The translations under genes were made by a program, and so were the position numbers. This document shows positions 1 to 64,000 of a stretch of 64,000 nt of DNA, piece by piece. This DNA is from Minisyncoccota bacterium (GTDB lineage Bacteria > Patescibacteriota > Minisyncoccia > Phycocordibacterales > DATDWN01). A model generated the notes under the pieces. It was not told the DNA's origin. It did not search any database and saw nothing but the letters and a program-made list of their open reading frames with translations. How positions within the stretch are numbered: the first letter of the stretch is position 1; the number at the start of each line of letters is the position of its first letter. The stretch spans positions 304-64,303 of the forward strand of contig DATDWZ010000008.1 of assembly GCA_036517295.1 (NCBI GenBank), read 5' to 3'.

Positions 1-240
1 GTTCGAACAATTCCTCGACCAGAGCCTTCGCGACCTCCGGAGTCCGCGCTTTAGAGCGCAGAGAATCTGTGAGCGACCGTTCTTCTTCAAGCAGCGTGCG
101 TTTACGGCTCTCGAAATCTTCCTTGTTGAGAGTGCCGTCAACGAACGCGTCGATGAGACGGGTCAACCGCATCTGTATCGCGCCGATTTGCGCTTGCAAA
201 TGTGACTTCCGCTCGTCCTCACTCGCGTCGTCCTGCCGCT
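1..240 (-). pseudogene. Fragment of a large serine recombinase coiled-coil region (partial, runs off window start)
   Basis: Minus-strand translation of 1..240 gives ...QRQDDASEDERKSHLQAQIGAIQMRLTRLIDAFVDGTLNKEDFESRKRTLLEEERSLTDSLRSKARTPEVAKALVEELFE. This heptad-like coiled coil is typical of the C-terminal part of large serine recombinases. Its N-terminal side would lie where the + strand fragment sits, so it is a remnant or rearranged. Confidence 0.35.
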
Positions 241-242
241 GA

Positions 243-730
243 ACGGAATACACCTGCCAGAAGTGTAAGAACAAGATTCCGGCCGCTGACCTCGAAACCG
301 TGTTCCGGGAACAGCTCAAGGAATTCTTCCTATCGTCCGAGGAGCTGACCAACTACCTCGAACAGGCCGACGAGAAGGTAGTGGAGAAGCGCGAACTCCT
401 GGGAACCCTGGAGACGGACCGAGCGACCGTCCAGGCCGAGATGGAGAAGGTCTACAAGCTCTACGTCTCGGACCAAATCAGCGCCGATGGGTTCGGCCGG
501 ACATACAAGCCGCTCGAAGAACGCCTCAAGGCGCTCGACGACCAGCTCCCCAGGCTCCAGGCCGAACTCGATTTCCTGCGCATCAAGAACCTCTCCCGTG
601 ACGAAATCGTAAGCGAGGCCCAGGACCTCTATGGCCGGTGGTCGGATCTCCTGCCGGAGGAGAAGCGCCAGATTATTGAGAACGTGGTCGACCGCATCAC
701 CATCGACCTTTCATACGTTCCCTCTCCCTC
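243..730 (+). pseudogene. C-terminal fragment of a large serine recombinase (zinc-ribbon CxxC plus coiled coil); N-terminus missing
   Basis: The frame opens right after an in-frame TGA at 240-242. It reads ..TCQKCKNKIPAADLETVFREQLKEFFLSSEELTNYLEQ...RLQAELDFLRIKNLSRDEIVSEAQDLYGRWSDLLPEEKRQIIENVVDRITID, the recombinase zinc-ribbon/coiled-coil tail. It is oriented head-to-head with the minus-strand fragment at 1..240. Confidence 0.45.
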
Positions 731-756
731 TGAAATAGCCACAAAAAGGCAACGCG

Positions 757-792
757 ACCACACCCCTGCGTTGCCTTTTTGTACGGCGACCA
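757..792 (+). terminator. Putative intrinsic terminator hairpin (aggcaacgc/gcgttgcct) followed by TTTTTGT
   Basis: 9-bp GC-rich inverted repeat with a 12-nt loop and a T-tract. It lies inside the six-frame ORF 300..1214, which argues that ORF is really two genes. Confidence 0.4.
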
Positions 793-1214
793 TGAGAACC
801 GAACGGAAGCCAGAGGGATATCCCAGTGTTCTCAATAACTTAGCGGACCATTTGAAGAAGAGAATCCTCGACCTCGGAACCAATCAGAAAGAGGCGGCGA
901 GGCAGATTGGCGTCGGGACCGGGAGCTTCACGCATTGGATGAGAAAACACCGCAACCCGACCATTCGTCGCTGGCCGAAGGTCATCCAGTTCCTTGGATA
1001 CGACCCACGGCAGGCGTCGGAGGGCATCGGACAGGGCCTCGTTCGATGGCGACAGGGCAGAGGGATGTCACAGAAGGAATTGGCGGCGCAGCTCGACGTT
1101 GACCCGACCACGCTGGCCAAGTGGGAGCGTGGTGAACGTTGTCCGTCGGGCGACCGCCAGATGCAATGCACCATGCTCCTGTGCAATCTAGGCTTTCCGC
1201 GATTGCATCTGTAA
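792..1214 (+). CDS. Tandem helix-turn-helix (XRE-like) DNA-binding protein
   Basis: Starts at ATG 792, after the hairpin. There are two XRE-like HTH motifs: KKRILDLGTNQKEAARQIGVGTGSFTHWMRK and RWRQGRGMSQKELAAQLDVDPTTLAKWERGE. High GC. Confidence 0.45.
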   Translation: MRTERKPEGYPSVLNNLADHLKKRILDLGTNQKEAARQIGVGTGSFTHWMRKHRNPTIRRWPKVIQFLGYDPRQASEGIGQGLVRWRQGRGMSQKELAAQLDVDPTTLAKWERGERCPSGDRQMQCTMLLCNLGFPRLHL

Positions 1215-1321
1215 GCAGTTGACAATAAAGGACTTAGGAGGTACTCTAGTATTAGAAATCGTCTCGTCGGTAGGAGGAAGCGTTCCTTTTTCGAACGTTT
1301 CCTCGCTGCCTAGGAGGCGAC

Positions 1322-1525
1322 ATGCAGGACAAAGCGCAAGACTGCCTTCGATTTGAAGAACTACTTCGGCGTCTGGAACTCACAGACGACGAGGTCGATT
1401 TCTGCCTCAACCATCCGGGGGCGTGCGCGATTGGCGTACACACCCGAGAGGCTCAGACTCGGACCAGAAACGCCTTGCTGAGGTGGGTCGAAAGTCTCGG
1501 TCAACGGAGAGAACGGACCACGTAA
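1322..1525 (+). CDS. Small hypothetical protein (67 aa) with strong SD
   Basis: AGGAGG sits 7 nt upstream of ATG 1322. A terminator hairpin with T-tract lies at 1549..1572. Confidence 0.45.
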   Translation: MQDKAQDCLRFEELLRRLELTDDEVDFCLNHPGACAIGVHTREAQTRTRNALLRWVESLGQRRERTT

Positions 1526-1548
1526 CTTGCCACCGGCAGGTCCTGAAA

Positions 1549-1572
1549 GCCACCATTGCGGTGGCTTTTTTG
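1549..1572 (+). terminator. Intrinsic terminator gccacc-ATTGC-ggtggc + TTTTTT
   Basis: Perfect 6-bp GC stem, 5-nt loop, U-tract. Confidence 0.55.
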
Positions 1573-1669
1573 TGCTCTCGCGTCCCTACATCTTGCCAAA
1601 TAGACGAGACTTACCGGCGGCAGCCAAAAAAGATTCCCACGCTCGTCCAGGCCGGCCGAATATCCTTCC

Positions 1670-2806
1670 GTGAACGCCGCGCACTGTGCCATGGATGAAC
1701 ACAGCGAGCCACAGTTCAGGGACCTTGAGGAAGTCTTCGCGACCGGCGAGGACCAGGCGGCTGAGATCGCCCTCGAAAAGCTGCTTGAAATCCATGGACA
1801 CCGCGTCCGCCATTTTCTTTACAACGTCACGGATGTGGATGGCGCACATGAAGAGATATACGGAGACGCTTACGCGCAGGCGATCGACGACACGACCACG
1901 AACCAAATCACCAAGAAGAGTACCGAGCTAACGAAGAAGGTCATCACAGACAAGCTCAGACGCAGCTTCCAGGACGAACTGGTCGGCCTGGAATTCACCC
2001 ACCTCGCGGTTGAGATCCAGGCAGCGGGCGGCGCGAAGGGTGCGCTCCTTCACAAGCTGGCTTTCAGTAATGCTCCTGGCGTCACCGTCACAGATGTTCT
2101 CAGCGAGGGCGAATCGCGGGCCCTGTCCCTTGCGGCGTTCTTGACCGAATTAAGCACGGCCCCGACAAAGGCCGGGATCATATTCGACGATCCTGTGTCC
2201 TCATTGGATCACGTCTGGCGGGAGCGGATTGCCAAACGACTCGTGGCGGAAGCGAAGGACCGCCAGGTCATCGTCTTCACGCACGACCTGTTTTTTCTTC
2301 GAAGTCTGCTCGCAACATGCGACAGAGAATCTGTTCCGCTTCAACATCAGTACGTTCGCCGCGATGGCCAGGCTGGCATCTGCTCACCTGACCTCCCGTG
2401 GGTCGCGATGAACGTGAAGAGCAGAATTGGCGTCCTCCGACAGCGCTGGCAGGCGGCCGACAAGCTCCAGAGAACCGTGGGAAACCAAGCGTACGAGCCT
2501 GCTGCCCGCGAAATATTTGGTCTGCTTCGCGAGGCCTGGGAGCGTGGCGTGACCGAAGTCCTGCTCAATGACGTCGTCGAGCGTTACCGCCCTGCAATTG
2601 AAACGAAGAAGGTCGCGATTCTGCACGACATCACGAATGCGGACTGCAAGGCAGTTGATGATGGGATGGCAGAGTGCTCGCGGTGGATGCGTGGACATGA
2701 CGAGTCGATGGCAGACGGGACGCCGTTTCCGACGCCGGCACAGCTTAAGACAAGGATCGACGAACTTGAGGGCTGGGCAAAGGGCATTCGAGCCAAACGG
2801 ACCTGA
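1670..2806 (+). pseudogene. 5'-truncated PrrC/RloC-like ABC-type ATPase with C-terminal HEPN-like domain (no Walker A)
   Basis: ABC signature LSEGESRAL, Walker B IIFDDPVSSLD (D-loop) and H-loop VIVFTHDLFF are present. There is no GxxxxGK[ST] anywhere in the 378 aa. The C-terminal domain contains SRWMRGH (an Rx4H HEPN-type motif). The fold assignment is an inference. Confidence 0.45.
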
Positions 2807-2925
2807 GTCGACGGGTGGCACTGGCCGCACATCAGGCTGCTTCGCCACGGCCTGCTAGGCCATGCCGTGGTCAGCTTGCCGTCGTGATGGCCGCGTGAAG
2901 ATTGTTCAGGCGTTCAAAGCCGCAT

Positions 2926-4074
2926 TTACTGCCAAGGCCACGCGCCTTTTGCGGCGAACCCGAGAAGCACAGCCGCGGCTCCCCAAAGTACCGCCCTGTT
3001 ATGGACAAGTCTCAGGCTCACGGGGTCGTGTGTGGCGCGCACTAGAATGGGCAACACTGCGCGGTCGACCACAAGTACCACAGCCATCACTAGAGTTCCG
3101 AATGGGATTAGGGTTACGTAAAGATTCGATTCCGCTGCTATCGAAAGTGGAGCAGCAAGGAACTCGACAACGCCCGAAGGTATGGGCAGCACACCATTCA
3201 TGGCGAGCATCAGGGGAATGCGCGGCAGGATGTTCAGGGCGACAAGTAGACCAAGACTTGAGACGATTAGGCCGAATGCTCGCCACCTGCTCGATCTCGA
3301 TGCTCGCGTGAGAATCCGTCGAAAGACAGCGATGACTGCGAAATCTGCAAGGGCTCCGATGAGCCAGCCAGGAAGAAGTGGAAGTAGGACCGCAGGCGAG
3401 GTTACGAAAACATACTTTGTGGTGCTCGTAGGCTGTGAGCCGACCTCGATAGTGAACCAGCCGCCGATGTGGACCGCGAATGGGGAAAACAACGGTGAGA
3501 ACGACGCAAATAGAGTCAAGCAGATTAAGAGAGCCAAGGTCAGATTCTGAAGCGCCCTGGCGATGATTAGCCAGAACCGTCTTGTGGCAAAGACAGTCAC
3601 AACAAACGTCGAGGCGAGTATCGCCCCGGCCGCGCTGAGGAAGAGCCCGGCGACCTTCGCTGATGCTCTGGTGATCTCGCTTTGCACTATGCCGCGCAGA
3701 AATTGAAGGGGCTCGCCGTCTGTGAAATCATCCGGCGACAATAAGAACGCAATAGCGTACAAACCAACACCTTCTGTGACGAGCACTGACGACAGTGACA
3801 GAAGGAGCGCGGCATTGAAGGCGCGTCGAGACCATATGGTTGGGCCATAGACCTTATTGAGGAGGAGCGTTCCTATCGAGGCAAAGCCACGCATCCAACC
3901 TAAGTGACGGTTCGTTGTTGTTGCGCGGACTTCGGCAAGTCGGAGCCACCAAGTCTCCAGCGAGCTTTGGAGGACGCCTCGTTCGTCTGGGAACATGAAT
4001 AGGGCGATGTAAATCAGCAATAAAGCTGCACATAGTGCGAGACCCCGAAGAACGACCTCGGCTACGAGCAGCAT
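2926..4074 (-). CDS. Polytopic integral membrane protein, function unknown
   Basis: 382 aa with about 10 hydrophobic segments. High GC. No recognisable motif. Confidence 0.55.
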   Translation of the reverse strand: MLLVAEVVLRGLALCAALLLIYIALFMFPDERGVLQSSLETWWLRLAEVRATTTNRHLGWMRGFASIGTLLLNKVYGPTIWSRRAFNAALLLSLSSVLVTEGVGLYAIAFLLSPDDFTDGEPLQFLRGIVQSEITRASAKVAGLFLSAAGAILASTFVVTVFATRRFWLIIARALQNLTLALLICLTLFASFSPLFSPFAVHIGGWFTIEVGSQPTSTTKYVFVTSPAVLLPLLPGWLIGALADFAVIAVFRRILTRASRSSRWRAFGLIVSSLGLLVALNILPRIPLMLAMNGVLPIPSGVVEFLAAPLSIAAESNLYVTLIPFGTLVMAVVLVVDRAVLPILVRATHDPVSLRLVHNRAVLWGAAAVLLGFAAKGAWPWQ

Positions 4075-4696
4075 GGCTTTATTTCAATGAAAGGAAAGTG
4101 CACGAGTCCGGCCCGACGCAGAGAATACATCAGTCGCCTCAGGCAATCAGACTTTCCACGCCGGGGCGCCAGTGGTGGGCGGCTCCGGGCAATGGAGTTA
4201 AGCACGAGCGCACCGGCGCATCTCGGTGCACTTCTCTCTTCGCCCATTCCCAGGGTTCTCTCGCGATGCGTTTGACTTCGTCGATGGAAAGATCAGACAC
4301 CGGTTGACTGGTGTTCATGATGGTGGTGGGTTAGCTGATATGCCGCCAGCAGCATCCTGAATCGTACCGCCAGACCGCGATCTGTCACCAATTCCTGGCC
4401 GCTGAAGCTCCTTCTTGGCCCAGTCGAGGAGAGCGCGAGCTTGTACGTTCAATTCCTCGGTGTCATACTGGACGGATGAATTGGTCGAATCGGTTCGAGC
4501 CCTGTCCTGAAGACGGTCACAATCTTACGGAGTAAAAAAGTCACGGGAGTTGAAGCCTGTTTGAGATATTTTTAGAGTGAAACGAATAAAAATATCCAAA
4601 CACGGGGACTGACCGAGTAGCGGTCAACTCCCGGTAAGGTCACAAAGAGAAACTTCGGCAGAAGTGAGCGAAAAAATGGGTATATTTTCTGATGCT

Positions 4697-7600
4697 TTAT
4701 GGCACAATCCGAACAGAGTCTTTGGCTTGGAATAAGGCTCCGCTCTTGGTCTTACCATTCAATACTCCAGCAGTATCCTGGGCCTGGAAATTACTGACCT
4801 TGGTTGAGAAGTGACAAATCAAATCTTTCCTTCCGTCATTATTAACATCTTCACCATTAGAATTGCAGAGACTTAGGGACTTTTCATCACCGACATGGCC
4901 GAAAGTAAGAGAAGAAAGATCAATTTGAGTTAGGGCGTTGAAATTAACCGAGGAAAGAATCGCTACAGGAATCTTGCCACTACTTTTTGGATTAATTGGA
5001 TTCGGAAAACTGCCGGGCTTGATGTCAATTTTTACGACAATATCTTCTGGCGGGGTTTCAACAGGTTCGGTAATGACGAATGGTGAAAGAGAATTAGCAA
5101 CTCCGCAAATTATTTTATTTACCTTATCTGGATAACCCGATTTGGTTATGTCCACCCAGCTCGTACCGTCAAAATGCCTTAATTTAAGATTATTTTCATT
5201 TTGATAATTTACTCCTGCATAACTAAAGCAGACTTCAACGGGTGGAGTGTAGATGGCGGTAGTACTGATATCATAATAAATTGCCGGATTCCCTAACTTA
5301 AACTGTGTCGGCAAAGCCGGTCCAGCCGAACTAGTAGTAACCGTCGTTATGCCACCAGTTAAAACATTTGAGAATGTCACATTTACATTTGAATCAAGAG
5401 CAACAGAAACACCAGCGCCTGTTTCAGTATAACCCGGCGGTAATGGAAGCACCTGAACTTGCTGAGTTGCTTGGGCCGAATTACCAGCTTGATCTTGCGC
5501 CATCCAAATAACCACAGTGATTCCGATTGGAAATATGGCTGGAGCATTATTTGTCACCGTTGGATTTGGATCAATGTTGTCCGAAACAACTGGGATCCCG
5601 AGAACAACACCACTGGCACCGGCTGAACTTGTAGCCGGTACAACTACATCTTGAGGAGCTATGATGGTTGGCGACTCCGTATCTGCTGGCGGAATATACG
5701 ATACCGTTACAGTAAATGAAGCATTTGCTATATTTCCAGCAGCATCACTAGCTGAACAATTAACCGTATTTTGACCAATTGGAAATGTAGAGCCGGATGC
5801 AGGACTGCAGGAAAAACTAATTACGCCAACATTATCCGTGGCCGAAGCGTCATAATTAACTATGACGCCCTCGGGCGAAACAGCTTCAACGGTGATTGGC
5901 GCTGGTACTGTAATCGTTGGGGCTATGGTGTCTGCCGGAACTGTCCCGCAACTTATGCCGTTTTGATAACGCTGCTCTATTTCGGATGATGTAAGAGCAC
6001 GATTATAGATTTCCACCTCGTCCAGCAGTCCTGGAAATGGCTGAATTTGGGTATCAAAATTACCCAGTGTAAAGTTTGAGTTGAACACGAAGCCGGGGTT
6101 ATAGGAAATAACGGGTGTTCCCCCGCGCTGTGCTCCGGCCGCTATGCCGTCAAGATAAAAAGTCACTGTACCGCCACTTTTGGTGACAGCCACATGGTGC
6201 CATCCTGTGTCATTTACAGAGAGAGGAGCAGCAACCATGTCGAAACCGGGTTTGTCCAAGCTGAGTTGCCGAACCGCGGTCGCCCCATTAGTATTCACGA
6301 CGCTTGGGCCAGACAAGAAGAATCCGTAACCGCCGATCCCATATCCCGCGATTCTTTCGGCAAAGCCGTCAATAGACAAAGTATTGAGTTTGATCCAGGC
6401 ATCAATGGTAAAATCCTGGAAGCGAAGATTGACTGGATTGCCGATAAGTACTTTATCATCCACACCATCAAAACTAAACGCCTGGCCAACTTGTCCTGAC
6501 GCAAATGTAGCGCCACCTTGTAATGTCCCATTATTTACGCCGACAGCATCATTTGCATTTCCCTCGCCGGACCACTCACTAACTATTCCGGACAATGGAA
6601 CAACGCATGCCCCTACCACTCTCGGCACCACAGCAATGCCGTGCGGGCTACTGCCAAAACTTGCCAAAACTGTCGCCACTCCTGTGGTTGGATTCAGTTT
6701 AATAACAGCCCCCGGCTCATTACACGGATCATCGACTAAGAGATTGCCGGAATTATCAAATGCTATTCCTGTCGGACAAACAAATGGACCACCCGAAGCA
6801 ATCACCGTTTGCGCTCCTGTTGTGGGATTGACTTTAATTACCTTACCAATATTGTCAGACACAAAAATATCACCGTTAGGAGCAACCACGACACCTACCG
6901 GATCAACAAAATTTCCACCCGACGAAACCACAGTCCAGGCACCGGTTGCGGGATTGACGCGGATTATTCCCCCAAGTTGTCCGAAACCACTTACATCGGC
7001 CACCAGAACATCCCCATTAGGAGCAACTGTTAGGTAATACGGTCCTGCATTTTGGTCTGTGCTAACATAGACCGGTGTTTGTACTCCTGTTATTGGATTA
7101 ACTTTAATAACTCCGCCATAATAATTGAAGGCGTCGCTATCGGCCACAAATATATCACCGTTGGCGGCTACTGCCACGCCACGGGGATCAACAAAATATT
7201 GTCCCTGTGAGACTACCGTTTGGACTCCATTTGTTGGATTTATTTTAAATACGGCTCCACCTAAACTAAATGCTTGAGGATCACCGACAATAAGATTTCC
7301 GTCTCCATCAATAGCAACTCCCATTGGTTCTTCAAGATCAGGACCTGAATAAACCGCTTTTTGATTTCCTAAAAAATCAAAATGATAAATACCGCCCTGA
7401 TCGGAGGGAGCACTCGGGTCAGCGATAAACATATCACCGGGGATTAATGGCGTGGTCTGAGGAGAAACACTTTCAATAACTAATTTAGGTCTTAATGAAG
7501 CTGTGCCATAATCTGAAGAAGCAATTGTGTTAAGCCAAACACCCCCATCCCAAGTAGATCCTAACCTAGTAAACCCGATTCCGTGGTTTGTAATCGTTCC

Positions 7601-8176
7601 ATTTTTCCAACCATTATATAAATCTGTAATATCAACGGATACCCATTGATCATGTCCACTTTCATTTAACGCGCTAGGTGAAGCCGGAATATTCAATGTA
7701 CCATAAGACCCACCTAAAGTCGGACGATTATTCCAAGTTGCGCTCATTTCATCCCAAGATGAAGTAATACTATTAACGGTCCAACTCATTGCGGGGCACG
7801 AGCCGCCACCACAATTAGCAGTTGAATATAAATACAGCTTGGCAGATACTATGTCGCTAGGCAAAGTTGAAACATCAAATTTCAATATTGGATAACCGTT
7901 ATAGCTAGCGTAGTAATCAAAAATCAATTCGGATCTTGTTCCAAAATTCAGACCCGACCCAAGGTCTACATCGGTATCGCCATATCTAGTAAAACTAACA
8001 TAATTATCCTTTCCTCCAGATACAGTACCCTCATCCGTTCCATTATTCAAACCGCTGGATGGTTGAAAGACGATTTCAGAATTAGGCGCCGCCTGAGAAA
8101 TTGTAATGAGGCTAAAATTAAAAATTAAAACGCTTACAATTATACCAACTTTAAAACTAAAAAGTTTATATTTCAT
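4697..8176 (-). CDS. Large secreted cell-surface protein: signal peptide, DNRLRE-like domain, NHL/SMP-30-like beta-propeller repeats, LamG/concanavalin-like domain, HYR-like domains
   Basis: N-terminal MKYKLFSFKVGIIVSVLIFNFSLITISQA. Repeated GDIFVADS../GNLLVDD.. NHL-like blades. LDEVEIYNRALTSSEIEQRY LamG motif. PTITVPAPITVEAVSPEGV..NASFTVTV HYR-like. ILKFDVSTLPSDIVSAKLYLY DNRLRE-like. Confidence 0.85.
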   Translation of the reverse strand: MKYKLFSFKVGIIVSVLIFNFSLITISQAAPNSEIVFQPSSGLNNGTDEGTVSGGKDNYVSFTRYGDTDVDLGSGLNFGTRSELIFDYYASYNGYPILKFDVSTLPSDIVSAKLYLYSTANCGGGSCPAMSWTVNSITSSWDEMSATWNNRPTLGGSYGTLNIPASPSALNESGHDQWVSVDITDLYNGWKNGTITNHGIGFTRLGSTWDGGVWLNTIASSDYGTASLRPKLVIESVSPQTTPLIPGDMFIADPSAPSDQGGIYHFDFLGNQKAVYSGPDLEEPMGVAIDGDGNLIVGDPQAFSLGGAVFKINPTNGVQTVVSQGQYFVDPRGVAVAANGDIFVADSDAFNYYGGVIKVNPITGVQTPVYVSTDQNAGPYYLTVAPNGDVLVADVSGFGQLGGIIRVNPATGAWTVVSSGGNFVDPVGVVVAPNGDIFVSDNIGKVIKVNPTTGAQTVIASGGPFVCPTGIAFDNSGNLLVDDPCNEPGAVIKLNPTTGVATVLASFGSSPHGIAVVPRVVGACVVPLSGIVSEWSGEGNANDAVGVNNGTLQGGATFASGQVGQAFSFDGVDDKVLIGNPVNLRFQDFTIDAWIKLNTLSIDGFAERIAGYGIGGYGFFLSGPSVVNTNGATAVRQLSLDKPGFDMVAAPLSVNDTGWHHVAVTKSGGTVTFYLDGIAAGAQRGGTPVISYNPGFVFNSNFTLGNFDTQIQPFPGLLDEVEIYNRALTSSEIEQRYQNGISCGTVPADTIAPTITVPAPITVEAVSPEGVIVNYDASATDNVGVISFSCSPASGSTFPIGQNTVNCSASDAAGNIANASFTVTVSYIPPADTESPTIIAPQDVVVPATSSAGASGVVLGIPVVSDNIDPNPTVTNNAPAIFPIGITVVIWMAQDQAGNSAQATQQVQVLPLPPGYTETGAGVSVALDSNVNVTFSNVLTGGITTVTTSSAGPALPTQFKLGNPAIYYDISTTAIYTPPVEVCFSYAGVNYQNENNLKLRHFDGTSWVDITKSGYPDKVNKIICGVANSLSPFVITEPVETPPEDIVVKIDIKPGSFPNPINPKSSGKIPVAILSSVNFNALTQIDLSSLTFGHVGDEKSLSLCNSNGEDVNNDGRKDLICHFSTKVSNFQAQDTAGVLNGKTKSGALFQAKDSVRIVP

Positions 8177-8626
8177 ATTATGTTATTAATTATTTATTCT
8201 TATAAAGAAAGGGCCCTTCACTGGCATTCTACCTCTTGAATTAATAATGTCAACCCCGAACGGTGTACTAGTTTCTCGCGCAGAATACTGATTCCTAGTT
8301 CATCCGAAAGTGACGCACAGTCGCGCTTCGGTCGGAGCCTTCATCATCCAAGACGGCACCAAGACTTCTCTGTACCTCGACGTACGAGTGAACGCGTTCT
8401 AAACGACCCATCGCGCACGGCCGGCCCCAGCCATCACGTTCTAAAGACAATTCGCCACCACGGCGACGGAAGATCCGTCACTGGGGAGGCGGATTTTTTG
8501 TTATGCAAATTTATTTTCTGAAATAACTTTTATATACGAAGAACCGGCGATCATACGACCGCCGGCGAGGGTATGTCTCCCTCTACTCGATATCCGTCGA
8601 GACGGAGGGTCGTCCTAACGACCTAT

Positions 8627-10069
8627 CTAGAAATGCAAGTTCACCGGATCCTGCGACTCGTCCTGCCGTCTGGCATAGTTCAGAGTGTCAAGGAAATCTG
8701 GCAGGTTCCCAAAGCCCCTCTTGAACCGATACAACAGATGGATGAGCTTCTGCTTCGGTTCACTGCCTTGTGGTGAGATGCGCCAGTGGTTGCTGGCTAC
8801 ACGAAGCGCGCGACTGACCATCTCTTCCGAATCCTGTCCGTTCGGCACGGCGTTCCTGAGTCGCGCTTGACTCAAGTTGACATGAGGTTGCCCTTTCGAG
8901 AAGAACAGGGCGTCCAGAACCTGTCGCGCAAGTTTCAGGTCCTCATCCGTGACTGGCGCAGAAGTCGGTGGAAGCCGCTTCTTCACAGTCATCTTCTCCG
9001 AAGCCGAAGGTTTTGGTGTGGCCGCCACCGACCTCGTTGGCGGAGGCGGAGCAGGTTTTGGAGTCGGTATTTTCGTAACCAGCTTTTGTTCCGGAATCTC
9101 GATCTTGGCCAAACCGGTCGAGACTTGGGGTCTCGAAGAAGTCGGTTCCGTCAGTGCCACCTTCAGTTGATTGAGGCGAACGACACACTGCTCGATCTCG
9201 GTCGCCATGAGAGCCAGATCCTTCGGGTCGCGCCTCTGAATTGCGACCAGAGTGGGAGGTGATAGAAGAACGTCCACTCCTTCCTGTGTTCTCTGGACAT
9301 ACCGCCGCATTGACCTGAGATAGTCCGCAATCAAGTGTGGTCTTTTGGCGTTGCCCACTTGCACACCCGCCTCTTCGGCCATCTGTCTGGCCTGAACACG
9401 CGCCTGATTGATGTTCAGTCTTTTGGTCACCACCATCCTTGCAATTTCCATCTGCAAGTCGTGGTGGAGGCCGGAGATGAACACACCAAGCGTATGGCTG
9501 AGTCGGTCTTCTTCCGAAATAGTCGGCGACATCATCGCCTGAACTTCTGGATGAAGCCGGAGAAGCGCGAGATGAGAGTACACCCAGGGTTCAGACCGAG
9601 CGAAAATCTTGGCGATTTTCGCAATCTGTTCACCGGGTGAGAAACTCTCCATTCGCTTTGACTTCCTGATACGGTTGATGGCTTGAGAGATTTCCAGAGG
9701 TGTGTGACTGGACCTGCCGAAGTTGCCGACCACCGACGCGACGAACTGTTCGTCGCTATCTTTAATTGGGCGCACCCAGGCAAGCATGGTATCCACCCCG
9801 GCCATACCGCAGGCAATCCACCGACGTTCACCGTCAACAAGCTCGTACTTGTGTTTCGGGTCGCCAATGACTGCTTTAACCACAATCGGGGTTTGCTGTC
9901 CGATTTCCTCGATGCTTGCAGCCAGGTCGTTCATGTCCTTGGCATCGAAGAAGTTGCGAGGCTGGTCGGTGAAACGCCGGATTTGGTTCCGGAGAATACG
10001 CTCAACCTTGCTGACTTCCGAACCGAGAACGCTAAAACCCGCTTCTGCTTGCTCTTGTGTGGTGGCCAT
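8627..10069 (-). CDS. ParB/Srx-domain (ParB-like nuclease/partition) protein with Pro-rich linker and C-terminal extension
   Basis: N-terminal QQTPIVVKAVIGDPKHKYELVDGERRWIACGMAGVDTMLAWVR (ParB N-domain GERR motif). SD AAGGAG 7 nt upstream. GC about 55%, unlike the flanks. Confidence 0.7.
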   Translation of the reverse strand: MATTQEQAEAGFSVLGSEVSKVERILRNQIRRFTDQPRNFFDAKDMNDLAASIEEIGQQTPIVVKAVIGDPKHKYELVDGERRWIACGMAGVDTMLAWVRPIKDSDEQFVASVVGNFGRSSHTPLEISQAINRIRKSKRMESFSPGEQIAKIAKIFARSEPWVYSHLALLRLHPEVQAMMSPTISEEDRLSHTLGVFISGLHHDLQMEIARMVVTKRLNINQARVQARQMAEEAGVQVGNAKRPHLIADYLRSMRRYVQRTQEGVDVLLSPPTLVAIQRRDPKDLALMATEIEQCVVRLNQLKVALTEPTSSRPQVSTGLAKIEIPEQKLVTKIPTPKPAPPPPTRSVAATPKPSASEKMTVKKRLPPTSAPVTDEDLKLARQVLDALFFSKGQPHVNLSQARLRNAVPNGQDSEEMVSRALRVASNHWRISPQGSEPKQKLIHLLYRFKRGFGNLPDFLDTLNYARRQDESQDPVNLHF

Positions 10070-10081
10070 TGCTAGGCTCCT

Positions 10082-10100
10082 TGTGTAAGAACACTTACAA
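10082..10100. promoter_or_regulatory. Inverted repeat TGTAAG-N4-CTTACA immediately upstream of the ParB-like gene SD (candidate operator)
   Basis: Near-perfect palindrome between the SD and the upstream AT-rich region. A regulatory role is inferred, not shown. Confidence 0.3.
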
Positions 10101-10170
10101 ACGAACCCCTACAAAGGGGCGCGAAGAATCTATGTTCATACTATATTCATGAAATATAAAGTCAATCAAT

Positions 10171-11667
10171 CTACCTATTTAGCCACTCTTTCTCCTGTCT
10201 GACCAAAAGTCTATTTTTGTCTTCAGGACACATCATTACTTCCTCAACAACTTTTTCCATACGCATAGCCTGTGAACCTTTTACCAAAATCATATCTCCC
10301 GCTTGTAGTATTTTTTGTAATTCCTTGCCCGCCTCAACTGAAGAGTCAACCGAGATTATGTTTGACTGGCCAAAACCGAGATTAATAAGCTCTTCCAAAA
10401 TCTTTTTAGCACGCAAACCGACACATATCACAAATGAAGCTGAATCTTTTATTTGTTCGGCAATCTTTCTGTGTTCATCAGCCGAATATTTGCCAAGTTC
10501 CAACATATCACCAATAATAGCAATTTTTCTACCAGAAGATTTAAGCCGAGACAACACCGACATTGCTTGGAACATTGCAACCGGTGAAGAGTTATAGGAA
10601 TCATCGATTATGATACTATCTTTTAGCCCGGGAATAAAATTCATTCTACCGGGAAGACTTCTGTTTTTATTCAAAGAAGCGGTAATTACTGACGGCTGAA
10701 GTCCGAATTCAAGACCGACGGCAAAGGCCAGGAGGCTTGAGTATTCGTTTTGAACACCTATGGACCCTTGAGATGTTACCCCATAAAGATCTTTTTCCGA
10801 AATAATATCAAAAGACATACCGGTTGGGGTTGTGTATTTTTCATCGTTATAAATGATCTCAAAATCCGAACCGCCAACATCAAAAACCTTTCCTATTCCA
10901 CAAGACACTTTCCTACCTTCCCTATCCTGTAAGAGGTTCACTGTTCGCAAATCGTCAGCATTATAAATTATAACCCCATCTTTCTTCATAGAAGCCATAA
11001 TAGACCTCTGTTCAAACAAAAGAGCTTCAATATCACGGAAGGCCTCTGTATGAACCGGCACCTCACCCATAACAGTCATGACCAAGATGTCTATATTGAG
11101 ATACGATAGTCCTGAAAGATCCCCCGGCTTGTCACCATCGAGTTCGAGAATTAACCATTTTGGGTAGGCGGATTTAATGACTATGATTTTTAGTGCAAAA
11201 AAACCCGCCTGGATCAAATCAAACCAGGTAGTCATACCGTAAGGAGAGCCAATAATGGTAAGCGGTATACCCAATTCAGCGGTAAAACTCTTTTCACTTC
11301 TGCGAACAAAAAACCTCTTGGATAGCACGAGATAAACCGCCTCACGAGTCAGAGTCTTGCCGACACTTCCGGTTATGGCAATAATTTTGGGTTTATATTT
11401 TTTTAACACCAATTTCGCTTCCCACCGAAGAATATTTTTCGCTGTTTTTTTTAGAAAATCCATGTAATATTCAGGTTTTATATTTTCCGAAACCGCATAA
11501 ATCGCTGGTGCAATTTTGCTTATCTCGTCGTTCAAGGAAACAATATCCTTGATGCATAGCCCTCTCGCAAACTCAGGCTTCGCCCTCAGACAATGCTTCG
11601 GGCTTATTTCATCTTCGTCTTTGTTTCCTAAACTCCTGCGAAGTCTCTGAAAACATAAAACCCTCAC
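10171..11667 (-). CDS. murF: UDP-N-acetylmuramoyl-tripeptide--D-alanyl-D-alanine ligase (MurF-type Mur ligase)
   Basis: ITGSVGKTLTRE P-loop. DDSYNSSP motif (MurF-like DDSYNANP). Position at the end of the mraZ-rsmH-ftsL-ftsI cluster. Confidence 0.75.
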   Translation of the reverse strand: MRVLCFQRLRRSLGNKDEDEISPKHCLRAKPEFARGLCIKDIVSLNDEISKIAPAIYAVSENIKPEYYMDFLKKTAKNILRWEAKLVLKKYKPKIIAITGSVGKTLTREAVYLVLSKRFFVRRSEKSFTAELGIPLTIIGSPYGMTTWFDLIQAGFFALKIIVIKSAYPKWLILELDGDKPGDLSGLSYLNIDILVMTVMGEVPVHTEAFRDIEALLFEQRSIMASMKKDGVIIYNADDLRTVNLLQDREGRKVSCGIGKVFDVGGSDFEIIYNDEKYTTPTGMSFDIISEKDLYGVTSQGSIGVQNEYSSLLAFAVGLEFGLQPSVITASLNKNRSLPGRMNFIPGLKDSIIIDDSYNSSPVAMFQAMSVLSRLKSSGRKIAIIGDMLELGKYSADEHRKIAEQIKDSASFVICVGLRAKKILEELINLGFGQSNIISVDSSVEAGKELQKILQAGDMILVKGSQAMRMEKVVEEVMMCPEDKNRLLVRQEKEWLNR

Positions 11668-11679
11668 AAATGTAAAAAC

Positions 11680-13386
11680 TCACCGGTCGGGCGGTACTTC
11701 GTAGTAGTTAATAAGAAAATTTACTATACCCATAAAAGGTGTGGTTAGTGTTTCCGAACCGAACCTGGCACCCTTTGGATTTACAGTATACAACAAGATA
11801 ATAAATTTTGGATTATATGAAGGGAAATAACCGACAAAGGAGTGGAGAATACGATCCTCATAATACCCACCTCCCCTTTCTTTTGCCACCTGAGCCGTAC
11901 CGGTCTTGGCAGCAATACTATAGTTTGGCATACGAAGCATACCTCCCGCCAAAACCTTGTCTACGCTATAGGTAAGCATCCTGGAAAGTTCTTCCGAGGT
12001 CTCCCTTTTTATTACAGGAAAACTTCGTTGGATAGCGGTGTCTTTCGATATGCCTATTTTATAATTTATGGTTTTTACAATATGGGGATTAACTAAAACG
12101 CCACCGTTGGCCACAGCAGCCAAAGCCCGTATCGTGGCTATAGGTGTCAAGGCTATTCCCTGGCCAAAAGAAGCCGTAGCATGATCTATATCTATCGTGC
12201 TGTTTAGGTTGTCGGTCAAATCTTTTGATTCATTCGGTAAGTCGATACCAGTTTTTGTATTTATACCAAAGGCATACATATAATTGGTAAATCTTTTATT
12301 GCCAAGTAGTCTTTGAACATGCGCCGCTCCGACATTGAGAGATTGAGATAAAACATCCTGCATGCTGACTATTCCACGCTCCTTTCCGTCAAAGTTCGAA
12401 ACCTTTTTATTATTTATCATGACGAATCCTCTATCATAATAGGTGGAAGTGGCGGTAATAACCCCGGCATCAATACCCGCAGCTATGGTCAACGGTTTTA
12501 TAATAGATCCCATTTCGTATACATTTTCTACAAGTGGATTTGAGAATATAGAAACTCGTTTTTCCACTTGCGGATTATTCAAATCAAATGTGGGGTAGAC
12601 TTCCATTGCGTATATTTCTCCGGTTCCGGGGTTCATGATAATCCCACCGGTAATATCAGATTGCCATTTTCTGGTCGTACTGGCTAAAATATTTTGCAAA
12701 TAAGCCTGAACAGTTGGCTCAATAGAGGTGACTATGTCAGCCTCACTTCCACCCACATCACTGGCAACCGATTTTATGTCGGAAAAAATCTCCGCAAAAA
12801 AATTAACATAACCACCGTCTTTTCTGACCAGTTCCGACTCGTATTGTCTCTCCAGACCATACCTGCCGGCATATTCGTTTCCTTTAAAACCAAGTATCCC
12901 GATAATATGAGAAGCCGAGTCGCCTCCGGGATAAAACCTCCAGCGTTCTTTATAAGCCTCCAATCCGGGAATCTTCAAATCACTGACTTTCTGACCGAGA
13001 ATACTGTCCACATGTGTAGCTATCTCCTCATACGGGTCACCAAGTTTAGAAGCCTTAACTAAAAAGGCGTCGTGATCAATGGGTATTATTTCATTCAAAG
13101 TCTTATAGACATCTTCCGGATTTTTTAAGATTTCCGGATTGATAGCGATAATAAAACCGGCCTCTAAGGTAGCGGCTGAAACCAAACTCCCATCCTTGTT
13201 CTGAAAAAATATGGTTCCCCTGTCGAAAATCTTGATAGACGAACTGGAATACTGTCTGTCGGCCTTATTTAGATAGAAATCATTATCTACTATTTGTAGT
13301 ACATACAACCTACCAATAAGCAGAAAAGCAAAAATCAAAATACATATTGAAACAAAACGAATCCTACCTGAATAATTGGATTTCAT
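11680..13386 (-). CDS. ftsI: Penicillin-binding protein (FtsI/PBP3-type transpeptidase)
   Basis: N-terminal TM. SIIKPLT (SxxK), SxN and KTGTA motifs. dcw cluster context. Confidence 0.85.
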   Translation of the reverse strand: MKSNYSGRIRFVSICILIFAFLLIGRLYVLQIVDNDFYLNKADRQYSSSSIKIFDRGTIFFQNKDGSLVSAATLEAGFIIAINPEILKNPEDVYKTLNEIIPIDHDAFLVKASKLGDPYEEIATHVDSILGQKVSDLKIPGLEAYKERWRFYPGGDSASHIIGILGFKGNEYAGRYGLERQYESELVRKDGGYVNFFAEIFSDIKSVASDVGGSEADIVTSIEPTVQAYLQNILASTTRKWQSDITGGIIMNPGTGEIYAMEVYPTFDLNNPQVEKRVSIFSNPLVENVYEMGSIIKPLTIAAGIDAGVITATSTYYDRGFVMINNKKVSNFDGKERGIVSMQDVLSQSLNVGAAHVQRLLGNKRFTNYMYAFGINTKTGIDLPNESKDLTDNLNSTIDIDHATASFGQGIALTPIATIRALAAVANGGVLVNPHIVKTINYKIGISKDTAIQRSFPVIKRETSEELSRMLTYSVDKVLAGGMLRMPNYSIAAKTGTAQVAKERGGGYYEDRILHSFVGYFPSYNPKFIILLYTVNPKGARFGSETLTTPFMGIVNFLINYYEVPPDR

Positions 13387-13485
13387 CCCATTAGAGATAC
13401 CAGTAATTTTGGACTACTTGTATTAAAATTATTTAATAACCTTATTCCCTAAAAAGATTTTCAATAAACTGAAATCTCTAACGGG
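13387..13485 (-). repeat. Copy D of ~100-bp leader/MITE-like element (CCCATTAGAG ... CTCTAACGGG) abutting the ftsI start codon
   Basis: Terminal inverted repeats. The element ends exactly at ATG 13386. It shares the flanking GACTTGTCCCGTTAGAG with copy C. Confidence 0.55.
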
Positions 13486-13509
13486 ACAAGTCGACTCTAA
13501 TTCTAACAA

Positions 13510-13821
13510 TTAGTGGTCGCGGTAAGCAATCTTGGTTGATGGATCTCTGGAGATAAAAGATTTATTGGCCGTATCCCTGAAACCGAGGGAATAGGCAAGT
13601 TGAATATTAACGGTATTTCGCTTTGTTATATACAAAAATTCTTTGTTTCCTATATCGAGAGTCAACCTGGAAGCTTCATGTTCAAGGTTTTGACGAATAA
13701 CGACATTACTTATTGTCATCCTGACAAAATACATATAAAAACCAATAAATAAAAATAAAGTACAGAGTAGCATCCAGAATATGTATTTTTCTCTATTAAG
13801 TTGTAGTACTTTTTCAACCAT
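13510..13821 (-). CDS. Small single-TM cell-division protein, FtsL-like
   Basis: 103 aa with one N-proximal TM. Position between rsmH and ftsI. Confidence 0.5.
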   Translation of the reverse strand: MVEKVLQLNREKYIFWMLLCTLFLFIGFYMYFVRMTISNVVIRQNLEHEASRLTLDIGNKEFLYITKRNTVNIQLAYSLGFRDTANKSFISRDPSTKIAYRDH

Positions 13822-13836
13822 TTTATTGTCTTTTAT

Positions 13837-14730
13837 CTATATTTTCTCGATTATTCTCATCTTTGCGCTCCTCGATCTCGGATTTTCCTCTATTTCCACC
13901 TCGGTAGGAATGATCGGTTTTTTTGTAATCCTTTTCCCCCGACCAACCTCCTCCTGTTCTTTGAAAAATTGCTTGACGAACCTGTCTTCGAGGCTGTGGA
14001 AAGAAATTACGGCCAGCCGGCCTTTTGTATTCAAATGTTCAAAACCTTTCTTTACGCCTTCTTTCAAAGCCTCTATCTCGTCATTGACCGTGATTCGGAG
14101 AGCCTGAAATGTTTTCGTGGCTGGATGGATACGACGGGTGTGATAGAACTTTGGAGTAGCGGATTTTATAATCTCAACCAAATCAAATGTAGTCTCAATC
14201 GGTTTCGATTCCCTCCTCTCCACGATGGCCTTTGAAATTTTCCAAGCGAATCTCTCTTCGCCATAGCCTTTGAGAATAGCCTCTATGTTTTCCCTGTCCC
14301 AAGTATTCACAATCTCTCGTGCGGTCAAGTCGCTCTCGGTCAAATCTTTCTTGAAAGACATGATGAGTGATTCGTCTCTTTGAAAAGAGAATCCCCTGCC
14401 CGAGTCTTCGAACTGATTTGACGAGAGACCAATGTCTAGAAGTATCTTGTCAACTTTCGATAGACCTACGGAAGACAGGACTTTGTCTATGTTCCGGAAA
14501 CTTTCCTGTGCGTACGAAATATTGCACTTGATTCCGAACAGTCTCTGTCTTGTCCTCTCGACAGCTTCGGTATCCAAGTCAATTCCAATTATTTTAACGG
14601 AATCACCAAATCTTTTGACCACTTCCAGGGTATGTCCTCCTCCACCTAAGGTCCCGTCAACAAAAACGTCGCCGGGCTGAATCTCTAAACCATCTATTGC
14701 TTCTTGTAAAAGAACTGTCTTGTGAAGCAT
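13837..14730 (-). CDS. rsmH: 16S rRNA (cytosine1402-N4)-methyltransferase RsmH/MraW
   Basis: MLHKTVLLQEAIDGL...VDGTLGGGGH SAM-binding motif. Follows mraZ. Confidence 0.9.
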   Translation of the reverse strand: MLHKTVLLQEAIDGLEIQPGDVFVDGTLGGGGHTLEVVKRFGDSVKIIGIDLDTEAVERTRQRLFGIKCNISYAQESFRNIDKVLSSVGLSKVDKILLDIGLSSNQFEDSGRGFSFQRDESLIMSFKKDLTESDLTAREIVNTWDRENIEAILKGYGEERFAWKISKAIVERRESKPIETTFDLVEIIKSATPKFYHTRRIHPATKTFQALRITVNDEIEALKEGVKKGFEHLNTKGRLAVISFHSLEDRFVKQFFKEQEEVGRGKRITKKPIIPTEVEIEENPRSRSAKMRIIEKI

Positions 14731-14734
14731 GTTT

Positions 14735-15169
14735 TTAGAGGACTCCTACTTGACCAAGTTTCTCGGCCAAAGTATCCGCTTGCTTCTCCACAACCTTTTT
14801 GTATTCAATCCAGGCCTTCTCGTTCCAAATTTCCACACGACTGGAGACTCCTATCACCACCACCTTATTTTTTAGTCCCGCTCTATCGCGAAGAAACTCT
14901 GGAACGAGAATTCGACCAATCGAATCTATTTCCGCCTCAACCGCACTGGAAAACATTAGGCGATTGAAGCTTCGATTGTCCGCCTGGCCAATAGAAGACT
15001 GATTAAGTTTTTCTTCTATCTTCTTCCACTCCACGTGTTTGAAGATCCAGAGACAACTATCCAACCCTTGGGTCACTACTATTTTTTTCCCAAGTTCGGA
15101 ACGAAATTTCGCGGGAAGAGATAGTCTGTTTTTGTCATCTATTGAGTGTGTATACTCTCCGATTAACAT
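14735..15169 (-). CDS. mraZ: Transcriptional regulator MraZ
   Basis: Duplicated DxxxR-containing halves (SIDDKNRLSLPAKFR / IDSIGRILVPEFLR). Confidence 0.9.
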   Translation of the reverse strand: MLIGEYTHSIDDKNRLSLPAKFRSELGKKIVVTQGLDSCLWIFKHVEWKKIEEKLNQSSIGQADNRSFNRLMFSSAVEAEIDSIGRILVPEFLRDRAGLKNKVVVIGVSSRVEIWNEKAWIEYKKVVEKQADTLAEKLGQVGVL

Positions 15170-15289
15170 AAAAAGTGATGCTTATTTTCTCCTAAACCAA
15201 GACTTCGTCTTGGTCGGACGAACAATTTTTTCAAAATTGTTTTAGTCCCACTTCTTCCCACTTGATTCCTATTATATACCACTCTATCC

Positions 15290-15800
15290 CACTGTCTACC
15301 ATAGTTATCCCCCTCCTGTGGATAATTCAAGTATAGGAAAAGACCGAGAATTCTCGGCCTTTGAAAGATGGGAGGGTGGAGTTCTCCCCCGCATGGTACC
15401 TTGAGAAAACATACCAAGGCTCACACCACAGTGGTAAGACGGAACACACTGGTAACCCCGGTCAATCGCAGGGCTCCACCCTCCTACTGCGGAGAATAGC
15501 ATACTACATATAAAAATCAATTAATATAAGAAAGGGACCCGCCATTCGCCGAAGCGACTGCGGGCCCCAGTGGAAGGGCACTTCCTCTCTCTGTCTAGGC
15601 GGACCTGCAGATCCGCCACCCATCGCCCAGAAACTAAACTTCTGAGCGCAGGATTTCAACTGAGCCGTCTCTAACGCTGCACAGCGACCCGCTTTTCGAC
15701 GTCGCTTACGTCGTCACACCACGAATTCCCTGCTCTCGCGGCCCGTCCAGGCCCGCACGCTGGGGTGGCGATTGTGCGCTATGCAAACCGTTTTTATTAG
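15290..15800. ncRNA. GC-rich, highly structured non-coding island (candidate structured RNA; identity unresolved)
   Basis: ~55-60% GC within ~38% GC flanks. An 11-bp long-range pairing, gggagggtggag (15371) with ctccaccctcc (15470), encloses nested hairpins (ccttg...caagg; cagtg...cactg). Many further GC hairpins follow at 15530-15780. No convincing ORF. It lies between lysS and mraZ. Confidence 0.25.
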
Positions 15801-15916
15801 ACTGCCCGCTTCCGTTTGAAATTATAGCATAGTATATATTAGGTGTCAAGTATTTTTGGTATCCCAAAAAAGCCCTTATTTTAAGGACTTTTTAGAGTAA
15901 ACTAAAATAATCATGC

Positions 15917-17812
15917 TTATTTAAACAATTCCAATCCTTTGGTTAATTCATCCACTTCAGACTTTGGACCAAATATAAGGAGCCCAAGAAAATCAATGTC
16001 TTTTACATCCTTCGCTTTCGTCCATTCAACCACTTTGTTATCACTTGTTGTTTCTATCATCTCTTTTGTAAAGTGAGCAATTTCCAATCCCCTTTCTTGG
16101 GCCAAGTCCGATAGTCTCCAGATATCCTCCGAACTTCCGGCGGTCTTTATCATGATTGCGTGTCGGATATTCAATCTTATATTTTTATTGTCTTGAGTTT
16201 TTATGGAATCGAATTTAAAAAGATTATTTTTCGACCGTGCGCCAAAAGCCACACCGAGATGAGCGATGGTATTTGCAACCTTCCAGGGTTCCAGATTCAA
16301 CCCTTTATTTATTATGGCTGTCACGACCCAAGTCGCCTTATCTTTCTTTTTTATTTCCTCCAGAGGTCTCATCAGCGGGAAAGCTTGCAGTTCGCGAAGT
16401 GGTTTATCCGCCAGAAAAGCAAAGAGTCTCTCGCCGAAACCGAACCCACAGGTGGGAGGCATACCGTGTTCCAGCATTTCCACAAATTCATCATCCTGCA
16501 TCATGGCCTCCGTATCGCCGGCATCTATCAACCTCTGTTGAGCCTCAAATCTCTGTTTTTGATCAATCGGATCATTCAACTCGGAATAACCGTTCCCGAC
16601 TTCACTGCCGGCAATAATCGGCTGAAATCTTTGGGCGGTTTTTATATTATCCGGGTTCGCTTTTGACAGTGGTGCAACCAGAGTCGGATGGTTTATGAGA
16701 AAGGCCGGGCCGGAAATCTGCCTACGGCAATATTTCCATAAGGTATCCGTCAGCCTCTCCTTATTGTCTCCTTCATACTTTACACCGAGCTCATCCAATT
16801 TCTTTTTCATATCACCTTCGCTCGCGGTTAACAAATCAATGTTGGTCATTTCTTTCACTTTTGAAACATAGTCTATTTTTTTCCATTCATCGGCCAAATC
16901 GAAAGAGTGTCCGTGAGTGGTAAACTTTGTAGTACCAAAAACTTTTTTGGCAATCTCAATATACATTTCCCGCACCAATTCCATACCATCGTTATAATCG
17001 GCAAAGGACCAGTAAAATTCCATGTTCGTAAATTCTTGAGCGTGCTCGGGAGAAGTCCCCTCATTCCGATATGCCTTTCCTATCTCAAAAGTCTTTGGGA
17101 AGCCACCGGCCATAAGTCTCTTCTGCCACAATTCGCCTATCGATATGCGTAAATAAACATCGAGGTCATAATCGTTGTGGTGTGTTCTGAATGGAGTGGC
17201 CTCCGCGCCTCCAGTGGTGGTTTCAAGAGTCGGGGTCTCAACTTCGAGAAACCCTTTGCTCTTCATAAACTCCCGAGTTACATCCCAGAATTTGGATTTT
17301 TTTACTATCAAATCGCGTAACTCGCCGTTCATTAAAAAATCCAGGTATCGCTTTCTATACCTTTCATCAACATCCTGTAATCCGTGCCATTTTTCCGGTA
17401 ACGGCAGGATGGACTTACAGGCCATGACCCAAGAATTAACTATGATACTTTGTTCGCCTGTTTTAGAAACCGCAGGAACGCCGGTAATAGAAATAAAATC
17501 TCCAACATCGATGGTGTCCGTAAATAAAGAAAAATTATCGACCTTTATTTCATCCTTTTTTACAATAGCCTGAATCCTTTCCGTTCCATCAAAAAGCACG
17601 GCAAAAAGTATGGCCCCCTGGCCACGCAGAGCCATTACTCTTCCGGCTACAGAAACCGGTTTGCCCGATTTACTCCTTGTATCAAATTCGGATTTTAAAA
17701 TAGATATCGGAAAATCTCGTGGGACTTTTGCCGGATATGGGTTTATACCTTTACTTTTCAGTATTTCAAGCTTTTGTAATCGCGCTTGCCTTATTTCTTC
17801 TAGTGAGGCCAT
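15917..17812 (-). CDS. lysS: Lysine--tRNA ligase (class II) with ~140-aa C-terminal PTH2/DUF2000-like domain
   Basis: Class II LysRS core (anticodon-binding OB fold, then motifs through ...GMPPTCGFGFGERL). The C-terminal extension TWVVTAIINKGLNLEPWKVANTIAHLGVAFGA...LLIFGPKSEVDELTKGLELFK resembles the peptidyl-tRNA hydrolase PTH2 fold (VIVVRTDL...AQ..HA ... AIGP...VTG.LKLL). Confidence 0.85.
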   Translation of the reverse strand: MASLEEIRQARLQKLEILKSKGINPYPAKVPRDFPISILKSEFDTRSKSGKPVSVAGRVMALRGQGAILFAVLFDGTERIQAIVKKDEIKVDNFSLFTDTIDVGDFISITGVPAVSKTGEQSIIVNSWVMACKSILPLPEKWHGLQDVDERYRKRYLDFLMNGELRDLIVKKSKFWDVTREFMKSKGFLEVETPTLETTTGGAEATPFRTHHNDYDLDVYLRISIGELWQKRLMAGGFPKTFEIGKAYRNEGTSPEHAQEFTNMEFYWSFADYNDGMELVREMYIEIAKKVFGTTKFTTHGHSFDLADEWKKIDYVSKVKEMTNIDLLTASEGDMKKKLDELGVKYEGDNKERLTDTLWKYCRRQISGPAFLINHPTLVAPLSKANPDNIKTAQRFQPIIAGSEVGNGYSELNDPIDQKQRFEAQQRLIDAGDTEAMMQDDEFVEMLEHGMPPTCGFGFGERLFAFLADKPLRELQAFPLMRPLEEIKKKDKATWVVTAIINKGLNLEPWKVANTIAHLGVAFGARSKNNLFKFDSIKTQDNKNIRLNIRHAIMIKTAGSSEDIWRLSDLAQERGLEIAHFTKEMIETTSDNKVVEWTKAKDVKDIDFLGLLIFGPKSEVDELTKGLELFK

Positions 17813-17825
17813 ATGAATAAATTAT

Positions 17826-17950
17826 AGCATAGACAATTTTCAATTTCTAATTTTAAATTTTCAAACAATTTTCAATGCTTCAATGAATTAAACGGGTTAT
17901 TTTATAAATTAATTCATTAGAAATTGTTTAGAAATTAGAAATTGAAAATT
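17826..17950. repeat. AT-rich palindromic intergenic repeat (core AATTTTCAATTTCTAATTTT; central 10-bp hairpin aatgaattaa/ttaattcatt)
   Basis: Large imperfect palindrome between cfa and lysS. Related motifs occur at 26401-26460, 27080-27140 and 29975-30012. Confidence 0.6.
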
Positions 17951-17955
17951 AGAAA

Positions 17956-19068
17956 TTACCTAATCGATTCGTATCCCCCCACCACACCATCCGGTGACAA
18001 GACTATCTGCCATAGATATATTTTCCTCGCCCGAAAGGCTCCAGCGCATGATAATAGATAATACCTCCACATTCTGTAGAATCTATCGCCATATTTTTGT
18101 GACAGTTCCAACCAGTGGGTATCAAAATTCTTGAACCAAGCGCAAAGGGTCTTGTCATAGTCGGCGCCAAAATTATGCCAATCTTCGATAACAAACTTAT
18201 CTTCAATAGCCCGACTCAACTGGACAAAAGAAGGTAGTTTGCTGTTTGGAAAAATATATTTGTTCATCCAGGCGTCGGTGGCTCGGGTAGTTCTGTTATT
18301 ACCGATGGTGTGCAATAAAAACAACCCGTCGTCTTTCAGACATCTTCGCACCATCTTCATATATATGGAATAATTTTTTATACCGACATGTTCAAACATC
18401 CCGAGAGAAATTATGTGATCGAATTTTTCGTCAACTTCTCTGTAATCCTGCAATCGAATCTCGACGGGTAGTCCTGCACATCTCTCTCGGGCCAGCTCGA
18501 CCTGTTCCTTAGACACCGTTATTCCCACAACACTCACTCCGTATTTTTCTGTGGCGAATTTTGCAAAACTTCCCCATCCGCAACCTATATCCAAAACCCT
18601 CTGACCTTTTTGAAAATTAAGTTTTTTGCAAACCAGATCAAGTTTATTCTCTTGGGCTTCATCCAGATTTTTTGCATTCTTCCAATAAGCACAAGTGTAA
18701 ACCATTCTTTTATCCAACATGATTTCGAACAAATCGTTTCCTATATCATAGTGTTTCTCTCCGATCTCAAAGGCCTTAGCTCTTGCTCCTTGGTTCGTCA
18801 GCAAAGCCTTAAGATAAAGGGATAAATTGGAAAAATTCAGAGAAACCCTTTTTTGTATATCGGTTTTTAGAATGCGATTTATACACTCATCCAGTCCATC
18901 GCAATCCCACCAACCGTCCATGTATGACTCACCAAAAGCCAGAGGGCCACCGGAGATTACTCTTTTATAAAATTTATCGTTATGTACTTTTATATCGAAA
19001 GGCCTATCACCGTTTATTTTTACATCCGCACTTTGGAGAAGTTTTTCTACAAATGAGCGCGAGTTCAT
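17956..19068 (-). CDS. cfa: Cyclopropane-fatty-acyl-phospholipid synthase family SAM-dependent methyltransferase
   Basis: VLDIGCGWGSFAKFA SAM motif. CFA-synthase-like length and C-terminal region. Confidence 0.8.
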   Translation of the reverse strand: MNSRSFVEKLLQSADVKINGDRPFDIKVHNDKFYKRVISGGPLAFGESYMDGWWDCDGLDECINRILKTDIQKRVSLNFSNLSLYLKALLTNQGARAKAFEIGEKHYDIGNDLFEIMLDKRMVYTCAYWKNAKNLDEAQENKLDLVCKKLNFQKGQRVLDIGCGWGSFAKFATEKYGVSVVGITVSKEQVELARERCAGLPVEIRLQDYREVDEKFDHIISLGMFEHVGIKNYSIYMKMVRRCLKDDGLFLLHTIGNNRTTRATDAWMNKYIFPNSKLPSFVQLSRAIEDKFVIEDWHNFGADYDKTLCAWFKNFDTHWLELSQKYGDRFYRMWRYYLLSCAGAFRARKIYLWQIVLSPDGVVGGYESIR

Positions 19069-19077
19069 ATTAAAGTA

Positions 19078-19530
19078 TTACTTTATTTCTAATAATTTAT
19101 AAGTTAATTCACCATTCGGGGCCATGAAAGAAAAGGCTTCTCCTTTTTTCTTGCCGACAATCGCCTGACCAAACGGTGATTTGATAGATATTTTATTATT
19201 GACCGTATCGGCTTCTTCCGAACCAACTATGTTGTAGGTAGCTTTCTTACCATCCCTCTCTACCGTAACAACGGAACCGACATTTACCACTCCGGAGTGA
19301 CCACCGGAAACAATAGTAACGGTCTTTAAAAGGTCCTCCAATTTCATTATCCTGTCTTCAATCGTGGCCTGAACATCTCGCGCTTCGTGATATTCGGCAT
19401 TTTCTTTTAAATCGCCGAGAGATTTTGCATACTCCAAATTTTCTGCCACCTCTTTCCTACGCTTATTTTTAAGCTCCGCCAGTTCCTTTGTAAACTCGTC
19501 AAACTTCTCTTTGGTCAAATATTCAGCCAT
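19078..19530 (-). CDS. greA: Transcription elongation factor GreA
   Basis: N-terminal coiled coil (KLEDLL) and C-terminal FKBP-like domain. Confidence 0.9.
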   Translation of the reverse strand: MAEYLTKEKFDEFTKELAELKNKRRKEVAENLEYAKSLGDLKENAEYHEARDVQATIEDRIMKLEDLLKTVTIVSGGHSGVVNVGSVVTVERDGKKATYNIVGSEEADTVNNKISIKSPFGQAIVGKKKGEAFSFMAPNGELTYKLLEIK

Positions 19531-19585
19531 ATTTTTTTGTTAAATAATTGCCAAAAGTTTAGCAAAAAAACAGCTCCAGGTCAAC

Positions 19586-21325
19586 CTATTTTAGATACTC
19601 GTTGGCGTAAACAGCTATCCAATTAAAAAACTCCTGCATAACCAGTACCGCACCGAATTGATTGTTTTTTGAACCCCTTTCCATAACCACGGCATAAGCA
19701 TATTTTGGATCTTTGTATGGCCAAAAACCGACCACCCAAGAATTGACTAGGTCTTTACTGACACCCAGTTGAGCCGTACCGGTCTTTGAAACAATCTCTA
19801 CAAATGGGAAATTGATGGCTCCAGATGTCCCTTCGGTCACACCAAGTCTCATCCCCTCTTTTATTATGGTGTAAAAGTCAGGGTTAAGATCTATTTTGCC
19901 GGAAGACATCCCAACATTTGTTTTTAAAAATGTTGGTACGAGTAAAGTCCCTTCGTTGGCGATAGCGGCTACGGCTCTGACAACCTGGATCGGTGATGTT
20001 TGAAAACCGTATTGTCCTATCGCCGTGTTATATGTGTCCCCCACTCTCCAAACCTCCCCTTTGAAATTCTTAGCCTTCCAACTGGGACTTGGTATGATGC
20101 CGTCTTCCTCTCCCGGAAAATAAATACCAGTGGTACTTCCAAAACCGAACATCCGTGTATATTTTTCTATGTTCGCTATTCCTATACCTTTTTGACCTTC
20201 ATATCCACCGGTAACTTCATAAAAATAAACGTTGGAAGAAACGGCTATAGCATGCCGTAAATCAACATAGCCGTGAGCTTTCCAATCTAAAAATATCGAT
20301 GGTTTGTCGGGGAAAAACGGGTTTGGTACAGATATGGAACCGGTAGAAAGAATCTGTTTTGTGGGAGAAATAATATTCTGATCCAAAGCCCCTATAGCCA
20401 TAAAGAGTTTCATTATTGAGCCGGGGGTATAAAGACCGCCCACGACACGGTTTAGGAATGGGTAATTGGTTGAAACAACCCAAGAAGATATTCTTTTTTG
20501 ATCAGCCCCGTCGGTCATGGTCTGTGAATCGTATTCGGGGAAATTACTACTGGCCAATATCTCACCGGTATGCACATTCATAATAACCCCCGCCCCTCCT
20601 TTGTAACCGGCCCTGTCCGCTATATCTAGCAAAGCGTTGTGTAGTTCTCTTTGTAAATCAATATCGATTGATAAATCAATATTGTCGCCATCAACAGGAA
20701 GCTGGATAATACTTTCTCCAACAACATTACCCTTAACATCGGTTTCTATTATCTTTGTGCCATTGGAACCGCTAATTTCTCCGTCGTATATTTTTTCTAT
20801 ACCGTCTTTCGGATCAAATTTATCCTGATAATAAAATCCGTTGGAATCCTTTGTGGGATATTTAATATAACCCAGAACCGTCGAGAGTCCTGTTGATGTA
20901 GCATATACTCTTAAAGAAAAATCCGTAGAGTTCGGATTTATATTGTTCCAGACCAGGGGCACCTTGTTCCTGTCGTATATTATCCCACGGTCTGCATAGA
21001 CCAGAGTCTTGTGTAGACTATTGTTGTCACTCCTGTTACGAAAATTTGCTCCTTGAATGATTTCAAGATTGGATAATTTATATACAAAAATAAGACCAAC
21101 ACAAAAAATAAAAAGGGTGATGAAACTTTTAACACTGTGTGGAATCGGTTTTTCTATGCGTCCCTCAAACTGATTAGTATCGAAGTTCGGTAAGTTTTTT
21201 GAATCAAGAAAAATTTCATCCGGATCAATGTCGTGGTTAGTGTTACGGGACCGTCTTTTAAATATTTTCTTTATTTGGTGGAACATGACTTTATCTCCTG
21301 ATTTGTGTTTTAGTAAAATAAACAA
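19586..21325 (-). CDS. mrdA: Penicillin-binding protein 2 (elongasome transpeptidase, MrdA-type)
   Basis: SIMKLF (SxxK), SSN and KTGTAQ motifs. Immediately downstream of mreB-mreC-mreD. Confidence 0.85.
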   Translation of the reverse strand: MFILLKHKSGDKVMFHQIKKIFKRRSRNTNHDIDPDEIFLDSKNLPNFDTNQFEGRIEKPIPHSVKSFITLFIFCVGLIFVYKLSNLEIIQGANFRNRSDNNSLHKTLVYADRGIIYDRNKVPLVWNNINPNSTDFSLRVYATSTGLSTVLGYIKYPTKDSNGFYYQDKFDPKDGIEKIYDGEISGSNGTKIIETDVKGNVVGESIIQLPVDGDNIDLSIDIDLQRELHNALLDIADRAGYKGGAGVIMNVHTGEILASSNFPEYDSQTMTDGADQKRISSWVVSTNYPFLNRVVGGLYTPGSIMKLFMAIGALDQNIISPTKQILSTGSISVPNPFFPDKPSIFLDWKAHGYVDLRHAIAVSSNVYFYEVTGGYEGQKGIGIANIEKYTRMFGFGSTTGIYFPGEEDGIIPSPSWKAKNFKGEVWRVGDTYNTAIGQYGFQTSPIQVVRAVAAIANEGTLLVPTFLKTNVGMSSGKIDLNPDFYTIIKEGMRLGVTEGTSGAINFPFVEIVSKTGTAQLGVSKDLVNSWVVGFWPYKDPKYAYAVVMERGSKNNQFGAVLVMQEFFNWIAVYANEYLK

Positions 21326-21545
21326 TAACCAAGAAAACGGCGGATGTAGTCAATCCGATGTATGGGAATTGGAAATTTACAGCATATAGGATGTCAAAAA
21401 GGAAGCCGAAAAACAGAACTTCCGGATAGAGTGGTAAATAAATCGTCAAACTGACCAGAATCAGACAAGATATATACCACGGCAATAAAAGTAGAGACAA
21501 AAAAACAACAACGAAAAGTAATATTCTTACTAAAATACCGTTCAT
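21291..21545 (-). CDS. Small polytopic membrane protein, MreD-like (rod-shape)
   Basis: Three hydrophobic helices. Position between mreC and mrdA. The likely start is MNGILVR at 21545; the upstream MINSNG comes from the repeat element. Confidence 0.45.
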   Translation of the reverse strand: MNGILVRILLFVVVFLSLLLLPWYISCLILVSLTIYLPLYPEVLFFGFLFDILYAVNFQFPYIGLTTSAVFLVIVYFTKTQIRR

Positions 21546-21644
21546 CCCGTTAGAGTTTATCATTATATATTCTAGTACATTAGAACTTGCTTAATTCCAT
21601 TAGCATAATCACAACATCTCGGAGCCAAGTTAAACTCTAACGGG
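21546..21644 (-). repeat. Copy A of ~100-bp leader/MITE-like element with 14-bp terminal inverted repeats CCCGTTAGAGTTTA / TAAACTCTAACGGG
   Basis: Perfect 14-bp TIRs. Internal TAGAATATATAATGATAAACTCTAACGGG-ATG. About 85% identical to copy B (52343-52451) in gene-relative orientation. Confidence 0.6.
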
Positions 21645-21676
21645 ATTAATGGAATTACTATATCACAAAGACCATT

Positions 21677-22471
21677 TTATTTGGTTTTTTCTATAAAGAC
21701 AGACTTCGCGGAGAAAACATTGCCCAAACTTCTTATATACACCGTTTTAAAAGAACTTTGAGAATTAGTGTCTATGTAATACACACTACCTATGATAGAC
21801 GAGGCTATTCCCGGATACATAAAAACATCACCCCATAAAATATCAGTTTCCTTCGGAACTTCCAGTTTCATATTAGCCCCTCCCGCACCAGTAATAGTAA
21901 ACGAAGCTCCGGTACGGGATAGGGTCATTTGTTCTGCCACACCGCTACTGGAAAAAAGACGAACCAGAGATGTGTGTGGGGTGATATTGGTAACAATACC
22001 TATAATAGTTACATCCGACAAATAAACTTTATTACCGAGGACAACACCGTCAGAGGAGCCCGCGTCCACAACAAATGTATCGTACGGAGATTGTGGCGGT
22101 TTGGATAATATTCGAGCCATGACCCGACTGGTTGAGATTTTTCTTCCCAATTCCTCTTTCAGTTCCAGATTTTCTTTTAACAAAGCATCATAATCTATTT
22201 CTTTCATCCGTAGGTTGGATAACTCCTCTTTTATAGCAAGATTATCCGTAATCAACCTGCTCTTGAAAACAAAAAAATCTTTTGCATATATGAACGGTTT
22301 GGCCGATGTATTACCTATAATCCAGATAGGCCTGGAAACGGTATAAAAAAAACTTCGGAGATAACCCATAAATAAAAAACCGGAAAAGCTTAGAAGCATG
22401 AACAAGACAATGGTGAAGATCATTTTCCTGTGACCGAAAGACTTTGGTTTACTTCTTAGGAGGTAATTCAT
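21677..22471 (-). CDS. mreC: Rod shape-determining protein MreC
   Basis: N-terminal TM, coiled coil (KENLELKEEL), C-terminal beta domains. Downstream of mreB. Confidence 0.75.
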   Translation of the reverse strand: MNYLLRSKPKSFGHRKMIFTIVLFMLLSFSGFLFMGYLRSFFYTVSRPIWIIGNTSAKPFIYAKDFFVFKSRLITDNLAIKEELSNLRMKEIDYDALLKENLELKEELGRKISTSRVMARILSKPPQSPYDTFVVDAGSSDGVVLGNKVYLSDVTIIGIVTNITPHTSLVRLFSSSGVAEQMTLSRTGASFTITGAGGANMKLEVPKETDILWGDVFMYPGIASSIIGSVYYIDTNSQSSFKTVYIRSLGNVFSAKSVFIEKTK

Positions 22472-23510
22472 CTTGGTTGGCGATTAAAACATCTTTGTAT
22501 AATTCTATGTCGTCCAAGATAATACCCGTGCCACGACAAACAGCAGTCAGTGGATCGTCGGCTATGTGAACGGGGATTTTTGTATATTCATGAATAATCT
22601 CAGCAAGTCCTTTTATCAAGGCCCCTCCACCAAACAGATAAACTCCCCGATGCATCACATCAGATAGAATTTCCGGCGGAGTCGTTTCCAAAACCTCCTT
22701 AACCGATTCTATGAGTGTATCTATCGACTGCGAAATGGCTTCCCGAATATCGGAGTCGGTTATGACCACTTCGCGTGGAAGACCTGATATAAGATCACGA
22801 CCTTTTATCGATGCCTCAAGCGGAACATCACTCGGTAATATCGCTCCTATGGATATTTTTATATTTTCTGCAGTTTTTTCACCGATTAAAATTTTGAACT
22901 CGCTTCGAACATAGGAAATGATGTCGTTGTTCAATTTATCTCCTGCGATACGGACATTTTTTGAACGAACCACTCCACCGAGAGAAATTACGGCGATATC
23001 GGAAGTTCCGCCACCTATATCTATGACCATATTACCAATAGGTTCGTGAATAGGAAGTCTTATGCCAATCGCGCCGGCCATTGGCTCTTCGACGATATAT
23101 ACCTCCGAAGCTCCGGCATTTTTACACGCATCACGAACCGCACGAGTTTCCACATTTGTAATTCCAGACGGAACACCGACAACAACGCGCGGACCTAAAA
23201 GTTTTTTATTATGCTTTTGGGCTTTGTTCAAGAGATAAGTAATCATTTCCTCGGTTACTTCGAAATCAGAAATAACACCGTCCACAAGAGGACGGATGGC
23301 AACGATATGCCCCGGAGTTCTGCCGAGCATCTGCTTGGCATCTTTACCAACAGCAACCACACGACCGGTCTTTTGGTTCACAGCAACAACAGACGGTTCG
23401 TTCAACACTATTCCCTTACCGCGCAAATAGACCAAAGTATTGGCGGTACCCAAATCGATACCGATATCGTTCGAGAGAAGTCTTTTAAATTGTTCGAAGT
23501 TTTTTATCAT
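22449..23510 (-). CDS. mreB: Rod shape-determining protein MreB (actin-like ATPase)
   Basis: GIDLGTANTLVY phosphate-1 motif, DIGGGTSD and LFGGGALIKG motifs. Confidence 0.9.
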   Translation of the reverse strand: MIKNFEQFKRLLSNDIGIDLGTANTLVYLRGKGIVLNEPSVVAVNQKTGRVVAVGKDAKQMLGRTPGHIVAIRPLVDGVISDFEVTEEMITYLLNKAQKHNKKLLGPRVVVGVPSGITNVETRAVRDACKNAGASEVYIVEEPMAGAIGIRLPIHEPIGNMVIDIGGGTSDIAVISLGGVVRSKNVRIAGDKLNNDIISYVRSEFKILIGEKTAENIKISIGAILPSDVPLEASIKGRDLISGLPREVVITDSDIREAISQSIDTLIESVKEVLETTPPEILSDVMHRGVYLFGGGALIKGLAEIIHEYTKIPVHIADDPLTAVCRGTGIILDDIELYKDVLIANQDELPPKK

Positions 23511-23554
23511 AAATTAAATCAGAACAAGAAAATCTCATCGAGCACTGTCTTGAT

Positions 23555-23627
23555 GAGAGACTAGTGAGCGCGTCGGCGCGAACTCAAGGAAAATTTTAGC
23601 AAAAATTTATCCGTATCTCTCAGAGAG
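23555..23627. repeat. Copy 1 of ~73-nt structured repeat (closing stem gagagac/gtctctc; internal hairpin cgcg-tcgg-cgcg; conserved AACTCAAGGAAAATTTTAGCAAAAATTTATCCG)
   Basis: Second copy at 58766-58838 in opposite orientation. The internal hairpin there is gctc-gacg-gagc, a compensatory change that keeps the pairing. Confidence 0.5.
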
Positions 23628-23661
23628 ATAGTGTGAGAAAGAGATTTTCTCTATACAAGTC

Positions 23662-24906
23662 TTACAAAATTTTCAAAGCATCCTCAACCGACATCAATTC
23701 CGAATCTGCGGATGTCCTCATCTTCACTTCAACCTTATTCTCAGCAACGGTCTTATCGCTAACCACAAACCGAACCGGAATACCTATAAGGTCAGAATCT
23801 GCGAATTTCTCTCCCGGTCGTATATCCCGGTCATCATAGAGTACAGGAATTCCCCTCTTTCGCAAATCGGCATATAAGTTGTCTGTAAAAGAGACTACTG
23901 CCTCGTTTACACCGAGTCTCACTAGATGGACCACAAACGGAGCAACTTCTTTCGGCCAAACCATACCTTTGTCGTCGGAAAGAAGTTCAACAATTGTACC
24001 CATAAGTCGTCCGAGGCCAATACCATAAGCTCCAAGAACAACGGTACTTTCTTTACCATTTTCTTCTTTAAAATTAAGACCGAGCTCGGTAGTATAACGA
24101 GTACCATATTTGAATATATTTCCAACTTCGATTGATTTCGCCTCTACCAATGTTTCTTTTTTTAATCCTAATCCTTGTAAAATATCATTCTGCATAACCT
24201 CGTCATTTACAGCCAAACTTTTTTCTTTATCTATAAAAATATGATCCTCCCCAGCATCACAAATCGTCTGAAATTCGTGACTGAATTTACTAAACATTCC
24301 TCCTGAGGCAAAAGTTAAATAAGTTTTATCTCCAATCCCCACCCGGTTATATACATTTTTATATGCTCGAATAGCTTTTTCATAGAACGCATCTAACTCC
24401 TTCTGATTTCTATTGAAAGAGTACATGTCTTTCATTAGAAATTCTCTCCCACGCATTATTCCGGACTTTGACCTTAGTTCATTTCTAAATTTTGTCTGGA
24501 ATTGATGTGTATACCTAGGCAAATCACGATATGAACTAATGTGATCCTTCATCATTCTTACCATTGGTTCTTCGTGAGTACAGCCAAGCCCAAGCTCCGT
24601 ATCATTTTTTAATTTTGTCTTAAACCATACATCAACTTTTTCGTCGCTCCATCTATCGGTTGCTTTCCATATCTCTGGATCCTGAAGTGTTGAGAGAGAT
24701 ACTTCTTCACTACCAATCGCTTCCATTTCCTCTCTAATGATTTTTCTAAGGTTATTGATTACCCTTAAACCTAGAGGTAAGTAATCATAAACTCCAGCCA
24801 TTTCTTTGTGTATAAATCCAGCTTTAATAAGAAGCTGGGCGTTCTTTGAAACCTCATCGGACGGAGCTTCTTTACGGGTTTTTGTAAAAAGTTGTGATTG
24901 TTTCAT
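23662..24906 (-). CDS. proS: Proline--tRNA ligase (short form lacking editing insertion)
   Basis: Class II motifs. KNAQLLIKAGFIHKEMAGVYDYLPLGLRV N-terminus. The likely start is MKQSQLF at 24906. Confidence 0.85.
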   Translation of the reverse strand: MKQSQLFTKTRKEAPSDEVSKNAQLLIKAGFIHKEMAGVYDYLPLGLRVINNLRKIIREEMEAIGSEEVSLSTLQDPEIWKATDRWSDEKVDVWFKTKLKNDTELGLGCTHEEPMVRMMKDHISSYRDLPRYTHQFQTKFRNELRSKSGIMRGREFLMKDMYSFNRNQKELDAFYEKAIRAYKNVYNRVGIGDKTYLTFASGGMFSKFSHEFQTICDAGEDHIFIDKEKSLAVNDEVMQNDILQGLGLKKETLVEAKSIEVGNIFKYGTRYTTELGLNFKEENGKESTVVLGAYGIGLGRLMGTIVELLSDDKGMVWPKEVAPFVVHLVRLGVNEAVVSFTDNLYADLRKRGIPVLYDDRDIRPGEKFADSDLIGIPVRFVVSDKTVAENKVEVKMRTSADSELMSVEDALKIL

Positions 24907-25003
24907 CCCGTTAGAGTTTATGTTTATATATTCTAGCAAATAAAATAAATTTATCTGAATACTGTGACAACGGTGTCTCCGAAACGAGTAAGACTCTAAC
25001 GGG
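24907..25003 (-). repeat. Copy C of ~100-bp leader/MITE-like element (CCCGTTAGAGTTTA ... GACTCTAACGGG) abutting the proS start codon
   Basis: TIRs. Internal TAGAATATATAA. Ends exactly at ATG 24906. Confidence 0.55.
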
Positions 25004-25032
25004 ACAAGTCACTACATATTATAGCAAAAAAG

Positions 25033-25086
25033 AGAGAGGGTCAAAAAAACTCCTGGGCCGTAGGGCGCCAAGCTTTTGGCTTGGCT
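25033..25086 (-). terminator. Strong hairpin (ccgtaggagccaagc-caaaa-gcttggcgccctacgg) + U7 on minus strand; A7 on plus (bidirectional-capable)
   Basis: Long GC stem followed by TTTTTTT on the minus strand, 200 nt downstream of the rseP stop. Confidence 0.5.
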
Positions 25087-25279
25087 CCTACGGGGAGGAG
25101 TATCATCGCGCATGTCTTGTTTTGGTCGACACCTCAGCCTTCAGCCGAGGGACTGCGTCGAGGGGGATAAGAATGCCGATGGCTCTTGATCTAACCATGA
25201 TGGGCGACCATTCCCTCGGGCCGTCCAGTTAGATCTTGGAAAAATCGCTTTCGCTACTATACATTATGTCAACTTTTTG

Positions 25280-26386
25280 TCAAATCAGATTAAAAATATC
25301 ATGACCGGTAACAACTAGCATCAAAATTATTAAGCATGCGAAGCCGAGAATATTTGTCCACTTAACTATGTTCGGCGATATCGATCTTCGTAGGATAGCC
25401 TCAACTCCGACGAACAAAAGCCTTCCTCCGTCAAGCGCAGGAAACGGAACAAGATTTATTATGGCCAAGTTAACGGAAATGAGTGTGACGAGAGATAGAA
25501 GGTATGCAAATCCAAGTTGGGTTGCTTCTCCCACAATCTTTGCTATGCCGATGGGCCCGCTGACCTGAGAAAGATCGGATTTAAGCATAATCGTATTCCA
25601 TAGAAATATTCCAAGGCTTATGGCCGTACCTTTTGTCAGAAGATATGTAGTACGAGCGCCTTCAAGTAAAGCCAGATGGGGTGGAAGTTTCAAAATACCC
25701 ATTTCGTCCAATGCAACACCTATAGAACGCGAGCCAAAAACCATATCGGCGGTAGGCGCGATAAAAATAGTAGCCGGAGGATTGTCCCCTCTCTTGTATA
25801 AAACTTGTATGTTTCGTCCAGCGCTCTCAGTAATAAGATTTTTGAAACTCTGCGGATTGAGACTTTCGTTCTGTAAAGAAGTTTTGCCCGAATTAGCAAA
25901 AACTATCAGGTCGCCCGCCAACAGTCCCGACTCTTCAGCCGGTGAACCACCTAAAACTTCCGTGACAATAAGATGTGGATTTGTGATTTGGCCATATTCA
26001 GAATATCCGGCCGAGGATGGGAGGCCGATTGAAAATCCTAGAGAAATAACCAGCCAGGCAAAAATCATATTGAAAGCAACACCGGCCACTAGGACCATAG
26101 CCTGGATAAATCTGTTTTTGTGAATGAAACTTCTAGACTTATCGGCCTCCGATAAGGATTCTACATGAGAGTTCTCGCCAAATATCTTTACAAAACCTCC
26201 GAACGGGATAAGGTTCAGGGTATATCTTGTTTCGCCCAACTTCACAGAAAAAATCCTCGGCGGAAATCCTAGGCCAAACTCGTCCACCCGTATTCCACAC
26301 ATTTTTGCCACAATAAAATGCCCAAATTCGTGGACTAGGACTAAAATAGCGAGAATGATGAGGAAAATGATGATTGACATATTCAA
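25280..26386 (-). CDS. rseP: Site-2 protease RseP family (M50 zinc metalloprotease with PDZ domain)
   Basis: HEFGHFIVAK HExxH motif in the first TM. PDZ-like middle region. LDGG motif near the C-terminus. Confidence 0.85.
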   Translation of the reverse strand: MNMSIIIFLIILAILVLVHEFGHFIVAKMCGIRVDEFGLGFPPRIFSVKLGETRYTLNLIPFGGFVKIFGENSHVESLSEADKSRSFIHKNRFIQAMVLVAGVAFNMIFAWLVISLGFSIGLPSSAGYSEYGQITNPHLIVTEVLGGSPAEESGLLAGDLIVFANSGKTSLQNESLNPQSFKNLITESAGRNIQVLYKRGDNPPATIFIAPTADMVFGSRSIGVALDEMGILKLPPHLALLEGARTTYLLTKGTAISLGIFLWNTIMLKSDLSQVSGPIGIAKIVGEATQLGFAYLLSLVTLISVNLAIINLVPFPALDGGRLLFVGVEAILRRSISPNIVKWTNILGFACLIILMLVVTGHDIFNLI

Positions 26387-26400
26387 TAGAAATTTTTAAT

Positions 26401-26460
26401 TCTTAATTTTGTAATTTTTAAATAATTTCTAATGAATTAATTTTTAAACATTTGAAATTA
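26401..26460. repeat. AT-rich intergenic repeat containing TTAATTTTGTAATTTTTAAATAATTTCTAATGAATTAAT (identical 39-mer at 27093-27131)
   Basis: 39-nt identity with the repeat upstream of frr. Shares the AATTTCTAATGAATTAA core with 17918 (reverse complement). Confidence 0.6.
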
Positions 26461-26499
26461 AAATTTATTTATAAAATTAAAAATTCAAAAATTATAAAA

Positions 26500-27057
26500 T
26501 TACTCCGTAATCTCCTTCTCTTTCTTTGCAAAATTCTCCTCAAGCATCCGCCCGGCATCGTCCAACATCTTCTGAAGTTCCGCTTTAAAACGAAACTTCT
26601 CGTCCTCAGACATCCCTCCTTCTTTTTCTTGCCTGTCGATATCCTTTATAACCCTTTCCCTCTCGGCGCGTAAAGTGACTCTGGCATCCTCCAGTTTCTG
26701 CTTAGCGATTTTTACAAGATCCGCTCGCCTATCCGAAGTCAGCCCCGGAAAAGTTACCCGCAGTCCCTTATCGTCCAGAGCAACCGAAAGCCCGAGGTCT
26801 GCGAGAACTATTGCCTTTTCTATAGCCTTGGCCACCGACATGTCCCACGGAGTAATACGCAACATCCGAGCATCTTCAATGGAAATATTGGCGAGCTCCA
26901 TTACCGCCATGTCAGCGTCGTATGCCTCCACCCTAACTCCGTCCAAAATAGCCGGTGTCGCTCGTCCGGTGCGGATGGTTGTGAACTCACGCCGGAGCCA
27001 GTCTTCTGTGTCTTTAACAGACTGTTTAAATGTAGCGAAATTGTATTGCATAGTCAT
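26500..27057 (-). CDS. frr: Ribosome recycling factor
   Basis: 185 aa, canonical RRF sequence (…RTGRATPAILDGVRVEAYD…VKIAKQKLEDARV…). Confidence 0.9.
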   Translation of the reverse strand: MTMQYNFATFKQSVKDTEDWLRREFTTIRTGRATPAILDGVRVEAYDADMAVMELANISIEDARMLRITPWDMSVAKAIEKAIVLADLGLSVALDDKGLRVTFPGLTSDRRADLVKIAKQKLEDARVTLRAERERVIKDIDRQEKEGGMSEDEKFRFKAELQKMLDDAGRMLEENFAKKEKEITE

Positions 27058-27079
27058 TACAGCATAACATATTATGCTG

Positions 27080-27140
27080 AATTTTCAATTTTTAATTTTG
27101 TAATTTTTAAATAATTTCTAATGAATTAATGTCTAAAAAA
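27080..27140. repeat. AT-rich intergenic repeat (second copy of the 39-mer)
   Basis: See 26401-26460. Confidence 0.6.
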
Positions 27141-27854
27141 TTAAATGTTTAGTAATAAATTTTCCAAGATTATTTTCACCGGCGCACCGCGATCGTATAG
27201 AGAGGCCCGAGCTTCCTGACAAAGTTCTAGGACTTTAGATGATTTCTCGACGCCCAATCCATACAATTCCGATTCAACTTGATTAAGAAAGGCGATAGCA
27301 TCTTGTTTTGTCTTCTCTTCGTCACTTATGGCTTCCGTTATTTCTTTTACTCTAGCCAAACGCTCGACTAGCTTTAGTTCCAAAATACTTTCTAACTTTA
27401 TAGACTTTTGACTTTCGCCTCCTATCACCAACATTCTAGATCGTAATGTTGGTAATAACATATCCTGCGGAGAAATTATGAAAAAATGCGTCCCAACTGT
27501 CGGTTCCTCAAATACTTTGAGTAGCGAGTTCTGTGCTTCTTGTGTAATAAAATCTGCTTGAATTATAAAAATCCTCTTACTTGGAAGCCGAGCTTCCAAG
27601 TAGGTTTCGAATGGCTTACGATTGGCACTTTCCATAATGGCACGAGCGTCGTCAATGGTCAGCGTTTTAAACTCTCCGTGCCAAAAATCCGGATTGCCGG
27701 CCGTTTTAACTCCAACCGTGTTTTCCAAAAAGTCTTTAAGTTTTTCGACCAACCCCTTTGCTTTATTCTCAACAAAAAAATAGGCGTGGTGGAGATGCTC
27801 TGAGTTTTTATATAAATCAATAAGCGACTGCATGAGTTCAGTATAACAAAACAT
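27141..27854 (-). CDS. holB: DNA polymerase III delta-prime subunit-like (clamp-loader AAA+ without functional P-loop)
   Basis: IFIIQADFITQEAQNSLLKVFEEP (sensor and Walker-B-like region). No GKT P-loop. Size about 230 aa. Confidence 0.65.
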   Translation of the reverse strand: MFCYTELMQSLIDLYKNSEHLHHAYFFVENKAKGLVEKLKDFLENTVGVKTAGNPDFWHGEFKTLTIDDARAIMESANRKPFETYLEARLPSKRIFIIQADFITQEAQNSLLKVFEEPTVGTHFFIISPQDMLLPTLRSRMLVIGGESQKSIKLESILELKLVERLARVKEITEAISDEEKTKQDAIAFLNQVESELYGLGVEKSSKVLELCQEARASLYDRGAPVKIILENLLLNI

Positions 27855-27905
27855 AAAACAAAACGGCGCACCTTGTAAGGGTGCGCCCGAGTGAAACCGG
27901 CGTTA

Positions 27906-28118
27906 GGGGGAAGAATAAGCCAGACGAAGCACCGGCATGGCCCACGACGGTGTTGGGACGATGTAGAGAATCATAACCACCGACCCAAAACTGAGGTAGT
28001 ACCGATTCTGGACCGGGTCATACCTCGCACCCTCTCTCACCAACGCCTGACCGGCCAGTTCTTCCGAAGCGAAGAGGCCGTTCGGCCTCCCGAAAAAATC
28101 AATGCTGTACATCCGCAC
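27906..28118 (-). CDS. Small GC-rich hypothetical protein (71 aa) with SD
   Basis: GGAGG 5 nt upstream of ATG. A terminator hairpin ggcgcacc-ttgtaa-gggtgcgcc + T-tract lies at 27866-27895 on the minus strand. About 55% GC versus an AT-rich genome. Only moderate support for coding. Confidence 0.3.
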
Positions 28119-28172
28119 CTCCGAGAATAATGATACTGTATTCTCTCCGAAATAGAATCTTCCCAGGAGGAA

Positions 28173-29186
28173 TCAGCGCTTCGAAATTATCAATCGCTTG
28201 TATGTATCTAGATGTTCTAAAGCAATCCCTGTCCCCTTTGCCACACAATATAGAGGGTCTTTTGCCAAAACGGCTTTCACACCAGTCCGACGAAAAACAA
28301 GTTCGGGGAAATTGCGTAGTTGTGACGAACCGCCAGTCATTATGATTCCCTGATCAATAATATCTGACGAAAGTTCTGGTGGAGTTTCCTGCAAAACATC
28401 TTTTATTGCTTTTATCATTTCACGCAGGTCTTTCGATATCGCTTTGACTATCTCGTTTGTTTTTATTTCAACGCTTCGTGGAAGACCGGTCACAAAATCG
28501 CGACCTTTTATGGTCATTGAAAGTTCTTCATCGAGAGGAATGGCCGAGCCGATGTTTATTTTTATATCTTCCGCTGTCTTGTCGCCGATGCCGAGATTGA
28601 ATGTTTTCTTTATATAGTCGGTTATAGCATAATCGATTTTATTTCCTGCGCATTTAACCGATGTTGAAGAAACGATACCGCCGAGAGAAATCACCGCCAC
28701 GTCCGTCGTTCCTCCGCCGATATCAACGATCATGTGTCCCATTGCTTCGTGAATCGGAATCCCCGCGCCGATAGCGGCCAGAATCGGCTCTTTGACCACG
28801 TAGGCGTTTTTCGCGCCGGCTCGTATTGCCGCTTCTATAACCGCCCGCCGTTCGGTCGATGTCACGCCCGCAGGGACAGAAACAAGAACCTCGGGCTTTG
28901 TAAAATTCCATTTACCCAAAGCTTTATCCATGTAATATCGCAACATCGCTTCCGTAACACGATAATCAGCAATGACACCGTCTTTCATAGGACGATAAGC
29001 AATTATGTTTTCTGGAGTACGACCAATCATCTCCTTTGCTTCGATACCGATGGCCACAATACGATTGTCCTCTTCAGACACTGCCACAACGGATGGTTCA
29101 TTCAGAACTATCCCGCGACCAGGAACAAAGACCAGTATATTGGCCGTACCAAGGTCGATTCCGAGCTTTTTTGAGAAAATTCCCAT
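28173..29186 (-). CDS. MreB-like actin homolog (second paralog)
   Basis: GIDLGTANILVF, DIGGGTTD and IMTGGSSQLRN motifs. About 45% identical by eye to the mreB at 22449..23510. Confidence 0.85.
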   Translation of the reverse strand: MGIFSKKLGIDLGTANILVFVPGRGIVLNEPSVVAVSEEDNRIVAIGIEAKEMIGRTPENIIAYRPMKDGVIADYRVTEAMLRYYMDKALGKWNFTKPEVLVSVPAGVTSTERRAVIEAAIRAGAKNAYVVKEPILAAIGAGIPIHEAMGHMIVDIGGGTTDVAVISLGGIVSSTSVKCAGNKIDYAITDYIKKTFNLGIGDKTAEDIKINIGSAIPLDEELSMTIKGRDFVTGLPRSVEIKTNEIVKAISKDLREMIKAIKDVLQETPPELSSDIIDQGIIMTGGSSQLRNFPELVFRRTGVKAVLAKDPLYCVAKGTGIALEHLDTYKRLIISKR

Positions 29187-29206
29187 AATGGTATACTATA
29201 GCTGAT

Positions 29207-29971
29207 ATGCTGGATAATGCAAAAAGGGAAATCTTGAAACATAAAGAGCTTTACGCGACTATCTTGGTCGTTGTTTTAATTATTATTTCTGGTCTTGTCG
29301 GCTACAAAAAAGGCTACAGGTTCCAGAACAACTTTTTGATCGGAAAAGTTGGAACTTTATCTATAACCATACCGACAATACAGACAAATATTTTTATCGA
29401 CCAAAACCGTAAAATCACAACAATGAGCGACAACCAAACGGTGAGCATCCCACTATCCCCACGCAGTCACTCGGTCATTGTTTCTCACGACGGATACTTT
29501 CCTTGGAAGAAAGACTTTACTATGCCTAGTGGCGGAAACATCGTCCTCTCCCCTATTTTTGTAACCCAAAATGCAACGGGGCAAATTATTTTGAAAAACG
29601 ATCCAGAGTTTTGGGAAATCAGAAGCCGAATAATTCGCGACATCTTACCCACAAAAGAAAACCCCAGATTCTCTACAGATAATTTCGGAGCAATGTGGAT
29701 TGAAGACAACGCGGTAATAGTTAAGGTACAAGAAAAAATGTTCACGGTTATCCAGCCCGACACTGTAATAAAAAACCTCTACTTTTACAAAGACAGAAGC
29801 GACACCGTAGTTTTCTCAACAAATAATTCTATATATGTAATCGAGGTTAACAAAGAAGGTACCCAGAACTTCATACCCATATACAAAGGTAAAAACCCTT
29901 ACTTCATCGCCAGGGACATCGGCTTCATATATGTTCTCGATGGAGAGACTTTGATGCAGGTGATTATCTAA
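29207..29971 (+). CDS. Single-TM hypothetical protein with PEGA-like beta domain
   Basis: N-terminal TM. SHSVIVSHDGYFPWKKDF resembles a PEGA motif. Weak. Confidence 0.55.
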   Translation: MLDNAKREILKHKELYATILVVVLIIISGLVGYKKGYRFQNNFLIGKVGTLSITIPTIQTNIFIDQNRKITTMSDNQTVSIPLSPRSHSVIVSHDGYFPWKKDFTMPSGGNIVLSPIFVTQNATGQIILKNDPEFWEIRSRIIRDILPTKENPRFSTDNFGAMWIEDNAVIVKVQEKMFTVIQPDTVIKNLYFYKDRSDTVVFSTNNSIYVIEVNKEGTQNFIPIYKGKNPYFIARDIGFIYVLDGETLMQVII

Positions 29972-29974
29972 ATA

Positions 29975-30012
29975 AATTTTCAATTTCTAATTTTCAATTT
30001 TCAAAGATTTGA
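29975..30012. repeat. AT-rich intergenic repeat AATTTTCAATTTCTAATTTTCAATTTTCAAA
   Basis: Same core as 17837-17870. Confidence 0.55.
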
Positions 30013-30079
30013 CAGTGAGCGTAAAATTGACATAATAGCCTTAGATTGCGGGATAGAAACCCCATACGAGGAGAAGTCC

Positions 30080-30373
30080 ATGCTCACAGTAACACATGTG
30101 ATCTCAGTCGTTCTGATCCTTACCGGAGTGTTCACCTGGTTCAGAATCTCCAGACGGAACATCCCGCCGGCCACACCTTATCCCGTCGGTTCGGAAATCC
30201 TCCTCGGGAAGGAACTCGTAACGATCGTGGGGCACCGGCACTCCACCAGAAACGGAGACTTCCTGTACGATGTCGAGGGCGAAACGGGTGATCAGGCGGT
30301 GGCACGACATTCAGAAATGTCGTCTATGAAAAAAGTGCGGTCGTCTGGGCAAGAGAAGCAATGGCTACACTAG
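30080..30373 (+). CDS. Small GC-rich protein with N-terminal TM helix (97 aa)
   Basis: AGGAG 6 nt upstream of ATG 30080. The downstream hairpin caggaaaacc-tgccggc-ggttttcctg is a 10-bp perfect stem. About 58% GC. Confidence 0.45.
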   Translation: MLTVTHVISVVLILTGVFTWFRISRRNIPPATPYPVGSEILLGKELVTIVGHRHSTRNGDFLYDVEGETGDQAVARHSEMSSMKKVRSSGQEKQWLH

Positions 30374-30478
30374 ACTGGAAACGGTCCGCGTGTCTGCTAC
30401 GAGCGTGAGAAGCATCCCGGCACAATGGCCGCCGAGCAGGAAAACCTGCCGGCGGTTTTCCTGTTATAATGGAAAATC

Positions 30479-32386
30479 ATGCGAATTCTTACAGTCATAC
30501 CCATCAGCAAGGGCATATCCAAAGACACCCTGACCTACTTCACAAGCAAGGATGTGAGTACTGGCTCCATAGTCTCAATCCCCCTCCGAAACAAAACTAT
30601 TTACGGACTGGTAACCGCAAGCAAGGTGGCTCAGGAAATAAAATCCGAACTAAAATCGCTTTCGTACAGTATAAAAAAGATAGAGAAAATAGAGGCCAGA
30701 AACTTTTTGTCAGATGGTTTTATCGAGAGCGCACAGAAAATTGCAGATTATAACGCCGGAAGTGTCGGTGCCGTTTTGTCCGCTCTTATCCCGCGGACCA
30801 TACTGGAAGAAAGCGAGAAGTTGTCCTACACTCCACTGCAAACTCCAAAAAATACATTTCATGAAACCGTACTCCTACAATCGGATGATGAGGAAAGATA
30901 CGCAACATACAGAAGTCTCATACGTGAAGAATTTGCCAAGAATCGAAGCGTTTTTTTCTGTCTACCAACGACCGAGGATTTATTGAACGCCAAATTAACC
31001 CTAGAAAAAGGCATAGAAAAATATACATACATGTTACATTCCGGTTTGTCGAAAAAAGAACTCGTTGGTCTTTGGCAGAACATTATAGACGAACCACACC
31101 CACTGCTTATTATCGCCACAGGTTCTTTCTTGTCTCTACCCCGTCATGATCTCGGCACTATCATATTGGAAAAAGAAAGCTCGCGCGCATACAAAATGCA
31201 GGTGAGGCCGTTCATAGATATCCGTAGTGCCGTAGAAATAATAACCAAACAATTAAGTGTTCGCCTGGTGCTGGGTGATTTATTGCTTCGTACCGAAACG
31301 CTATGGGAAGAAAAGAATGGTCGATACGCGGAACTGTCCCCCCTCAAGTTCCGCTCACTTACAACGGCTGGATGCGAACTTGTCAGCATGCGCGTACCGC
31401 AGGATATGAAGAAAAAAGAGTTCACGATATTTAGTGATAAATTGAAAGATATGATTCGTGAAGCAAAAGAAAACAACGAACACACATTTTTATTTTGTGG
31501 ACGAAAAGGCCTGTACCCCGTAACTGTTTGTAGTGATTGTGGAACCGTTGTGGTGTGTAAAAATTGCAACGCCCCGGTGGTTTTGTACGGCCCTGCTTCG
31601 CGCAAGGCTACGCAGGGTAAGAGAAGCTTGTTCGTATGTAACCATTGTGGAGAGAGGCGTGATGCGGAAGAGTTGTGCGCGCATTGTGGAGGTTGGAGAC
31701 TGAATCCTATGGGACTGGGTATTGATAGGGTAGTCGAAGAAATTAAATCCATGATTCCAGAAGCTAATATAGTACTCATGGACAAAGACCATGTAACTAC
31801 CCATAAACAAGCGGTCAAGGCACGCGACCTTTTTTATTCCACCCCGGGCAGTGTTATGGTCGGCACAGAAATGGCCGCCACCTATCTTAATGAAAAAATA
31901 GAAAATGTGGCTGTCATTTCAATAGATTCATATTTTTCCATACCGGATTTTCAGGTGAATGAAAAAATATTCCATATTCTTTTGGGGCTGCGAGCTTTGG
32001 CAGAGAAAAATCTCCTGTTTCAGACGAGACAAGAGAATACCAAAATATTCGACTATGCTTTGCGCGGAAATCTTCTGGATTTTTATCGTGATGAAATAGA
32101 AGAGCGGGAGTCAATCGGCTATCCACCTTTTGTAACATATATAAAACTCAGTCTTGAAGGAGAAAAAAATGACATAAAAAAGGAAATGGCTAATATTGCT
32201 GACCAGATGAAACCGTACGAGGTCAATATCTTTGATGCATTCAATCCGGGCGGAAAATTAAAGTACACCATACACGGGCTTTTATCTCTCCCACACGGCA
32301 AATGGATGGATAAAATACTTTTGGATAAACTAAGAACGCTTCCACCGCATGTAGCGGTCAGAATAGACCCCGTCACGCTTTTGTGA
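30479..32386 (+). CDS. priA: Primosomal protein N' (PriA) homolog with degenerate helicase motifs I/II/III
   Basis: N-terminal 3'-DNA-binding domain. Cys-rich region CSDCGTVVVCKNCNAPVV...CNHCGERRDAEELCAHCG. C-terminal domain present. At the Walker A position it reads QSDDEERYATY instead of GxGKT. It reads LEKES instead of DEEH and VLGDLL instead of SAT. Confidence 0.8.
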   Translation: MRILTVIPISKGISKDTLTYFTSKDVSTGSIVSIPLRNKTIYGLVTASKVAQEIKSELKSLSYSIKKIEKIEARNFLSDGFIESAQKIADYNAGSVGAVLSALIPRTILEESEKLSYTPLQTPKNTFHETVLLQSDDEERYATYRSLIREEFAKNRSVFFCLPTTEDLLNAKLTLEKGIEKYTYMLHSGLSKKELVGLWQNIIDEPHPLLIIATGSFLSLPRHDLGTIILEKESSRAYKMQVRPFIDIRSAVEIITKQLSVRLVLGDLLLRTETLWEEKNGRYAELSPLKFRSLTTAGCELVSMRVPQDMKKKEFTIFSDKLKDMIREAKENNEHTFLFCGRKGLYPVTVCSDCGTVVVCKNCNAPVVLYGPASRKATQGKRSLFVCNHCGERRDAEELCAHCGGWRLNPMGLGIDRVVEEIKSMIPEANIVLMDKDHVTTHKQAVKARDLFYSTPGSVMVGTEMAATYLNEKIENVAVISIDSYFSIPDFQVNEKIFHILLGLRALAEKNLLFQTRQENTKIFDYALRGNLLDFYRDEIEERESIGYPPFVTYIKLSLEGEKNDIKKEMANIADQMKPYEVNIFDAFNPGGKLKYTIHGLLSLPHGKWMDKILLDKLRTLPPHVAVRIDPVTLL

Positions 32387-32539
32387 TAAATTAGGGGAAA
32401 TTGAGAATAATTCTTTCTCACCATATCCTTTTTGGAGTACGCACTTTTTTTGGTAAAAAAGATGCTCGAATCCTCGCGCCGACGGGCTTCTGAGCCTCCA
32501 AAAAGGACACGGCTCAAAGAATTATTCAATTTTATTTAA

Positions 32540-33082
32540 ATGAAAAAAATACTACAAAAAGACTCGCCCATATTACGACAGAAATCTCTGGAGGTTCCGG
32601 TGAAAGATATTAGTTCACCTAAAATCAAAAAGGTTATAAGGGAAATGAAGGAAGCGTTGAACTCCCAGGATGACGGCGTGGCTATCGCTGCTCCGCAGAT
32701 TGGGTATTCCCTTCGGATATTTATCGTCTCAAAGAAGGTCTTTGAGATAAATAAAGCAGTCAAGGAAAATCCTAGGGGGATTAGTTCAACTGGTCTTGTT
32801 TTTATAAATCCGGTCATAAAAAAAGTATCGAAGGAAAAGAAAGGATTGGAAGAAGGGTGTCTGTCGGTTAGATTTTTATACGGTAAGGTTGAGAGAAGTA
32901 ACAAAGCCACCATATCGGCATACAACGAGGCCGGTAAAAAATTCGAAAGGGGCGGAACGGGACTCTTGGCCCAAATATTCCAACACGAAGTGGATCACCT
33001 GAACGGAATCCTGTTTATCGACAAAGCAAAGAGTCTGGAAGAACTGCCACCTGGGCATGGTATAGATGAACCAAAAAAATAA
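32540..33082 (+). CDS. def: Peptide deformylase
   Basis: EGCLSV and QHEVDHLNG metal-binding motifs. Confidence 0.9.
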   Translation: MKKILQKDSPILRQKSLEVPVKDISSPKIKKVIREMKEALNSQDDGVAIAAPQIGYSLRIFIVSKKVFEINKAVKENPRGISSTGLVFINPVIKKVSKEKKGLEEGCLSVRFLYGKVERSNKATISAYNEAGKKFERGGTGLLAQIFQHEVDHLNGILFIDKAKSLEELPPGHGIDEPKK

Positions 33083-33946
33083 ATGTCGTCAAAAAATAAT
33101 TCTAGTTGGGCATTTTTCGGCACTTCACTATTTTCCGTAACTATATTGGATGAGTTAAGAAGCGCGGGCTTTGTCCCGAATCTTTTAGTCACGGTCCCGG
33201 ACAAGCCGAAAGGCAGAAAGCTAATACTGACCCCTTCGGATACAAAAATCTGGGCGGAGAAAAACGGTATTCCCGTCTTCCAACCGGAAAAATGGGACGA
33301 AGATGCGGTTTCAAAACTTTCAGATTACAGTTTTCGATTTTTTGTCGTAGCCTCGTATGGAAAAATTATTCCTCGACATATTTTGGATATTCCTAAGCAC
33401 GGCGCTTTGAATGTCCACCCCTCACTCCTACCAACACTACGAGGTCCATCCCCTATAGAGAGCGCCATATTGAAAGAAAGTGGGACCGGTGTGACAATCA
33501 TCAAGCTGGATAAAGAGATGGACCATGGGCCGATAATCGCCCAGGAAAAAGTACTGGTTGATGAGTGGCCTCCATACACCAAAGATCTCGAAAACAAACT
33601 GGGGATGGTCGGCGGACAAATACTGGTAAATGTAATCCCTGATTGGCTTCTCGGAAAAATAAAAGGGATCGAGCAAAATCACAGTCTTGCCACTTTTTGT
33701 AAAAAAATAGAAAAGGAAGATGGAAAAATAAATCTAGCCGACAGCCCTGAAGTAAATCTGAGAAAAATAAGAGCCTACCATATATGGCCGGGAGCTTTTT
33801 ATCTCCATCAATCTGGGAAAAGAGAAATCCGTGTAATCATAAAAAGGGCACATATAGAAAACGGTGCATTGATTTTGGATAGAGTATTGCCAGAGGGTAA
33901 GAAAGAAATGGGTTACAAAGATTTCCTTAGAGGATTAAGAAATTAG
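33083..33946 (+). CDS. fmt: Methionyl-tRNA formyltransferase
   Basis: Formyltransferase N-domain, HPSLLP motif, C-terminal domain. Adjacent to def. Confidence 0.9.
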   Translation: MSSKNNSSWAFFGTSLFSVTILDELRSAGFVPNLLVTVPDKPKGRKLILTPSDTKIWAEKNGIPVFQPEKWDEDAVSKLSDYSFRFFVVASYGKIIPRHILDIPKHGALNVHPSLLPTLRGPSPIESAILKESGTGVTIIKLDKEMDHGPIIAQEKVLVDEWPPYTKDLENKLGMVGGQILVNVIPDWLLGKIKGIEQNHSLATFCKKIEKEDGKINLADSPEVNLRKIRAYHIWPGAFYLHQSGKREIRVIIKRAHIENGALILDRVLPEGKKEMGYKDFLRGLRN

Positions 33947-34100
33947 TATTAATAATCATCTATTGACTGGAGAGAAAGATTTTCTGCGGTAGCTTCGGCT
34001 TTTTGCATAACATACAAAAGCACGATGGTTATTATAATGCAACCGAAGACAAAGATTACTAAAAAAGAATTGGCTTTTTGTTGCAATTTACCAATATTTA

Positions 34101-34478
34101 TCATCTCCTTCGTTTAAAGTTAATCCTTTTTAGTATCTCTTTCATCCTAATCGCTCCCTTCTTGAATAAAGTCTTGTATTTATTTTTTCGGGAAACTATG
34201 GCTCGTTCGGCCTCATCGCGAACTATATCTATGGCAGTATATAAATCTATTTCTTCCGCAACAACATATACCTGTTTATTCCCCGGTTGGAGTATGTTTA
34301 CCTCCGCCTTGAATATATCCCCCGATTTGTGATGCTTTGTAGTTCTACCTATCTCGACTTCACACAGAGTCCCATTTTTCACATTCAGAAACTTCTCCAG
34401 CGAAGATATTTTACTCGTTACATAATCCTTTATCGACGGTGTTAAGTCAAAATTTTTTGAGCGAATTTTAATTTGCAT
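34101..34478 (-). CDS. hpf: Ribosome hibernation promoting factor / RaiA family
   Basis: MQIKIRSKNFDLTPSIKDYVTSKISSLEKF... canonical HPF N-terminus. Confidence 0.85.
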   Translation of the reverse strand: MQIKIRSKNFDLTPSIKDYVTSKISSLEKFLNVKNGTLCEVEIGRTTKHHKSGDIFKAEVNILQPGNKQVYVVAEEIDLYTAIDIVRDEAERAIVSRKNKYKTLFKKGAIRMKEILKRINFKRRR

Positions 34479-34597
34479 ATACATACTATTATACACTGTC
34501 AAAAAAGGCCGACAAGGAATTGCATTACTTCATATTTTTGCTATTATCTCTAAGTGCATAAAAAATGCATATGTTAATTTGAAAACGGTTAGTAAGC

Positions 34598-34915
34598 TCC
34601 GGTGTAGCTCAGTGGTAGAGCAATCGCCTGTACCGAAAGGTTGTGCAGCTTCCTAAAGTAATTTAGGATGAAAAATGAGGTGAATTCGGGGAACCCCACA
34701 GTTTAATAGCTGAGGGCAATCCCGAGCCAAGTCCCGAGAGAAATCGAGGGAAAGGTGTAGAGACTATCTCGTAAGAGAGTAGCCGTCACGCAAGTGAGTA
34801 GGCGAAGCGCCCCACATCCCACTCAGAAATGAAGGATGATGATATAGTCCAGACCAAAGGCAACTTTGGATAAAATGTAAGCGATTGGTCGTAGGTTCGA
34901 TCCCTACCGCCGGAG
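34598..34915 (+). tRNA. tRNA-Asn(GUU) interrupted by a group I intron in the anticodon loop (exons 34598-34631 and 34878-34915; CCA not encoded)
   Basis: Acceptor tccggtg/cgccgga (U1-A72, G73 as in Asn). D-arm gctc-agtggta-gagc. Anticodon stem atcgc/gcgat with loop CUGU|UAA after splicing. T-arm gtagg-ttcgatc-cctac. 5' exon ends in U; intron ends in G. Confidence 0.7.
34632..34877 (+). ncRNA. Group I intron (IC3-like, tRNA anticodon-loop type), ~246 nt
   Basis: Conserved core strings AAUCCCGAGCCAAGUCCCGAGAG (cf. AAUCCUGAGCCAAGCCGAAG), AAGGUGUAGAGACUA (P7; cf. GGUGUAGAGACUA) and UCGGGGAACCCC. Ends with omega-G. Confidence 0.7.
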
Positions 34916-36562
34916 CAATGGTCGTGAAAGAGGTATAATTTGCCTCTGTCGTGGCTTTACCAGGGACTTTTTTGAGGTTCGAAAATGATTTCGAGGCTCC
35001 GGAAGTTCCACAAATGGTTGAGAACTCGTTTTTAACAAGGAACCGCCAGCCGTAAGGGTTTTGGTGGTTTTTTGTGCTTGTTCGAAAGTTTTCTCTTGAT
35101 CTAGTCGTTGCTGTACTCTTTCCGCAAGTTTCTGAACTGGAGTTTTCATTGTCGGAGTTACTTCTTTATCTGTAAGTATTAAGTTCGAAAAGATATGACT
35201 CAAAAGTAATCTTCTGTCTTCGGGAGACCTTTTCTCGTATATCTCTCTTGCTCTCCTAGCAAGGTCAATTATATTCAACCAGATTTCAAAATACTTTGCT
35301 TCTTCAGTCTTAATCCTACCAAGTTGTTCTATCACAGCATTTTGCTCTTCTATTATTTCCTTATTTTTTATCTCCCAACGCTCTCTTGTAATTCTCTCAT
35401 CAAGACGGTCATCATATACGTTATCTAAACGTCTCTGTAGTGAGCTGTAGCGGTCGTTAAGCCCCTTGATAGCACTTTCCTTGTACTCTATCTCTTGGGC
35501 GTGGTTTTCCTTAATTTTAACCTTAATTTGCTCTGCCTCTTCTGGTGTTATGGTTTCAAAGAACTTAAAGACTCCAAAGAGTTTGTCTTCGAGTTCCTTT
35601 TCCGGTGCATACTTTTTCTGAGAGCAGTTTCGGTAATGATTGCAGTGATAATAGACTATTCCTTTCTGTATTTCTGCCGTAATAGTCCCACTACATTCTC
35701 CACAGATAAACATTTTTCTAAATTGAAACTCGTGGCGGTTAAAGTGAGGAGTCTTTTTACCCATTCTAATATCTCTAACCTTTTCAAATAACTCTTTGGT
35801 GATAAGGGGTTCGTGAGACCCATTACTAAAAACCTCATCATTCCATTCCATCGCTCCATAGTAAAAAGGATTATTAAGAATACTCTCAATAACACTTTTT
35901 ACCATCTTCTTACCAGATCGAGTCCGAAATCCCTCTTTGTAAAACATCTCAATCACGGCTTTCATAGAATAGTTACCAGAACCATAAAGTTCAAACATCC
36001 TTTTTACGAATGGAGCGATTTCTTGATCTATTATGTGTGTTTTATGTCCCTTCTCACCAATGGTTTTATATCCGAGTGGAGGTTTTGTTGGTAACCACCC
36101 TTGAGCAAGTTTTTCTTTCTGACCCTTTTTTACCTCTTCAGATAGATTTGAAATAAACTTCTTAGCTAGAACTATTTCAATATCCCAGCGAAACTTTTCG
36201 TCAGATTTAGCGTTCTTATGGATAATCAGATTTTGCTTAACAAAATGTATTTGCCTAGAAACATCTCCCTCAACCCAATCGTTAATCGCTAGTGCTTCCT
36301 TGAAGTTGCGAGTAAGTCTATCTACTTTCTCACAGAGTAATATATTTACTTTATTTTTTTCCAAAAACTCTAACATTTCTGCAAAAACCACTCGTTGTTT
36401 TGCACCACTTGCTGACTCTGCAATCGAAAAGACTTTTATCATCTGAAAATCTTTTCGCTGAGCATATTCCTCCATAAGTTTAACCTGTGATGGCAAAGAA
36501 TAACCTGTTTCTTCTTGTTCTTTTGATGAAACTCTACAATAACTAACTGCTTTTATTTTCAT
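34904..36562 (-). CDS. Large serine recombinase (resolvase catalytic domain + recombinase domain + zinc ribbon + coiled coil)
   Basis: YCRVSSKEQ catalytic Ser motif. Recombinase domain. CGECSG...YYHC zinc ribbon. Long coiled coil. The 3' end overlaps the tRNA-Asn 3' end. Confidence 0.85.
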   Translation of the reverse strand: MKIKAVSYCRVSSKEQEETGYSLPSQVKLMEEYAQRKDFQMIKVFSIAESASGAKQRVVFAEMLEFLEKNKVNILLCEKVDRLTRNFKEALAINDWVEGDVSRQIHFVKQNLIIHKNAKSDEKFRWDIEIVLAKKFISNLSEEVKKGQKEKLAQGWLPTKPPLGYKTIGEKGHKTHIIDQEIAPFVKRMFELYGSGNYSMKAVIEMFYKEGFRTRSGKKMVKSVIESILNNPFYYGAMEWNDEVFSNGSHEPLITKELFEKVRDIRMGKKTPHFNRHEFQFRKMFICGECSGTITAEIQKGIVYYHCNHYRNCSQKKYAPEKELEDKLFGVFKFFETITPEEAEQIKVKIKENHAQEIEYKESAIKGLNDRYSSLQRRLDNVYDDRLDERITRERWEIKNKEIIEEQNAVIEQLGRIKTEEAKYFEIWLNIIDLARRAREIYEKRSPEDRRLLLSHIFSNLILTDKEVTPTMKTPVQKLAERVQQRLDQEKTFEQAQKTTKTLTAGGSLLKTSSQPFVELPEPRNHFRTSKKSLVKPRQRQIIPLSRPLLRR

Positions 36563-36600
36563 ATATATATTTATATTATCACTTTTTAATAATCAGCTAC

Positions 36601-36770
36601 AGTCCGACTTCTACCTTCTGATACTATCAACAGGTAGTGGACTCTTATGTATCAGATAACTATGAGCGAGTTTTGTGATAACCTTTTCGTAAATTATTTT
36701 ACGTTTTATATATCCAACCCCGTTCTGAACTATTCCGATACTCTTCAGATGGCAGGGCGAGAAGTCGGAC
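36601..36770. repeat. Long-range inverted repeat agtccgacttct ... agaagtcggac(a) flanking ~150 nt immediately upstream of the recombinase gene (candidate att/recombination site or structured RNA)
   Basis: 11/12-bp inverted repeat at 36601-36612 and 36760-36770. Confidence 0.3.
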
Positions 36771-36818
36771 ACTCGTTTTCCCTGCTTTCGCAAGAGTACC
36801 TGAACACCCCTTATAGGA

Positions 36819-37091
36819 CTAAACGTCCTGTTTTAAAGAACAAGTTTTACCTGATGTCCTTATAGCAGGTTTGTTATCTAAATTGTCTTCCGTTTGCGAC
36901 ACGGGCTCTCTGGGGTTGGTCAAAGAGCTTGTGTCGATAACCGAATATTCGTTTTTCTTATCTTCGTAATCAAACCTTGATAACAAATCAAAGAAAGACG
37001 CCAACCCATTTATTTCTTCTCCGCTCAAAATTGAACTAACAGATTTTTCTGTATCAACTTCATTATTAAAGTTTTGAGATTTCACTGTCAT
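36819..37091 (-). CDS. Hypothetical acidic protein (90 aa)
   Basis: ORF only. Lies between the recombinase and the RM genes. Confidence 0.3.
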   Translation of the reverse strand: MTVKSQNFNNEVDTEKSVSSILSGEEINGLASFFDLLSRFDYEDKKNEYSVIDTSSLTNPREPVSQTEDNLDNKPAIRTSGKTCSLKQDV

Positions 37092-37099
37092 TTCAATTT

Positions 37100-37140
37100 T
37101 TGATAAACAAAAACACCACCCTTTTAGGTGGTTAATTTAC
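37100..37140 (-). terminator. Intrinsic terminator downstream of res (accacc-cttttag-ggtggt + U-tract on minus strand)
   Basis: Hairpin plus TTTTTGTTT on the minus strand. Confidence 0.5.
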
Positions 37141-37287
37141 GTACAGCAAAAGAGCCCCTTGATTGGGTAACTGTATCGGATTATTTAGTAGAGCGAAGTT
37201 TCCATCGGAAACTCACAGTAGCTTGATAACTTAATTATACCCTTTCACAACAGAATAGCAATCACATCTTATCCACTTATTCTATAC

Positions 37288-39699
37288 CTAGAACAAGTCC
37301 TCAAACGGTCTCCATTCCTTACTGTCATTTACTGACTGTCTTTCCCTAAAGGAATACTTCGGACTATCGTTGTAATACCAAAGTCCTGCTTCTTGTACCG
37401 CAATACCACCTACAAACTTTTTACCAAATTGCTTGAGCTTAGCTTGCAATGATTTTGCCTTATCAGCGGTATCTGTACTTGTTGCGGTATCTCCTTTCTT
37501 CGTATCAAAAATACCTATACGACCATCAGAGAAGCGAATAATCCAGTCAGGATAAAACAGGTTTTCTTCTTTTGTTGATGAGTTTGTATATTTAATGCCT
37601 AGATAGTTTTTTCCTTGATCGCCGTTTTTGAACCACCAATCAATCTTCCCTTTTTTCTTTTCCAAGTACTCGACAAAAGCAATTTCATTTTTGCGTCCAT
37701 TATAATCTTCTAATAAGTAGAACTTGTCTAATACACATAACTTTTGAGGGACAACCTTATAATCTTCAGGATACCGATATTCTTCTTGTATAGTAAAAGT
37801 ATATGCTTGCTGTTCTTCTATCTTCTTTTTCTTGTCAGTGAGTAAACTATCTGAAATTGGTTTGTAAGCTCTAAGTGCCTTTGTTATTGCCGGACGAAAC
37901 TTACTTTCAGTACCTTTACGAATATCTTTAATAAATATCTTGTACCAAAAAATATGGTCATCAAGTAAAACTGTCTTAAACCAAACACGAAGTGCTTGTT
38001 TTAACACTGACCAAGAACGAGCTATGTTAGAGTATCTAGCTTTGTCGTCTTCTTGTTCTTTCAAGATTTGGTAACAAAGATAGTTGAATGTTTTTTCAAC
38101 ATCACTCACTGACATTTCAAGAGAAACATCACTACCTTTCTTTTTGAAATCAAAAGCAAGGTTATCGTAGTCCTCAAAACGAGCATTGGCTATAACTTCA
38201 TTTACTAAAGTATTACTAAGATCCAGCCCTGCCTTTTTTAATTTTATCTCTGATTTACCTAAAATATCTTTCTCACTAATACCAAAATGCTTGTTTAATT
38301 CTATTCTAAAAACTTTTTGGAACTCTGAAGATACACGAATATCTCCGTAATCTAAGCGAGAAATATAATCAGAAGGCAACTCTATATTACTTATTCCTTT
38401 TTTTATATGTGCAGTTTCTGTAAGAGCTTTATTCGCAGGGTTTTGATCTGGTATTACTACTTCCTTACGCTTATAGTTTGTATATAGATAACCCAATCGG
38501 AGGTTAGGATTATTTTTGTAATCTTCTTTTGCTTGAGGTTCAGGCATTCGCAAAATACGCCCAACAGTTTGAGTATAAAAAGTATTTGATTGTATCTCTC
38601 TAAACATCACAAGTACCGATGCACGAGGACAGTCCCAACCATTACCAGCAGTTTGTTTGAAGATCAGAAAATCGTGTTCATCGTCATTTTCTTCTAGCCC
38701 CTTCGGTTTATCTTGTCCCTTAGACCATTTTGCAATTTTATGTTCAGGTACTTTCATTCTAACAAGATAATCTGTAACAATTTTTTCCTTTGTCTGTTCG
38801 CCTTTTTCTATTAACTTACTGTCGTCATTCGGTATTTGTATTAACATTAAAGGATTTATTTCTTTCCCGAGTGCCTTAAGTTCAGCTTTTAATTCTTCTC
38901 TTTTATTTATTCCATTTTCAAGAAGAACTCTATCAAGGTCTTTACCGGACATACCCTTAAAATCTTCATCTGTTTGAGTAACAATAGCTTCTTTTATTAA
39001 ACCTTGATCAACCACTTCTTTTCTTGGGACTTCATAATAACTACCAAGACGGCGAGCATCCAGTTCGTCATCTCGGTTTGGTGTAGCTGTAATGTGAAGA
39101 ATTACCTTAGGATCAATCATCTCGATAATATCCTTTGCGAGCCTCGTGTCTTTGTTTTTATGGGCTTCATCAATAACTAAAATAATCTGCCTGCCATCAG
39201 CGTGTGTTTGCTCAATTACATCCTCAAAGTATTTACCCGTTTCTTTTATCCACTCTTCATCTTCAGGACGGCGAAGTAATCTTGTTTCTGCACTTTTAGC
39301 AGTAACTTTTTGCCAATTCAAAAACAAAATATCATTTTGATATAGTTTGCCTTGATTTATATCTGCAACAGTCAAAGCTCTGTTTTCAAGCATATTTTCA
39401 AAATACTCAAGAAACTTACCTTTACTTTGCATAGCCAAATCATCACTGAAAGTAATCCAAATAAATGCCTTGTCTTCTTTCCATTGTGGTAAATGATTAA
39501 GGCCACGAATAAAGAGTGAGGTCATAAAGGTTTTACCGCTACCAGTTGGCGATTTGAAAACAATAGGTAATTGTCTGCCTTGTTGTTTCCATATCGCTAC
39601 AAACATATCTGTAAGATTTTCTACAGCAGTTTTTTGGAATTGTAATGGATTAAATGTTTTCATATTAAATAATATTGTATATTTGCTTGTATACCTCAA
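37288..39699 (-). CDS. res: Type III restriction enzyme Res subunit (SF2 helicase + C-terminal PD-(D/E)xK endonuclease)
   Basis: KSPTGSGKTF (motif I), LVIDEAHKN (DEAH), ITATPN (motif III). C-terminal PDWIIRF...IGIFDTKKG nuclease motif. Confidence 0.85.
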   Translation of the reverse strand: MRYTSKYTILFNMKTFNPLQFQKTAVENLTDMFVAIWKQQGRQLPIVFKSPTGSGKTFMTSLFIRGLNHLPQWKEDKAFIWITFSDDLAMQSKGKFLEYFENMLENRALTVADINQGKLYQNDILFLNWQKVTAKSAETRLLRRPEDEEWIKETGKYFEDVIEQTHADGRQIILVIDEAHKNKDTRLAKDIIEMIDPKVILHITATPNRDDELDARRLGSYYEVPRKEVVDQGLIKEAIVTQTDEDFKGMSGKDLDRVLLENGINKREELKAELKALGKEINPLMLIQIPNDDSKLIEKGEQTKEKIVTDYLVRMKVPEHKIAKWSKGQDKPKGLEENDDEHDFLIFKQTAGNGWDCPRASVLVMFREIQSNTFYTQTVGRILRMPEPQAKEDYKNNPNLRLGYLYTNYKRKEVVIPDQNPANKALTETAHIKKGISNIELPSDYISRLDYGDIRVSSEFQKVFRIELNKHFGISEKDILGKSEIKLKKAGLDLSNTLVNEVIANARFEDYDNLAFDFKKKGSDVSLEMSVSDVEKTFNYLCYQILKEQEDDKARYSNIARSWSVLKQALRVWFKTVLLDDHIFWYKIFIKDIRKGTESKFRPAITKALRAYKPISDSLLTDKKKKIEEQQAYTFTIQEEYRYPEDYKVVPQKLCVLDKFYLLEDYNGRKNEIAFVEYLEKKKGKIDWWFKNGDQGKNYLGIKYTNSSTKEENLFYPDWIIRFSDGRIGIFDTKKGDTATSTDTADKAKSLQAKLKQFGKKFVGGIAVQEAGLWYYNDSPKYSFRERQSVNDSKEWRPFEDLF

Positions 39700-41350
39700 G
39701 GATTGGTTGCGGTATTGTTTTGAGATTTATTTTTTTGTTATCTTCAAAATCAGCAATTTCAACTCTTTCTTCCCAACTAAACATATAAACTGTTACTGGT
39801 TTTTTAAGTGATAGGACTTCTTTTATAAACTCATCAAGTTTGTTTTGTTCTTCTCTGAAATATACTGCTGTCATTCTATCTTTGTTTTCAAACACTTGCC
39901 AATAATCATTTTTCTTTACTTGCTCTAGCGTATTTTCTGCGATTGCGAGCATTTCACCTGCGTGATGAGCTAGTAGTATTTTGTCTTTATCATCTGCATC
40001 AAGAATGTTGTGCTTACCAACAAAAGCAGTTTTGTAAAACTTAACTGATTGAAACAACCCACCTTTATCATTATATCCAGTAATGGCTGTTTTAATTCTT
40101 GGTAAACAAATATCGCTCATTATGTTATTTTCGTTGTCGGTAACTAAGATAAATTGCCTTGAACCTTTTGTGTCTTCATCTTTATTTAATTGCATAACAG
40201 CGTGTCCTGTTGTTCCTGAACCAGCAAAGAAATCTAAAACAATTATATTATTATCAAAATGGTTTAGTAATTCTCTTATTAGTTTAGTAGGTTTTACTGT
40301 GTCAAAACCGTGTTCTTTACCAAGAATTAAAGATAACTCTTTTTTACCGTCTTCAGCTGTATCAACTTGTTCTTTAAGCAGAAGCGACCAAAAAGGTCTT
40401 TCAATGGATTGATTTTCGTCTTCAGGATAGATAATTTTTTTTACTTTCCCTTCCACTATAATTATTTTATCTTCTTCAATTAAGCGATTAACTTCCTGAA
40501 GTCCAATTTTCCATCTTTTACCCGTTTGTGGAATAACACCTAAGATTGGAAACTTCATAGTATCTCTTTTCTTTCTTCCTATATCTGAGTCCTCAATATC
40601 AACAAGACGAGCTAGTCCTTTTTTAGTTTGAAAATTATATTTTCTTTGACCTTGTTCTTTTAGGACAAAACCTAGATATTTTTCTTTTGGTATCGCATTA
40701 CTATAACAAAGAATGTATTCTATGTTTTGCTGTATTTGATATTTTGCCTTACCAGAATTAACTGGTTTGGTTTTATTCTGCCAATTAAGGATACCCAGCA
40801 ATGAAGTTTCGCCAAAAATACTATCAGTAAGAAGTTTTAATTGTGCAAACTCGTTATCGTCAATACTTATGAAAATAACACCGTCTTTCGTTAGAAGGTC
40901 TTTGGATAACTCTAACCTCTTTCGCATAAAAGAAAGCCAGTAGCTATGACGAAAAGGGTGGTCTTTTGGCACATCTGTTCCATCAGGATATTTATCTAAA
41001 ATCCTTTTATCTTTATAACGAAAACCGTCTTCTCCTGTGTTGTACGGCGGGTCAATATAAATAACATCAATCTTGCTCTTATGTGTGTAATTTAAGCAAG
41101 TAAGTGCGTGGTAATTATCACCCTCAATAAGTAGGTGGGTGGGTTCGGTATCTTTACTTTTAATTCCTTTTGTGGGTACATCTTCAAGAATTGGTAGTTT
41201 ATTTTCTACATCATCTTCAAAACCTTCAGGCACATCAAGCCACACTAAACCATAGTGTTGTGTTTTTACAGCTTTTTTCCATTTCTCAATTTCTTTTTCA
41301 AGCTTGAGAATGTGATTTTCTTTTTGTTGTAGTAATTCTTTTTCAGTCAT
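39665..41350 (-). CDS. mod: Type III restriction-modification Mod subunit (N6-adenine DNA methyltransferase, beta class)
   Basis: YIDPPYNTG (motif IV) lies upstream of FFAGSGTTGHAV (motif I). Overlaps the res start. Confidence 0.85.
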   Translation of the reverse strand: MTEKELLQQKENHILKLEKEIEKWKKAVKTQHYGLVWLDVPEGFEDDVENKLPILEDVPTKGIKSKDTEPTHLLIEGDNYHALTCLNYTHKSKIDVIYIDPPYNTGEDGFRYKDKRILDKYPDGTDVPKDHPFRHSYWLSFMRKRLELSKDLLTKDGVIFISIDDNEFAQLKLLTDSIFGETSLLGILNWQNKTKPVNSGKAKYQIQQNIEYILCYSNAIPKEKYLGFVLKEQGQRKYNFQTKKGLARLVDIEDSDIGRKKRDTMKFPILGVIPQTGKRWKIGLQEVNRLIEEDKIIIVEGKVKKIIYPEDENQSIERPFWSLLLKEQVDTAEDGKKELSLILGKEHGFDTVKPTKLIRELLNHFDNNIIVLDFFAGSGTTGHAVMQLNKDEDTKGSRQFILVTDNENNIMSDICLPRIKTAITGYNDKGGLFQSVKFYKTAFVGKHNILDADDKDKILLAHHAGEMLAIAENTLEQVKKNDYWQVFENKDRMTAVYFREEQNKLDEFIKEVLSLKKPVTVYMFSWEERVEIADFEDNKKINLKTIPQPILEVYKQIYNII

Positions 41351-41352
41351 AT

Positions 41353-41526
41353 TTATTTTGTGCTTGCTTTTTTTAAGAATGCTTCAAACTCAACTTTCGC
41401 TATCCGATACTCTTTGCCTATTTTATATGCCTTGAGCTTTTTTGCATCTATGTAGCGATAAATGGTCATAATGTTCAGGCCAAGTTTTTCTGCTAAATCA
41501 TTTGCTGTGTAAAAATCTTTATTCAT
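41353..41526 (-). CDS. Excisionase-family / MerR-like HTH DNA-binding protein (57 aa); possible controller of the RM operon
   Basis: MNKDFYTANDLAEKLGLNIMTIYRYIDAKKLKAYKIGKEYRIAKVEFEAFLKK is the Xis-family HTH pattern. The stop is 2 nt before the mod ATG, and the ATG overlaps the upstream gene's stop. Confidence 0.6.
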   Translation of the reverse strand: MNKDFYTANDLAEKLGLNIMTIYRYIDAKKLKAYKIGKEYRIAKVEFEAFLKKASTK

Positions 41527-42005
41527 TGTAATTGCTTAAGGTTTTTATAATACTGATCAACTTTTTTAGACCAATTTGGGTAAAATTGTTCCCAAGTAGG
41601 TATAACACTCACTGGTAATTGCCTCATCGGTGTTTCTTTGTGTTGTTGACTTTTTCTTCCGAGTGTTTTCATCCATATTTCTTGTGAATGTTTTATCAAT
41701 GGAGCAACCACCTTGCTTGGGATAATCCAGAAGTCTGGCTCTTTGTTGAATTGATTGAGGCGAACAAAAGCATAATAGAAATCATTAGACGCTCCATTTT
41801 CATCCTTAGCCGAAAGTATAAAACTTTTTGCAGTTTCTCTGTAAGCAGTTTTTATTGAAAGTTTTATAGCTCTACCGTCTGGACTCAATGCTAAAATATC
41901 ATATTTTTCAGCTCGTCCAAGCGTAAGGGTAGCAATGAAGTTTTCCGCTGAGAGCCGAGAAGCTATGTAGTATTCTCCTGCGTTACCGATATTTTGTTTT
42001 TGCAT
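41523..42005 (-). CDS. Hypothetical protein, possible PD-(D/E)xK-like nuclease fold, first gene of the HTH-mod-res operon
   Basis: GNAGEYYIASRLSAENFIATLTLGRAEKYDILALSPDGRAIKLSIKT resembles the Mrr/Hjc-type E..VA..L..G...D(i)la...K.xVK core. The fold assignment is tentative. Translationally coupled (ATGA overlap) to the HTH gene. Confidence 0.5.
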   Translation of the reverse strand: MQKQNIGNAGEYYIASRLSAENFIATLTLGRAEKYDILALSPDGRAIKLSIKTAYRETAKSFILSAKDENGASNDFYYAFVRLNQFNKEPDFWIIPSKVVAPLIKHSQEIWMKTLGRKSQQHKETPMRQLPVSVIPTWEQFYPNWSKKVDQYYKNLKQLQ

Positions 42006-42296
42006 AGTTATAATTATACTTTACTATTCTTTACAAGCCAAACTCACGAAGTGGACAACCTTATGAACACAACATAATAAAAATAGTATTGGCAGATCAA
42101 TAACCTATGATATAATTCACCCACAACTGAATAAGCAGACCTAACCCTATAGTTTTTATTATAGGTATGGTTGCAGGTCGTATAAGGCACAAAGAACCCA
42201 TCGCAGGGTCGCCTTATACGCCTTATCGGGAAACCGGTATGAGGGACTTCGGTCTCTACCTGTGGTGGGCTTTTTGTATATAAAAATAGTAAAATT

Positions 42297-43271
42297 ATGA
42301 AAAAACACTACTCCTCAAACAAGGGTTTCATACAAATACCTGTTTTATTTTTTATAATTACCGGGATAATTATTACTGGTGGTGCTGGTTATTTTGGAGT
42401 AAAAAAATATGAAAATTATCATATTACCAAAGGGAAAGAAAAAGTAACGGAAGAAATTAAACCTCAAAAAGACATAGGGGTTGAAAAATTAACGAAAGAG
42501 ACTGGGGCATCAAAAGATACTAAGCCAGATGTTAAAAAGGGGGCAATTACACCTTATGACTATGACCACCCCGAAAATAATCTTTCGTCATACCAACCCA
42601 AAATAAATGGTGCTGATGATAGTGTTTCTGTCATCAAAAAATGGAAGCCTAGAGTTGCATACATTGATTGTAAGGTTGTTTTTAATGGAAATAATATGGG
42701 AGAACAAACTGGTTCTGGGTATTTACTGGGTTACGACTCTCAAAATGGCGACATTATAATACTAACAAATCTTCACATAATTAAAGTTAATTTGTACTAC
42801 CCTGACGGTGAACCAATCGGCACATCCCTCACAGCAACTTCTTGTGATATTAAAATCCCGGGTGATACTCAGTTTGTAACAGTTTATAAAGAAGATGGTT
42901 CTTTCACTGTTTCAGATAAAGAAGATTTTGCTCAAGTAACTGTAAAAAACCCAACTCCTTATATGACTAAAACTATAAAAAGTATATCGGGTAGTAACTG
43001 TATAAGTAAAGCCGAACTGGGTGAAAGAATACTAATACTTGGTTATCCCGGAATTGGCGACCAAAATGATATAACTGTAACTGACGGAATAATATCTGGC
43101 TATGACGGAAACCACTACATAACATCAGCAAAAATTGAATACGGTAATTCTGGTGGTATAGCAATATCGCTTAAAAATAACTGTTATTTAGGCATCCCAA
43201 CTTTTGTTATTTCTGGAGAGCTGGAGTCTTTAGCAAGGATTTTGAACGTCAATGCGATATTTCCTAATTAA
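42297..43271 (+). CDS. Membrane-anchored trypsin-like (S1) serine protease
   Basis: N-terminal TM. TNLHII (His), GNSGGIA (catalytic Ser, GDSGG-like). No PDZ domain. Confidence 0.7.
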   Translation: MKKHYSSNKGFIQIPVLFFIITGIIITGGAGYFGVKKYENYHITKGKEKVTEEIKPQKDIGVEKLTKETGASKDTKPDVKKGAITPYDYDHPENNLSSYQPKINGADDSVSVIKKWKPRVAYIDCKVVFNGNNMGEQTGSGYLLGYDSQNGDIIILTNLHIIKVNLYYPDGEPIGTSLTATSCDIKIPGDTQFVTVYKEDGSFTVSDKEDFAQVTVKNPTPYMTKTIKSISGSNCISKAELGERILILGYPGIGDQNDITVTDGIISGYDGNHYITSAKIEYGNSGGIAISLKNNCYLGIPTFVISGELESLARILNVNAIFPN

Positions 43272-43274
43272 AAT

Positions 43275-43646
43275 ATGTTCAAAACAATTAACAAGTTTTC
43301 AAGATTAACAATTGTATTCACTGTTTTATATATACTTAGTGGTGTGTTTCTATTACTTCTCTCATTATCAGAAATATACCCAGTTTCAACTCCTTTTGAG
43401 TGGATACCAACCTTTGTATATGGAAACAAACTCTTATTACATCTAGTTTTGTCAATTCCTAATTACCTGTTTTGGATATTATCTACTCTTATACTTGGAC
43501 TTGTAATTACAGCAATTGTTTTAGGTATAAGAGCGATCAAACAGACAAGCAAAACAAAAGAGAAAGGTAGGTGGATAGCGTTACTGCTGACAACACTTAA
43601 TATCTTCCTACTTATAATTCTTGTGCCTATTGCTTTTATACTTTAA
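43275..43646 (+). CDS. Small polytopic membrane protein (3-4 TM), unknown
   Basis: Hydrophobic profile only. 4 nt downstream of the protease. Confidence 0.5.
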   Translation: MFKTINKFSRLTIVFTVLYILSGVFLLLLSLSEIYPVSTPFEWIPTFVYGNKLLLHLVLSIPNYLFWILSTLILGLVITAIVLGIRAIKQTSKTKEKGRWIALLLTTLNIFLLIILVPIAFIL

Positions 43647-43663
43647 TACCGAATATAGTAAGT

Positions 43664-44065
43664 CTATTTTTTCTGAAACTTAGACATAAGTCGCTCAATT
43701 AACTGTTCACGGGTATAACTAGCATAGATATTATGTTCCTCTGGAGAATATGCACCGACAACTTTGAATACTTGATCTGTTGCTTTTAATCTATCGTTTG
43801 GCTTTACTTTATCATTTAACATTATTTCTTCCACCACTTTCCTAGCAGAATACTCGTCAAAGCCTAGTGCTTTTAGTTCCTCTTGTACTCCTTTTTGAGC
43901 AATAGTCTCTCCGGGCTTTTTCTTTGCTTGCGTTTTGGTATATCCTACTTTTTCCAACAACTCACTCTTATTAAGAGGTTTAGCTCTTTTAGAGTTAAGG
44001 ACTATCTCATTTGCGAGATTTTTTTGTCTTAGTGTAGATCTATTTTTGTTTTGTTTTATATACAC
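43664..44065 (-). CDS. Phage terminase small-subunit-like HTH protein (TerS/Terminase_2-like), tentative
   Basis: LRQKNLANEIVLNSKRAKPLNKSELLEKVGYTKTQAKKKPGETIAQKGVQEEL resembles the N-terminal Terminase_2 pattern. No large subunit nearby. Confidence 0.35.
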   Translation of the reverse strand: MYIKQNKNRSTLRQKNLANEIVLNSKRAKPLNKSELLEKVGYTKTQAKKKPGETIAQKGVQEELKALGFDEYSARKVVEEIMLNDKVKPNDRLKATDQVFKVVGAYSPEEHNIYASYTREQLIERLMSKFQKK

Positions 44066-44075
44066 CTTTTTTTAT

Positions 44076-44831
44076 TTAATTCTTTTTTTTACTATTTCTG
44101 GTTCTACGACTATTACTTTTTTTAGAAATCTTCTTTACAAAAACGGTCGGTGTTATATCATCTGAAACTGGTGGATTGCTGATAATCTGATCATTATCGA
44201 TTTGATTAGTTGGTGCAGGTAATTGAGAAACAGGTTTAATTCTTTTCTCATAGTAGTTGTTCAATATCTCTGGTTGAGGAGTTACAAAGTATGTAGGTAA
44301 ATAGACTGGATAACCCTTATTATTCTCATACTCGATGGTTTTTCTTAAACCCGTAATTTCCATAAAAAATGGAGCTGGATAATCAGTAATATTTGTTGTG
44401 TATATTACCGAGTTTGTAATAAAAGCTGTAGCCCCTACAATTTTATCAGCTAATGATACTTGACCCGTAGAAATACCAATTTCTTTGTAGAAACAACCTA
44501 GTCGTCCTGCAATTCTCAAAACAACTTCGTCAATTAAAAATGTCTGTACTCCATTTAATGCATTCTCAATCTTAATTTCTTCCTCTACAGAAGACTCATC
44601 AATAAGTTCAAACAAGGTAACACTAGAGATTGCAACTCCCCAACCCGGACTTACAGCAAATACACTTTTCAAGTAGTCGATTATAAGCTTTGCAACCTGA
44701 TCGTTACTTTTACTTATTCCACCTCTGCAAGCAGATGCACGTGAAAGAGTGTTGGTATCAAAAATTAAATAACGAGATGGTTTTTCATTATTTGGTTGAG
44801 TATTATTCTGCGGTGTTTGTTCTGTGTCCAT
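44076..44831 (-). CDS. PIN-like domain protein with C-terminal extension, tentative
   Basis: RYLIFDTNTL ... LFELIDE acidic pattern typical of PIN. Weak. Confidence 0.4.
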   Translation of the reverse strand: MDTEQTPQNNTQPNNEKPSRYLIFDTNTLSRASACRGGISKSNDQVAKLIIDYLKSVFAVSPGWGVAISSVTLFELIDESSVEEEIKIENALNGVQTFLIDEVVLRIAGRLGCFYKEIGISTGQVSLADKIVGATAFITNSVIYTTNITDYPAPFFMEITGLRKTIEYENNKGYPVYLPTYFVTPQPEILNNYYEKRIKPVSQLPAPTNQIDNDQIISNPPVSDDITPTVFVKKISKKSNSRRTRNSKKKN

Positions 44832-45039
44832 CTTGTTCTAATTTATTTTCCCCTATTGAAGAAAAAACGCCACCAGAAATAGCCCTCTCAATTTGATCTA
44901 AAGCACTGTTAGTTGAGAGTTTTTTTATCTCTTTCTTTTCACTCAACAGATCATTTGGATTTCTACTAAAATCAAACTTTACTAACTCTGCGTTAGGTAA
45001 TTTGCCTTTTGAACTATATTTTTCTTCTTCTTTTGTCAT
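44803..45039 (-). CDS. Small hypothetical protein overlapping the PIN-like gene start (antitoxin-like position)
   Basis: 78 aa. 29-nt overlap with the downstream PIN-like ORF. Confidence 0.3.
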   Translation of the reverse strand: MTKEEEKYSSKGKLPNAELVKFDFSRNPNDLLSEKKEIKKLSTNSALDQIERAISGGVFSSIGENKLEQDGHRTNTAE

Positions 45040-45176
45040 AGTGGTATTATACTACACAAAAAGCAAACTTTTTATTTGTTCCAATGCTATGTTGGGATAT
45101 GGGTATTCCTTAATCCAATCTATCGTTCTAAAATCGTCCGCCAGAGCGAGCTTAATAACTGTTTTGTAAGATTCAA

Positions 45177-45500
45177 ATGACAGAACCGACACATGTAGCG
45201 GTTGACTTAGGAGTTTTTCTTATATTGATGCAGATAGGTAGTTTAAATCCGAACTACACAGATTTATCGCTTATTATTGGTTCGAATCTTGTTGATTTGG
45301 ACCACTTATTCTCTCGACCTATTTACCAGCCAGGAAGAGATTCATTTAAAACCCATTTCCTCTACAAACAATGGAAAATGGTATTACTTTTATCAATACT
45401 TATGTTGTTTGTCAGGCCATTAATGTTTCTGGGCATTGGTCTGGTTCTTCACTTTTTCTTAGATTATCTGGATACAATAAAAGAGAAAATCCATCTCTAA
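45177..45500 (+). CDS. Small membrane protein, possibly YdjM/DUF457-like metal-dependent hydrolase
   Basis: N-terminal MTEPTHVAVDLGVFL (His-containing start typical of DUF457). Two TM segments. Confidence 0.35.
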   Translation: MTEPTHVAVDLGVFLILMQIGSLNPNYTDLSLIIGSNLVDLDHLFSRPIYQPGRDSFKTHFLYKQWKMVLLLSILMLFVRPLMFLGIGLVLHFFLDYLDTIKEKIHL

Positions 45501-45636
45501 TTTAATCCTGCTCCAATTCAGAATTTGGATACCCTAAATAAAAAGTTCGTAGGGGTTATAAAACCAGTATCAACTGGAAAGCCTAGGCGTTGATCATTTG
45601 ATATTTTTCGGAATGTTTAATGTATAATTAAACTCT

Positions 45637-46017
45637 ATGAATAAACAAACCAAGTTATTCCTTGAAATAATATTCTCCATCGCTTTCGTCCTCGTCGGCA
45701 CATATTTTGTATATGGACAATTGGAATTCGTAAATTCCTTTTGGAATGCGCAAAGTATTTGGAGTTCCATTTTGGCGATTGGATGGATTATTGTTTCCCT
45801 TGGATATTTTCATCAAGGTTGGCTCATTCATGAAAAAAGAAATGCCCACAATGTATCTGCCCTACTCCCAATAGCAGTATTTTTTATACAATGCATCTTA
45901 TTTGTGAAAGGCATCTACTATCACGACTGGTCACTGATTTGGGGTGCTTTAGTAGTAAACTCCGGAGTGGTTTTTAGTCTATACCATATAATTAGAGCGA
46001 ACAGGAAAAAATTATGA
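45637..46017 (+). CDS. Polytopic membrane protein (4 TM), unknown
   Basis: Hydrophobic profile. TGTATAAT -10-like hexamer upstream. Confidence 0.5.
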   Translation: MNKQTKLFLEIIFSIAFVLVGTYFVYGQLEFVNSFWNAQSIWSSILAIGWIIVSLGYFHQGWLIHEKRNAHNVSALLPIAVFFIQCILFVKGIYYHDWSLIWGALVVNSGVVFSLYHIIRANRKKL

Positions 46018-46439
46018 TTACCCAACTCCAAAGAGAACAACTTATAAAAGAAGCCGCTCTGGCTTTGGAAAATGTTTACCCAAAAAGTTCAAAGGTTGCA
46101 TATTCTGCGGCTTTATTGACCAATACGGGAAATATCTATTCGTCGTCGCAATACGGCTCAGACACATACTCTCTCACGCTACACGCAGAACAATCCGCCC
46201 TGGCTCACGCCGCGGCCCATGGCGAAGGAAATTTAGTGGCTATCGCTGTTACCAGTAACGAAAAGTTAGAAAAAGGAGAATTTACGGCACCGTGTCATAT
46301 GTGCAAGCAGCTTCTTTGGGAAAGCAGTCTTCATTCCGGATTACCTATGCTTATTATTCTTGCGAACAGTTTTGGAGAAATAAAAGAAGTAAATCTTGAC
46401 GACTTGATGTCTCTACCTTGGCCAACTAAAAAATCCTAA
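46014..46439 (+). CDS. Cytidine/deoxycytidylate deaminase-family zinc enzyme
   Basis: HAEQSAL (H-A-E) and PCHMCKQ (PCxxC) zinc-binding motifs. Confidence 0.75.
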   Translation: MITQLQREQLIKEAALALENVYPKSSKVAYSAALLTNTGNIYSSSQYGSDTYSLTLHAEQSALAHAAAHGEGNLVAIAVTSNEKLEKGEFTAPCHMCKQLLWESSLHSGLPMLIILANSFGEIKEVNLDDLMSLPWPTKKS

Positions 46440-46444
46440 AACTT

Positions 46445-46981
46445 ATGAAAATATATATCATCAGACACGGACTCACTAACTATAATAAAATAGGCAGAAT
46501 AAATAGCCGAGGAGTAGATGAGCCTTTGGCCCCTGAAGGAGTAGCGCAAGCGGAAGAGACATCGCAAAATATGCCGGAAGGCATCGTAAAAATATACGCA
46601 TCCCCCCTACTAAGAACTAGGCAGACCGCCGATATCCTGAATAAAGACCTTGGACTGGAGATCGAGTACGCGCCCGAACTTATGGAAGTCGATTTTGGTC
46701 TGTTCACGGACAGAACTTGGGTGGAGATCGAGGAAGAGTATAAAGGGTTTCGTCGGTCTTTCACCGACCAAACATACGACTTCACCTCTCACAATGGAGA
46801 AAGTATTACGGATGTGGTGGGACGAGCAAGAAAGATGATCGAGAAGATCAAGAAAGATCATGTGAACGAGAGAGTTCTCCTCGTCACCCACGGAGGCGTC
46901 GTGCGGGCTATTCATAATATTTATAATAATGAAATATTGGGAGAAACAAAAAACGCCACGATTTACGAAATTGAGGTATAA
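46445..46981 (+). CDS. Histidine phosphatase family protein (phosphoglycerate mutase-like)
   Basis: IIRHGLTNYN RHG motif. C-terminal VTHGGVVRA. Confidence 0.8.
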   Translation: MKIYIIRHGLTNYNKIGRINSRGVDEPLAPEGVAQAEETSQNMPEGIVKIYASPLLRTRQTADILNKDLGLEIEYAPELMEVDFGLFTDRTWVEIEEEYKGFRRSFTDQTYDFTSHNGESITDVVGRARKMIEKIKKDHVNERVLLVTHGGVVRAIHNIYNNEILGETKNATIYEIEV

Positions 46982-47009
46982 AGAGTGGTTGTGGAAAATA
47001 TTTAATCAC

Positions 47010-47507
47010 TTATATCCTAACCACCTCCGCTTTCAAAATCATTCCAGAAGAACTCGGCTTCAGGGTACCGCTTACGGTTATAACATCCCCTACACGAATA
47101 TCTGTAATAGCAACTTTTTTACCTTTAGAGTCTAGAAATATGGTACCGAAATGTCGTTTACCATAATCCGACGCGTCAGTATGAATTATCCAGCTCATCT
47201 TCGTCGCTTCCCATGAAGTACCCACAACTATAGTCGTCCCCGACACAGACTCCACTAGCCCACCTTGTAAAAAGACCATGCCGTTACTTGCTATATGAAC
47301 CTCAAGAATAGATTTACTGTTAGAAACCTTAGAAACTAGAGAGGCAGGATTGGGCTCTTCCGCTTTTACGGTTTCTGCACCGGGCAGTAAATATGTAACG
47401 GTAAAAAAGAGAAGACCAACAATAAAGGTACTGACGGATACACCAAGAAAACCGGCTAGGCGAGGATTGCTTCGAAAAATTGGGAATTTTGTTATCAGAT
47501 ATTTCAT
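47010..47507 (-). CDS. N-terminally anchored/secreted hypothetical protein
   Basis: N-terminal TM then a beta-rich region. No motif. Confidence 0.45.
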   Translation of the reverse strand: MKYLITKFPIFRSNPRLAGFLGVSVSTFIVGLLFFTVTYLLPGAETVKAEEPNPASLVSKVSNSKSILEVHIASNGMVFLQGGLVESVSGTTIVVGTSWEATKMSWIIHTDASDYGKRHFGTIFLDSKGKKVAITDIRVGDVITVSGTLKPSSSGMILKAEVVRI

Positions 47508-47650
47508 AATAAAAGTTGTTTGATGGTTACATACTGTGACGGTGGTATGAGATAATTCTTACAAAAAAATCGTGTTTTAATATGTAACAATTTGCACTTT
47601 AGGACGGCTTAATCTTTATAACAATCATATTAAAAACTAACACTAAAAAC

Positions 47651-47800
47651 ATGTTAACAACAATCGCTATTATCCTCGTTATATTATGGCTTCTCGGTGT
47701 GGTGTCTTCGTTTACTCTTGGAGGATTCATACATATCCTTTTGGTAATAGCAGTCGTGGTAATACTCTTAAGGGTAATTCGCGGAGACAGACTCCTCTAG
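47651..47800 (+). CDS. lmo0937-family small membrane protein (49 aa)
   Basis: MLTTIAIILVILWLLGVVSSFTLGGFIHILLVIAVVVILLRVIRGDRLL matches the lmo0937-family pattern (LWLLG...GG.IH.LLVIA.V.L..R). Not in the supplied ORF track because it is under 60 aa. Confidence 0.6.
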   Translation: MLTTIAIILVILWLLGVVSSFTLGGFIHILLVIAVVVILLRVIRGDRLL

Positions 47801-47883
47801 ACCCTATTTAATCGTGTTAATATTAACTAACTTGCACTTTCTATGTATCGTGGTATTATAGTGGACGGAGAAAAGGAGACCTT

Positions 47884-48222
47884 ATGTATCTAGACATGAT
47901 AAGACTGAATCAAACGCAGGTGGTGCAACACCCCTGCGGGCCGGAGATCCGTCACAGGTACCTGACACATCTGTCAAACGGAACTACGGTGGCATTGTGG
48001 TCTGTGTCGGCAGACTCCTGTTTCGGCCCAGAGACACGAAACTATGACATCGTGGTCACCGTCCTTGAGGGTATGGGTATCGTCCTCATCGGCGACGAAG
48101 AGGAGCCGTACCACCCGGGCATGACCACCCACATCCCGGCCGGCACGAAGGCCTGCATCAAGCAAGCCGGCACGGATACGACCGTGCTACAGTGCAACTT
48201 CCCCACCCTCAGGATTGAGTAA
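47884..48222 (+). CDS. Cupin-domain small protein (GC-rich)
   Basis: AAGGAG 6 nt upstream. G.E..H.H...VLEGMG...G...PYHPGMTTHIPAG cupin_2 pattern. Terminator follows. Confidence 0.65.
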   Translation: MYLDMIRLNQTQVVQHPCGPEIRHRYLTHLSNGTTVALWSVSADSCFGPETRNYDIVVTVLEGMGIVLIGDEEEPYHPGMTTHIPAGTKACIKQAGTDTTVLQCNFPTLRIE

Positions 48223-48249
48223 GAGGGGTAAGTCCCCGCCCGTCAACGA

Positions 48250-48290
48250 ACCCGCCCCTGTGCTGGTAGTCGGGGGCGGGTTTTGTTTTA
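48250..48290 (+). terminator. Intrinsic terminator (cccgcccc ... ggggcggg + TTTTGTTTT)
   Basis: GC stem plus U-tract after the cupin stop. Confidence 0.6.
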
Positions 48291-48300
48291 TATAAAACAC

Positions 48301-48335
48301 AAAAGACCACCGATCGGAGGTCTTTTGTTTATTAA
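48301..48335 (-). terminator. Intrinsic terminator for 48354..49304 (agacc-tccgatcgg-tggtct + U-tract on minus strand)
   Basis: Hairpin with a T-tract on the minus strand. Confidence 0.5.
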
Positions 48336-48353
48336 ACTAAATAATAAAGCAAT

Positions 48354-49304
48354 TTATTGAACCAGAGTCTTGAATGAACCCTCTGCGCCCAGAACCGTAT
48401 TTCCTTTAACATCAGTGCTTCCAACAACATAGAAGTATGTCGTACTTGTCGCTAAGTTAGACAAAGTTAAACTGTGCCAGAATCCCATTCCACCGGAAAC
48501 CTGTGTTGGAGTTTTTGTAGTATCAATCGGTGTTGTTGTACTTACCCACAATTTACTATTCGATGATTCATCTGTAACCCAAACTATATTGGCTGATATA
48601 TCGGTTATTCTGAAAGCGGTGGAGAAGAGGATTTTTGGAGCGGTAGCATCAACTTCCATGATTGCTTTTGTCTTGAACTCATAAACCTTTGATCTGACTA
48701 ATCTGCCATCCGTACCTTGATACTCTATGAAATAGTAGTACTTGGTACTCACCGACAAATTAGACAATGTTGTTTTGTGTTCGAGAGAGAAAACTGTCTC
48801 TTCTACAAAAGATAGACCGGTTGTCGTGCTGGTTTTTGACAAATTACTGTCTGTCGAGAAGTAAACTTTACCTTTTGTTTCTTCTTTTGTCTTCCAGTTA
48901 ACTAGTGCTGTGCTCGTTCCAACTCGTTCGTTAACGGCAGAAATCCTTATGCCCGCCTTTGTGTCTGCATCGGTCTTATTGAAGAAACGGGCAAACCAAC
49001 TAACCAACGATCCTCTGTTATCTTTATTTTCTTTACTGTTCGATTTTGAATTTTTCCTGTTATCACCGCCGGACTTATCATCGTCATTCGATTTTAACGA
49101 CGCTTCTCCTCTGATACTGTTATTTGATCTTATACTATTATCACCTTGATTGTTTTCGGCGATTAAAGCCGTTCTTAGTGCAACCGAGACTTCCGCTCTT
49201 TCATCGTCATTTATTTTTAATAATGATGCATTAGCCATAAATGGTGACAAGGCCATGCTCATTACCGAGAAAGCCAGTATGTAAGACATATTTCTTTTAA
49301 TCAT
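48354..49304 (-). CDS. Secreted protein with two fibronectin type III-like domains
   Basis: Signal peptide. Low-complexity Ser/Asn/Lys linker. Two FN3/PAP-N-like repeats (STKYYYFIEYQGTDG; STTYFYVVGSTDVKG). Confidence 0.65.
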   Translation of the reverse strand: MIKRNMSYILAFSVMSMALSPFMANASLLKINDDERAEVSVALRTALIAENNQGDNSIRSNNSIRGEASLKSNDDDKSGGDNRKNSKSNSKENKDNRGSLVSWFARFFNKTDADTKAGIRISAVNERVGTSTALVNWKTKEETKGKVYFSTDSNLSKTSTTTGLSFVEETVFSLEHKTTLSNLSVSTKYYYFIEYQGTDGRLVRSKVYEFKTKAIMEVDATAPKILFSTAFRITDISANIVWVTDESSNSKLWVSTTTPIDTTKTPTQVSGGMGFWHSLTLSNLATSTTYFYVVGSTDVKGNTVLGAEGSFKTLVQ

Positions 49305-49451
49305 AAATTTTTAAGTTAATTTTAATTGAGGTTAGGGTTATGGTTGTATTCAGAAACCCACACCTACTTTTGTTATGACGCCCTGTTTCTTTCGTTCTTA
49401 CACTATTATTAACGAGAGTTTGTGGTATAGTAAGCCTTAATCAAAGATGTA

Positions 49452-49486
49452 ATATTGGTAAGAAATAGTTACTTAAAGCGTCTAAA
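49452..49486 (+). promoter_or_regulatory. Candidate ECF-type promoter GGTAAG-N16-CGTCTAA directly upstream of the sigma gene (leaderless-like)
   Basis: CGTC-containing -10 with a GGTAAG -35-like element at 16-nt spacing. An autoregulatory ECF promoter is plausible. Confidence 0.3.
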
Positions 49487-49489
49487 ACT

Positions 49490-50002
49490 ATGAAAGGCCC
49501 CGAAGAAATGTTTCTGGATACATATAACACCTATTCGGACCAAATCTTTCGGTTTGTCCTCTTTAAGTTAAGCGACAGAGAAAAAGCCAAAGATCTGACG
49601 CAAGAAACTTTCATGAAGACCTGGATCCATATTTCCAAAAATGGCAACCTGGAAAATGTAAGGGCTTTTCTCTATAAGGTAGCGAGGAATCTGGTCGTCG
49701 ACGAATATAGGAGAAAAGGTAGAGTAAACATAAGGTCTTTGGATGAACTTGTGGAAGATGGCTACGATCCAAAAACGGAGGAATCCGAATCTTTGATGGA
49801 TAAGATAGACGGCAGAGAGGCCTTAAAATTCATAAAACAACTGCCCCAAGCATATTCGGATATTTTATTTATGAGGTATGTGGAAGAATTGGATATTTCT
49901 GAAATAGCTTCCGCTCTCGATAAATCAACAAATGTCGTCTCTGTCAGAATAAATCGAGGTATAAAGAAACTGAAAGAAATAATAAGTAAAAAAAATATAT
50001 AA
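49490..50002 (+). CDS. ECF-family RNA polymerase sigma factor (sigma-70 regions 2 and 4)
   Basis: DLTQETFMKTW (region 2.x). DILFMRYVEELDISEIASALDKSTNVVSVRINRG (region 4 HTH). Confidence 0.9.
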   Translation: MKGPEEMFLDTYNTYSDQIFRFVLFKLSDREKAKDLTQETFMKTWIHISKNGNLENVRAFLYKVARNLVVDEYRRKGRVNIRSLDELVEDGYDPKTEESESLMDKIDGREALKFIKQLPQAYSDILFMRYVEELDISEIASALDKSTNVVSVRINRGIKKLKEIISKKNI

Positions 50003-50010
50003 TTGCTCCT

Positions 50011-50748
50011 ATGTACCGAAATCTATTTAAAAAAATAAAGAAAGAACAACTAAGTCCGAAAGAAAAAGCGGATGGGTTTTTGAAACTCCGAGAGTTTATA
50101 AAAGAAAATCCAATACGATTTACTCCGGAAATGACCGTGGCAGAGAAAAAAGGCGCACCCATAAAATCTCCTTTCTTTAATGGCTTCTTTTTTGGGCAGA
50201 GAACTTTCGTTTTGGCCGGGGCTTGTATGCTTCTACTCGTTGCTGGAGGAACGGCTATCGGCTCAAACTCTTCGTTACCCGGAGAAATTCTTTACCCCGT
50301 GAAAATATTGAACGAAAAAATGGAATCATTCTTGTCTGTGGGAACAAGGGCCCAGACCGAAGTTGAAATTCAGCATACCTTAAAAAGGCTGGATGAAGCT
50401 GAAAATCTATCAAATCAGAACAGACTCGACGAGAAAAAACAGATAGAAATTACCGATAATGTCTCATTAGGACTCCAGGAGATATCAAAAAAGGTCACAA
50501 AATTGCAGGATGACGGCAAGACAAAAGATGTCGAGGAGATAAATACCAGATTTAAAAAATCTCTGGAGGTACGCCGAGGAATAATACTAAAACTTGAAGA
50601 AGGGTGGAATGAAAAACAAAAATCTGCCTCTAGCACGAAAGAAGATGGGGAAAATTCATCGAATAAGGACTCGTCAAAAAACAGGGAGCAAATCAGAGAA
50701 TCGGGAGGCGTATTGAATGTAAAAACGGAAAATCCTCTTGAATTATAA
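50011..50748 (+). CDS. Putative anti-sigma factor (single TM, cognate to the ECF sigma)
   Basis: Immediately downstream of the sigma gene. Cytoplasmic N-region, TM (VLAGACMLLLVAGGTAIG), extracytoplasmic coiled region. Confidence 0.45.
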   Translation: MYRNLFKKIKKEQLSPKEKADGFLKLREFIKENPIRFTPEMTVAEKKGAPIKSPFFNGFFFGQRTFVLAGACMLLLVAGGTAIGSNSSLPGEILYPVKILNEKMESFLSVGTRAQTEVEIQHTLKRLDEAENLSNQNRLDEKKQIEITDNVSLGLQEISKKVTKLQDDGKTKDVEEINTRFKKSLEVRRGIILKLEEGWNEKQKSASSTKEDGENSSNKDSSKNREQIRESGGVLNVKTENPLEL

Positions 50749-50754
50749 GAACCC

Positions 50755-51114
50755 TTACTTATCCTGAGATTCCAGTTTAACCGCCGCTTCAGGAGTTGAA
50801 ACAGTTCTACCCATAAGAAAGAGTCTGATTATACCAACCGCCACAATCCAGTAAACGAGCATGGCCAAAAGTGTAGTCCACTCAAACACACTCCCTTCTA
50901 TTTGGGTTCTGCTAAACACCGCGTTAAATGGAGAGGTAAAAACGGATGTGGCGCCATAAATAAAGCTTGTAAATCCGGCGCCAGCATTGGCACCGAGAAG
51001 TTTCAAGACGAATCGAAAGGCTAAGAGTATTTCCAGTAACCCCAACACATACCAAACTATTTGCGTGCCACGGTATAGAGGTTTTGTTGATGAAGAATTA
51101 TATGATGATTCCAT
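50755..51114 (-). CDS. YggT-family membrane protein
   Basis: About 100-aa two-TM protein. LLEILLAFRFVLKLLGAN matches the YggT pattern. Confidence 0.65.
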   Translation of the reverse strand: MESSYNSSSTKPLYRGTQIVWYVLGLLEILLAFRFVLKLLGANAGAGFTSFIYGATSVFTSPFNAVFSRTQIEGSVFEWTTLLAMLVYWIVAVGIIRLFLMGRTVSTPEAAVKLESQDK

Positions 51115-51139
51115 AAATTTTTGTTGTTAGAATTAATAT

Positions 51140-52243
51140 TTAGTTTTTTGTCTTAAACGCCTGCCTTTCCCCTCGTACCGTACCCATACTGTTTTCGGCA
51201 ACAAGTCGGAAATAGTAGTTAGTGCCCGAATTAAGCCCCGTAACAAATTTATCAATAGGCACAACCGCTCCCCCGGCACCCACATTAACAGGATCGGATG
51301 ATTGCAATAGTACCTGCCCTAGTAATGAATTCGTGCTGTACTCAAACCAATACTTCGTATCAGCAAGATTCGGATTAACCGTACCGTGCAAGGTTGCTCC
51401 CGAAGAGGTTACCGCCGAAGCGTTACCCGTAGTGACACTCGGAACTTTTGCCGATACCGGCCCCAATGTCTTGAAATTTAATATTGAACCGTTAATCGTC
51501 CCGAATTGGTTTTGAGCATTGATCCGAAAATAATATGTCGTCAGGGGTTCAAGGGAAGAAAGGGATACGGAAGCTGATGATTTCGTATTACCGTCACCAA
51601 TAGAAGAGAAAGCTGAGGTATCCCCCAATTCCACGGTCTTACCATATTCAAACCAATATTGTGTTGATGCATTATTTGGCGTAACTTCACCATTTATAAT
51701 AGCCGTTGTTCTGGATATGGCGCTGGCTGGCAGGGTTTTTGTCCTTGGAGCACTCCCCACCGGAGTTGATACACCTTCCGTGGTCTCTAATGTATATTGC
51801 CCACCAACCACTCTTCCATAGCGGTTTTCCGCGACAAGTCGAAAGTAATATGTTGTGTTTTTAACAAGTCCTGTAATATATGCCGGGGCTTGGATTGAGA
51901 CGAAACCGGAACCAAGCGTCTGATTTAAAGTCTTACTTCCAAGGTTATTGGTATTACCATATTCATACCAATAACTTGTAAACGCCCCCCGTGGGTTGAC
52001 CGTACCATTAACAACTGCTGTTGTATCCGTTGGAGAAAATGATGAGTTAGTGACGACAATTGGCAACCCGGCTTGAGATGTCACGACCGTGTTCGTACCG
52101 GTAGTATTAGTATCGTTATTTACGGTAGTAGATGTAGTTGTGGCATTAGGAGACGGACCAACACCTCCACTAAAGCTCCAGATAGCCCACCCAACTATTG
52201 CCACCACCACGATGCCTCCAACAATCATTATTGTTTTTTCCAT
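51140..52243 (-). CDS. N-terminally anchored protein with three fibronectin type III-like repeats
   Basis: Three repeats ending NTTYYFRLVAENRYG, TTYYFRINAQNQFG, TNYYFRLVAENSMG. Confidence 0.65.
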   Translation of the reverse strand: MEKTIMIVGGIVVVAIVGWAIWSFSGGVGPSPNATTTSTTVNNDTNTTGTNTVVTSQAGLPIVVTNSSFSPTDTTAVVNGTVNPRGAFTSYWYEYGNTNNLGSKTLNQTLGSGFVSIQAPAYITGLVKNTTYYFRLVAENRYGRVVGGQYTLETTEGVSTPVGSAPRTKTLPASAISRTTAIINGEVTPNNASTQYWFEYGKTVELGDTSAFSSIGDGNTKSSASVSLSSLEPLTTYYFRINAQNQFGTINGSILNFKTLGPVSAKVPSVTTGNASAVTSSGATLHGTVNPNLADTKYWFEYSTNSLLGQVLLQSSDPVNVGAGGAVVPIDKFVTGLNSGTNYYFRLVAENSMGTVRGERQAFKTKN

Positions 52244-52342
52244 AATATTTATGTTATTTTTTAATTATGTATAATCCTACACACTAAGACGAGACGGAAA
52301 CCGCTGTATTACAGGTGTATAATTATAATTTTGTTATAATGG

Positions 52343-52451
52343 AGTAATGAATCCCGTTAGAGTTTAACTGGGCTCGGAGATGTTGTAATCATACTAATGA
52401 GGTTAAATAGGCTTTAATGTACTAAAATATATAATGATAAACTCTAACGAG
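52343..52451 (+). repeat. Copy B of ~100-bp leader/MITE-like element (CCCGTTAGAGTTTA ... TAAACTCTAACGAG) abutting the ytxJ-like ATG
   Basis: About 85% identical to copy A over the full length in the same gene-relative orientation. Ends exactly at ATG 52452. Confidence 0.6.
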
Positions 52452-52781
52452 ATGAACTATTTTTATGAAACCCCATATCTGTCGGAAATAACAGAAAAAT
52501 CTCACAGTGAAACGGTTATGATTTTTAAACACTCCTCCACCTGCACCGGAAGTGTTAAATTATATAAAAAACTGGAGGAACTAATGGAGAAGGGCGATTG
52601 GAAAACTCCGGTTTATCTAGTAACGGTTCAAGTATACCCAACATTATCAAAAAACATATCCGAAATATTTGATATAAAACATGAAAGCCCGCAAATAATA
52701 GTTTTAAAATCCGGAAAAGTCTTATATGAAGCCCATCACAACCAAATAGATATAGAAAATCTTATTAATTCACGAATGTAG
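52452..52781 (+). CDS. YtxJ-like monothiol thioredoxin-fold protein (bacillithiol-system YtxJ/DUF2847 family)
   Basis: MIFKHSSTCTGS (TCxxS) and HESPQIIVLKSGKVLYEAHHNQID match the YtxJ pattern. Confidence 0.65.
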   Translation: MNYFYETPYLSEITEKSHSETVMIFKHSSTCTGSVKLYKKLEELMEKGDWKTPVYLVTVQVYPTLSKNISEIFDIKHESPQIIVLKSGKVLYEAHHNQIDIENLINSRM

Positions 52782-52910
52782 TTTCGGAGGATTTTTGGCC
52801 AAAAGTCGCGTATAAAATAAAAACTGGAACCCGAGACATACAGTTAGTACATTGAGGGACCAGTTTTTATTTTAGACGATGAAATTAAGCAAAAAGACCG
52901 GGAACCGATA

Positions 52911-53114
52911 CTACATCTTTCCCACTGAGCAAGCCTTGCAGTTACCCTTGTGAGTGAAAATCTCATACAAAGCTGCCAAACCTACCAACAAATAGACAAG
53001 CTTAGCCAAACCTGGACCCAGCGCCTCTACGACATCATATCCCAGAGCATGAAGACCCCATGCCAAACCACCAACTATCAAGAGCACGAACGCAACCATG
53101 TGTAATGATTTCAT
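52911..53114 (-). CDS. DUF378-family small membrane protein
   Basis: GGLAWGLHALGYDVVEALGPGLAKLVYLLVGLAALYEIF matches the DUF378 consensus. Confidence 0.7.
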   Translation of the reverse strand: MKSLHMVAFVLLIVGGLAWGLHALGYDVVEALGPGLAKLVYLLVGLAALYEIFTHKGNCKACSVGKM

Positions 53115-53212
53115 ACGATAAATTAATTAAGATAACTAATAACTACCCCTTTTATTATACAATATATAGTGATTTAGTCACCAGCAGCCTGTGTATTACT
53201 TTAGATCTAAAA

Positions 53213-53755
53213 CTAGTTATTATTATCAGCTATTTTATTCTGCTGACTGAATATAACCCGCCTAATTTCATCAGGGTGACGGACGGCACTGATATAGAAC
53301 TCTCGGCTGTCTTCACTGGCCGTCTGAACCTGCACATTACCGAAACCTAAGAGAGTCGGAATAAAACCGTGAACATCCAAAGTTATGTCCTGTATCTTGT
53401 CAAAATGTAGATTTGAAACCTCTCGATCGAAAATCCGGCGTTGATCTATGGCAATAATACGCTTCTCGGTTATATACCAAACATCAAGATAAAATTTCGT
53501 CCAATCGACAAAGAAAGAGGCCCATATAGACAGAAGCCAAAGTGAATAAAAAAATAAAAACGCGGCCGAATGATTTCCTGGAAAATCAATAGCAAGTATG
53601 GACGGTATGAACACCCTTATTACAGCGAATAAAATTATCGGCAGAAGAGCTACCACCAAGAGGGCCGCCCCGTAACCTACAAAAACAATCCAATGCTTGC
53701 GCACCACCATTATGACATGCTCGTCGTGATTTAAATGTAATACTTCGTATGACAT
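53213..53755 (-). CDS. Membrane-flanked bacterial PH-domain (bPH_2/DUF304) protein
   Basis: Two TMs. YITEKRIIAIDQRRIFDREVSNLHFDKIQDITLDVHGFIPTLLGFGNVQVQT. Confidence 0.65.
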   Translation of the reverse strand: MSYEVLHLNHDEHVIMVVRKHWIVFVGYGAALLVVALLPIILFAVIRVFIPSILAIDFPGNHSAAFLFFYSLWLLSIWASFFVDWTKFYLDVWYITEKRIIAIDQRRIFDREVSNLHFDKIQDITLDVHGFIPTLLGFGNVQVQTASEDSREFYISAVRHPDEIRRVIFSQQNKIADNNN

Positions 53756-53758
53756 AGT

Positions 53759-54055
53759 TTAAAAATAATTTATGGCCAAGCCGGCAACAGTAAACAAGGC
53801 TAGCGAGACTAGCACGAAAATTGTCTCCCCTATAACAACACCGGCACTGCGCATTCCGTATGACGACCAATGATACATCAAAACCGACGAGATGATCGTA
53901 TAAATAACAAAGAAAAAAACCAGTATGGCCACAAAAACAGGTTTATTTATAAAGAGTGATAGGTCTATATCGGGTAAGGCTGGCAATGAAAATAATGGTG
54001 ACTGCATATCTATATTATAACAATAACTATTCGTTTTTAGCAAAAGCTGAGCCAA
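53759..54055 (-). CDS. Small membrane protein (2 TM), unknown
   Basis: Hydrophobic profile only. Confidence 0.4.
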   Translation of the reverse strand: MAQLLLKTNSYCYNIDMQSPLFSLPALPDIDLSLFINKPVFVAILVFFFVIYTIISSVLMYHWSSYGMRSAGVVIGETIFVLVSLALFTVAGLAINYF

Positions 54056-54144
54056 ATTATCAATAAGTGGTTTGACTTATTGTCCGAAGTTTGCTTTAAT
54101 TGAGCGGTCGCCGGCACGGGCCGGTTTTTCAAATCATCAAAATT

Positions 54145-55938
54145 ATGGAAATTAGAAATATTGCAATAATAGCCCATGTCGACCATGGAAAAACGACCCT
54201 TACGGACGCCCTTATGAGACAGACGGGCATGGTTACGGCCGAGGGTGTGACCATGGATTCTAACGCTCTTGAGCAAGAGCGGGGCATTACTATATACGCC
54301 AAAAATACATCCGTGTATTATCCCGGAAAAAACTCCGGGCGAGAAGTGACAAAAATCAACATCGTCGATACGCCGGGCCACTCCGACTTCGGTTCGGAGG
54401 TAGAGCGAGTTTTGCGCTCCATCGACACGGTGCTCCTTTTGGTTGATGCTCAAGAAGGACCAATGCCCCAAACACGATTCGTTTTGAAAAAATCTCTTGA
54501 ACTCGGACTTAAGCCTATCGTCATAATAAACAAAATAGATAAACCGGCCGCTCGACCGGACGAAGTGCACGAGATGGTTTTGGAACTTTTTATGGAACTT
54601 GGGGCCAGCGATTCGCAGTTGGATTTTACGACAGTATATGCCATAGGTCGCGACGGTATAGCAAAAATGAAACTCACGGACGAATCGAAAGACCTAACTC
54701 CCCTTTTAGAAACAATACTTCGTGAAGTGCCACCGGCGACAGGGGATAAAAATCTGCCGGCAAGAATGCAATCGTTTAATCTAGCTTATGATAACTTCCT
54801 CGGTCGCCTCGCAGTCTGTCGAATGTATGAAGGCACAATAAAAGTCGGTGATGCGGTTTTCGTCAAACAACATCACGACGAAAAAGCAGCTCAAACAGTT
54901 TCCGGAAAATTAACAAAGATGTTCTCCTTTGAGGGTACCAAACGAGTAGAAATACAGGAAGCTTCTGCCGGAGATATTGTTATGATAGCCGGACTTCCTA
55001 CGGTTTATATTGGAGACACTATTTGTAAGGACGAGAATGCGGAAATGTTGCCTTCTATCAATATAGATGAGCCGACTATTTCGTTGAATTTCCTTGTGAA
55101 CGACTCACCTTTTGCTGGCCGTGAAGGAAAATTTGTAACGGGACGACAAATACGTGACAGACTGGAAAAAGAACTGGAAATAAACGTGGGGCTTAAGATT
55201 GATTGGAATAACAACGAGTACTTTACTGTTTATGGAAGAGGTGAATTGCACATCGCCATTCTCTGCGAAAATATGCGACGCGAAGGTTATGAACTTCAAG
55301 TCTCACAACCACAAGTTATTATAAAAGAAGAAAATGGAATCAAAACCGAGCCCTTTGAAGAAGTGACCGTAGATGTTTCGGATGAATTGGCCAGTTCGGT
55401 TATCGCAAGACTTACAGAAAGGCGCGGACTTTTGATGAATATAAAACAAAGGCATGGTCAGCAGAGAATCATTTTTGAAATACCAACAAGGGGTCTTTTA
55501 GGGTATCGTGGTCAGTTTGTGGTAGATACGAAAGGCAACGGGATTTTGTCTTCACGGTTTATAGAATTTCGAGAATATGTGGGTGATATAAAAAAGACCA
55601 GCTATGGCTCTATGGTTTCCATGACGGCAGGCAAGGTCCTGGCTTTTGCCTTAGACAACCTGCAACAGAGAGGGACATTGTATGTCGACCCGGGAGTAGA
55701 GGTATACGAAGGAATGGTTATCGGAAACACTTCAAAAGGTGAAGACCTCTTCGTAAACCCGACCAAAGGCAAACAGCTGACAAACATGAGAGCCTCCGGT
55801 TCCGACGACAAAGTCTATCTCACCGCAACAATGAAACTCGACATCGAGAAAGCCATGGAGGTCATGTCCGAAGATGAATATATAGAAATCACTCCAAAGT
55901 CGGTGAGATTGAGAAAGAAGGTACTGAAGGTTAAGTAA
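54145..55938 (+). CDS. typA: Translational GTPase TypA/BipA
   Basis: MEIRNIAIIAHVDHGKTTLTDAL G1 motif, DTPGH G3. Full-length TypA architecture. Confidence 0.9.
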   Translation: MEIRNIAIIAHVDHGKTTLTDALMRQTGMVTAEGVTMDSNALEQERGITIYAKNTSVYYPGKNSGREVTKINIVDTPGHSDFGSEVERVLRSIDTVLLLVDAQEGPMPQTRFVLKKSLELGLKPIVIINKIDKPAARPDEVHEMVLELFMELGASDSQLDFTTVYAIGRDGIAKMKLTDESKDLTPLLETILREVPPATGDKNLPARMQSFNLAYDNFLGRLAVCRMYEGTIKVGDAVFVKQHHDEKAAQTVSGKLTKMFSFEGTKRVEIQEASAGDIVMIAGLPTVYIGDTICKDENAEMLPSINIDEPTISLNFLVNDSPFAGREGKFVTGRQIRDRLEKELEINVGLKIDWNNNEYFTVYGRGELHIAILCENMRREGYELQVSQPQVIIKEENGIKTEPFEEVTVDVSDELASSVIARLTERRGLLMNIKQRHGQQRIIFEIPTRGLLGYRGQFVVDTKGNGILSSRFIEFREYVGDIKKTSYGSMVSMTAGKVLAFALDNLQQRGTLYVDPGVEVYEGMVIGNTSKGEDLFVNPTKGKQLTNMRASGSDDKVYLTATMKLDIEKAMEVMSEDEYIEITPKSVRLRKKVLKVK

Positions 55939-56010
55939 GAATATTAGATTTGAGAAAAGGCATTGGCCACGCGTGGAACTGCACGCGACCAATACCTTTT
56001 TCAAAAAGAG

Positions 56011-56345
56011 CTACCTCTTCCGGCCACCAAGTCGGCGGTAGTGACACCGCCTGCACTCTTGCCGTGGGGGTGAGATGATTTTGAGAAGCCGATGGGCCTC
56101 TCTCACTCGCCTCTCCTCTTCGGCCTTGTGCAGTTCACGAAGAGCATCGACGAGCTTCACAAGATCACCAATTCTGACTTGGTGAGCCTTGCTGTGCTCG
56201 ACGAGGCAGATCGCAAACATAGGAACCCCCGCTATCTGCGCAAGGTGATCACGGCTTATGTGACCCCTCCAACTCCTCATCTCCTTTCCGAAAATGAAAC
56301 ATGCGCGCCTTCTTCCGCCTTTCACTACCGCCCCTACTTTCATAG
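56011..56345 (-). CDS. GC-rich hypothetical protein (~110 aa), possible HTH
   Basis: AGGAG 4 nt upstream of ATG (MKVGAVVKGG...). The region is about 58% GC. HLAQIAGVPMFAICLVEHSK may be an HTH. Low support. Confidence 0.3.
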
Positions 56346-56422
56346 CGCTCCTGGGGAACTTGGAGTGACCATTCACTCTGTCTATAATCTAATACTATAT
56401 AAAGCAATATGCAAACATAGAC

Positions 56423-57187
56423 TTATGCACAGTCTTCGGTGCTATACTCCCCCACTTTTACCCTTTTTATATGAAAAGTTGTAGCTTTTACGCCTAAACT
56501 CTCGGCCAAATCAGAAACGAACTGCCTAACATAAAACCCGCTCGAAACAGTTATGGAAATTTTATCAATTAGAAAGATGTCAAAGAGACTCTTTGACATA
56601 AGTTCCTGCCATTGTTTTATTATTTCCTCTTGCCTGAAATCACCGGAAACGGAATTTATATTTCTTACGATATATCGTAAGAGATCATCTTTTACAATCT
56701 CTCGTCGTGATACAAAATCCACGGAATGAACCTCAACCTCATGACTCGGTATTTCAATCTCATTCAATTTCCCTTCCCTAGCCCATTGAAAAAGTGGCTT
56801 ACTGTCCACAGGCTTCGACGAATATGCCGGATACTTTTGTTCAAACTTACCAACAAACTTTTTTAACTCTTTTTTTAAATCTTTCCTAGACACTAAATGC
56901 TGACTACTAACCCCTACTCGACCTAAAAGGTCGAGTGTATCCGTCTCAAATCCCCATAAAATCTCAAACTCATATATTTTTGGTAACCCTAAATACTCAT
57001 CCTTTTTCTTTATCTCCTCACCTGACAAAACTAAAAGTAGCCCTTCTGCCATAGGATCCAGTCGCCCGGCATATGTCATTACCACATCCGAATACTCCGG
57101 ATTCTCCTTTTTGAACCTTAAAATTACCTCGTTTGGTGTCTCTCCAATATTTTTATACAGCAGATGGACACCACTATTTTTTTTCAT
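56423..57187 (-). CDS. truB: tRNA pseudouridine(55) synthase TruB
   Basis: AGRLDPMAEGLLLVL (catalytic Asp motif), HLLYKNIGETP N-terminus. Confidence 0.8.
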   Translation of the reverse strand: MKKNSGVHLLYKNIGETPNEVILRFKKENPEYSDVVMTYAGRLDPMAEGLLLVLSGEEIKKKDEYLGLPKIYEFEILWGFETDTLDLLGRVGVSSQHLVSRKDLKKELKKFVGKFEQKYPAYSSKPVDSKPLFQWAREGKLNEIEIPSHEVEVHSVDFVSRREIVKDDLLRYIVRNINSVSGDFRQEEIIKQWQELMSKSLFDIFLIDKISITVSSGFYVRQFVSDLAESLGVKATTFHIKRVKVGEYSTEDCA

Positions 57188-57209
57188 ATATTCTGTTACA
57201 ATAACCCAT

Positions 57210-58154
57210 ATGTCAGATAAATCAAAACCAGAAAACAAAATCAGCACTGAACCGTATAAAGGTGTTCGAGATTTCTATCCGGAAGACATGGCTGTTCAAA
57301 ATTATATTTTTGACACATGGAAAAAAGTGGCCAAAGAAGCCGGCTTTGTAGAATACTCCGCATCCATCCTTGAACCTGCCGAACTGTACAGAGCAAAAAC
57401 TGGCGAGGAAATAGTAAACGAGCAAATGTTCACTTTCACGGATAAGGGTGAGCGGGAGATTGCTCTGCGTCCAGAAATGACCCCAACCTTGGCCCGAATG
57501 ATTGCAGGAAAACGAAAATCTCTCAAATTCCCCCTCCGATGGTTCTCTATCCCGAATCTTTTCCGGTACGAGAGACCTCAACGAGGGCGAAAACGTGAAC
57601 ACTGGCAGTTGAATTGCGATATTATGGGCATAGCTGACCTCTCGGCAGAAGTAGAGACTATTTCTCTAGCTCACGCCATTATGAAAGCCTTCGGGGCGAA
57701 AGACAAGGACTTCGTGATACGAATAAACGACAGAAAACTCCTGAACGAAAAATTTGGGAACGAAAAAGCCATAAAACTTCTCGACAGAAAAGATAAAATG
57801 TCTGCTGAAGAGTTCGATCAAAAATGGAGTGAAGTATCATCGGAACCTTTTGACCCGAATATCGAACCGAACGAGACTATTAAAAAACTTATCGATGGTC
57901 TGAATAAAAAAGGGATAGCAAATGTCATCTTCGATACAACCATAACTCGTGGTTTTGACTACTACAACGGCGTAGTCTTTGAAGTTTTTGATACGGACCC
58001 AGCAAACAACCGCTCACTCTTTGGTGGCGGACGGTATGATAACCTCTTGGAGATTTTTGGCGTAGAACCAATACCGACTATCGGCTTCGGTATGGGAGAT
58101 ATTACTATACGAGACTTTCTCGAAACGCACGGCTTACCAACATGCGAAAAGTAG
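57210..58154 (+). CDS. Histidyl-tRNA synthetase catalytic-core protein lacking the C-terminal anticodon-binding domain (HisRS/HisZ-like)
   Basis: Motif 1 region (KGVRDFYPED). HisA (FTFTDKGEREIALRPEMTP). Motif 2 (FRYERPQRGRKREHWQLNCD). Motif 3 (GGGRYDNL...GFGMGDITIRDF). The protein ends about 12 aa later. Confidence 0.7.
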   Translation: MSDKSKPENKISTEPYKGVRDFYPEDMAVQNYIFDTWKKVAKEAGFVEYSASILEPAELYRAKTGEEIVNEQMFTFTDKGEREIALRPEMTPTLARMIAGKRKSLKFPLRWFSIPNLFRYERPQRGRKREHWQLNCDIMGIADLSAEVETISLAHAIMKAFGAKDKDFVIRINDRKLLNEKFGNEKAIKLLDRKDKMSAEEFDQKWSEVSSEPFDPNIEPNETIKKLIDGLNKKGIANVIFDTTITRGFDYYNGVVFEVFDTDPANNRSLFGGGRYDNLLEIFGVEPIPTIGFGMGDITIRDFLETHGLPTCEK

Positions 58155-58723
58155 TTTTTGATATCGAAACAAAGAATATTTTTCAAGATGTCGGGTCAAA
58201 CAACCCGGAGGATTTGGATATATCGGTCGTAGGAGTATACGATTACGAAACGGATAAATACCTGACCTTTTTGCAGGAAGAATTCGACAAGATGTGGTCG
58301 TTTTTCAAAAAAGCCGATGTTATAATCACATTCAACGGCGAGTACTTCGATATCCCCCTTCTGAACAAATACTACAAAAAAGCAGGCCACGGCGACCTAA
58401 AGAATATTCGCTCTCTTGATATTTTCAAAGAAGTGAAACAGACCTCCGGCAGATGGTTGAAATTGGATAAAATAGCCGAAGGGACTTTTGGTATAAATAA
58501 AGTCGGCGACGGCCTGGAAGCGGTAAAATGGTGGCGGACCGGCGAGATAGATAAAATAAAGAAATACTGCACGGAGGACGTAAAAATCACGAAGGATGTC
58601 TATGAATTCGCTCTTAAAAATAAAAAGATAATGTATAAAGAAGGACCTTTCGTTAAGGAAATAAAACTTGAAACGAAACACTGGGAGCCAATCGCGGAAG
58701 TAAAAACGCAAAGTTTGTTTTAG
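58142..58723 (+). CDS. DEDDy-type 3'-5' exonuclease (RNase H-like fold)
   Basis: VVFDIETKN (Exo I DxE), ITFNGEYFDIPLL (Exo II), YCTEDVKITKDVYE (Exo III YxxxD). Confidence 0.7.
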   Translation: MRKVVFDIETKNIFQDVGSNNPEDLDISVVGVYDYETDKYLTFLQEEFDKMWSFFKKADVIITFNGEYFDIPLLNKYYKKAGHGDLKNIRSLDIFKEVKQTSGRWLKLDKIAEGTFGINKVGDGLEAVKWWRTGEIDKIKKYCTEDVKITKDVYEFALKNKKIMYKEGPFVKEIKLETKHWEPIAEVKTQSLF

Positions 58724-58765
58724 AGACCACTCACGTCCGCTAAATTTCTTTCTCATAATATTTTT

Positions 58766-58838
58766 CAGAGAGACGCGGATAAATTTTTGCTAAAATTTTC
58801 CTTGAGTTCGCTCCGTCGAGCCTCACTAGTCTCTCTTC
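58766..58838. repeat. Copy 2 of the ~73-nt structured repeat (reverse orientation relative to copy 1)
   Basis: See 23555-23627. The hairpin gctc-gacg-gagc replaces cgcg-tcgg-cgcg. Confidence 0.5.
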
Positions 58839-58954
58839 AAAATATTATTCGACAAAATTTAGCTTAGTGGTTATTTTAAATTTTTTGTACGACTTTATTT
58901 TCTTATGAGTAACGCGAATTAGAAAATAAGAAGTGCCCTTGTGGTATTAAAAAA

Positions 58955-58979
58955 GGCGGAGGTTTGCAGTCCCTCCGCC
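58955..58979 (-). terminator. Intrinsic terminator (ggcggagg-tttgcagtc-cctccgcc) with U-tract on minus strand; A-tract on plus (bidirectional-capable)
   Basis: 8-bp GC stem. TTTTTTA follows on the minus strand. Confidence 0.6.
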
Positions 58980-59101
58980 TTTGCCCGTCGCCGACGCCAT
59001 CTGGGTTGGGCTCTCCGGCCCGCTTCCTCACCAGTGACGCTCCGCGCCGTCTTACCTCTTTTGGCCCACCATACTTCGTACGCAGGGCCGGCGCCCGCCG
59101 A

Positions 59102-59269
59102 TCAGCCGCCCGCCGTCGCGTCGGAGTGCGTGCCGTGGCTGTTGGCCGCCGTCGCCGCGCGCGTCGTGTGGTTGGTCGGAATCATCGTGCCGGCGCCCTT
59201 GGGCGTCGCGTTGATGTCGAAGTTATCCAGTCCGGCGCTCGCGCCGTGATCGCTCCGCATTCGTCGCAT
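59102..59269 (-). CDS. Very GC-rich (~70%) small gene: 55-aa Gly/Ala/Thr/His-rich hydrophilic protein with own promoter, SD and terminator (could alternatively be an sRNA)
   Basis: GAGGTGA sits 2 nt before ATG. The product is MRRMRSDHGASAGLDNFDINATPKGAGTMIPTNHTTRAATAANSHGTHSDATAGG. A promoter lies upstream and a terminator downstream. Confidence 0.4.
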   Translation of the reverse strand: MRRMRSDHGASAGLDNFDINATPKGAGTMIPTNHTTRAATAANSHGTHSDATAGG

Positions 59270-59321
59270 GGTCACCTCGTTGGCTCTTGGGTCGAAACAA
59301 CAATCAGTAACAGAAGACTAA

Positions 59322-59350
59322 ACTTTACCATACCCCTCTCTTGCCGTCAA
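59322..59350 (-). promoter_or_regulatory. Sigma70-like promoter TTGACG-N17-TAAAGT with upstream AT-rich UP-like tract, driving the 59269..59102 gene
   Basis: -35 TTGACG (59345-59350, minus strand). 17-nt spacer. -10 TAAAGT (59322-59327). AT-rich tract 59351-59380. Confidence 0.45.
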
Positions 59351-59567
59351 GTATTTTATATTGTTAAATATGAGAATCGCAAAAATATGGCTTAAAATAA
59401 CGAAAATCCGCAGGAGGGCGTTACTCCCACGGATGTCTATCTCGTCATGTACTGTTCGGTCAACCTTTGCACTGCCCTTGAGGCGTGTGTGCGTATGACC
59501 TACCGTTTACTGTCCTTGCCTCCCCATTGCCTAAACGCCGGGTGGGGGTAAAAAAATTGTAGCATAT

Positions 59568-60143
59568 TCACTCAGAATCACCAATCAATTTTTTAAGACT
59601 TGGACCTAGATATACAAATGTTAAATAAGCAACTACCACACCGAGAATCATTCCACCTAAAATATCCGATGGATAATGAACTCCAGCCATAACCCGTGCA
59701 ATGGTCATGAGAAGTGAAGCTATGAGAAACCAAATCCCCCACTTTTTGTTATAGAGATAAATAGCGAAAGAAAAAGCAAAAAAGAAACTGGCGTGTCCCG
59801 ACGGAAACGAGTAAGAATTTTCCGTAAACAACGACTGTATGTCATAAGTCAGAAAAGGTCTCGGACGATGATAGAAAAGTCGGATAAACTCCTCGACTGC
59901 GTATTTTGTAAACAGAGCGGAAAAGAAGACAACCCCCGCCAGCCATATTTTTTCTCTAAAAGAAGATGATTCTCGATAAAGTAACACAAGAAATGCTATC
60001 GGTAAAACAAAAGCTAAGTAAACAGCGAAAAAAACTATCGCCTGGTCTACCACTCCATAATTCCCAACCACAGTATTAAGCATAAGAAATATGAAGACAT
60101 CAAGGTTGGTAAAGAATTGCATCATATAGTAGAATGATATCAT
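59568..60143 (-). CDS. PAP2-family phosphatase (undecaprenyl-diphosphatase/phosphatidate phosphatase-like)
   Basis: KYAVEEFIRLFYHRPRP (KxxxxxxRP), PSGH, ARVMAGVHYPSD (SRxxxxxHxxxD). Confidence 0.85.
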   Translation of the reverse strand: MISFYYMMQFFTNLDVFIFLMLNTVVGNYGVVDQAIVFFAVYLAFVLPIAFLVLLYRESSSFREKIWLAGVVFFSALFTKYAVEEFIRLFYHRPRPFLTYDIQSLFTENSYSFPSGHASFFFAFSFAIYLYNKKWGIWFLIASLLMTIARVMAGVHYPSDILGGMILGVVVAYLTFVYLGPSLKKLIGDSE

Positions 60144-60173
60144 AATAACTTTATAAATTAATACTAGAATCTC

Positions 60174-60866
60174 ATGAATATGGAAAAATTATCGGTTCCA
60201 ATAGCAATCGTCATCGCCGGAATCCTCATCGCCGTAGCGCTTTATTATTCGAATATAAACCCTCCGAAACAAGTCGTGAACACCGCGCCGACTGGCACAT
60301 CCGGCGACATAGAAATGCGGGCTATTACGTCGGAAGACCATATTCTAGGAAATCCTAATGCGGATATAATTATCGTCGAATATTCTGACCTTGAGTGTCC
60401 GTATTGTAAGGCCTTCCACTCAACACTGAAACAGGTCATGGCGGACTATGGTTCAAATGGTAAAGTAGCTTGGGTATACAGACACTTCCCTATTGATCAA
60501 CTGCATTCCAAAGCTAGAAAAGAAGCCGAGGCTACCGAATGTGCCAACGAACTAGGTGGTAACGAAAAATTCTGGCAATATATAAATATGCTTTACGATA
60601 CTACAAACTCGAACGACTCTCTCGATTTGGCCCAACTCCCAATCATCGCTAAAAACGTAGGTCTAGATGTTAAGGCTTTCAACGAGTGTCTCTCCAGCGG
60701 AAGATACTCTGCCAAAGTCGAAGCTGACTACCAAGACGCGGTCAAAGCTGGAGGAAAAGGCACCCCAAACTCGATTCTGGTCTCGAAAGACGGTACAAAA
60801 ACAACGGTCCAGGGAGCACAGCCATATGCAAACTTGAAAGCAATAATCGACGCCCTACTTAAGTAG
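60174..60866 (+). CDS. DsbA-family thiol:disulfide oxidoreductase (membrane-anchored)
   Basis: N-terminal TM. CPYC active site in a thioredoxin fold. Confidence 0.85.
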   Translation: MNMEKLSVPIAIVIAGILIAVALYYSNINPPKQVVNTAPTGTSGDIEMRAITSEDHILGNPNADIIIVEYSDLECPYCKAFHSTLKQVMADYGSNGKVAWVYRHFPIDQLHSKARKEAEATECANELGGNEKFWQYINMLYDTTNSNDSLDLAQLPIIAKNVGLDVKAFNECLSSGRYSAKVEADYQDAVKAGGKGTPNSILVSKDGTKTTVQGAQPYANLKAIIDALLK

Positions 60867-63809
60867 TTTTCTATAAGCACAATACTGACAATTTTTATCT
60901 TCACAAGTCTCACTCCAAAAAGCCAGAGTGGTTATTTCTTGAACTACGGTTTTTATAGTTCCTGATAGCGCCTCCAGATCTTTATCTTCTATTTCAAATT
61001 CTTCTCGGTTGTAACCCCCCGAGTCGTTTGGCTCCAAAAACTCGATAATTCCGGATACCATCTCCGTCCCGTCATATAGTTTCAAAAGCAGTTTGTAGAA
61101 TTGCAATTGACGAATCAAATCTCCGTTGGAATTTCGAGTCTTACCTTCTATGTCGTTACGGGATCTTTGCTTACCTGTCTTATAATCCGTAACTATCACT
61201 TTGCCTTTTTTCAAAACTTCAACCTTGTCCAAGTTTCCGGATAGGATGACACCGTCGGATAGCTCGACGCCGTTTATTTTAAACTCTGTAATTACCGGAT
61301 TGGTTAGTATGGGCCTGGACCAGTCAAACCAGCCGGAAAGAGACTTTTTACCGCGGGCCAGAGCCTCCTCTGCCTCCCTAGGCGACAATATGCCTAAAAG
61401 TCCTAAATGCCTCTCATAAGAATCAAGAAGGAATTTTAAACTCGGTTCCCTATCTTTTGCCACTCGCCACAAATCCTCAACCGCCGAGTGTATAGCAATA
61501 CCATAAATCTGATGTTTTTCGGGAGAACTGGGAATACGCAGTAGGTTTCTATAAAAATACTTCCACGGACAAGATAAGTAGTTATTCAGAGCACTAACCG
61601 ATAAGGGGTGTGAGTGAAATAATTCCCCAACAAAATCCTTATCTATCTTCAATACTCCCGGAGCCTTTCTTTCGGTAAATAATTTCTGCGGATTCTCCAA
61701 GAGACTTTTTTCGAACTTGGTCGTATCCACTATTTCCTTTTTATCATCCCTTATTTCCAGAATAAAAGGCGACGGCAGAACATCCCTACCGTTTTCGTCA
61801 TACGAAGAGTAAGTTATACAAACTGACTTCTTGGCTCGGGTCAGGGCCACATAAAACAACCTCCTTTCGTCTTCTATTGAATTTTTCTCCATACTGACAT
61901 CGCTATCGCCTTTAATATACACCGCCGGAAGGAGGGGCAGATGGTCCCTGTCACTTTTTTCACCAAAAGATGTCTCGGTGGCATTCACGATAAAAACATG
62001 CTCAAACTCCAAACCTTTCGAGCCGTGGGCTGTCATAAGACGAACGGCATTTTCGGCAACATTGTGTCTTGGGCGCTTTATAAACAATTTATGCTCCCGT
62101 AAAACATCGATGTAGTGCATAAAATCTTTAAACTCCGCGCCGGCCTTATTAGTGGCAATCCTTTTACCTTCGGTAAACAATTTTTCGATACCGAGAAAGG
62201 CTCCGGCGTCACGCGAAGAAATCATTGAATCCAAAATGCCGGACTCCCGCAATATCTTTTCCAAAAATTCCGACAGGCTCGATGTATTGGCCGACTTGGC
62301 CCATGATTTGATTTTTCCTCCCAACTCTTTTATTGCTTTATTTTCAGAATCAGAAACCAGGTCGTAAAGAGAAACTTTACTTTTTGACGATTCGGCGATA
62401 AGTCGATATGAATCCAACGGGTCGATATCGAACTCGTCTATATGTAGAACCGGAGTCAAAAACTCTCCATCGCCATAGTGGTAGACGGCATCAAAAACAG
62501 CCAGGAGTTTCCGGACAAACCTCTCCGAGAGCAGGTCCTCATCGGATTCTATGGTATATGAAACCTTGGCTCTTTCCAAAGCCTCGGCCACGACAAAAGC
62601 CTCCCTGTTGGACCGATATAATACCGCAATCTCTCTCGGCGACACGCCTCCCGTTTCGATAAGACCCTTTATTTTATCGGCCACAAAATGAATCTCGTGA
62701 TTTTTATTTTTGAATTCGGCGATGCTTATCCCGGGATTATTTTTTATTCCACCTCCGGCTTTTAGTGCATTTTTTCCGGGCAAAACAGAATGAGCTCCAT
62801 CCAGTATGTTCTGTCCAGAACGATAATTTGTGACTAGTTCTATTATTTTCACCTTCGGATATAACTTCTTTATATAGAAAAAATTCTGAATAGAGGCTCC
62901 TTGAAAACGAAATATTGCCTGCTTCTCATCGCCGACAATAAAAATGTTCGGGTTTTTATGAAAATCACACAAAAGCTCCATGATTTTGTTTTGGGCATTA
63001 TTGGTATCTTGATGTTCATCAACCAAAATATATTGATGGTTTTCCTGAAGTTGTAGTTTCAAATCGTCGTTTGACTCCAGCGCACGCCGAACCTCCATTA
63101 TCATGTCGCTCCAATCATACAGTCGTTTCTCTCTCAACACCTTTTGATACTCGGCGTATAGCAACTGTAATTCCATATTCTTCGCGATAGTTCTTTCGAG
63201 CTTCTTATAATCCCCCTTCATTTTACCCTTATGGGCTCCTTTTTCATGATATAAATCATCTTTTTTTCTGAACTTTTTTTCTTCGGTCGCTACGATTTTT
63301 TTGAACTCTTCCGGAGTTATATCTTCCCGCTTTAATTCCTCTATTTTTTTATTTATGTCACGCAGATAATGCAAAGGCTCTCCCCATGGCCGTAAAATGT
63401 CCAAAGTCAGTTTCTCGACCAATCCTTCCAAAATAGAAAGTGATTCAACTTGGGTTATGTGAGCCGAACCTATAATAGTCGGAAAATATTCCGGATAATC
63501 TTTTATTATGTTGTTACAAAACGAATGAAATGTCTCTATAACCGTCCTGTACGCCAAAGCACCTATAAGTTGAGAAAGTCTTCGGCGCATATTCCCTGCC
63601 CCGGCGTCGGTAAAAGTAAGGGCTAAAATATTTTCCGGTCGAGTATCTGTCTTTTTTAAAATATTGGCAATACGAAGCGTAAGTATCTCCGTCTTGCCCG
63701 TTCCCGGACCGGCCACAACCAAAACCGGACCGTCTATGGTATTGACGGCTTTTTTCTGCTCGGCGTTTAAGTTTTTATATCTCTCTTCAAAATTATCAGT
63801 AATCGACAT
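60855..63809 (-). CDS. UvrD/PcrA-family SF1 helicase fused to a C-terminal PD-(D/E)xK (Cas4/AddB-like) nuclease domain with 4-Cys cluster
   Basis: VVAGPGTGKTEIL Walker A and UvrD motifs. C-terminal VIVTDYKTGK nuclease motif and CEDKNCQYCAYRK cysteines. The likely start is MSITDNF at 63809. Confidence 0.85.
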   Translation of the reverse strand: MSITDNFEERYKNLNAEQKKAVNTIDGPVLVVAGPGTGKTEILTLRIANILKKTDTRPENILALTFTDAGAGNMRRRLSQLIGALAYRTVIETFHSFCNNIIKDYPEYFPTIIGSAHITQVESLSILEGLVEKLTLDILRPWGEPLHYLRDINKKIEELKREDITPEEFKKIVATEEKKFRKKDDLYHEKGAHKGKMKGDYKKLERTIAKNMELQLLYAEYQKVLREKRLYDWSDMIMEVRRALESNDDLKLQLQENHQYILVDEHQDTNNAQNKIMELLCDFHKNPNIFIVGDEKQAIFRFQGASIQNFFYIKKLYPKVKIIELVTNYRSGQNILDGAHSVLPGKNALKAGGGIKNNPGISIAEFKNKNHEIHFVADKIKGLIETGGVSPREIAVLYRSNREAFVVAEALERAKVSYTIESDEDLLSERFVRKLLAVFDAVYHYGDGEFLTPVLHIDEFDIDPLDSYRLIAESSKSKVSLYDLVSDSENKAIKELGGKIKSWAKSANTSSLSEFLEKILRESGILDSMISSRDAGAFLGIEKLFTEGKRIATNKAGAEFKDFMHYIDVLREHKLFIKRPRHNVAENAVRLMTAHGSKGLEFEHVFIVNATETSFGEKSDRDHLPLLPAVYIKGDSDVSMEKNSIEDERRLFYVALTRAKKSVCITYSSYDENGRDVLPSPFILEIRDDKKEIVDTTKFEKSLLENPQKLFTERKAPGVLKIDKDFVGELFHSHPLSVSALNNYLSCPWKYFYRNLLRIPSSPEKHQIYGIAIHSAVEDLWRVAKDREPSLKFLLDSYERHLGLLGILSPREAEEALARGKKSLSGWFDWSRPILTNPVITEFKINGVELSDGVILSGNLDKVEVLKKGKVIVTDYKTGKQRSRNDIEGKTRNSNGDLIRQLQFYKLLLKLYDGTEMVSGIIEFLEPNDSGGYNREEFEIEDKDLEALSGTIKTVVQEITTLAFWSETCEDKNCQYCAYRKLLK

Positions 63810-64000
63810 GAATATAGAATAGCATTTTTTAGAAAAAGCCTCATGGCCCGGGTGTGACCCAAAAATCGGGTACACCCGGAACACGAAGCTCACTTCCCGC
63901 CAGCCATGGACTCCGGAGCGACCAGCCGCAGAACCCGATTGGCTAGAACCTCCGCCGAATCATGGCGGGACAGGAACATTACCAGACCCGCAAAGACGAC

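Follow-up and report, generated by a model that had tools for sequence, protein, structure and literature searches.

The Type III restriction-modification (RM) genes found at 37,288–42,005 of the 64,000-nucleotide stretch of DNA analysed here (the window) appear to lie on the cargo-bearing arm of an integrative element, which also has its own excisionase (Xis)-type helix-turn-helix (HTH) gene and an optional gene for a homing-endonuclease-like nuclease. We put the probability of this reading at about 0.7. The original prediction was a four-gene defence operon that acts as a single functional unit. That interpretation is not sustained by related loci, in which the HTH gene is part of the predicted element backbone and the gene for a 160-aa protein is facultative, with no link to Type III systems. 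What seemed to be a four-gene defence operon is recast here as a modular mobile-element architecture, with the following features in the window:

42013..42041, minus strand: putative sigma-70-like promoter TTGGCT-N17-TATAAT (consensus scan; conserved in relatives)
41523..42005, minus strand: predicted 160-aa PD-(D/E)XK endonuclease of I-Ssp6803I-like fold; facultative gene that separates the element promoter from the HTH gene
41353..41526, minus strand: HTH_17 excisionase-type winged helix, 57 aa (HTH_17, 6e-14; TIGR01764, 1.8e-11)
39665..41350, minus strand: Type III Mod, 561 aa, beta-class N6-adenine methyltransferase (profiles and motifs)
37288..39663, minus strand: Type III Res, SF2 helicase with C-terminal PD-(D/E)XK (likely ATG at 39663; ORF extends to TTG at 39699)
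37115..37132, minus strand: terminator-like hairpin and U-run downstream of res (consensus scan only)
36819..37091, minus strand: 90-aa ORF (orf90) between res and the recombinase gene, without family match
34904..36562, minus strand: large serine recombinase, 552 aa, putative element integrase (Pfam, PHROG, RVSS motif)
34598..34916, plus strand: tRNA-Asn(GTT), putative integration target (ARAGORN intron option; group I intron at 34632-34877)

The four minus-strand genes are co-oriented, as originally described, with ORFs at 41523-42005, 41353-41526, 39665-41350 and 37288-39699, and exactly these four are bracketed by the promoter-like site (42041..42013) and the terminator-like hairpin (37132..37115). 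Two of the gene junctions read as predicted: the 160-aa gene and the HTH gene overlap by ATGA, and 2 nt separate the HTH stop from the mod ATG. The sole correction to that earlier reading concerns mod and res, which had been given overlapping stop and start codons. The junction is TAAtATG, a 1-nt gap when res begins at the ATG at 39663 (791 aa); an overlap, of 35 nt, requires res to start at the upstream TTG (39699). For orf90, profile searches returned no family match, and no homologues were found in related loci.

Mod and Res form the standard Type III pair that had been proposed; Type III models of PADLOC match and the motif order fits. In Mod, an N6-adenine methyltransferase, motif IV (DPPY, residue 100) precedes motif I (FxGxG; FAGSG, residue 375), and the protein matches N6_N4_Mtase (8.5e-31) and PADLOC MTase_III (7e-74). 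Res, encoded directly after mod, carries the helicase motifs GSGKT (53) and DEAH (177) and a C-terminal PD-(D/E)XK motif (PD...DTK, 717-734), with matches to ResIII (1e-19), SWI2_SNF2 and PADLOC REase_III (1e-12). As in Type III systems of the EcoP15I/EcoP1I type, the two genes share a strand with mod first, and they encode a beta-class Mod and an SF2-type Res. The pair itself is ordinary; what differs is that an Xis-like gene stands on one side and a serine recombinase gene on the other, with a shared promoter. We regard it, on sequence grounds, as an ordinary Type III RM system that is the cargo of a putative mobile element at a tRNA-Asn gene.

The 57-aa protein had been assigned to the Xis/MerR type of HTH rather than to the XRE type, and profile searches agree, with matches to HTH_17 (6e-14) and to TIGR01764 'excise' (1.8e-11) and none to XRE. 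It passes the excisionase-domain cut-offs (TIGR01764, 44.2 versus 28.8 bits; PF12728, 52.5 versus 27), and its best sequence match in the PDB is the Pukovnik Xis (4J2N, E = 7e-4). Homologues with 64-91% identity occur at 86 loci, 80 from metagenomes and 6 from genomes. A serine recombinase is encoded on the same strand downstream of the HTH gene at 33 of the 40 loci with enough sequence, at distances of 0-5.1 kb (4.8 kb in the window). At related loci the gene right after the HTH begins within a few nucleotides of the HTH stop; across 73 loci it matches N6_N4_Mtase (24), N6_Mtase (15), Eco57I (10), C5 (5), D12 (4) or Resolvase (7). Because the same module precedes every methyltransferase class, or the recombinase directly, sequence comparison identifies the HTH gene and its promoter as the backbone module of a serine-recombinase integrative element. 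The protein itself is probably a conserved DNA-binding protein of that element, directionality factor and regulator in one. Three alternatives had been offered, namely a control module, an accessory effector, and an Xis that belongs to the recombinase element. The third is the best supported, and a control role may also hold, since HTH_17 directionality factors often double as transcription regulators.

[quoted passage not shown] Apl is likewise both excisionase and regulator, and its sites, also direct repeats, have one-turn spacing (PMC7498355). The protein studied here resembles Pukovnik Xis (4J2N), RdfS and phage 186 Apl in being a small basic winged helix of the excisionase family, and resembles these and the pure regulator BldC in that its candidate sites are direct repeats in a promoter, one turn apart. 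It differs from the known HTH_17 directionality factors in that these are mostly partners of tyrosine recombinases, whereas the recombinase here is a large serine recombinase, and in that cargo genes sit between the xis-like and recombinase genes. Small directionality factors have precedents among serine integrases, as those of phiRv1 and TP901-1 work with small Xis-like proteins (PMC1470463).

The 17-bp spacer of the promoter is the direct repeat TGTAAAGAATAGTAAAG, which contains GTAAAG twice with a 10-bp period and is a candidate operator. The sequence GTAAAG-N4-GTAAAGTAT occurs upstream of the HTH gene at 77 of 82 loci, either directly or across a variable 'slot' gene. At least 23 related elements have another copy of the repeat where a backbone gene begins. 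Nuclease genes that are not followed by an HTH gene lack the motif in their upstream region. By analogy with the proteins above, we infer that the HTH protein recognizes these repeats; the binder could instead be another small backbone protein, such as the 56-aa family. In the window the ATG lies 7 nt past the -10 hexamer (6-10 nt at 51 of 76 sites), and the mRNA is therefore predicted to be leaderless.

The recombinase has the three domains of a large serine recombinase (Pfam Resolvase, 1e-18; Recombinase, 6e-16; Zn_ribbon_recom), a catalytic serine in the motif RVSS at residue 10, and a match to the PHROG integrase (5e-73). Its gene is located at the target junction, where the gene for tRNA-Asn(GTT) and the end of the recombinase gene overlap, the recombinase stop codon reaching 13 nt into the tRNA 3' end. 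ARAGORN, run with its intron option, finds this tRNA to be interrupted by a 246-nt, ORF-less group I intron (Rfam Intron_gpI, 75.6 bits). The convergent overlap of tRNA and recombinase genes recurs in L003, L017 and L027, and tRNA/recombinase overlaps are present in 11 of 18 further metagenome loci, eight of them with tRNA-Asn. A low-GC block extends over approximately 35-46 kb of the window. A search for an att-type repeat of the tRNA 3' end (31 nt with at most three mismatches) gave no match, and repeats of it of at least 10 nt were limited to scattered 10-mers, none informatively placed.

Sequence identity between the window recombinase and those of related cassettes is only 26-33%. This suggested a hybrid cassette with a foreign recombinase, an idea that is weakened by the common tRNA-Asn target and overlap geometry. 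Upstream backbone genes that are usual in sister elements are missing from the window. Given the terminator-like hairpin, orf90 and a 726-nt gap between res and the divergent recombinase, this copy may be decayed or rearranged, with the recombinase outside the transcript.

Literature searches returned no description of this element family. Cargo-carrying islands with serine recombinases include SCCmec ccr elements, PLE-like islands and tRNA-targeting 'tycheposon'-type elements. The likeness is that a large serine recombinase lies at the edge of an island of variable cargo, integrated at a conserved target, here the 3' end of a tRNA gene. The present putative elements differ from these in having CPR bacteria and DPANN archaea as hosts and a fixed order of promoter, slot, Xis-like HTH, cargo and recombinase, with cargo that is almost always RM.

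The cargo position between HTH and recombinase holds Type I, II, IIG or III systems in sister elements, and the nuclease gene is present in 16 of 87 cassettes. A dedicated four-component defence system, with the nuclease as a second effector and the HTH protein as controller of the Type III RM, would explain why the four genes are tightly coupled, in one orientation, and bracketed by a single promoter and a single terminator. Co-occurrence of the four genes in relatives had been proposed earlier as a check. Their order recurs identically in L016 and L022, but the closest Type III cassettes (L042, L073 and L045), among others, have the HTH gene and lack the 160-aa gene. Of these, L042 carries the Mod and Res proteins nearest to those of the window (60-68% and 65% identity), together with an HTH protein of 86% identity. 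The nuclease-HTH pair also precedes Type I, Type II (D12, C5) and N4/N6 systems, the HTH gene stands directly before the recombinase at 7 of 73 loci, and nuclease-positive cassettes are not enriched in Type III cargo (3 of 16, versus 10 of 71 nuclease-negative cassettes; no association). We consider such a four-component system very improbable, and comparison of the cassettes places the 160-aa protein outside the RM system, as the product of an optional gene.

That the HTH protein is purely an RM controller, with no part alongside the recombinase, is unlikely, although several observations suit it. About two-thirds of the genes right after the HTH encode methyltransferases, starting a few nucleotides past its stop, and, as with RM controller (C) proteins, a small DNA-binding protein heads an RM operon, and the promoter of its gene contains a conserved sequence that resembles an operator. 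Its best PADLOC match is mad1 (8.7e-12), the head HTH of the methylation-associated defence system (MADS), and MAD1 is also an HTH_17 protein directly upstream of a methyltransferase. The departures from C proteins are nevertheless consistent: the protein is HTH_17/Xis and not XRE, the repeats are direct and not inverted C-boxes, and the order is HTH-M-R, with the HTH before M rather than R. Moreover, the HTH gene directly adjoins the recombinase gene, in an operon without any RM, at six loci (L056, L062, L076, L082, L094 and L104), and its second operator-like copy is found at non-RM backbone genes. The assignment to MAD1 is opposed by a score of 27.2 bits against the NCBIfam NF047737 equivalog cut-off of 80. 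Unlike MADS, the HTH family is tied to the recombinase and the neighbours are Type III Mod/Res only, with no further MADS genes present.

Under the integrative-element reading, the large serine recombinase would have inserted the element at the tRNA-Asn 3' end, Mod/Res would fill the cargo position between HTH and recombinase, and the optional 160-aa gene would have landed exactly between the promoter and the HTH start codon. We hypothesize that one conserved promoter drives a leaderless transcript of the 160-aa nuclease, HTH, Mod and Res genes, and that copies of the HTH protein line up head-to-tail on the GTAAAG repeats, the binding mode of other HTH_17 directionality factors and regulators. 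The HTH protein could in this way autoregulate the promoter, and we propose that this would bring the RM genes, and also the recombinase gene in most relatives, under its control. The HTH protein may also bias the recombinase toward excision. CPR bacteria, with their reduced genomes, rely mainly on RM systems for defence. In the present case such systems would travel as interchangeable cargo within the xis-int operon of a single element family and would share one conserved promoter. CPR bacteria and DPANN archaea would thereby have a concrete means of exchanging RM systems. The repeats and the HTH protein also offer a candidate regulator/operator pair that is open to testing.

The Hjc/Mrr-like PD-(D/E)XK core originally proposed for the 160-aa protein can be traced as E11...D36...S50-x-K52, within the motifs GEYY (10), YDIL (35) and SIK (50-52). 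The sole profile match of the protein is a sub-threshold one to PDDEXK_5 (E = 0.021; 15.3 bits versus the Pfam PF11645 gathering threshold of 26.1), and 31 of 105 family representatives match this profile (E<=0.01; best 2e-8). Across the family D36 is invariant, K52 and E69 are conserved in at least 90% and E11 is kept in close relatives. The canonical ExK has become SxK in this protein and QxK in the wider family, so that position 50 is S or Q and not D/E. The PDB gave no match to a narrow family profile, and a broad one yielded only a marginal match to the Hjc-like ST1444 (E = 0.12), with E..D..xK aligned. In the structure model used here, built from 105 sequences, the full-length top fold match is the homing endonuclease I-Ssp6803I, and the extra C-terminal helical region matches it over Hjc (124 versus 106 aligned residues). 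This model replaced a first AF2 model from 28 close homologues, which had a poor N-terminus (pLDDT 73) and gave PvuII as top match. The modelled structure points to a PD-(D/E)XK endonuclease with the fold of I-Ssp6803I, whose active site is probably conserved.

I-Ssp6803I (PF11645, PDDEXK_5), a PD-(D/E)XK enzyme, is the homing endonuclease of a group I intron in a cyanobacterial tRNA-fMet, and it and its close homologues are described as mostly cyanobacterial (PMC3384342). The 160-aa protein differs from it in being encoded by a free-standing gene and not by an intron, in its identity of about 10%, and in having SxK/QxK for ExK. When the window is compared with the nuclease-less cassettes L040-L042, the gene is inserted precisely between promoter and HTH. 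Its presence is scattered over the HTH tree, a weak tree built on 171 nt: the Fitch count is 15 changes for the 16 positives, where the random mean is 14.4. It also occurs without the HTH gene, either beside other RM or defence genes or beside dnaK, metG and pheT. In phage and plasmid collections its homologues are distant, hypothetical and confined to accessory regions. Tentatively, the most likely role is that of a free-standing homing-type (selfish) site-specific nuclease.

The protein might otherwise be a defence effector, either a minimal modification-dependent, Type IV-like enzyme or one gated in another way, that gives RM islands an additional layer of immunity. At 13 of about 30 loci the genes directly downstream of it belong to RM or defence systems (including DpnI, PLD-SNF2 with an Eco57I-type gene, and a KAP NTPase), and its domain is shared with the PADLOC candidate PDC-S36 (E = 2e-5); on these two counts a defence role fits as well as a selfish one. 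Strong purifying selection, with about 60% identity across phyla, is also in keeping with immunity. Set against this are the size of 160 aa without a reader or sensor domain, the position of proteins with 60-83% identity next to methyltransferases of unrelated specificity, the absence of defence genes at the dnaK, metG and pheT loci, and the full-length fold match to a homing endonuclease, and we regard a defence function as possible but doubtful. An Hjc-like junction-resolving or recombination nuclease serving replication or recombination of the element seems rather improbable. ST1444 is the only PDB sequence match, and the nuclease is common in reduced-genome CPR bacteria, in DPANN archaea and in accessory regions of phages and plasmids, but the gene is optional, no linkage to replication genes was seen, and the C-terminal helices favour I-Ssp6803I.

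It is a still speculative proposition that these elements are a widespread and undescribed tRNA-Asn-targeting family, hosted by CPR bacteria and by DPANN archaea, and, jointly, that the 160-aa protein founds a large clade of I-Ssp6803I-type homing nucleases that are free-standing. If so, an Xis-like HTH_17 protein with a leaderless GTAAAG-repeat promoter would be a universal expression platform in which RM of any type plugs in between HTH and serine integrase, and restriction, modification and excision/integration would be co-regulated. Homing nucleases would invade the promoter-proximal position of the element as well as other conserved loci. The analysis points to more than 1,000 representative clusters of small I-Ssp6803I-like nucleases outside introns; set beside the mostly cyanobacterial homologues described so far, this implies that the fold class may be far more widely spread.

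An association of the nuclease with the group I intron was considered and set aside as a probable coincidence, as the window intron is ORF-less and 7 kb away and none of 11 related loci has an intron. Longer relatives of the nuclease are fused to DUF6508 or DUF4268, which are uninformative partners. LOOT RNA was rejected as a partner of the nuclease: it is enriched near the nuclease gene (7 of 30 loci, versus 2 of 71), but how far away it lies, which way it points and which genes stand in between all vary. In every case a terminator-like hairpin of its own and a gene for a membrane protein come after LOOT, which is treated here as a separate feature of the island.

The four minus-strand ORFs lie exactly at the coordinates of the original prediction, which had read them as one four-gene defence operon, and they are flanked by a promoter-like site and a terminator-like hairpin:

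42041..42013, minus strand, promoter-like site on one side of the four genes
41523-42005, minus strand, PDx160, a 160-aa PD-(D/E)XK-type protein (ORF)
41353-41526, minus strand, HTH, a 57-aa HTH_17/Xis-like protein (ORF)
39665-41350, minus strand, Mod (ORF, profiles and motifs)
37288-39699, minus strand, Res (ORF, profiles and motifs), start most likely at 39663
37132..37115, minus strand, terminator-like hairpin on the other side of the four genes

PDx160 is identical to NCBI VJG67_00750 (Candidatus Paceibacterota, CPR). The junction sequences bear out the predicted ATGA overlap between the PDx160 and HTH genes and the 2-nt gap from HTH to mod. The overlap claimed for mod and res probably does not hold, because that junction reads TAAtATG, which puts the res start most likely at 39663. 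Both the profile matches and the motifs establish a canonical Type III restriction-modification (RM) pair: in Mod, DPPY (residue 100) lies ahead of FAGSG (375) and the protein matches PADLOC MTase_III (7e-74), and Res carries GSGKT, DEAH and a C-terminal PD..DTK and matches the ResIII and REase_III profiles. Mod and Res are an ordinary Type III system.

HTH homologues (64-91% identity) occur in 6 genome and 80 metagenome loci. Of 40 loci with sufficient sequence, 33 have a same-strand serine recombinase 3' of HTH, at distances of 0-5.1 kb (directly adjacent in six loci). Among 18 complete cases, 11 show overlap of the recombinase 3' end with a convergent tRNA, which in eight is tRNA-Asn(GTT), as in the window. 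The next gene begins a few nucleotides past the HTH stop in related loci; in 73 loci, its classes include N6_N4 methylase (24), N6_Mtase/HsdM (15), Eco57I-type (10), C5 (5), D12 (4) and the recombinase itself (7). RM systems thus act as exchangeable cargo, whatever their type, between HTH and recombinase. The notion of a single four-gene defence unit is not supported, given that HTH is found ahead of all methylase classes or of the recombinase itself; HTH is part of an integrative element, not of the RM system. Sister elements (related loci L040-L119) share backbone genes without a Pfam match upstream of HTH, in a ~373-aa family with 50 members (e.g. L046 4333-5472 and L055 2465-3586) and families of ~413 aa, ~56 aa and ~249 aa, which may represent replication or transfer functions of the element family.

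A 90-aa orphan ORF (orf90) and a recombinase follow 3' of res in the window, on the same strand, and the recombinase reading frame runs into the 3' end of a tRNA gene, with its stop codon 13 nt inside:

34904-36562, minus strand, large serine recombinase, 552 aa (profile search)
34598-34916, plus strand, tRNA-Asn(GTT) with a 246-nt group I intron that lacks an ORF

GC content is 33-36% across ~35 to 46 kb, compared with ~42% in the flanks, and this low-GC block with a recombinase at the tRNA end is the signature of an element integrated at a tRNA. The window copy lacks the usual upstream backbone genes (~373-aa and ~413-aa families), its recombinase is an outlier (26-33% identity to those of related cassettes, the HTH-bearing loci), and a terminator, orf90 and a gap of 726 nt stand between res and recombinase; att repeats were looked for and not found. 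The element here may be truncated or rearranged. The tRNA intron splits the anticodon between positions 35 and 36, and ARAGORN finds the gene solely with introns allowed; the tRNA-Asn genes used by related elements are intron-less.

Alignment of the closest cassettes yielded a conserved block, TTGnnnTGTAAAGnnnnGTAAAGTATAAT, a -35/-10 promoter with a 17-bp spacer formed by a direct repeat of GTAAAG (10-bp period). The block has a single copy in the window (42035..42013) and lies upstream of HTH in 77 of 82 loci, directly adjoining it in 44 and with at least one variable gene in the intervening slot in 33. At 51 of the 76 sites the first ATG comes 6-10 nt after the -10 hexamer (in the window, 7 nt), a proximity which implies that the predicted mRNAs are leaderless. 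At least 23 sister elements have a second repeat copy 2-4 kb upstream of HTH, where it precedes the ATG of a backbone gene by 3-15 nt, and this pattern suggests a small regulon with two candidate operators per element; the window lacks the second copy because the backbone is missing there. Among L040-L112 it reads GTAAA(C/G)-N4-GTAAAG (e.g. L053 2065, L049 1974 and L041 3118). A TTATCCAC-like, DnaA-box-like motif also occurs 10-25 nt upstream of the promoter -35, in the window (42052-42060, minus strand, there GTTGTCCAC) and at 27 of 73 related promoters.

The predicted Xis-type nature of HTH stands, as the protein passes the cut-offs of excisionase TIGR01764 and HTH_17; among PDB sequences it best matches mycobacteriophage Pukovnik Xis (4J2N). 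The HTH_17 proteins RdfS, BldC and Xis recognise direct repeats spaced by one helical turn, and such proteins can govern both excision and transcription (PMC11963761). Direct-repeat binding with control of excision and transcription is likewise described for phage 186 Apl (PMC7498355), and the phiRv1 and TP901-1 serine integrases have small Xis-like directionality factors (PMC1470463). From the Xis likeness and these precedents we infer, by analogy, that HTH is probably the element's joint regulator and directionality factor, binding the GTAAAG repeats. An RM controller (C) protein was ruled out, since HTH belongs to another fold class, its candidate sites are direct repeats and its gene precedes M. 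MAD1 was also rejected (27 bits against an 80-bit cut-off).

PDx160 is no component of the Type III system. The original prediction had listed it in the four-gene defence operon, but only 16 of 87 HTH cassettes carry it, and the cassette with the closest Mod and Res (L042; 60-68% and 65% identity, HTH 86%) is without it. The closest PDx160 homologues (80-83% identity; L043 and L047) accompany different cargo, and the cassettes that carry PDx160 are dispersed over the HTH tree. In these cassettes the gene fits precisely into the interval from the conserved promoter to the HTH start; in the sisters L040-L042, which lack it, the promoter directly abuts HTH, and other slot occupants include a serine hydrolase and a SHOCT-domain protein. 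The conserved motif is absent upstream of PDx160 at loci without a following HTH.

The wider family comprises 1,292 representative clusters; most of its proteins stand alone and are 145-170 aa long, with D36 invariant, K52 and E69 at least 90% conserved and S or Q at position 50. More than 300 close relatives (~60% identity) are found in Patescibacteria and DPANN archaea, and even in Lokiarchaeum. Away from the cassettes, PDx160 stands at the head of other RM or defence genes (a PLD-SNF2 + Eco57I-type system, D12 methylases, DpnI, ParB-methylase, a C5 methylase with a BglII endonuclease gene, and a KAP NTPase), and a defence nuclease is a live alternative, as is an Hjc-like resolvase. We tentatively favour a free-standing, homing-type selfish endonuclease because the best fold match is a homing endonuclease (I-Ssp6803I), insertion is precise and beside very conserved DNA, distribution is patchy and horizontal spread is wide. 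Homologues also lie directly upstream of dnaK (L024, L026), metG (L018) and pheT-gyrB (L037), with no HTH, RM or recombinase gene nearby, a placement beside conserved housekeeping genes reminiscent of free-standing homing endonuclease genes.

We propose that a tRNA-Asn-integrated element would express a leaderless operon from a single autoregulated promoter, comprising in the window an optional nuclease, an Xis-like regulator and Type III RM cargo, and in most relatives also the recombinase. The RM pair would serve in defence and probably help to keep the element stable in the host. The element is a variant within an already known class of RM-carrying integrative elements, and the Mod/Res type is likewise known; our literature searches found no description of an arrangement in which promoter, slot, Xis-like HTH, RM cargo and serine recombinase follow one another in fixed order at tRNA-Asn in CPR and DPANN organisms.

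Two further ORFs without family assignment lie in the same low-GC block (43664-44831, minus strand), one of 251 aa that starts with a PIN-like 'IFDTNTL' motif and one of 133 aa with faint HTH and RuvA-domain-like matches; neither has a counterpart in any related locus. Window positions 1-4000 have a GC content of 0.56-0.60, compared with ~0.42 in the rest of the contig, with no rRNA or other Rfam family detected there, and may represent foreign DNA or a join made in assembly.

A LOOT RNA (Rfam RF03000; 42138-42257, plus strand) lies 132 nt upstream of the PDx160 gene and divergent from it, and LOOT also occurs in L003, L007, L009, L012, L019, L022, L045 and L103. It is enriched near the nuclease gene (7/30 vs 2/71 loci; Fisher p 0.003). 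In all nine LOOT loci a terminator-like hairpin with a U-run comes next, then a non-homologous small membrane-protein ORF, in the window a membrane-anchored trypsin-like protease (42297-43271). LOOT could act as an sRNA in its own right or as a leader of membrane-protein genes in CPR islands.

Follow-up and report, generated by a model that had tools for sequence, protein, structure and literature searches.

A C-terminal anticodon-binding domain is regarded as a hallmark of class IIa aminoacyl-tRNA synthetases, with the exception of SerRS (PMC4357726). In the case of HisRS, the anticodon is a weak identity element (PMC4357726). Contacts elsewhere on the tRNA were described in the T. thermophilus complex, where the insertion domain clamps the acceptor stem and where a D-R-G tripeptide, coming from the partner subunit, contacts G-1 of tRNA-His (PMC4357726). 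According to the account given in PMC4357726, an N-terminal fragment of the E. coli enzyme (Augustine and Francklyn, 1997) makes histidyl-adenylate and charges tRNA-His, with about 0.6% of the wild-type efficiency. The dispensability of the domain in HisRS was thus shown earlier with a crippled laboratory fragment. No description of a natural domain-less HisRS was found in the open-access literature, searched for HisRS together with CPR, Patescibacteria or Parcubacteria and for a missing anticodon-binding domain. Here, a hisS gene devoid of this domain was analyzed in its genomic context, in a stretch of 64,000 nucleotides taken as a whole (hereafter the window). With a probability of roughly 0.74, this gene encodes the housekeeping HisRS of a subclade of Paceibacteria (Patescibacteria), from which the C-terminal domain was deleted once and in place.

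A Pfam scan of the window protein returned PF13393 (tRNA-synt_His, 2.1e-36) and PF00587, and no match to PF03129 (HGTP_anticodon). This is in line with the initial annotation of this DNA, which described a HisRS core without anticodon-binding domain; motif 2, motif 3 and the HisA and HisB elements, whose presence it also claimed, could all be read directly in the sequence (Table 1). A longer open reading frame starting from a TTG codon at 57111 was unsupported, homologues all starting near M..KLSTEPYKGVRDF, and the gene is closed by a TAG codon at 58152-58154. Across 35 family members, RGFDYY, FGGGRYDNL and LRPEMTP were invariant, as were R119, E121, R127, R129 and Q133 of motif 2, R247, Y251/Y252, G272-D277, and both D78 and G80. 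Judged by alignment only, D78-K79-G80 would be the equivalent of the T. thermophilus D-R-G tripeptide. The E. coli counterpart of the LRPEMTP loop, LRPEGT, is what we take to be the histidine-ordering loop, with Glu83 and Thr85. The arginine of motif 3 is missing, the window protein showing GFGMGDIT where E. coli shows GFAMGLER, and it is replaced likewise in the solved HisRS of T. cruzi, T. brucei and Thermoplasma. The tail of the protein corresponds to the start of the interdomain linker, which in full-length relatives (...ETHxLLP...) runs into a domain of about 95 residues. An AlphaFold model of the protein (pLDDT 74, with disordered motif loops) served for fold confirmation only. As for the junction with the next gene, the ATG of the exonuclease lies 13 nt before the hisS stop codon and in a different frame, as had been annotated.

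Table 1. Coordinates of the features of the hisS locus in the window.
Feature	Position	Strand	Description
truB (pseudouridine synthase), divergent neighbour	56423..57187	-	start codon 22 nt from hisS start
hisS without anticodon-binding domain	57210..58154	+	314-aa HisRS catalytic core and insertion domain
D78-K79-G80	57441..57449	+	aligned with the D-R-G tripeptide of T. thermophilus HisRS
LRPEMTP loop	57465..57485	+	matches LRPEGT of E. coli in the alignment; invariant in relatives with and without the domain
Class II motif 2 and loop, NLFRYERPQRGRKREHWQLNCDIMG	57555..57629	+	alignment; read in sequence
Insertion domain, residues 172-236	57723..57917	+	complete in window protein
HisA element, RGFDYYNGVVFE	57948..57983	+	alignment; read in sequence
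HisB element, FGGGRYDNL	58020..58046	+	alignment; read in sequence
Class II motif 3, PTIGFGMGDITIRDFL	58074..58121	+	alignment; read in sequence
Tail ETHGLPTCEK and stop codon	58122..58154	+	10 residues past the motif-3 helix
Overlap of hisS 3' end and exonuclease start, ATGCGAAAAGTAG	58142..58154	+	13 nt, different frames
Stand-alone DEDDy 3'-5' exonuclease	58142..58723	+	193 aa; PF13482 RNase_H_2 (1.8e-14)
Exo I, DIE	58160-58168	+	
Exo II, NGEYFD	58334-58351	+	
Exo III, YCTED	58565-58579	+	

The window was compared with 77 usable loci from species-representative Patescibacteria genomes, making a set of 78 sequences. In this set, 26 proteins were domain-less (254-347 aa) and 52, encoded at the same locus, were full-length (389-464 aa). 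PF03129 was found in both full-length relatives tested, namely L028, placed by the tree as the sister branch, and L037, and was absent from one 254-aa form scanned with Pfam as it was from the window protein. The orthology of these genes with hisS is apparent from the shared truB/hisS/exonuclease context and from their nesting in the HisRS tree. According to a neighbour-joining tree built on 246 core columns, all domain-less forms made up one clade nested among full-length orthologues (bootstrap 165/200, 82%), and a single change was obtained by Fitch parsimony. Because the domain-less forms are one clade among full-length orthologues at the same locus, they would result from one ancestral deletion in place. 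This clade belongs to the ultra-small Patescibacteria, of the Paceibacteria type. After clustering at 50% it was reduced to one representative, the other complete high-scoring matches being full length, and a few shorter entries resembled fragments. Five short representatives (P0276, P0289, P0297, P0326 and P0334) were considered as independent losses and set aside as mostly fragment-like: three of them end inside or just past motif 3 or reach into the first part of the missing domain, and the other two, P0276 and P0334, are ambiguous.

In some domain-less relatives, the insertion domain is eroded to 13-49 residues and the protein shortened down to 254 aa, so that a size series from about 415 to about 310 and then 254 aa, with intermediates, could be drawn. 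The catalytic motifs were equally conserved in domain-less and full-length proteins, with zero fixed class-specific substitutions, and the net charge of the core was modestly shifted (-5.4 in the domain-less versus -9.1 in the full-length proteins). Purifying selection on domain-less hisS is as strong as on its full-length orthologues. This is illustrated by dN/dS values of 0.06-0.12 between domain-less pairs and of 0.04-0.08 between full-length pairs. Moreover, 16 contigs, drawn from several distinct samples of ENA and Logan, carry the identical 314-aa protein; in the six loci displayed, its gene is overlapped by the same exonuclease gene. The best 120 of more than 8000 matches were 302-365 aa long, 64-99% identical to it, and came from Paceibacterota or Parcubacteria MAGs.

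The initial annotation raised the possibility of a minimal HisRS that depends on acceptor-stem recognition, and this is the reading favoured here, the gene being a positional orthologue of hisS with its catalytic motifs kept and under strong purifying selection. In this proposal, the anticodon-binding domain would have been removed once and in place, by a deletion of sequence separating the motif-3 helix from the next gene. Since this domain has been lost, tRNA-His is probably charged by reading its acceptor end only. The domain-less enzyme would activate histidine and charge its tRNA through contacts in the region of G-1:C73 and at the CCA end; these would come from the motif-2 loop, from the partner subunit's D-K/R-G pocket and, in proteins that have one, from the insertion domain. 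Such an enzyme would be blind to the anticodon. Inside the clade, the insertion domain is further eroded, down to the shortest proteins. Anticodon-blind charging is plausible, given the small weight of the anticodon as a determinant and the activity of the E. coli core on its own. However, the engineered E. coli core falls about 170-fold short of the full enzyme in efficiency, which speaks against a housekeeping role; hence, such a role would need either a tolerance to low activity or compensating changes, and of the latter only the modest charge shift of the core was seen. In neither the window nor some 1.4 Mb of related loci was a tRNA-His gene detected, and a full-length hisS is present on each of the two closed chromosomes represented in the 80 loci. 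We consider it somewhat likelier than otherwise that, in a large Paceibacteria clade, the anticodon-blind protein is the only HisRS, with a length of 254 aa in some members. The 254-aa form, if active, may be the smallest natural HisRS.

Instead of being the housekeeping enzyme, the domain-less protein could be a neofunctionalised paralogue, providing histidyl-adenylate to a non-tRNA acceptor, serving a special tRNA or acting in regulation, while a separate canonical HisRS encoded elsewhere does the housekeeping. Precedents for this scenario are found among synthetase cores that lack an anticodon-binding domain and have non-canonical roles, such as EpmA/PoxA, GluQRS and HisZ itself. A CysRS copy without the domain was likewise proposed to be dedicated to a special tRNA (PMC5389517). 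Besides, HisRS cores without detectable anticodon-binding domain and fused to NUDIX or GNAT domains occur in the database, and a second hisS of bacterial type would slip past the pattern scan used for the 80 genomes. Nevertheless, the domain-less gene is, by its position, the orthologue of full-length hisS in sister lineages rather than an extra copy; the pattern scan revealed two loci of this HisRS family in none of the 80 genomes, and no second E. coli-HisRS-like region was present in any related locus examined. A change of function would also be expected to leave class-specific substitutions or a relaxed constraint, and the substitutions and dN/dS values given above indicate neither. Such a paralogue is thus regarded as unlikely.

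A housekeeping HisRS could also work with its lost domain supplied in trans, either by a separately encoded domain or by the co-translated exonuclease, which would bind the body of the tRNA; we hold this to be less probable still. The locus is organized as a divergent truB, hisS and the exonuclease gene, often followed by dsbA and a convergent uvrD/PD-(D/E)XK gene. The link between hisS and the exonuclease is the best conserved of this neighbourhood, at about 90% of loci against 28-64% for truB, and start and stop codons overlap in many members. In addition, the C-terminal tail of the exonuclease (...KTQSLF) is highly conserved, T189, S191, L192 and F193 being invariant and K188 and Q190 nearly so, and may be a docking motif. 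However, the adjacency is just as tight in lineages which keep the domain, the exonuclease gene being found directly 3' of hisS in 42 of 46 full-length and 18 of 21 domain-less relatives; for truB, the corresponding counts are 12 of 43 and 14 of 22. This adjacency is thus older than the loss and did not arise in response to it. The spacing between the two genes ranges from -20 to about +100 nt in both classes alike: the overlap of -13 recurs in relatives L016 and L085, and others show -8, about 0 or small positive gaps. Hence, the overlap, which had been regarded as unusual, is not a feature specific to the truncation; it most likely reflects ordinary gene packing and may allow translational coupling in a compact operon. 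A programmed frameshift fusing HisRS to the exonuclease was discarded in view of the variable gaps among relatives, from -20 to +112 nt. Pfam detected no exonuclease domain, and so no such fusion, in the five longest of the 150 representatives listed. Further downstream, a GC-rich island (58901-59350) gave zero Rfam matches at E <= 1.

The exonuclease retains all the DEDDy catalytic residues, D7, E9, D70, Y142 and D146 being invariant and N65 nearly so in 21 homologues, and its model (pLDDT 92) adopts an RNase H-like fold, with the proofreading domains of family-B and T7 DNA polymerases as best Foldseek matches (E 8e-8 to 1e-4). The earlier designation as DnaQ-like was therefore only approximately right: the protein is indeed of the DEDDy type, and its closest resemblance is to family-B/T7 polymerase proofreading domains. 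Judging from its residues and predicted fold, it is most likely a separate DNA-type DEDDy 3'-5' enzyme which neighboured hisS before the domain was lost. Its position 3' of hisS in both classes, together with its likeness to proofreading domains, argues against a replacement for the lost domain. As to a separately encoded domain, neither the window nor 395 kb of domain-less loci contained a HisRS-type anticodon domain. The sole HGTP_anticodon match in the window belongs to ProRS (23662-24939), which has retained its own anticodon-binding domain. A database-wide search for stand-alone anticodon-binding domains gave short matches only, 40 in number, 27 of them on contigs under 1.6 kb. The one candidate checked on a long contig (P0393, 289 kb) turned out to belong to a full-length hisS broken by a frameshift.

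A HisZ-like regulatory subunit of ATP phosphoribosyltransferase, the other possibility raised at the outset, is very improbable. HisZ is non-catalytic, has a degenerate aminoacylation active site, and works with HisG in histidine biosynthesis within the short-form ATP phosphoribosyltransferase. The size and make-up of the window protein, a HisRS-like core of about 310 aa without anticodon-binding domain, do resemble those of HisZ, and several database entries bear a HisZ-type name, which the NCBI pipeline gives to many relatives. Profile scores point the other way, since the window protein obtained 268.9 bits with TIGR00442 (hisS) against 163.2 bits with TIGR00443 (hisZ). The latter value is far from the cut-off of 271.65, and the remaining HisZ models (NF0089xx) were far below theirs. 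The hisS score also misses its trusted cut-off of 286.75, probably because of the missing domain, the best-scoring stretch covering model positions 2-194 of 406. Similarly, the closest solved proteins were the HisRS of T. cruzi and T. brucei (234 bits) and of Thermoplasma (220 bits), whereas solved HisZ chains reached 53-72 bits. The catalytic residues that a HisZ should have lost stay invariant in the family, and neither hisG nor any other his gene was present within flanks of about 10 kb in the window and four related genomes. To our knowledge, Patescibacteria generally lack amino-acid biosynthesis, which also counts against HisZ.

An artefact or a decaying pseudogene, arising from a frameshift, a misassembly or a recent truncation, has a negligible probability: frameshifted hisS copies do occur in some related assemblies (L095-L097), but the recovery of one identical sequence on 16 contigs from several samples, the same domain-less architecture in 25 other species-level genomes and more than 100 protein clusters, the variable and non-slippery spacing at the 58140-58160 junction that had been flagged for checking, and the low dN/dS all speak against it. 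Nor could the correction of a frameshift restore the domain, for which the overlap with the next gene leaves no room: the space is taken up by the exonuclease and the window yielded no HisRS-type domain, so that no domain is recoverable at the locus.

The housekeeping reading has several consequences. If the domain-less protein is the sole HisRS of its hosts, tRNA-His identity would rest entirely on the acceptor end, and a natural counterpart to engineered minimal synthetase cores would exist. This clade, whose hisS has diversified widely while devoid of the domain, offers a test of how far the reduction of a synthetase can go in a living cell and a system to ask what offsets the lost binding energy. 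It is also a possible source of compact, anticodon-independent HisRS, which might suit genetic-code engineering. Besides, an annotation error is corrected, as many relatives are named "ATP phosphoribosyltransferase regulatory subunit" in NCBI; such misnaming could make Patescibacteria seem either devoid of HisRS or endowed with part of histidine biosynthesis.

Among known systems, the best sequence and fold matches of the window protein are the Thermoplasma/trypanosome-type HisRS (PDB 1wu7, 3hrk and 3hri), with a core about 50-55% identical by eye and 36-40% identity over the whole Foldseek alignment. They have in common LRPEMTP, the motif-2 loop, HisA, HisB and the arginine-less GFGxGD, but these enzymes continue into a C-terminal HGTP_anticodon domain of some 90-100 aa whereas the window protein stops at the interdomain linker. 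The full-length HisRS of sister Paceibacteria, L028 (400 aa) and L037 (417 aa, closed chromosome OZ244961.1), share with it the locus, the downstream exonuclease, identical catalytic motifs and 50-65% core identity. They keep PF03129, which the clade of the window has lost, together with the insertion domain in parts of this clade. HisZ resembles the window protein in length and in having a HisRS-like core without anticodon-binding domain; unlike HisZ, the window protein has invariant catalytic residues, scores that favour HisS and no his-gene context. The E. coli fragment, as described in PMC4357726, comprises the catalytic and insertion domains and is cut just past motif 3, an architecture shared by the window protein. 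That fragment is a laboratory construct, whereas the window protein, known from sequence, is natural, long-lived and selected. Finally, the Desulfobacterales CysRS copy (cysS*) is, like the window protein, a natural synthetase without anticodon-binding domain, but it is a second copy which lies beside a selC* tRNA-Cys and is proposed to be dedicated to it (PMC5389517), while the hisS of the window is the positional orthologue of an ordinary hisS, with no special tRNA nearby.

The protein encoded by hisS matched only the core families PF13393 (2.1e-36) and PF00587 in a Pfam scan, and the HGTP_anticodon domain was absent from its 314 residues. Together with the direct reading of motifs 2 and 3, HisA and HisB, this bears out the initial annotation of a catalytic core devoid of anticodon-binding domain, ending shortly past motif 3 (a ten-residue tail precedes the stop codon) and overlapping the next gene. 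Indeed, the exonuclease ORF starts 13 nt upstream of the end of the hisS stop codon, in a different frame.

Features of the window (nucleotide positions unless stated otherwise)
Feature	Position	Strand	Remarks
hisS ORF	57210-58154	+	314 aa encoded
LRPEMTP	57465-57485	+	direct sequence reading
Motif 2	57555-57629	+	direct sequence reading
Insertion domain of HisRS	residues 172-236		65 aa
HisA (RGFDYY...)	57948-57983	+	direct sequence reading
HisB (FGGGRYDNL)	58020-58046	+	direct sequence reading
Motif 3 (PTIGFGMGDITIRDFL)	58074-58121	+	direct sequence reading
hisS tail ETHGLPTCEK, then TAG stop	after motif 3	+	direct sequence reading
Exonuclease ORF	58142-58723	+	193 aa, PF13482, DEDDy residues
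GC-rich island	58901-59350		between exonuclease and PAP2 genes; about 68-74% GC
Hairpin and T-run in island	about 58955-58985
Possible 55-57-aa ORF in island	59102-59275	-	GAGGTG upstream
tRNA gene with group I intron in anticodon loop	34598-34912	+
Group I intron	34630-34870		Rfam RF00028, 75.6 bits
LOOT RNA	42138-42257	+	RF03000, 72.9 bits

When GTDB species were scanned, each represented by one genome, at least 559 genomes with relatives were found. Among the 80 best loci, all lineage-naming records were Patescibacteria, a few others being labelled just "bacterium". Complete ORFs were taken from 77 usable loci and from the window, giving 26 domain-less proteins (254-347 aa), which end 3-13 residues beyond the alignment column of window residue 309, and 52 full-length proteins (389-464 aa) with 83-112 additional residues. 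This extension was PF03129 (HGTP_anticodon) in both full-length proteins scanned, namely L028, the sister branch of the domain-less clade, and L037, encoded on the closed chromosome OZ244961.1, and no PF03129 was found in the 254-aa form scanned. In a neighbor-joining tree of 246 gap-poor core columns, the domain-less proteins formed one clade nested among the full-length ones (165 of 200 bootstrap replicates), and a single change sufficed for the domain loss under Fitch parsimony. The simplest history would be one deletion of about 290 nt in the subclade ancestor, between the linker (...ETHxL/LP...) and the next gene. A library clustered at 50% identity contained the entire domain-less clade as a single representative, P0241 (329 aa); the next matches were nearly all 410-440 aa long, and the few remaining short entries mostly had the appearance of gene fragments, P0276 and P0334 being ambiguous. 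In one lineage represented by three independent assemblies (one long-contig, two SPAdes), hisS, uvrD and the exonuclease gene are each split into several ORFs (L095 5071-6321, L096 2715-4011, L097 1936-3232), two frameshifts interrupting hisS in L097; these broken genes may point to genome decay or to a systematic problem with the consensus.

Inside the domain-less clade, the insertion domain shrinks to 59, 49, 45, 41, 23 and finally 13 residues, resulting in proteins of 254 aa (L071, L077, L088) or 255 aa (L090). L081 (264 aa) and L039 (277 aa) also lack the anticodon-binding domain and almost the whole insertion domain, and all these loci form one subclade (189 of 200 replicates). The dN/dS ratio was 0.057 for L071 versus L077. 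HisA reads RGQTYY in the mini-HisRS sequences inspected (RGQAYY in L081). Judging from the alignments, erosion went on within the clade after the loss of the anticodon-binding domain.

The same residues are conserved position by position in both groups (YKGVRDF, LRPEMTP, FRYERPQRGRxREHWQLNxD, RGFDYYTG.VFE, GGGRYDNL, GFGMGD.T), and no position was fixed differently between them. The sole systematic difference found was the mean net charge of the core, -5.4 in domain-less versus -9.1 in full-length proteins; it is only suggestive that a less acidic core might help RNA binding. D78-K79-G80 of the window HisRS aligns with D-R-G of T. thermophilus HisRS, D78 and G80 being invariant among the family members aligned. 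According to Tian et al. (2015; PMC4357726), D-R-G of the partner subunit makes the contact with G-1, the anticodon contributes only weakly to tRNA identity for HisRS, and minihelices are also substrates for charging. The same paper, citing Augustine and Francklyn (1997), states that the catalytic domain suffices for adenylate synthesis and aminoacylation, and that the E. coli catalytic domain alone has about 0.6% of full-length efficiency. Published work thus supports the view that a HisRS core without anticodon-binding domain would be able to function, and the literature suggests that the domain-less HisRS would depend on G-1:C73. No tRNA-His gene was found in the window or in the related loci examined. 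As far as its sequence can tell, the window protein descends from HisRS and works like HisRS. It is possible that a second, bacterial-type hisS is present elsewhere in the genomes of the domain-less clade; however, no genome appears twice among the 80 best loci and none of the loci examined contains a second HisRS-like region, which, at the level of these loci, speaks weakly against it. Both closed chromosomes recovered, OZ244961.1 and CP066682.1, have full-length HisRS.

A HisZ-like paralog, one of the two readings proposed initially, could be set aside. The protein scored 163.2 bits against the hisZ model TIGR00443 (cut-off 271.65), and all three tests of HisZ membership were negative. By far its closest solved relatives are the HisRS of T. 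cruzi, T. brucei and Thermoplasma acidophilum (220-234 bits), in agreement with the fold search, versus about 100 bits for bacterial HisRS and 53-72 for HisZ. These three enzymes share with the window HisRS the replacement of the canonical motif 3 arginine (compare E. coli GFAMGLER). As regards HisRS membership, two features are missing, the anticodon-binding domain and a score above the cut-off of the hisS equivalog TIGR00442 (NCBIfam; 268.9 bits, slightly below 286.75), the latter probably because of the former. In NCBI records, about ten of the best 120 homologues bear the name "ATP phosphoribosyltransferase regulatory subunit" (HisZ); the absence of the domain has probably led to systematic misannotation.

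An artefact or a pseudogene was ruled out by identical copies, conserved short homologues and low dN/dS. Sixteen contigs, drawn from several different samples in ENA and Logan, carry the identical 314-aa protein, with the same overlapping exonuclease gene at all six loci displayed, which excludes a misassembled junction. The best 120 of at least 8000 homologues (5.8 billion proteins searched) are 64-99% identical to the window HisRS and 302-365 aa long, none with PF03129, and the organism-named entries are Parcubacteria or Paceibacterota. The dN/dS ratios (Nei-Gojobori) were 0.06-0.12 for five domain-less pairs and 0.04-0.08 for three full-length pairs, with dS of 0.9-2.1, close to saturation but still usable.

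Six-frame translations of the window and of 395 kb of domain-less loci yielded no HisRS-type domain when searched with an HMM derived from the anticodon-binding domains of 52 Paceibacteria HisRS. The single match in the window was ProRS (23662-24939, minus strand), which retains its own HGTP_anticodon domain; hence, the loss is specific to HisRS. With 425 aa, this ProRS is of the short bacterial type; it falls about 140 aa short of the standard bacterial model TIGR00409 (568 aa; 400 bits) and is therefore likely to have no insertion editing domain. When the whole database was searched by profile for HisRS anticodon-binding domains encoded on their own, 40 proteins (62-171 aa) were returned, of which 27 lie on contigs below 1.6 kb. 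P0393, on a 289-kb contig, was rejected as a piece of a full-length hisS with two frameshifts. Other representative proteins have composite architectures: HisRS core plus NUDIX (P0295, 666 aa) and GNAT acetyltransferase plus HisRS core (P0343, 679 aa), both with the anticodon-binding domain undetected, and an N-terminal tRNA_SAD domain plus full-length HisRS (P0303, 608 aa).

The window belongs to a Patescibacteria (CPR) genome of Paceibacteria or Parcubacteria type, and an NCBI record from a "Candidatus Paceibacterota bacterium" holds an exonuclease protein identical to that of the window. The exonuclease is more conserved than HisRS, its best 120 homologues sharing 72-100% identity and almost all having a length of exactly 193 aa. 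The invariant residues include D7, E9, D70, Y142 and D146 as well as several in the C-terminal tail ...KHWEP..E.KTQSLF. Across 21 homologues, the last residues, 186-193 (...EVKTQSLF, 58697-58720), comprise five invariant positions (E186, T189, S191, L192 and F193) and two nearly invariant ones (K188 and Q190). The model is confident (pLDDT 92), with a disordered C-terminal end, and its best matches are the proofreading domains of T7 DNA polymerase and of family-B polymerases from archaea (Tgo, 9°N, KOD), to which sequence matches also point. Therefore, of the "DnaQ-like exonuclease" first described, the DEDDy exonuclease stands, whereas the protein resembles DNA polymerase exonucleases rather than DnaQ. 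The terminal QSLF is, we presume, loosely like a beta-clamp-binding peptide; if so, the protein would be a clamp-tethered proofreading or repair exonuclease. Its gene lies directly 3' of hisS in most loci with enough flank (domain-less, 18 of 21; full-length, 42 of 46), and in either class the spacings run from -20 to about +110 nt (-13, -8, -1 and +1 all seen). The pairing thus already existed before the domain was lost and cannot have arisen in response, and the 13-nt overlap, previously regarded as unusual, reflects ordinary compaction, possibly with translational coupling of the two genes. Adjacency to truB was observed in 14 of 22 domain-less and 12 of 43 full-length loci, and to uvrD in 12 of 18 and 12 of 33, respectively. 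An exonuclease domain was present in none of the five longest among the 150 HisRS representatives listed.

Downstream of the exonuclease gene, the GC-rich island stands out from a genome of roughly 40% GC. It has no Rfam match and is confined to contigs of the window's genome, the exonuclease gene abutting dsbA or uvrD in relatives. Further stretches of at least 58% GC occur at 151-3150, 4101-4450, 8751-9050, 30151-30450 and 47901-48300 (34-45% in the rest of the window); acquisition from elsewhere or a chimeric assembly could explain the first 3 kb. The intron-split tRNA is probably tRNA-Asn(GUU), since its exons, read by eye, give U1-A72, G73 and the loop CUGUUAA; ARAGORN reported zero tRNA across the entire 64-kb window. 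The LOOT RNA is a CPR-associated small RNA of unknown function.

In Mollicutes, synthetase editing domains were lost in reduced genomes (PMC4014445). No description of a natural HisRS without anticodon-binding domain in CPR bacteria was found in the open-access literature. The window protein shares its architecture with the engineered E. coli HisRS catalytic fragment and is analogous to the domain-less CysRS of Desulfobacterales (PMC5389517). However, the latter is an extra copy, whereas in the window clade the orthologue itself is truncated.
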